From: an uncultured virus (IMG/VR IMGVR_UViG_2897137741_000002)
Lineage: Duplodnaviria; Heunggongvirae; Uroviricota; Caudoviricetes
Direction: 5' to 3' (one strand)
DNA length: 20,000 bases
IMG/VR virus record: IMGVR_UViG_2897137741_000002
Span: 117,587 to 137,586 of that record
Shown here: piece by piece, positions 1-20,000 of the stretch
Layout: each line of letters starts with the position of its first letter
Numbering within the stretch: position 1 is the first letter of the stretch
Translations under genes and position numbers: made by a program
Notes under the pieces: generated by a model
Seen by the model: only the letters and a program-made list of their open reading frames with translations
What the model was told of the DNA's origin: nothing
Database searches by the model: none

Positions 1-141
1 ATTCACACTGAAACAAAAGAAAAGCTGATTACATATGAAGACCATGACGGATTTCTTTGGGGCAAGACCTATAGACATGTTTTCTTTGGAAAAGTGGTTG
101 TTGATGGTAAAGAGATTAAAAGATTCACAAAAATAAACTAA
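1..141 (+). CDS. 3' end of hypothetical phage protein (partial)
   Basis: Frame 1 is open from base 1 (IHTETKEK...RFTKIN) to TAA at 139-141. Confidence 0.65.
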   Translation: MHTETKEKLITYEDHDGFLWGKTYRHVFFGKVVVDGKEIKRFTKIN

Positions 142-154
142 AAGGATGATGAAA

Positions 155-289
155 ATGAATAAAAAATACGGACTTTATTGCATGGGAACACTTGTTAATA
201 CTTATGATGATGCTATTGAGGCTCATAATGATGCTGTGTATGCTCAAGAAGAAAGTGGAGTACCACATGAGGTAAGAGAAATTCAATAA
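155..289 (+). CDS. 44-aa hypothetical phage protein (YosI-like position)
   Basis: AAAAGGA SD, ATG155, MNKKYGLYCMG...EVREIQ, TAA289. Not in the supplied ORF track. Confidence 0.75.
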   Translation: MNKKYGLYCMGTLVNTYDDAIEAHNDAVYAQEESGVPHEVREIQ

Positions 290-308
290 AATAAGAGGAG
301 GACATTAA

Positions 309-503
309 ATGATTAAAGGGTTTTATAAAGATCAGAAACTTCACCTTCTAGAAGATCCTATGCAGCAGTACACCGTCATGAAAGTTGAAGAAAATGCAGT
401 ATGTGTTTACCGGTGGATCGATGATTATAGACACAAGATTGAAAGATTTACTGATGTTGAAGAGGCTAAAAAGCTTCTTGGCGAAGGCTGGCCTAAACAA
501 TAA
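309..503 (+). CDS. 64-aa hypothetical phage protein (YosJ-like)
   Basis: GAGGAGG SD before ATG309; position in the operon. Confidence 0.85.
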   Translation: MIKGFYKDQKLHLLEDPMQQYTVMKVEENAVCVYRWIDDYRHKIERFTDVEEAKKLLGEGWPKQ

Positions 504-551
504 CAAAGGAAGATACAGAAATTTATTCAGAAACAATTGGAGGACGAATAG

Positions 552-752
552 ATATCGGAAAATAACTATAGGCCGTCAGTTCCTAGATGGGTTGGCGATA
601 TACTAGAGCTAGACAAGAAAAGAAGACAAAATCAGTACAGAGGCTCACTAACGTCAGGTCAAGAGAAGAAGGACTGGGATGAGTGGAAACGTAGGTATTC
701 AAGGAAATTAAAGTACGCAAGATTGAACGGATGGACGATCGAAGAAGAGTAA
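552..752 (+). CDS. 66-aa hypothetical phage protein (YosK-like) with ATA start
   Basis: GGAGG at 539-543, 8 nt before ATA552. In-frame TAG immediately upstream (549-551). Open to TAA752 (xSENNYRPSVPRWVG...WTIEEE). Confidence 0.65.
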   Translation: MSENNYRPSVPRWVGDILELDKKRRQNQYRGSLTSGQEKKDWDEWKRRYSRKLKYARLNGWTIEEE

Positions 753-843
753 CGATTTTTTAGGGAGGACGAATAGATACGGCTCGATTCTAGATAAAAT
801 CACAGCTTTATTCAAAATAAAAAAAATAATAAGGAGATGTAAA

Positions 844-1191
844 ATGGGGGCAGCTAGACAGTTATACGTAAAGCGTAATGATCTGGTGACTATGGAAGAA
901 GCAAAAGAAAATAAGAAGATACACATGCAAAATGGTGAGTCATTTACAGTATTTAAGGGAGAACTTATTGCAACTGACTTAGAAGGACACCAAATGGTTA
1001 TCCCGCAAAGCCAAAAGGATAACTATATCCCTGTTGAATTAGAGGAGTTGTCTCCTTATGAGGCTCAAATGGCCAAAGGTTATGCTGAGATGGGAGCCAT
1101 TAATAGTGAAATAGCTGAAGCATATTACCATGTTGAAAATGAAGCTGAATCTGCAACTACAAGATTAATTACAGGGGCATATAACGATTAG
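844..1191 (+). CDS. yosL: YosL-like protein with MazE/EndoAI-like C-terminal antitoxin helix
   Basis: AAGGAG SD. C-terminus MAKGYAEMGAINSEIAEAYYHVENEAESATTRLITG matches the recalled B. subtilis MazE C-terminal pattern M..GY.EM..IN..I......E.EAE....RL..G. Lies directly before nrdI. Confidence 0.8.
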   Translation: MGAARQLYVKRNDLVTMEEAKENKKIHMQNGESFTVFKGELIATDLEGHQMVIPQSQKDNYIPVELEELSPYEAQMAKGYAEMGAINSEIAEAYYHVENEAESATTRLITGAYND

Positions 1192-1586
1192 TGATCATTA
1201 CATATGAGAGTAAAACTGGCAATGTAAGAAGGTTTGTAAAAGCGCTGCAACACAAATTAGATATTGAGACAATTGAAATAACTGATGATACGATCATCAA
1301 TCAAGAGTTCATACATATTACATATACGATAGACTTTGGGGAAGTACCTGAAAGGACTTTGAGTTTTATCAAAAAGAATAAAAATAAAATTAGAGGAGTT
1401 GTTGTTAGTGGCAACAAGGTTTGGGGTGTTAACTATGGTTTAGCTGGAGACAAGCTTTCAGCTAAGTTCCACATTCCATTGTTATTAAAGTTTGAACTTA
1501 GTGGAACGAAACAAGACTTACAGAAGATCATTCAGGAGGTACAACTTATTGACAAACACAATACCAAAGTGGATCAAGCTCAATAA
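1191..1586 (+). CDS. nrdI: NrdI flavodoxin (class Ib RNR)
   Basis: YESKTGNV, SGNKVWG and KFELSGT motifs; immediately upstream of nrdE. Confidence 0.95.
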   Translation: MIITYESKTGNVRRFVKALQHKLDIETIEITDDTIINQEFIHITYTIDFGEVPERTLSFIKKNKNKIRGVVVSGNKVWGVNYGLAGDKLSAKFHIPLLLKFELSGTKQDLQKIIQEVQLIDKHNTKVDQAQ

Positions 1587-2268
1587 TGAGATCATGATTC
1601 AGAAAGATGGGAAGTATCAATTCCAAAAGGATAAGGAGGCCGTACATAGTTACTTTGTTGACTACATTAATCAAAACACAGTCTTTTTCCATGATTTAAA
1701 AGAGAAGTTGGATTATCTGATTAAAAATGATTATTACGAAGAAGAATTCCTAAGCAAATATACATTTGAACAGATTAAATCAATTTATAAGATTGCTTAC
1801 AGTTACAAATTCAGATTCCCATCTTTTATGAGTGCATTTAAGTTCTACAATGACTACGCATTGAAGACAAACGATAAAACAAAGATCCTGGAAAGGTACG
1901 AGGATCGTGTCTCAATTGTAGCTCTATATTGTGCTGATGGGGATTACGAGAAAGCAGTTGAGGAAGTACATACTATGATGAAACAAGAGTATCAGCCGGC
2001 AACACCTACATTCCTTAATGCTGGACGTAAGCGAAGAGGTGAAATGGTGAGCTGCTTCTTACTTGAAGTGGATGACAGTTTGAATGCTATCTCTAGAGCC
2101 ATTGATATCTCCATGCAGCTTTCTAAGCTAGGTGGAGGAGTAGCATTAAATCTAAACAAACTAAGAGCCAAAGGTGAAGCCATTAAAGATGTTGAGAATG
2201 CGACAAAAGGCGTTGTAGGCGTCATGAAGCTATTGGATAATGCCTTCAGATATGCCGACCAAATGGGT
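1549..2268 (+). CDS. nrdE: Ribonucleotide reductase class Ib alpha subunit, exon 1 (240 codons)
   Basis: CAGGAGGT SD then TTG1549 (MTNTIPKW). PATPTFLNAG and SCFLL motifs. Ends ...ADQMG at the intron. Confidence 0.95.
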
Positions 2269-2520
2269 TGATTTGGCCCCTTTCATCAGCAATGGTGATC
2301 GAAAACCTCTTTAATTCATGGGAACTCCTACAGGGACAATCATGAGCGAAGCAAGACTAAGTCTTGAACGTGCAACGACTAGCCGAAAGGCGTAGGCTGC
2401 AAGCTATTGGCAGTCGAAACAGGAGGCACCCTTAGAGGGTGAAGATATAGTCTAACCTTCATGGTAACATGAAGCAGCCATATGGCGGGGCGTGCTTAGC
2501 GAACACGTCTGAATGGTCTG
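2269..2520 (+). ncRNA. Group I self-splicing intron in nrdE (252 nt, no ORF)
   Basis: Exon ends in T and intron ends in G. Removal joins ADQMG to QRQGSGA in frame (699-aa NrdE). Contains group I core-like AAGATATAGTCT and shares blocks (CAAGCTATTGGC, TCGAAACRGGAGGCA) with the nrdF intron. Confidence 0.93.
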
Positions 2521-3900
2521 CAAAGACAAGGATCAGGAGCAGTTTATCTAAGTGTATTCCATCCAGACATTACAGATTTCCTAGATACCAAAAAAATAAG
2601 TGCTGATGAAGATGTCCGAGTTAAAACATTATCTATTGGTGTAGTTGTTCCAGATAAATTTATTGAACTTGCAAGGGAAGACAAGGATTATTACATGTTC
2701 TATCCGCATTCAGTATACAAGGAATATGGACAGTATCTTGATGAGATGAGCATCAATGAAATGTATGATGAGCTTGTCGAAAACCCTAGGGTTAGAAAAG
2801 CTAAAGGGAATACTCGGAAGCTGTTAGAGCAATTGGCCATTCTAAGAAGCGAATCTGGCTATCCGTATATTATGTTCGCTGACAATGTAAATAAAGTGCA
2901 TCCAAATGAACATATTTCAAAAGTGAAGTTTTCAAATTTGTGTTCTGAAGTCCTCCAATCATCACAAGTATCAGTTTATACGGATTACGATAAAGAGGAT
3001 GAAATTGGTTTAGATATCTCCTGCAATCTTGGCTCAATGAACATTGTAAATGTAATGAGTAATCAATCAATTGCTTCAACAGTCAGAATAGCCATTGACT
3101 CACTGACAACAGTCACAAGGAAAACAAACATTGTAAATGCTCCAGCTGTTGCGAGAGCAAATACACTAATGAGATCAATTGGTCTAGGGCAGATGAACCT
3201 CCATGGATTTCTAGCTCAAAATAATATTGCTTATGAAAGTGAAGAAGCTAAGGATTTTGCAAATACATACTTTATGATGGTTAACTTCTACTCCCTGCAG
3301 CGTTCTATGGAAATTGCACGAGAAACAGGGGAGACATACTACAAGTTTGATGGTTCAACTTATAAATCAGGTGAGTATTTCGAAAAGTACGTAACAAATG
3401 ATTATAGCCCTCAGTTTGAAAAGGTTAAAAAGCTATTTGGAGATCAACATATTCCTAACATTGAAGATTGGACGAAACTTAAAGAAGATGTAATGAAATA
3501 TGGCTTATACCATTCGTATAGACAGGCTATTGCACCTACGGGAAGCATCTCATATGTTCAATCATCTACAGCAGGTGTAATGCCAATTATGGAGAGAATT
3601 GAGGAACGAACATACGGAAACAGTAAGACATATTATCCAATGCCAGGTTTATCGGCTAAGAATTGGTTCTTCTACAAAGAAGCATACGACATGGATATGT
3701 TTAAGGTAGTTGATCTTATTGCAACGATTCAGCAGCATGTCGATCAAGGAATTTCATTTACCTTGTTCCTGAAAGATACGATGACAACGAGAGACCTGAA
3801 TAGAATAGATCTCTACGCTCATCATCGAGGAATTAAGACCTTGTACTATGCGAGAACTAAGGATACTGGTCAGGATTCATGTCTATCTTGTGTTGTCTGA
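2521..3900 (+). CDS. nrdE: Ribonucleotide reductase class Ib alpha subunit, exon 2 (no intein)
   Basis: QRQGSGA..., uninterrupted SNLCSE active site, SCNLGS, APTGSIS, KTLYY, C-terminal CLSC. Confidence 0.95.
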   Translation, partial: QRQGSGAVYLSVFHPDITDFLDTKKISADEDVRVKTLSIGVVVPDKFIELAREDKDYYMFYPHSVYKEYGQYLDEMSINEMYDELVENPRVRKAKGNTRKLLEQLAILRSESGYPYIMFADNVNKVHPNEHISKVKFSNLCSEVLQSSQVSVYTDYDKEDEIGLDISCNLGSMNIVNVMSNQSIASTVRIAIDSLTTVTRKTNIVNAPAVARANTLMRSIGLGQMNLHGFLAQNNIAYESEEAKDFANTYFMMVNFYSLQRSMEIARETGETYYKFDGSTYKSGEYFEKYVTNDYSPQFEKVKKLFGDQHIPNIEDWTKLKEDVMKYGLYHSYRQAIAPTGSISYVQSSTAGVMPIMERIEERTYGNSKTYYPMPGLSAKNWFFYKEAYDMDMFKVVDLIATIQQHVDQGISFTLFLKDTMTTRDLNRIDLYAHHRGIKTLYYARTKDTGQDSCLSCVV

Positions 3901-4052
3901 TTAACTCTATAAAAATAGTATTCATATAATAGTTCAGAAATTAAAAGAAGGATATTCATTAAAATAGCATTTGTTAAATTTCCTTCAAAACACAGTGATA
4001 GCCCTAGATTAACAAGGAACATAAAGATAATTTTTTGAACGTTATTATTCAT
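3870..4052 (-). CDS. Putative 60-aa hydrophobic peptide antisense to the nrd operon
   Basis: Minus-strand AAGAGGATG SD-like sequence 9 nt before ATG4052. MNNNVQKIIFMFLVNLGLSLCF...ILLLISELLYEYYFY has two hydrophobic stretches and fills the nrdE-nrdF gap. Confidence 0.4.
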   Translation of the reverse strand: MNNNVQKIIFMFLVNLGLSLCFEGNLTNAILMNILLLISELLYEYYFYRVNQTTQDRHES

Positions 4053-4054
4053 AA

Positions 4055-4127
4055 GTAAAACCATCCTCTTATAATTTTAGGGGCTTTGTTACCCCGTATA
4101 TAAGGGCTTCAAAGAGGGTGGTTTTAC
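4055..4127. repeat. 16-bp inverted repeat (1 mismatch) in the nrdE-nrdF spacer
   Basis: GTAAAACCATCCTCTT (4055-4070) versus AAGAGGGTGGTTTTAC (4112-4127). Confidence 0.85.
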
Positions 4128-4166
4128 AGTGTCAAATCTAAAATTTTTTAAGATAGGAGAATATTT

Positions 4167-4874
4167 TTGACAAAAATTTATGACGCAGCAAACTGGTCAA
4201 AGCATGAAGACGATTTTACCCAAATGTTCTATAACCAAAACGTGAAACAGTTCTGGCTTCCGGAAGAGATTGCTTTAAACGGCGATCTCCTCACATGGAA
4301 GTACCTCGGAAAAAATGAGCAGGACACTTATATGAAGGTACTGGCCGGACTTACGCTTCTTGAAAAACGTGAAACAGTTCTGGCTTCCGGAAGAGATTGC
4401 TTTAAACGGCGATCTCCTCACATGGAAGTACCTCGGAAAAAATGAGCAGGACACTTATATGAAGGTACTGGCCGGACTTACGCTTCTTGACACAGAGCAG
4501 GGGAATACGGGGATGCCGATCGTGGCTGAACACGTAGACGGCCACCAGCGGAAAGCGGTGCTGAACTTTATGGCCATGATGGAGAACGCTGTCCATGCGA
4601 AGTCGTACAGCAACATCTTTCTTACATTAGCTCCAACCGAGCAGATCAATGAAGTCTTCGAATGGGTGAAAAACAATAAATTTTTGCAAAAGAAAGCGGG
4701 AATAATTGTTTCAATCTATAAGTCAATTCAAAAAAACGATGACATTTCATTATTCAAAGGAATGGTTGCTTCTGTGTTCCTAGAGAGTTTTCTTTTCTAC
4801 TCAGGGTTTTATTATCCACTTTACTTTTACGGACAAGGAAAACTGATGCAAAGCGGTGAGATCATTAACCTGAT
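4167..4874 (+). CDS. nrdF: Ribonucleotide reductase class Ib beta subunit, exon 1 (frameshifted as assembled by a 127-bp duplication)
   Basis: AGGAG SD, TTG4167, [11 protein letters not shown]...QFWLPEEI...[10 protein letters not shown]...ESFLFYSGF. Removing one duplicate copy and the intron gives 329 aa. Confidence 0.9.
4237..4490 (+). repeat. Exact 127-bp tandem duplication (4237-4363 / 4364-4490)
   Basis: AAAACGTGAAACAG...ACGCTTCTTGA occurs twice back to back with period 127. Confidence 0.95.
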
Positions 4875-5682
4875 TATTTAATAGTCCCTTTTGTCGGCAA
4901 CGGCAAATGTGAACCTCTCTAATTGCTGGAAAATCCTTATTAGGACAATCAGCAGCGAAGCTATGCGAACCCAAAGGAGGTGAAAATGATAAGGAAAGAA
5001 GTCGAAGAAGCACCTTGGTGGATAACGGAAACGGGAGTTATCATATCAAAAAAAATAAAGAAACCAAGAAAGACATTTATTACTCCACATGGCTATGAAA
5101 TGATAGGATACACGCATCCGAAAAAAGGAACACAGAACTATTTAGTACATAGGTTAGTCGCAAAATATTTTATTCATGATATACCAAAAGGAATGTTTGT
5201 AAACCACATAGATGGAAATAAACTAAACAACCACGTTCGGAACTTAGAAATAGTTACACCTAAAGAAAATACTCTACATGCAATGAAAATTGGATTAATG
5301 TCAGGACAACCTGGAGAAAGTAATTCAATGTCAAAGCTCACTAATATGGAGGCAACAAATTTAATCTATGATTTGATTGCTGGAATGAACAATGTTGAAG
5401 CTGGTGAAAAATACAGCCTTCATCCTCGTTACGTTAGTCTAATTCGACATAAAAGAAGATGGAAGACTTTATGGGATCGCATAGAACGTTCAACGACTAT
5501 CGCATAGGCGGCGAAATTCCGCAAAACGAGTAGGGCGCAAGCTATTGGCGTGGGTGAGAACCCCTTAAATCGAAACGGGAGGCATCCTACAGGGATGATG
5601 ATATAGTCTGCTCCTTACGGTAACGTAAGGCGGTTGCGACAGGGCAACGAACCGATAGTAGCGAACTCGGTTGAACTAAGGG
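4875..5682 (+). ncRNA. Group I intron in nrdF (808 nt) carrying an HNH endonuclease
   Basis: Exon ends CTG AT, intron ends in G5682, and the next exon starts T ATT AGA GAC GAA, restoring [11 protein letters not shown]. Core-like AATCAGCAG and GATATAGTCT elements are present. Confidence 0.92.
4986..5507 (+). CDS. yosQ: Intron-encoded HNH homing endonuclease (YosQ-like, 173 aa)
   Basis: AAAGGAGGTGA SD, ATG4986. VHRLVA...[20 protein letters not shown] motif. Lies inside the intron. Confidence 0.92.
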
Positions 5683-6091
5683 TATTAGAGACGAAGCGAT
5701 ACATGGAACATACATCGGATTGCTAGCTCAAGAGATATATAAGAACCAAACACCACAGAAGCAAACGGAATTGTATGAATGGGCATTAAGCTTACTGCAG
5801 GAGCTTTACGAAAATGAATTAGAGTATACAGAAGATGTCTATGATCAAGTTGGCTTAGCTCCAGATGTTAAGAAATTCATCAGATACAATGCTAATAAAG
5901 CGTTAAACAACCTGGGATTCGATCATCAGTTCGAGGAAGAAGACGTTAACCCAATTGTTATTAATGGATTGAGCACTAAAACTAAGTCTCATGACTTCTT
6001 TTCAACTAAAGGAAATGGTTATAAAAAAGCGACAGTTGAGCCTTTAAAAGATTCTGATTTCATTTTTACTGAGAAAGGGTGTATTCAATGA
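5683..6091 (+). CDS. nrdF: Ribonucleotide reductase beta subunit, exon 2
   Basis: RDEAIHG metal-ligand motif, YNANKAL, HDFFS.KGNGY. Confidence 0.93.
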
Positions 6092-6330
6092 GAGTAATTA
6101 AATTAGAGCAGCCTAATTGTAATCCATGTAAAATGGTGTCCAATTACTTAGAGCAAGCAAATATTCAATTTGAGACAGTTGACGTTACACAGGAACCAGA
6201 AGTGGCAGCTAGATTTGGTGTTATGGGAGTTCCGGTAACCGTTTTGCTGAGTGATCAAGGAGAGGAAGTAAAACGAAGTATTGGTTTTAAGCCTGATGAA
6301 CTTGATGAGTTACTAAAGGAATTACGATAA
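6088..6330 (+). CDS. yosR: Thioredoxin/NrdH-like redoxin (YosR-like, 80 aa)
   Basis: CNPC motif and GVPVT; ATGA overlap with the nrdF stop. Confidence 0.9.
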
Positions 6331-6372
6331 AAGGGTAATTTTAAACAAACTTAAATTTAAAGGAGCAAATAA

Positions 6373-6735
6373 ATGTATTTCATTGAAAATCAGGAAGGAT
6401 TAATCGGAAAAGAAGTTGCTTATGTTTGGGCAAATCAATTTTGTGAGCAAACAACGATTATTACTAAAGATGGAGGCGTGTTTATGGTTTGTCAACAATC
6501 TGACTGGGATGATGGCTATGAGACCAGAATATTATACCCGCATGAAGCTAAGAAGATATTACATCCTCTGAAAAAAGACTTGCATGACAAAGGAGTGATT
6601 GATGAAACAGAGTGGGAAGAGTACGAGAATGAGCTAAAAAAGAAACAAGATGCTGAAAGAGAAAAGTATCTCAAAGAGAAAGAAGAACGTGATCGTAAAC
6701 TATATGAAGAGTTGAGGGCAAAGTTCGATCAATAA
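6373..6735 (+). CDS. Hypothetical phage protein with C-terminal coiled coil
   Basis: AAAGGAG SD; 120-aa ORF with a highly charged C-terminus. Confidence 0.85.
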   Translation: MYFIENQEGLIGKEVAYVWANQFCEQTTIITKDGGVFMVCQQSDWDDGYETRILYPHEAKKILHPLKKDLHDKGVIDETEWEEYENELKKKQDAEREKYLKEKEERDRKLYEELRAKFDQ

Positions 6736-6806
6736 TGAACAGTTTGTTTAACTGAAGAATGCAATACAAGAACTTACATACCAAAAACTAAAGGAGTTAA
6801 TACATA

Positions 6807-7235
6807 ATGCAAATTAAAATCAAGTATCTAGATGAAACACAAACAAGAATCAGCAAAATTGAGCAGGGAGACTGGATTGATCTTCGTGCAGCTGAAGATG
6901 TAGTGATCAAAAAAGATGAGTTTAAACTTGTCCCATTAGGTGTGGCTATGGAATTGCCTGAAGGTTATGAAGCTCATGTCGTTCCTCGTTCGAGTACGTA
7001 TAAGAACTTTGGTGTGATTCAAACAAACTCAATGGGTGTTATCGATGAGTCTTATAAGGGAGACAACGATTTTTGGTTCTTTCCTGCTTATGCATTGCGT
7101 GATACTGAAATTAAGAAAGATGATCGTATCTGTCAGTTTAGAATCATGAAGAAAATGCCGGCGGTTGAATTGGTTGAAGTAGACTATCTAGGCAACGATG
7201 ACCGAGGTGGGCACGGTTCAACTGGAACGAAATAA
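6807..7235 (+). CDS. dut: Trimeric dUTPase (YosS-like)
   Basis: [24 protein letters not shown] and RGGHGSTG motifs; AAAGGAG SD. Confidence 0.95.
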
Positions 7236-7322
7236 TTTACCATGTAGACAGTCTCTTTTTGGACTGAAACTTTTATAAAGCATTAACGTAGTACTTTATA
7301 AAGGGAATAAGGAGGTTTCTTC

Positions 7323-7505
7323 ATGGGGGTGAATTTCTTTAATGCAGAGTTAAAGTGCTCAAACTGCGGTAAAGTACTAAATTCAGGTGATGAAATAGAG
7401 GTACATATTACCCTGCCAAGTCAAAAGAAAATGCCTGTTGGTATCTTAGACAAAGTATTAAGTAAACACTCTGATAAGGTTTATTGTAAGAATTGTAGTG
7501 AGTAA
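7323..7505 (+). CDS. 60-aa zinc-ribbon-like protein
   Basis: AAGGAGGT SD; CSNC...CKNC. Confidence 0.8.
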   Translation: MGVNFFNAELKCSNCGKVLNSGDEIEVHITLPSQKKMPVGILDKVLSKHSDKVYCKNCSE

Positions 7506-7513
7506 GTTTTCAA

Positions 7514-7549
7514 TGTTATGAGGATGCTCCTAGAGGTTTCCTCATAACA
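7514..7549. terminator. Stem-loop after the zinc-ribbon gene (possible terminator)
   Basis: TGTTATGAGGA...TCCTCATAACA 11-bp arms; no clear U-tract. Confidence 0.5.
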
Positions 7550-7611
7550 AATATCAATTTAAATTAGAAAATAAAGAATACTTTTATCTAAAATCAATAA
7601 GGAGGAAAGAG

Positions 7612-7812
7612 ATCATCAACAACAAAGAAAGAGCTTTACAAGCAAAATATGATGATATGCTTTATAGGAACGGTCTTTGCTTTGGATTTCTTCAGTTGCA
7701 ATGACTTGAAGATGAATTCATTGAACATATGAGACAAGTCGCTGAGTACGAGAAAGACCTGAGATACAAAAGTGCAGCAACTAATTTCTTAAAGATGATC
7801 GACCATAATTAA
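7612..7812 (+). pseudogene. 66-codon phage ORF (YosU-like position) with ATC start and internal TGA
   Basis: AAGGAGG SD at 7599-7605. Reads IINNKERALQAKYDDMLYRNGLCFGFLQLQ*LEDEFIEHMRQ...MIDHN*, with in-frame TGA at 7702-7704. Confidence 0.6.
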
Positions 7813-7829
7813 AATACGCGGGTGATTAA

Positions 7830-8123
7830 TTGTTAAAGGATAAAAATAAATTATTAAAGAGTATTGAAAAGATCAACAAACTTGAAGAAGGGTTGTCACT
7901 ATTTGAAGAAGGTGACGAAGAATATTTAAGTGTATTAGTGAAAATTCAGGGGCTATATGATGAAATCTCAGATACTGCTTTAGAGTGTTTTAAAGAGATG
8001 ACTACAAAAATCAGGAAAACTGGTCAGAAACGGATTGTAAAAGGGATTGATCAGTTGCCATATACAATTAAAGAAAACATTGCTGATCAAGTGAATGAAT
8101 TAAAGGGGGAGCTTTTTGGATGA
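7830..8123 (+). CDS. Hypothetical helical phage protein (YosV-like)
   Basis: GGGTGA SD, TTG start, 97 aa. Confidence 0.8.
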   Translation: MLKDKNKLLKSIEKINKLEEGLSLFEEGDEEYLSVLVKIQGLYDEISDTALECFKEMTTKIRKTGQKRIVKGIDQLPYTIKENIADQVNELKGELFG

Positions 8124-8335
8124 AAGCAAATATTAATGGTATTGAATTTGAGGGTACGCCCGAAGAAATAAACGAATTGATTAATTTACATGGATATAAG
8201 AATATGCTGCAAGATGATTTATTAATGAGGAACTTTGAACAGCTTAGCCGAGTGAATAGATCAAGACCGACTAATTTATTTAAAGTAGGGGATTATGATT
8301 TCCATGACTCGCCTAAATGCTTAATTATCACTTGA
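8120..8335 (+). CDS. Hypothetical phage protein
   Basis: ATGA overlap, AAAGGGGG SD; NGIEFEGTPEEI N-terminus. Confidence 0.8.
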   Translation: MKANINGIEFEGTPEEINELINLHGYKNMLQDDLLMRNFEQLSRVNRSRPTNLFKVGDYDFHDSPKCLIIT

Positions 8336-8377
8336 TTAGAGTAGTAATAAATCAAAAGACAAATATAAAATAAGGAG

Positions 8378-8794
8378 ATGTTTATTATAGCGTATCTAAC
8401 TTTATTTCTAGCAGCTTATCTAATTGCATTAAACATTAATGAGGTCAGATTGATTATTCGAGGAGAAAGTGATACATATAGAAAAGTAAAGAGTGTGCTC
8501 GATAATTCAACTATTGAAAACGTGAAACGAAATAAGAATTTGATTTACCTGTTTACTTTGCTCAAGGGAATATCTTTCATTGTCCCTCTGGCTTATATTG
8601 GATTAGTTATGCACGATAACATCCTAATGCTTGCGTGGACAGCAGTTTCACTTATTTATGTTGTCCTTAGAATGTTCAAAGTTTTAGATGCATTAGAAGG
8701 TGAAAGAATCAAGCAAAACACATATTTTTACTTGTTATTTGTTTGTGGGAATTTTCTTTTTGTTGTATTTTATTTGGCAGATATATTCGTATAA
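8378..8794 (+). CDS. Predicted multi-pass membrane protein (start uncertain)
   Basis: About four hydrophobic segments. The AAGGAG SD abuts ATG8378, so ATT8384 or ATA8387 may be the true start. Confidence 0.75.
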
Positions 8795-8850
8795 AATATT
8801 TAATTAATGCTTTGCTTTTTCAAATACTATTTCCAAAAGGACTGAGAATC

Positions 8851-9690
8851 ATGACTCAATTCGATAAACAATACAGTTCAATCATAAATGACATTATAAA
8901 TAATGGAATCTCAGACGAAGAATTTCAAGTAAGAACAAAGTGGGACTCAGATGGAACACCGGCTCATACACTAAGCGTGATTAGTAAGCAAATGAGATTC
9001 GACAACTCAGAGGTTCCGATTTTAACGACAAAAAAAGTTGCCTGGAAAACAGCCATTAAAGAGTTGCTCTGGATTTGGCAGCTGAAATCTAATGATGTTA
9101 ATGATTTAAACAAGATGGGCGTACATATTTGGGATCAGTGGAAACAAGAAGACGGCACCATCGGACATGCATATGGATTTCAGCTGGGGAAGAAAAACAG
9201 AAGTCTAAATGGAGAAAAAGTGGATCAGGTAGACTATCTTCTTCATCAATTGAAGAACAACCCGTCTTCACGCAGACACATTACAATGCTGTGGAATCCT
9301 GATGATTTAGACTCAATGGCCTTAACGCCATGTGTATACGAAACTCAATGGTATGTTAAGCAAGGTAAGCTCCACCTCGAGGTAAGAGCACGGAGCAATG
9401 ATATGGCGTTGGGGAATCCATTCAATGTATTCCAGTACAATGTGTTGCAGCGCATGATTGCTCAAGTGACTGGTTATAAGCTTGGTGAATATATCTTTAA
9501 CATTGGGGATTGCCATGTGTACACACGTCATATAGACAATTTGAAAATTCAAATGGAAAGAGAACAGTTTGAAGCACCTGAACTATGGATCAATCCTGAA
9601 GTGAAAGATTTTTATCATTTTACAATCGATGATTTCAAATTAATCAACTATAAACATGGGGACAAGCTATTATTTGAGGTAGCGGTTTAA
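8851..9690 (+). CDS. thyA: Thymidylate synthase (ThyA/ThyP3 type, 279 aa)
   Basis: MTQFDKQY start after AAAAGGA; PSSRR, ALTPC, RSNDMALGNPFN and DCHVY motifs. Confidence 0.97.
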   Translation: MTQFDKQYSSIINDIINNGISDEEFQVRTKWDSDGTPAHTLSVISKQMRFDNSEVPILTTKKVAWKTAIKELLWIWQLKSNDVNDLNKMGVHIWDQWKQEDGTIGHAYGFQLGKKNRSLNGEKVDQVDYLLHQLKNNPSSRRHITMLWNPDDLDSMALTPCVYETQWYVKQGKLHLEVRARSNDMALGNPFNVFQYNVLQRMIAQVTGYKLGEYIFNIGDCHVYTRHIDNLKIQMEREQFEAPELWINPEVKDFYHFTIDDFKLINYKHGDKLLFEVAV

Positions 9691-10211
9691 TGCTATCTCT
9701 TATTGCTTGCTGTGATAAAACTCTGGCCATTGGACATCAAAACAAATTACTGTATCATGTGCCTGCTGACATGAAACATTTCAAAGAAAAAACTGAGGGG
9801 AAAATATGTATTCAAGGAAGATCAACATACGAATCAATTATCGGTATGACAGGTAAGCCTCTACAGAATAGAAGGAATATTATACTTACTAGGGATCAGA
9901 ACTTTAAGCCAGATTATTCATCCTTTGTGTATCATTCAATTGAGGAGGTCTTAAAGCTCATTCAAGGTCAAGTTAACACTGATGAGGAAGTGATGGTGAT
10001 AGGGGGAAGTATGATTTACAAAGCATTCTTGCCCTACGCTGATAAAGTGTATTTGACAATTGTTGATTCAGAGTCAAATGAAGCAGATTCATATTTCCCA
10101 ATGTTAGATGATCATTGGAAAGTGACTAATAAACAACATAATGAAGCCGATGAAAAGAACAAATACAATTATTCCTTCCTAACTTTTGAAAATAAATATA
10201 GACAAAAATAA
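9690..10211 (+). CDS. dfrA: Dihydrofolate reductase
   Basis: AIG..NKL, DMKHFK, GRSTYESI, PL.NRRNIILTR, VIGG..IY and ADSYFP motifs; TAATG coupling to thyA. Confidence 0.93.
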   Translation: MLSLIACCDKTLAIGHQNKLLYHVPADMKHFKEKTEGKICIQGRSTYESIIGMTGKPLQNRRNIILTRDQNFKPDYSSFVYHSIEEVLKLIQGQVNTDEEVMVIGGSMIYKAFLPYADKVYLTIVDSESNEADSYFPMLDDHWKVTNKQHNEADEKNKYNYSFLTFENKYRQK

Positions 10212-10335
10212 AAAATATGTATAATATAATAACAAGAGGTTGATGAAATAGCAGTTTTTTATTTAAAATACAAAAACAAAAAATATGCATTTTGATAAAA
10301 CTAATATTTTATTCAAACTTTAAGGAGGTGATTCA

Positions 10336-10698
10336 TTGGAGGCAGGAGACAAAATACATAACACCAACGAACAGATAAGAGTCTTAAAGGAAAAGAAATA
10401 TCAAATTGAAACAACATTACTTGAAAAACAGAGGGATCTTTTAAGACTTGAAACTCAGCAAAACAAAGAGAAGCTTGAATTCTTATTCGAGTTAAGCGAA
10501 GTCTTAACCCAATTGGAAGATGAAGAATGGGTAAGCTGCACGATTGCTTTACGAATTATTAGAAGAAATAAAAGAAAATACTTATATCTTTTTGATTTTA
10601 ATGATGACAAAGCATACATAAATAAGGATAAATTTAAAATTCTTCATGATGAATTCTTTGACCTGAAACAACAATTAAATGATATCTCAGGAGGCTGA
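10336..10698 (+). CDS. Hypothetical coiled-coil phage protein
   Basis: AAGGAGGTGA SD, TTG start, 120 aa. Confidence 0.85.
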
Positions 10699-10701
10699 AA
10701 A

Positions 10702-10998
10702 ATGAAAAATGTGAGTCAAACGGTAATCAATAATGCGAATACGGTATTTGAAAAGAAGGACGATAAATATTTTGGTTATAAGTCTCGTTTTGGAGATATC
10801 GTTATTGGGGGAGCATATTCATATAGATTTGTAGTTCACTACGCAAAAACGAATCAAGATGTTGTTATTATTCCTGGCGATGTGAATACGGTAACGACTC
10901 CGGTCTGTACGACACTAGAGGAACGTTTATGGCGGCCGGAGAAAAGCACACAAATACGCCGCGATGAGATCGTTGAGCAGGCAAAGGAGGACGAATAA
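10702..10998 (+). CDS. Hypothetical phage protein
   Basis: AGGAGG SD, 98 aa. Confidence 0.8.
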   Translation: MKNVSQTVINNANTVFEKKDDKYFGYKSRFGDIVIGGAYSYRFVVHYAKTNQDVVIIPGDVNTVTTPVCTTLEERLWRPEKSTQIRRDEIVEQAKEDE

Positions 10999-11220
10999 AT
11001 GAAACCAGAAAATTTACGGATTATAAAGGGGCATGGATGGTACAAAAATTTTGTAGGCCATGTTTATGAAATAGTAGAAGAAGATTTTATACAAGAAGCA
11101 TATTTGGTTAAAACTTGGTACACAACTGAAGACGACATAAGAATGAAATTGTGTGTAGTTTTTAAGGAAGACTGTGAAATTGAAATAAGTGAAAAAGTTG
11201 TCCAAGAAAGTGATTATTAA
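10999..11220 (+). CDS. Hypothetical phage protein
   Basis: AAAGGAGG SD; abuts the previous stop; 73 aa. Confidence 0.8.
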   Translation: MKPENLRIIKGHGWYKNFVGHVYEIVEEDFIQEAYLVKTWYTTEDDIRMKLCVVFKEDCEIEISEKVVQESDY

Positions 11221-11254
11221 ATAAAATCTGTATTTTAAAGAGAAAGGTGATTAA

Positions 11255-11377
11255 GTGAAAGAGTCGTTAAAGAATGACTTTCATGACTTCGTACATATTG
11301 CAAAAGATTTTCTGGCAGTATCTGGGGGAATCTTTTGGATTTTAATAATATTAATCTGTTTTTATGGAGGGAATTAG
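11255..11377 (+). CDS. 40-aa single-pass membrane peptide
   Basis: AGAAAGGTGA SD, GTG11255, MKESLKNDFHDFVHIAKDFLAVSGGIFWILIILICFYGGN. Not in the ORF track. Confidence 0.65.
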   Translation: MKESLKNDFHDFVHIAKDFLAVSGGIFWILIILICFYGGN

Positions 11378-11378
11378 G

Positions 11379-11579
11379 ATGAGCTTATTATTTAAGTTTG
11401 GTCTGATGAAATTGTCTCTGGAAAGTCTAGAGAGATTGAAAAACGATACGGAAAATAGAATTAAGGACGGATTACATAGTAACAATCAGACTTACATTGA
11501 AGACCAAACGAGAAAACATCAAGACATTTTAGACGAGTTAGCTAGGCGCAAGCAAACAGCTGTTGTGTATACGAAATAA
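11379..11579 (+). CDS. 66-aa hypothetical phage protein
   Basis: GGAGGG SD before ATG11379 (MSLLFKF...). Confidence 0.75.
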   Translation: MSLLFKFGLMKLSLESLERLKNDTENRIKDGLHSNNQTYIEDQTRKHQDILDELARRKQTAVVYTK

Positions 11580-11605
11580 AGGAGGAAAGAGGGGATTAAC
11601 CCCTC
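11580..11605 (-). terminator. Terminator hairpin for sspC (between convergent genes)
   Basis: GAGGGG-5nt-CCCCTC stem (11589-11605), followed on the minus strand by TTTCCTCCTTT. Confidence 0.6.
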
Positions 11606-11612
11606 ATGAAAA

Positions 11613-11831
11613 TTAATGAAATTGCCCGCCCATATTTTGTTGTGCTAAGCGAACTAAACGTTTAGTGATTTCTCCACCAACTGAACCGTTTGCACGAGAA
11701 GTAGTCTCAGCGCCTAATTGAACACCAAACTCAGAAGCTATTTCAAGTTTCATTTGTTCAATAGCTGAAGCTGCTTGAGGAACTAATAACTCATTATTGT
11801 TGTTTGATCTTGATCTGTTTTGTTGAGGCAT
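11613..11831 (-). CDS. sspC: Alpha/beta-type small acid-soluble spore protein (72 aa)
   Basis: [34 protein letters not shown] signature; AGGAG SD before ATG11831. Confidence 0.96.
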
Positions 11832-11877
11832 CTTATTCATCTCCTAAAGTGTAATGAAAACAAGCTTGTTTGAATCA

Positions 11878-11906
11878 TATTATGGAGAGATTATTTTAAT
11901 TTATAC
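11878..11906 (-). promoter_or_regulatory. sigmaG-type forespore promoter of sspC
   Basis: Minus strand GTATA-17nt-CATAATA. Confidence 0.75.
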
Positions 11907-11948
11907 ACACCAAAGATATAAATTTTCATTAAGGAAGGTGGAGACAAA

Positions 11949-12776
11949 ATGAAAATCGATTATGTATCAGATCTCCATATTAATCATTGGATTCCCTGGA
12001 ATGTGAATCAGATTAAGTGGGAGAAGAGAACAAGGGAAATCGTAAATAGGTTAATTTCAAATGGTAATGGAGAGGTATTGATCATTGCCGGTGATTTTAC
12101 TGAATGGAATCAACAAACATTATGGGTTTTGGATGAGGCAGCAAAGCAATACGAGAAGGTTTACTTTACATATGGAAATCATGATCTTTACTTACTTAGC
12201 AAGAGCCAAAAAAGAAAATACTCAGACTCAATAGGCAGGTTGAATGATCTAATCAAAAAAGCTGCGGACATAAATAAAGTAACTCCTTTAATTAAGACAA
12301 CTGATACATACAAAGGTAAAGTTTTTGCAGGAGATGTTATGTGGTACCTACCAAAAGGAATTGAAGGATGGGATTTCTATAGAGGGGTGTCAAATGATTC
12401 TAATTACATTTCCATTAATGGATACAGCAAAGAAGATGGAGTAAGAGCAATGTGGAAAGAATCAATGGATTGGTATGAAACGCTTGAAAACACCCAAGTT
12501 GATGTTTTTGTTTCTCATGTTCCACCTGTTCACAATCCTTATTCCCCGTTTGAGCCAAACAGCTGCTATATGGTTGATGTCCCATTCATTAACGCAAAAC
12601 ATTGGATTTGTGGCCATGACCATTTACAAGCTGAATTTGACAAAGAGGGAACAAGCTTTCACATGAATTGTATCGGATACCCGTATGACTACGATAATTA
12701 TCCTTGCGTCAATGTGATACCAGGAAATGAAGTAGATTCATATAAAACATTTGAACTTAAAACATTCGAGATTTAG
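11949..12776 (+). CDS. yotB: Calcineurin-like metallophosphoesterase (YotB-like)
   Basis: SDLH, AGD, GNHD, SHVPP and GHDH motifs; 275 aa. Confidence 0.92.
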
Positions 12777-12822
12777 ATTCAGTTAAAATTCTAATTTTAT
12801 ACAGAAAAGGAGCACGATCAAT

Positions 12823-13128
12823 ATGAACAGTTATGGTTATAAGAGAAGTGAAAAATTCGAAGAACTTAGAAGTGTACTACGTCATTCTTTACCCAGTAGG
12901 ACAATGTTAAACAATGTTTCAATCGGAGCAATTGAGATAAATGGAATGTTGATTATTTTGAAAAATCGTTATGACGTATATACTTCTCATAACGTCTCCT
13001 TCATTCATTACAATGAAAAGCATGACCCTAATTATCATTACAACGAATTAAAGGGAAGAGATGTAATATTCGATATTGAATTATTGAACAGAGCAGGAAG
13101 AGATGCGTTAATGGAGTTTTATTATTGA
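12823..13128 (+). CDS. Hypothetical phage protein
   Basis: AAAAGGAG SD, 101 aa. Confidence 0.8.
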   Translation: MNSYGYKRSEKFEELRSVLRHSLPSRTMLNNVSIGAIEINGMLIILKNRYDVYTSHNVSFIHYNEKHDPNYHYNELKGRDVIFDIELLNRAGRDALMEFYY

Positions 13129-13168
13129 TAAAATGTTGATTTCATTTAGAAAAAGGAGTTGGAGCAAT

Positions 13169-13318
13169 TTGGAATGGAAATATCGTCTTTTCATAAACGA
13201 TGTTTTCTGGAAGGGATATGGAGGATATCCGACAGTGCAACAATTAGAGGTAGAAAGAAGATCTTATAAAAATTCTGGGATTTATAAAGGTGGAAAAATT
13301 AAGATAGAAGTTGCCTGA
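13169..13318 (+). CDS. 49-aa hypothetical phage protein
   Basis: AAAGGAG/GGAG SD before TTG13169 (MEWKYRLFIND...). The track start at 13133 has no SD. Confidence 0.65.
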   Translation: MEWKYRLFINDVFWKGYGGYPTVQQLEVERRSYKNSGIYKGGKIKIEVA

Positions 13319-13339
13319 CTTTATAAAGGGGATGCGTAT

Positions 13340-13756
13340 ATGAAGAACGCAGTTGAGCGGTTTGATTGGTGGGGAGTGACTTTAACCGGTAAGTATAAAA
13401 CAGTGAAGACTTTATACCAATTGATGGACATCAACAAAACACTGTTTGAGAATCTCTACAAGGTGCAAGCAGACTCAATTGAAGAGCTTGTAAACAAATT
13501 ATATGAACAGTTTCCTGAGTATGAGAAGAAGTTCTTGAAGTTTGTAAGTGAGCAGTTACCTAATCTGAAGAGGTGCTTACAGTTCGAACTGCCTTATAAT
13601 TCTCAACTAATATCCAGCATTGAATATGAAATTTTCATATCCGGTGCCGAAACTGATTGTGAATATCCGTATGATGCTAGGGATTGCATTATTACTTTCT
13701 TTCAACGGATACCAGAAATAATCGGTTCATACAAGGAGGGATTCAGTGCAGAATAA
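13340..13756 (+). CDS. Hypothetical protein, paralogue of 13746-14168
   Basis: AAAGGGG SD, 138 aa; gapless similarity to the next ORF. Confidence 0.85.
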   Translation: MKNAVERFDWWGVTLTGKYKTVKTLYQLMDINKTLFENLYKVQADSIEELVNKLYEQFPEYEKKFLKFVSEQLPNLKRCLQFELPYNSQLISSIEYEIFISGAETDCEYPYDARDCIITFFQRIPEIIGSYKEGFSAE

Positions 13757-14168
13757 ATTAACTTGGTTTGATTTAAATTATAGAACTGATTCAGAGTCTA
13801 AAATTAGCTGTTGTTTACTGCGAGTGTTTGACCTTATAAAAGAGAGCTTGCGCATATACTTCAATATAGAGAATTCTAAAGATATTTATGATTTTTTGTC
13901 CCAGGCTAAAAGACAAAGCAAGGATAACCTTTTTGTTGAATGGTTTTTAAATAAAGGAATTCCTAAATTAAGGAGTATTGACTTAAACAACTTGCCAAAA
14001 GATGACCGTTTTCTTGCAATGTTGGAACTTGATGAGTATATCTTAAAAAGTGAAATGGACTTTGCAGATCTAGAAGAAATAAGAAGCTGCATAATTTCAT
14101 TTGTAAGTAGTCTTCAACAATACATTGACCTATGTAAGGAGGAGTTAAATGAAAAATGCAGAGTTTAA
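13746..14168 (+). CDS. Hypothetical protein, paralogue of 13340-13756
   Basis: AAGGAGG SD, GTG start, 140 aa; overlaps both neighbours. Confidence 0.85.
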   Translation: MQNKLTWFDLNYRTDSESKISCCLLRVFDLIKESLRIYFNIENSKDIYDFLSQAKRQSKDNLFVEWFLNKGIPKLRSIDLNNLPKDDRFLAMLELDEYILKSEMDFADLEEIRSCIISFVSSLQQYIDLCKEELNEKCRV

Positions 14169-14697
14169 TATAACAAGTTTCTTAGATGAATATAAACGAA
14201 GAGACCAGATGCGAAGAGATTTTATTATTTATGAAGGCTGCACTGCTATTGAAGAGATCATTAAAGAAGTTAATAAAAGGGGATCACTAAATGAGGCTGA
14301 TATTTATTACGGAACTCCTAAACCTCAACTAAGTTTCTCGGACGTTGAATTAGGCTACATGCTTACTTCAATGATGGAATATGCGACAAATCATGTAGGA
14401 AACCCAGTTGATGAGAAATGTGAATTTGAAAATAAGCTGGCTTATTTTGAGTATAAGGACGAGATTCTTGAAATTTTTGAAGTGTATGGCCAAGGTACTG
14501 AAAGCTGGTTTTCCAAACCAAGTGACGATACCATCGATAAATTGAATAACACAGCTTACGGAGTGTATTTAATCCAGTTCGATGATTTCATTAATTACAC
14601 TAAAAATAATGATAGTAAGAGTGAAAAGCTGTCCCCAAGCAGCACGATCTTAAATGACATTACGGGCGGATATACAGTTGGAAGAGGTTCTAAGTAG
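14149..14697 (+). CDS. Hypothetical acidic phage protein
   Basis: AAGGAGGAG SD, 182 aa. Confidence 0.85.
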   Translation: MKNAEFNITSFLDEYKRRDQMRRDFIIYEGCTAIEEIIKEVNKRGSLNEADIYYGTPKPQLSFSDVELGYMLTSMMEYATNHVGNPVDEKCEFENKLAYFEYKDEILEIFEVYGQGTESWFSKPSDDTIDKLNNTAYGVYLIQFDDFINYTKNNDSKSEKLSPSSTILNDITGGYTVGRGSK

Positions 14698-14871
14698 ATG
14701 ATTGTAACAGCTTGGGTTTTGTTGATAATGTTTGGTTTATTCTCTTTATCAGATTTGAACTTAACTGAAGATGAAACAAAGCATATCAAGTTCTTCATAA
14801 TAATGAAATTTGTTTCTGTCTTTATAGCTGCTGTAGCTGCAGGAGTAATTTGGGGAGGATTGTTTCAATGA
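14698..14871 (+). CDS. 57-aa two-TM membrane protein (YotH-like)
   Basis: [24 protein letters not shown]...[17 protein letters not shown]. Abuts the upstream stop and overlaps the next ATG. Not in the ORF track. Confidence 0.75.
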
Positions 14872-15119
14872 AAAATGTAAAAACAATTGGATTACATATT
14901 GAAGGAGCTCTGTTTAACGAAGATGGCACTGAATTTACTTATGATGACTTAATAAAGATAATTGAATCTAATGGGATTGAATTTTGCGGACAGACATGTG
15001 TCATCACAGACGAAGGTAAGCTCCTAGATGAAACAGGTAAAGAGATTGACAAGGATAAATGTAAAACATTTAAAGAAGAGCTAGATCACATGATAAAAAT
15101 TAAGAACATTTTGTTTTGA
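14868..15119 (+). CDS. 83-aa hypothetical phage protein
   Basis: GGGGAGG SD, ATGA overlap (MKNVKTIG...). Confidence 0.8.
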
Positions 15120-15180
15120 ATTATAGATAAAATCGGTCTTTTATTTAAAGTGAAAATAAAATTAGTGGAGGTGAAAGGGG

Positions 15181-15366
15181 ATTAACGAGGCTTATCATTC
15201 AATTCAAACATTGTATAACAAGATGGATAGACAAATGAAAACAGTAAGGGAAGCCATTGAAGAAAAAGATTTGCAAAGAGCGCATCGTAACTTAATTAAC
15301 TTAGCAGACAATAATGAGGAATTAATGCAGGAAATCAGGTGGATCAAAAAAGGTGCCACCTGGTAA
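15181..15366 (+). CDS. 61-aa coiled-coil protein (YotK-like) with probable ATT start
   Basis: GGAGGTGA SD (GGAGG 9 nt before ATT15181); in-frame TGA at 15172; xNEAYHSIQTLYNKMDRQM...KKGATW. Confidence 0.65.
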   Translation: MNEAYHSIQTLYNKMDRQMKTVREAIEEKDLQRAHRNLINLADNNEELMQEIRWIKKGATW

Positions 15367-15367
15367 G

Positions 15368-15610
15368 CTATTTGATCAATTGTCTACGCTCTTTAAAGTT
15401 CCATACATACAGCTCTTCTATAGAGCAGCCTATGGCATCAGCAATTGTCATTGCTGTTCCAATATTCATGTTTGATTTAAAACCACTTACATAATCATTA
15501 ATACGTTGTTTAGATAATCCAGTACGTTCTACAAGCACATCAATTGAAACGCTATATTCATACATGAGTTCATTGAGTCTAGAATCAACTGGTTTCCATT
15601 GTTTTTTCAT
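15368..15610 (-). CDS. yotL: Cro/C1-type HTH transcriptional regulator (YotL-like)
   Basis: LVERTGLSKQRINDY...IADAIGCSIEEL HTH pattern; AAAGAGGTG SD. Confidence 0.88.
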   Translation of the reverse strand: MKKQWKPVDSRLNELMYEYSVSIDVLVERTGLSKQRINDYVSGFKSNMNIGTAMTIADAIGCSIEELYVWNFKERRQLIK

Positions 15611-15631
15611 TTAGTACACCTCTTTCAGCAA

Positions 15632-15660
15632 ATTTTAGCACATACATAATTTACCTTCAA
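15632..15660 (-). promoter_or_regulatory. sigmaA-type promoter for the HTH gene
   Basis: Minus strand TTGAAG-17nt-TAAAAT with a TGn extended -10. Confidence 0.65.
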
Positions 15661-15682
15661 TATAGATTAGGAGAGTGATTGA

Positions 15683-16282
15683 TTGGGAGCAAACAATCAA
15701 GGGAAAGTTTTTGAAGCGAACATTGAAAAATCAGCAGCAGATCAGAAGCTGTTCTTCTACAGGATTAAAGATGTTAATCCAATGTTCTTGAAAAGAGGGG
15801 CAGCAGTATCAAAAAACAAATATGATTGCTTTCTGTTCTTTAAGGGGTACTTGTTTCCTTTTGAGCTTAAATCAACAAAGGACAAGTCTATTGCATTTCG
15901 AGAAGAAATTATAAAGGCACAACAGATAAAACACTTAAAAGAGGCAACTCAATACCCGAACATAATTCCTGGCTTTCTGTTTCAATTTAGAGAGCCGGAA
16001 AACAAAGTTTATTTCGTACATATTAATGATTTCCTTACATATAAGAACATAGCTGAAAAACAGTTGAAACATACATATAAGAATAAAGTAAACAAAGCCA
16101 GTATTCCGATTGCGATTTGTGAAGAAATCGGTACTGAAGTGCGCTCGATGAAAAAGAAAGTGAATTATACATATTATCTAAACAAACTTTGCGATGATTT
16201 GATAAAGAAATCCAAGTTATTGGACAACCCACTTAATTCATACATTGATGACAAGTCATCTATGGGAGTGGTGCATCAATGA
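15683..16282 (+). CDS. yotM: RecU-like Holliday junction resolvase (YotM-like)
   Basis: NQGKVFE, YD...FELKST PD-(D/E)xK motif and QQIKHL; AGGAG SD, TTG start. Confidence 0.85.
   Translation: MGANNQGKVFEANIEKSAADQKLFFYRIKDVNPMFLKRGAAVSKNKYDCFLFFKGYLFPFELKSTKDKSIAFREEIIKAQQIKHLKEATQYPNIIPGFLFQFREPENKVYFVHINDFLTYKNIAEKQLKHTYKNKVNKASIPIAICEEIGTEVRSMKKKVNYTYYLNKLCDDLIKKSKLLDNPLNSYIDDKSSMGVVHQ
16216..16246 (+). promoter_or_regulatory. Candidate sigmaE (mother-cell) promoter upstream of the putative RDF
   Basis: GTTATT-17nt-CATACATT. The -10 matches sigmaE CATACAnT; the -35 is imperfect. Confidence 0.5.
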
Positions 16283-16425
16283 GCAAAAGAAGAGAATGCG
16301 CAGAAAACTATAAGGTAACCACAGTTATTAATCAGGATGTAGAAAATTGGGTTGAAGAGGTGATATCAACTAAAGAATTTTATGATTTTGCAGCTACATT
16401 AATGTACAAGTATAAAAAAGCATAA
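16279..16425 (+). CDS. 48-aa candidate recombination directionality factor (SprB-equivalent position)
   Basis: GGGAG SD, ATGA overlap with the yotM-like gene; MSKRRECAENYKVTTVINQDVENWVEEVISTKEFYDFAATLMYKYKKA. Function inferred from synteny only. Confidence 0.6.
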   Translation: MSKRRECAENYKVTTVINQDVENWVEEVISTKEFYDFAATLMYKYKKA

Positions 16426-16431
16426 GGTAAA

Positions 16432-16465
16432 ACAAGTATACCTGTTTTTCCCATGGTATACTTGT
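16432..16465 (+). promoter_or_regulatory. 11-bp perfect inverted repeat containing an extended -10, upstream of the recombinase
   Basis: ACAAGTATACC (16432-16442), 12-nt spacer, GGTATACTTGT (16455-16465); TGgTATACT at 16454-16462. Confidence 0.6.
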
Positions 16466-16513
16466 GCTTATATACAGACATAAAAGATAAAGCAATATGG
16501 AGGTTATGATCTA

Positions 16514-18214
16514 TTGCTTATATTAAAGGGAGATCAAAAGCTAAGTACGGACAATATAATGCATTTGATTGGCAAAATTAATGCATTGATTTATGCCAGA
16601 GTATCAACAACAGATCAAGCTAATAAGGGTTTTTCAATTGAGTCACAAATAGAAAGGTGTAAAGAAAGAGCAATCTCTAAATTTGGATACAAGGAAAGCG
16701 AAATAATTGCGTTAGTTGAACCGGGGGGCATGGGAGATGATCCAAACCGGCCAGCTCTTAATCACGCCTTATATTTATTAGAAAAAGGACTAGGAAAAAA
16801 ATTCATAGTATTACACCCAGATCGTCTAACTAGAGATAACACCTTACAGGGTGTGGTATCAAGAAGAATATGGGGTATGGGTGTTGATATCGAGTTTATT
16901 GAATTTGAAGTAAATCCTCATGATCCTGAATCAATGCTGATGTACAACATTCAAGGTTCAATTGCACAGTACAATAAGGCGAAAATTCATGCTAACTCAA
17001 AGCGAGGAAGATTGGCTAAAGCAAAGAAAGGTGAATTTCCTTCATTTAAAAGGTTGTATGGGTACAAATTTAATACAGTGACAGATCTTCCTGAGTATAA
17101 CGAAGAAGAAAAAGAAATATTGCTTGAAATGAAGGATATGCTCTTAAACAAAAAAATGTCCTCGAATGAAATTGCTAAAGAACTTTCAAGAAGGGGAGTT
17201 GCTGCTCCTAACGGAAAGACTTGGTATCAGGCAACTGTAAGTAGAATGTTGCAGAATGAAGATTACACAGGTGATTTTTATTATGGAAAGTCAAAAGTTG
17301 TTCAAATTAACGGTAAGAAGAAACAGGTGCCGACAAACAAAGACGAATGGATATTGATAAAGATTCCTCCAATGTGGGATAAAGCTACACGAGAGCAAAT
17401 CATTGAGCGATTGAAGAGCAACTTTAAGGGAAGAAGTCGAGCTACTAAAGACTATTTGCTGAAAAACAAGGCGAAATGTGGTCGTTGTGGAGGGGCATGT
17501 GGCTCAGGAATAACTTCTAAAACTAAATCAGGCGTATATAAGTATTATTCTTGTAGAGCAAAGACTGCAAAAGGATATCAAAATGGCAAGAAAGTTGTTT
17601 CATGTGAAGGTAAGAAATGGAGAGTCGATATCGTTGATGAAGTTTTTTGGAACTGGTTTATAAAACTCCTGAAGAATCCAGAGAAATTTCTAGAATCATT
17701 TTTAGAGGAAGCGTCTGATCAAAAGAAAATCGATGAACTCAAAGCAAAAGCAAGTCGACTAGAAAAACAACTCGGTGAGATAGATGAAGAAATAGCAAAT
17801 TATGTAATTCTTTTTGGGAAAGGGAAAATTAAAGAAAGTATGTTCGACCAACTGTCTCAGCCATTGGAACAGAACAAAGAGCATATTGAGAATGAGATTA
17901 AAATAATTAATTCACAATTGGCTGCAAATAAACAAACTGAAGACAAAAAACAAAAAATGATCGAGTATATTGGCTCGTTCTCTAAAATGATTAAAAATGA
18001 AATTACAATAGAAGAAAAACGGCAATTCCTTGATTTCTTCATTGAAAAAGTAACTCTGTTTGATGATGATCATATGGAAGTTGTATGGAAAAGTTCTTCA
18101 CTTAATAATGAAAACAGCCATGTGGATTTTCTTAACGGCGAGCAGGGAGGGGAGTTTATAAACTCGCATAAAAGACTAAACCATATTCAAGCATATGGAA
18201 GACAAACAGCATGA
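16514..18214 (+). CDS. Large serine recombinase (prophage integrase, SprA-like)
   Basis: YARVST catalytic Ser, DRLTR, LYGY recombinase domain, CGRCG...YYSC...C zinc ribbon and coiled coil; GGAGG SD, TTG start. Confidence 0.96.
   Translation: MLILKGDQKLSTDNIMHLIGKINALIYARVSTTDQANKGFSIESQIERCKERAISKFGYKESEIIALVEPGGMGDDPNRPALNHALYLLEKGLGKKFIVLHPDRLTRDNTLQGVVSRRIWGMGVDIEFIEFEVNPHDPESMLMYNIQGSIAQYNKAKIHANSKRGRLAKAKKGEFPSFKRLYGYKFNTVTDLPEYNEEEKEILLEMKDMLLNKKMSSNEIAKELSRRGVAAPNGKTWYQATVSRMLQNEDYTGDFYYGKSKVVQINGKKKQVPTNKDEWILIKIPPMWDKATREQIIERLKSNFKGRSRATKDYLLKNKAKCGRCGGACGSGITSKTKSGVYKYYSCRAKTAKGYQNGKKVVSCEGKKWRVDIVDEVFWNWFIKLLKNPEKFLESFLEEASDQKKIDELKAKASRLEKQLGEIDEEIANYVILFGKGKIKESMFDQLSQPLEQNKEHIENEIKIINSQLAANKQTEDKKQKMIEYIGSFSKMIKNEITIEEKRQFLDFFIEKVTLFDDDHMEVVWKSSSLNNENSHVDFLNGEQGGEFINSHKRLNHIQAYGRQTA
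18170..18205. other. Prophage-host junction (attR relative to spoVK orientation), crossover near 18187-18190
   Basis: SpoVK residues K-H-M-E-D begin at AAG18189. Upstream codons do not fit the recalled SpoVK sequence (...DTLV). GC content rises downstream. The exact crossover dinucleotide cannot be determined here. Confidence 0.75.
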
Positions 18215-18605
18215 GTTTATTTTGATACTCGCCGGATATTCACGGGAAATGGATCATTTTCTCTCGTTAAATCCCGGTCTCCAATCAAGATTTCCCATTT
18301 CCATTGATTTTCCGGATTACTCTGTGACACAGCTCATGGAGATTGCGAAACGAATGATCGATGAAAGGGAATACCAGCTCAGTCAAGAAGCTGAATGGAA
18401 ATTGAAAGATTACTTAATGACAGTGAAAAGCACGACAAGTCCCATTAAATTCAGCAATGGACGTTTTGTCAGAAATGTGATCGAAAAATCGATCAGAGCA
18501 CAAGCCATGAGGCTTTTAATGGGAGACCAATACTTAAAAAGCGACTTGATGACCATCAAAAGCCAAGATCTTTCCATTAAAGAAGAAGCATCTGGATCTG
18601 CATAG
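18189..18605 (+). pseudogene. spoVK: 3' half of spoVK (AAA+ sporulation ATPase), split by the prophage
   Basis: ILAGY..EMD.FL..NPGL.SRF...IDFPDYS and FSNGRFVRN motifs of the SpoVK/CbbX family. Walker A and B are absent. Upstream of hflX as in B. subtilis. Confidence 0.93.
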
Positions 18606-18635
18606 ACCTCTCAGTTTTTGAGAGGTCTGTTTTTT
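18604..18635 (+). terminator. Rho-independent terminator after spoVK
   Basis: AGACCTCTCA-GTTTT-TGAGAGGTCT followed by GTTTTTT. Confidence 0.88.
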
Positions 18636-18737
18636 GCTCGTATTTCCGCTTTTCAAAGCAATCGATTTGTGGTATACACATGCAGGGTTTGGTATGATAA
18701 TACTACTGCCCAATATGCAAAAGAAAGGAACATCCAT

Positions 18738-20000
18738 TTGAACGAACAAGAAACGATTCAGGAGAAAGCCATTTTAGTCGGATGTCAGCTGCCGCATATC
18801 ACGGATGAGCATTTTGAAAATTCTATGGAAGAGCTAGCATCTCTGACGAAAACAGCAGACGGAAAAGTACTGACCAGCGTCACACAAAAACGGAACAGGG
18901 CTGACGCCGCTACATATATAGGAAAAGGGAAGGTAGAAGAGCTGAAGGCACTGGTGGAAGAGCTTGAAGCTGATCTCCTCATCTTTAATGATGAACTGTC
19001 GCCAAGTCAGCTGAAGTCATTGGCAACAGCAATTGAAGTGAAGATGATTGACCGCACGCAATTGATATTAGATATTTTTGCAAAGCGGGCGAGAACGAGA
19101 GAAGGCAAACTTCAAATTGAGCTGGCTCAGCTGCAATATGCACTGCCGCGTCTGACGGGACAAGGGATCAACCTTTCCCGGCAAGGCGGTGGAATTGGGG
19201 CAAGAGGTCCCGGGGAAACGAAACTGGAAACCGACCGCCGCCATATCAGAAATCGCATTCATGAAATCAACACACAGCTTTCCACTGTCATTCGCCATAG
19301 AAGCCGATACCGTGAAAGAAGAAAGAAAAACGGTGTGCTTCAAATTGCGCTTGTCGGCTATACAAACGCAGGGAAATCAACATGGTTCAACCGTCTGACG
19401 AGTGCTGACAGCTATGAAGAAGACCTCCTGTTTGCCACGCTCGATCCGATGACCAGAAAAATGGTCCTGCCAAGCGGCTACAGTGTTCTTCTATCAGATA
19501 CAGTAGGATTTATTCAGGATCTTCCGACGACATTGATTGCTGCATTCCGCTCAACGCTTGAGGAAGTAAAAGAAGCGGATTTAATTCTGCATTTAATTGA
19601 TTCTTCAAATGAGGATTATGTGGGACATGAAAAAACAGTGCTTCGGCTGCTTGAGGAGCTTGAAGCAGATGATATCCCGATGCTGACGGCTTACAATAAA
19701 CGTGATCAAAAACTGCCTGATTTTATACCGTCCGCCGGAAGGGATCACATTATGGTCAGTGCGAAATTTGAGGACGACGCTGAAATCTTTAAAGAAGCGA
19801 TTCAGCGCTATTTGCGCCAAGAACTGTTAACGTCTTTTGAAGCACATGTGCCGGCAAGTGAAGGGAAGCTCCTTTCCAGAATCAAATCGGAAACGATGGT
19901 AGACCGCTTCTATTTTAATGAAGAAAATGAACAGTATGACATATCCGGCTATGTCCAAGAAGAGCAAAGTATCATCGGTGAATTAAAGAAGTATATGTAG
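18738..20000 (+). CDS. hflX: GTPase HflX (YnbA), 420 aa
   Basis: AGAAAGGA SD, TTG18738; [31 protein letters not shown] and NKRD motifs; stop TAG at 19998-20000. Confidence 0.97.

Follow-up and report, generated by a model that had tools for sequence, protein, structure and literature searches.

In the SprA/SprB-type unit, the recombination directionality factor binds at the junction of the zinc domain and the coiled coil of the integrase and switches the direction of recombination. Large serine integrases that split a mother-cell gene include SprA/SprB of SPbeta at spsM, the phi3T integrase at kamA and SpoIVCA/Skr of the skin element, and the integrase described here, inserted in spoVK, resembles them in this respect. 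Unlike in SPbeta, where sprA and sprB lie at opposite prophage ends with attP between them, integrase and candidate factor are here at one end and attP lies within the integrase gene. The integrase itself is about 19–20% identical to that of SPbeta.

An integrase gene split by its own att site has already been published for phage Goe14 (Kohm et al., bioRxiv 10.1101/2021.11.22.469490). The authors speculated that the long form serves integration and the short form excision, described the tail as unlike any known structure and saw no equivalent of sprB (10.1101/2021.11.22.469490). The locus analyzed here is essentially the same system, with 99.7% identical DNA, the AAG core, the 693-residue form, its truncation and a split-off ORF of 97 residues. 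Compared with the preprint, the tail is here predicted to be a tandem helix-turn-helix (HTH) and a positional candidate for sprB is present; the two observations on which the published guess leans, no known fold and no sprB equivalent, are therefore both questioned. Goe14 lysogens are inducible, and the integrase is not treated in the accessible part of that report (Floccari et al., PMC12361552). No experimental test of the two integrase forms was found in the literature covered, from which subscription journals were mostly absent. With a tandem-HTH tail and a candidate factor, the switch becomes directly testable in Bacillus subtilis with Goe14 and SPR. It also bears on the restoration of spoVK in lysogens, a gene needed for sporulation (PMC517825).

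The arrangement recalls the integration-dependent immunity of mycobacteriophage BPs, in which attP lies in a gene and integration shortens the C-terminus, altering the product (PMC4557955). In BPs, the gene in question is that of the repressor, which loses 33 residues including an ssrA-like tag and is active in its short form (PMC4557955); here, in contrast, the gene encodes the integrase, a folded HTH pair is predicted to be lost, and in one relative a separate HTH gene contains attP. Attaching a C-terminal domain through a flexible linker can alter integrase direction, as in a fusion of the SPbeta integrase with its directionality factor (PMC11722253). Nevertheless, engineered fusions of this kind excise (Olorunniji 2017; PMC11722253), whereas the fused form here belongs to the state that must integrate.

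The integrase gene at the spoVK junction

The window, a stretch of 20,000 nucleotides, is the final 20 kb of a 137,586-base record that holds a complete SPbeta-like prophage with host flanks, and it covers the right prophage end, inserted in spoVK (Table 1). As the preliminary description had stated, the integrase ORF is open through the phage/host boundary: it runs for 566 codons, ends in ...NHIQAYGRQTA and stops at TGA (18212–18214). Three Pfam integrase domains scored above cut-off, and the protein is a large serine integrase with a resolvase catalytic domain, a recombinase domain, a zinc ribbon and a coiled coil.

Table 1. Features of the recombination cassette and its surroundings (positions in the window unless another sequence is named)
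Feature	Position	Strand	Remarks
yotM / RecU-like resolvase	15683..16282	+	last conserved SPbeta gene before the recombination cassette
mother-cell (sigmaE/sigmaK-type) promoter-like motif	16223..16246	+	-10-like box 16239-16246; putative function
48-aa ORF, candidate recombination directionality factor	16279..16425	+	position of sprB
11-bp perfect inverted repeat over extended -10-like box	16432..16465	.	TG 16454-16455, TATACT 16457-16462
attP half-site-like box	16479..16496	+	between putative promoter and integrase ribosome-binding site; 14/18 identical to att arm
large serine integrase, prophage form, 566 aa	16514..18214	+	PF00239, PF07508, PF13408
phage arm of attR (= left arm of attP)	18167..18188	+	also codes integrase residues 552-559
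att core AAG	18189..18191	.	crossover dinucleotide AA 18189-18190; annotated attachment site in Goe14; intact-spoVK contigs join here
spoVK 3' part, host	18192..18605	+	TIGR02881 positions 137-261; rebuilt gene intact
hflX, host	18738..20000	+	context; TIGR03156 above cut-off
spoVK 5' part + split-off integrase tail	contig about 6423-7381		other prophage end, outside window
97-aa annotated ORF = split-off integrase tail	L006 2089-2382		

When 50,697 phage records were searched with the window DNA, five matched at 99.4–99.9% (SPR, SPbetaL2, BUCT082, BUCT083 and Goe14), and in all five the match ended at 18191. Each of these records stays in frame to give 693 residues, with 134 residues after Q559 versus 7 in the window. 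The phage continuation after 18191 is on the same contig as the window, where it was located at position 6978, immediately 3' of the spoVK 5' part. Rejoining the prophage ends in silico at the common AAG yielded a 693-residue integrase, which differs from the SPR integrase by one residue (start codon aside), and an unbroken SpoVK of 322 residues. The five phage records and the rebuilt ends bear out two earlier proposals, that the att site lies within the integrase gene and that the excised circle gives a different C-terminus. Locating attL, rebuilding attP and translating the tail, as had been suggested, returned the 693-residue form with a tail unlike that of the prophage. The prophage form consists of 559 shared and seven host-coded residues, AYGRQTA, the first 23 bases of the spoVK 3' part being read out of frame as tail and stop. 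The earlier ascription of the last codons, QAYGRQTA, to out-of-frame spoVK holds for AYGRQTA and the TGA but has to be corrected for Q559, which is phage-coded. The locus has the AAG core, the attP within the integrase gene and the 693-residue circular form of the Goe14-type spoVK integrase. Two integrase isoforms are fixed by the recombination state, and each state can encode just one.

The phage arm and the other arm (contig 6977–6998) are complementary at 17 of 22 bases, so that the rebuilt attP is a 17/22 inverted repeat centered on the AA dinucleotide, compared with only 5/22 for attB. A symmetric attP with a central dinucleotide and a short core fits the att pattern of large serine integrases. 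Contigs from RNA runs spanned the prophage junction in three of four runs, the fourth lacking coverage of the junction, and in three of four runs other contigs joined intact spoVK at 18187–18189. The latter confirm the position of the junction, and may stem from excision, mixed cultures or DNA. None of the contigs of the four runs showed an attP-type loose end. A crossover 3' of 18214 was ruled out by the phage match ends, the phage continuation on the contig and the RNA-run contigs. At attL of related loci, the spoVK fragment stops three codons past the junction in 12 of 23 other loci, with the stop within the att arm; here it continues for 28 codons.

The circle-encoded tail and its distribution

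In the model of the 693-residue form, the resolvase, recombinase, zinc-ribbon and coiled-coil domains are complete by about residue 530. The model aligns with the SPbeta integrase over residues 20–526 (Z 17.2, 471 aligned, rmsd 21), and the linker at 529–565 is predicted to be disordered (pLDDT <50). The tail of 134 residues is predicted to fold as two HTH motifs connected through a long helix (pLDDT 93–97). Both forms are thus modeled to retain all parts required for catalysis and to differ by a probable DNA-binding module.

Pfam Sigma70_r4 was matched by 9 of 20 tails at E 0.01 or better (best E 2.5e-9), while the window's own tail scored 19.5, below the cut-off of 24.1. A profile search with the tail recovered 2,196 proteins at E 0.001; of 36 scanned, taken from 150 listed of these 2,196, HTH families were present in 33, mostly as arrays. 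Fold searching returned generic HTH matches (Tn3 resolvase, Tc3 transposase HTH) at Z about 5, the best being weak at 5.3, and no viral match at E 0.001. The tail has the predicted fold and the sequence pattern of DNA-binding proteins, which suggests that it would bind DNA. No DNA site for it was identified, and the region 3' of the tail stop codon showed no conserved motif.

The 97-residue ORF is intact and lies 24 bases past the stop of the spoVK fragment; it was called on 107 contigs. Tail codons 8–36, which lie 5' of its Met and are translatable only from attP, showed pN < pS in seven of seven comparisons, all of which share the window's sequence. Neither a start codon nor a ribosome-binding site is conserved among 17 tails, one of which is without a start codon in its first 60 codons. 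Taken together, these findings suggest that the fused, circle-encoded product is the one under selection.

Among the 120 homologues listed, by which lengths and tails were classed, 92 have 520–625 residues, and 63 of these end in spoVK read out of frame. Another 22 have at least 630 residues, including 18 that carry the tail and are natural long forms. Thirty-seven genome loci were collected and 33 genomes searched; a separate tail match was present in at least 17 among the matches listed, of which 16 tail loci were examined, the 17th tail lying in the Heliobacterium chlorum locus described below. The tail was found directly 3' of the spoVK 5' part in all 16 genomes. The rebuilt attP frame was open in 12 of the 16 other genomes, giving tails of 127–142 residues. 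As exceptions, the tail is cut at 82 residues in L046, L019 combines a cut tail with an integrase that ends 11 codons early, a metagenome-assembled genome (L049) has a frameshift in the linker, and the tail is a separate gene in L036. The arrangement recurs across Bacillales: hosts include Bacillus, Metabacillus, Paenibacillus and Alicyclobacillus, with integrase identity of about 40%. A serine integrase does not require an att site within its own gene, and the position and phase of att in the integrase gene are the same in distant relatives; the placement is therefore not due to chance. The host-coded ends look incidental since their lengths vary from 4 to 117 residues. In wider genome samples, a tail match was seen in 5 of 401 (two strong), 1 of 71 and 4 of 49 genomes, so that the tail family is sparse in the genomes searched. 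Five unpaired loci were also searched for a tail; none was found, with two weak matches in long ORFs.

Seven small elements of 3.1–15 kb, not phage-sized, encode integrases of 528–564 residues with the catalytic motif kept, and none has the tail. A profile search of the whole genomes holding them gave no tail in five of five (two of the seven genomes were left out). Tail loss occurred at least four separate times according to a quick tree. Among elements that could be sized, the fusion is kept in six of six above 100 kb and in one of three of 26–35 kb. The tail would be dispensable for excision, provided that the small elements are still able to excise and so restore spoVK. Several tail-less elements have kept a small upstream ORF with a promoter-like motif.

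In the B. pseudomycoides prophage (L036), the integrase ends at 546 residues. A second frame starts 73 bases upstream of att, at an ATG preceded by a strong ribosome-binding site, and reads across attP into an intact tail. Two database proteins, P0155 and P0169, look like free tail forms, their genomic surroundings being unseen; the separate-gene arrangement is thus represented by one genome and two proteins. The conserved feature thus appears, from these sequences, to be an HTH product, fused or free, whose production requires attP. Four Paenibacillus genomes (L033, L034, L037 and L039, about 10001–12000) carry a permanently fused long form with a shortened att linker, and have an intact spoVK elsewhere, far from the fused integrase.

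Further arrangements were noted among the loci. In Heliobacterium chlorum (L040, 9069–11875), the spoVK 5' part and a tail are followed at once by an integrase fused to a second tail, which looks like a tandem or collapsed element. One 15-kb spoVK element (L044, 10001–19009) has two integrase copies. In L020 (4454–5293), L035 (4942–5730) and L041 (7777–8688), an intact spoVK-like gene is found no more than about 5 kb from the integrase; apparently inside the splitting element, it is possibly a replacement copy.

A candidate directionality factor and putative promoters

The yotM product is 90.9% identical to SPbeta yotM over residues 1–187 (TIGR00648 recU, E 8e-9, below cut-off). Directly after yotM, as sprB in SPbeta, lies the ORF of 48 residues, which is 100% identical in the five spoVK-type phages. 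Its position upstream of the integrase is also that of skr in the skin element (Suzuki et al., PMC6957869). In most relatives, several tail-less ones included, a small ORF of similar size precedes the integrase, and by eye these share a strand-then-helix pattern. BLAST gave no alignment of the 48-residue ORF with SprB, and searches returned no useful PDB, NCBIfam or Atlas match. A profile of 12 relatives scored 3.1 bits against SprB, with 11 of 200 shuffles as high, and 6.8 bits against the phi3T ORF in the equivalent position, with 0 of 200 as high. For the upstream ORFs of distant loci, two or fewer of 200 shuffles scored as high in 5 of 13. Known directionality factors are dissimilar between phi3T and SPbeta (Suzuki et al., PMC6957869) and share no fold according to Shin et al. 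(PMC12286644); lack of likeness to SprB therefore counts little either way.

The DNA before the 48-residue ORF aligns with the DNA before SPbeta sprB, with GACAA and CATA-n-A in common. Abe et al. (PMC4191935) placed the sporulation start of sprB 20 nt upstream of its start codon and downstream of a sigmaE/K -10 box, in agreement with the -10-like box aligned here. Within 400 bases of the integrase, the motif occurs in 17 of 35 loci versus 1.84 expected; the pattern was picked after the sequences had been viewed, the loci are related, and in some the motif overlaps yotM codons. In two RNA runs of one study, contigs begin at 16274–16289 with no cover upstream, although contigs cannot show starts. 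Since the ORF occupies the sprB position behind a sprB-like mother-cell motif, a conventional directionality factor probably exists, and the ORF is assigned by position as the candidate.

The inverted repeat upstream of the integrase covers a possible integrase promoter, read by eye against sigma-factor consensus sequences. A sigma-70 scan around the cassette gave 7 sites, fewer than the 12.4 in shuffles, and this box was absent from them. The half-site-like box that follows might permit autoregulation as a weak, possible operator. A box of this kind before the integrase reached p<0.05 in 6 of 18 loci, and that of the window was absent from the 20 best att-like sites of the whole prophage.

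Role of the two integrase forms

With a rough probability of 0.55, attP gates a DNA-binding module available only to the circle, the short form excises together with the 48-residue factor, and the tail aids integration or regulates. Integration at spoVK cuts the integrase gene: the free phage encodes 693 residues including the tandem-HTH tail, and the prophage encodes a complete integrase of 566 residues with no tail. The att site would then act as an on/off gate, the module being made from the circular genome alone. In the free-phage phase, the module might be an accessory DNA binder assisting attP × attB recombination, might control promoters of the integrase cassette or other phage genes, or both. 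Excision would be carried out by the short form with a conventional factor. For restoring spoVK, this factor would be made in the mother cell from the sprB-like promoter; upon induction, it would come from the phage operon upstream. The seven host-coded residues would be incidental. The permanently fused Paenibacillus long forms are left unexplained by such a circle-only module.

Kohm et al. would instead have the long form integrate and the short form excise, either without any separate factor or by means of a tail that physically blocks the factor site; the preliminary description had likewise considered a switch of directionality. That each state encodes one form only agrees with their proposal. 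A tail strand at 568–572 in the full-length model, which is coil in a model of the tail by itself, hints at docking on the integrase body, and Shin et al. speculate that C-terminal extensions may block the factor site (PMC12286644); tail loss in the small elements would also be compatible. Nevertheless, the docking strand has a pLDDT of just 50–64, a candidate factor with a sprB-like promoter is present, and a tail encoded by a separate gene cannot act as a covalent latch. Moreover, if excision were followed by synthesis of a long form resistant to the factor, spoVK would be expected to be broken again; in SPbeta, SprB prevents re-integration in the mother cell (PMC5499854). A directionality switch between isoforms is accordingly regarded as unlikely. 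Still less probable is that attP simply fell in a gene with a dispensable tail and that both forms behave alike. The integrase fold is complete ahead of the att site, four of 16 paired genomes have a broken frame or a broken or separate tail, and the seven small elements have no tail, but the losses cluster in the latter, while frame and tail sequence are kept across about 40% integrase identity with pN < pS.

The split-off ORF of 97 residues might itself be the working product, a free regulator or an excision trigger expressed in the lysogen from the spoVK sporulation promoters, of which sigmaE and sigmaK types are described (PMC517825). Its intactness close behind the spoVK fragment and its many annotations are in keeping with such a role, which is nonetheless very unlikely given the unconserved start and ribosome-binding site, selection that reaches upstream of its Met, and its absence from the small elements. 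Least credible is a degron switch, with one C-terminus targeting the integrase for proteolysis. The preliminary description had drawn this analogy from mycobacteriophages; in BPs, attP in the repressor gene removes an ssrA-like tag (PMC4557955), and the prophage tail of the window does end in Ala. Comparison of tails across relatives, the check then suggested, revealed no C-terminus shared in either the prophage or the circular forms and thus no conserved ssrA-like tag. Prophage tails span the full range of lengths given above, and of the 92 short homologues, 63 have the spoVK-derived motif, their last two residues being scattered (GR 11, TA 5, GG 5 and others). Thirteen long forms end in unrelated residues, and what is predicted to be lost is a folded tandem HTH.

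More tentatively, and with appreciable doubt, the circle-only module may be extended to a Bacillales-wide family of serine integrases in which the crossover serves as a state sensor and a circle-only tandem-HTH regulator, joined to the integrase in most members and encoded by a free gene spanning attP in some, drives circle-specific behavior. That regulator might then govern a burst of integration upon infection, or decide between re-integration and lytic growth. Such an integrase would disarm its own integration aid by integrating, a mirror image of integration-dependent immunity. A tail that is a circle-only integration aid or regulator would represent a new kind of phage self-state sensing and a ready design for one-shot integrases.

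Elsewhere in the window, a group I intron (Rfam RF00028) lies at 2222–2474 in an nrdE-like gene. An exact 127-bp tandem duplication at 4237–4490, in the 5' part of the phage nrdF-like gene, splits that gene into two ORFs and is either a real lesion or an assembly slip; the same gene is interrupted at 4980–5507 by an ORF that is endonuclease-like by eye, with no NCBIfam match. Thymidylate synthase and dihydrofolate reductase (below every resistance-gene cut-off shown) are encoded at 8743–10211. Together with a small acid-soluble spore protein gene at 11613–11840, presumably sspC, they are usual SPbeta cargo.
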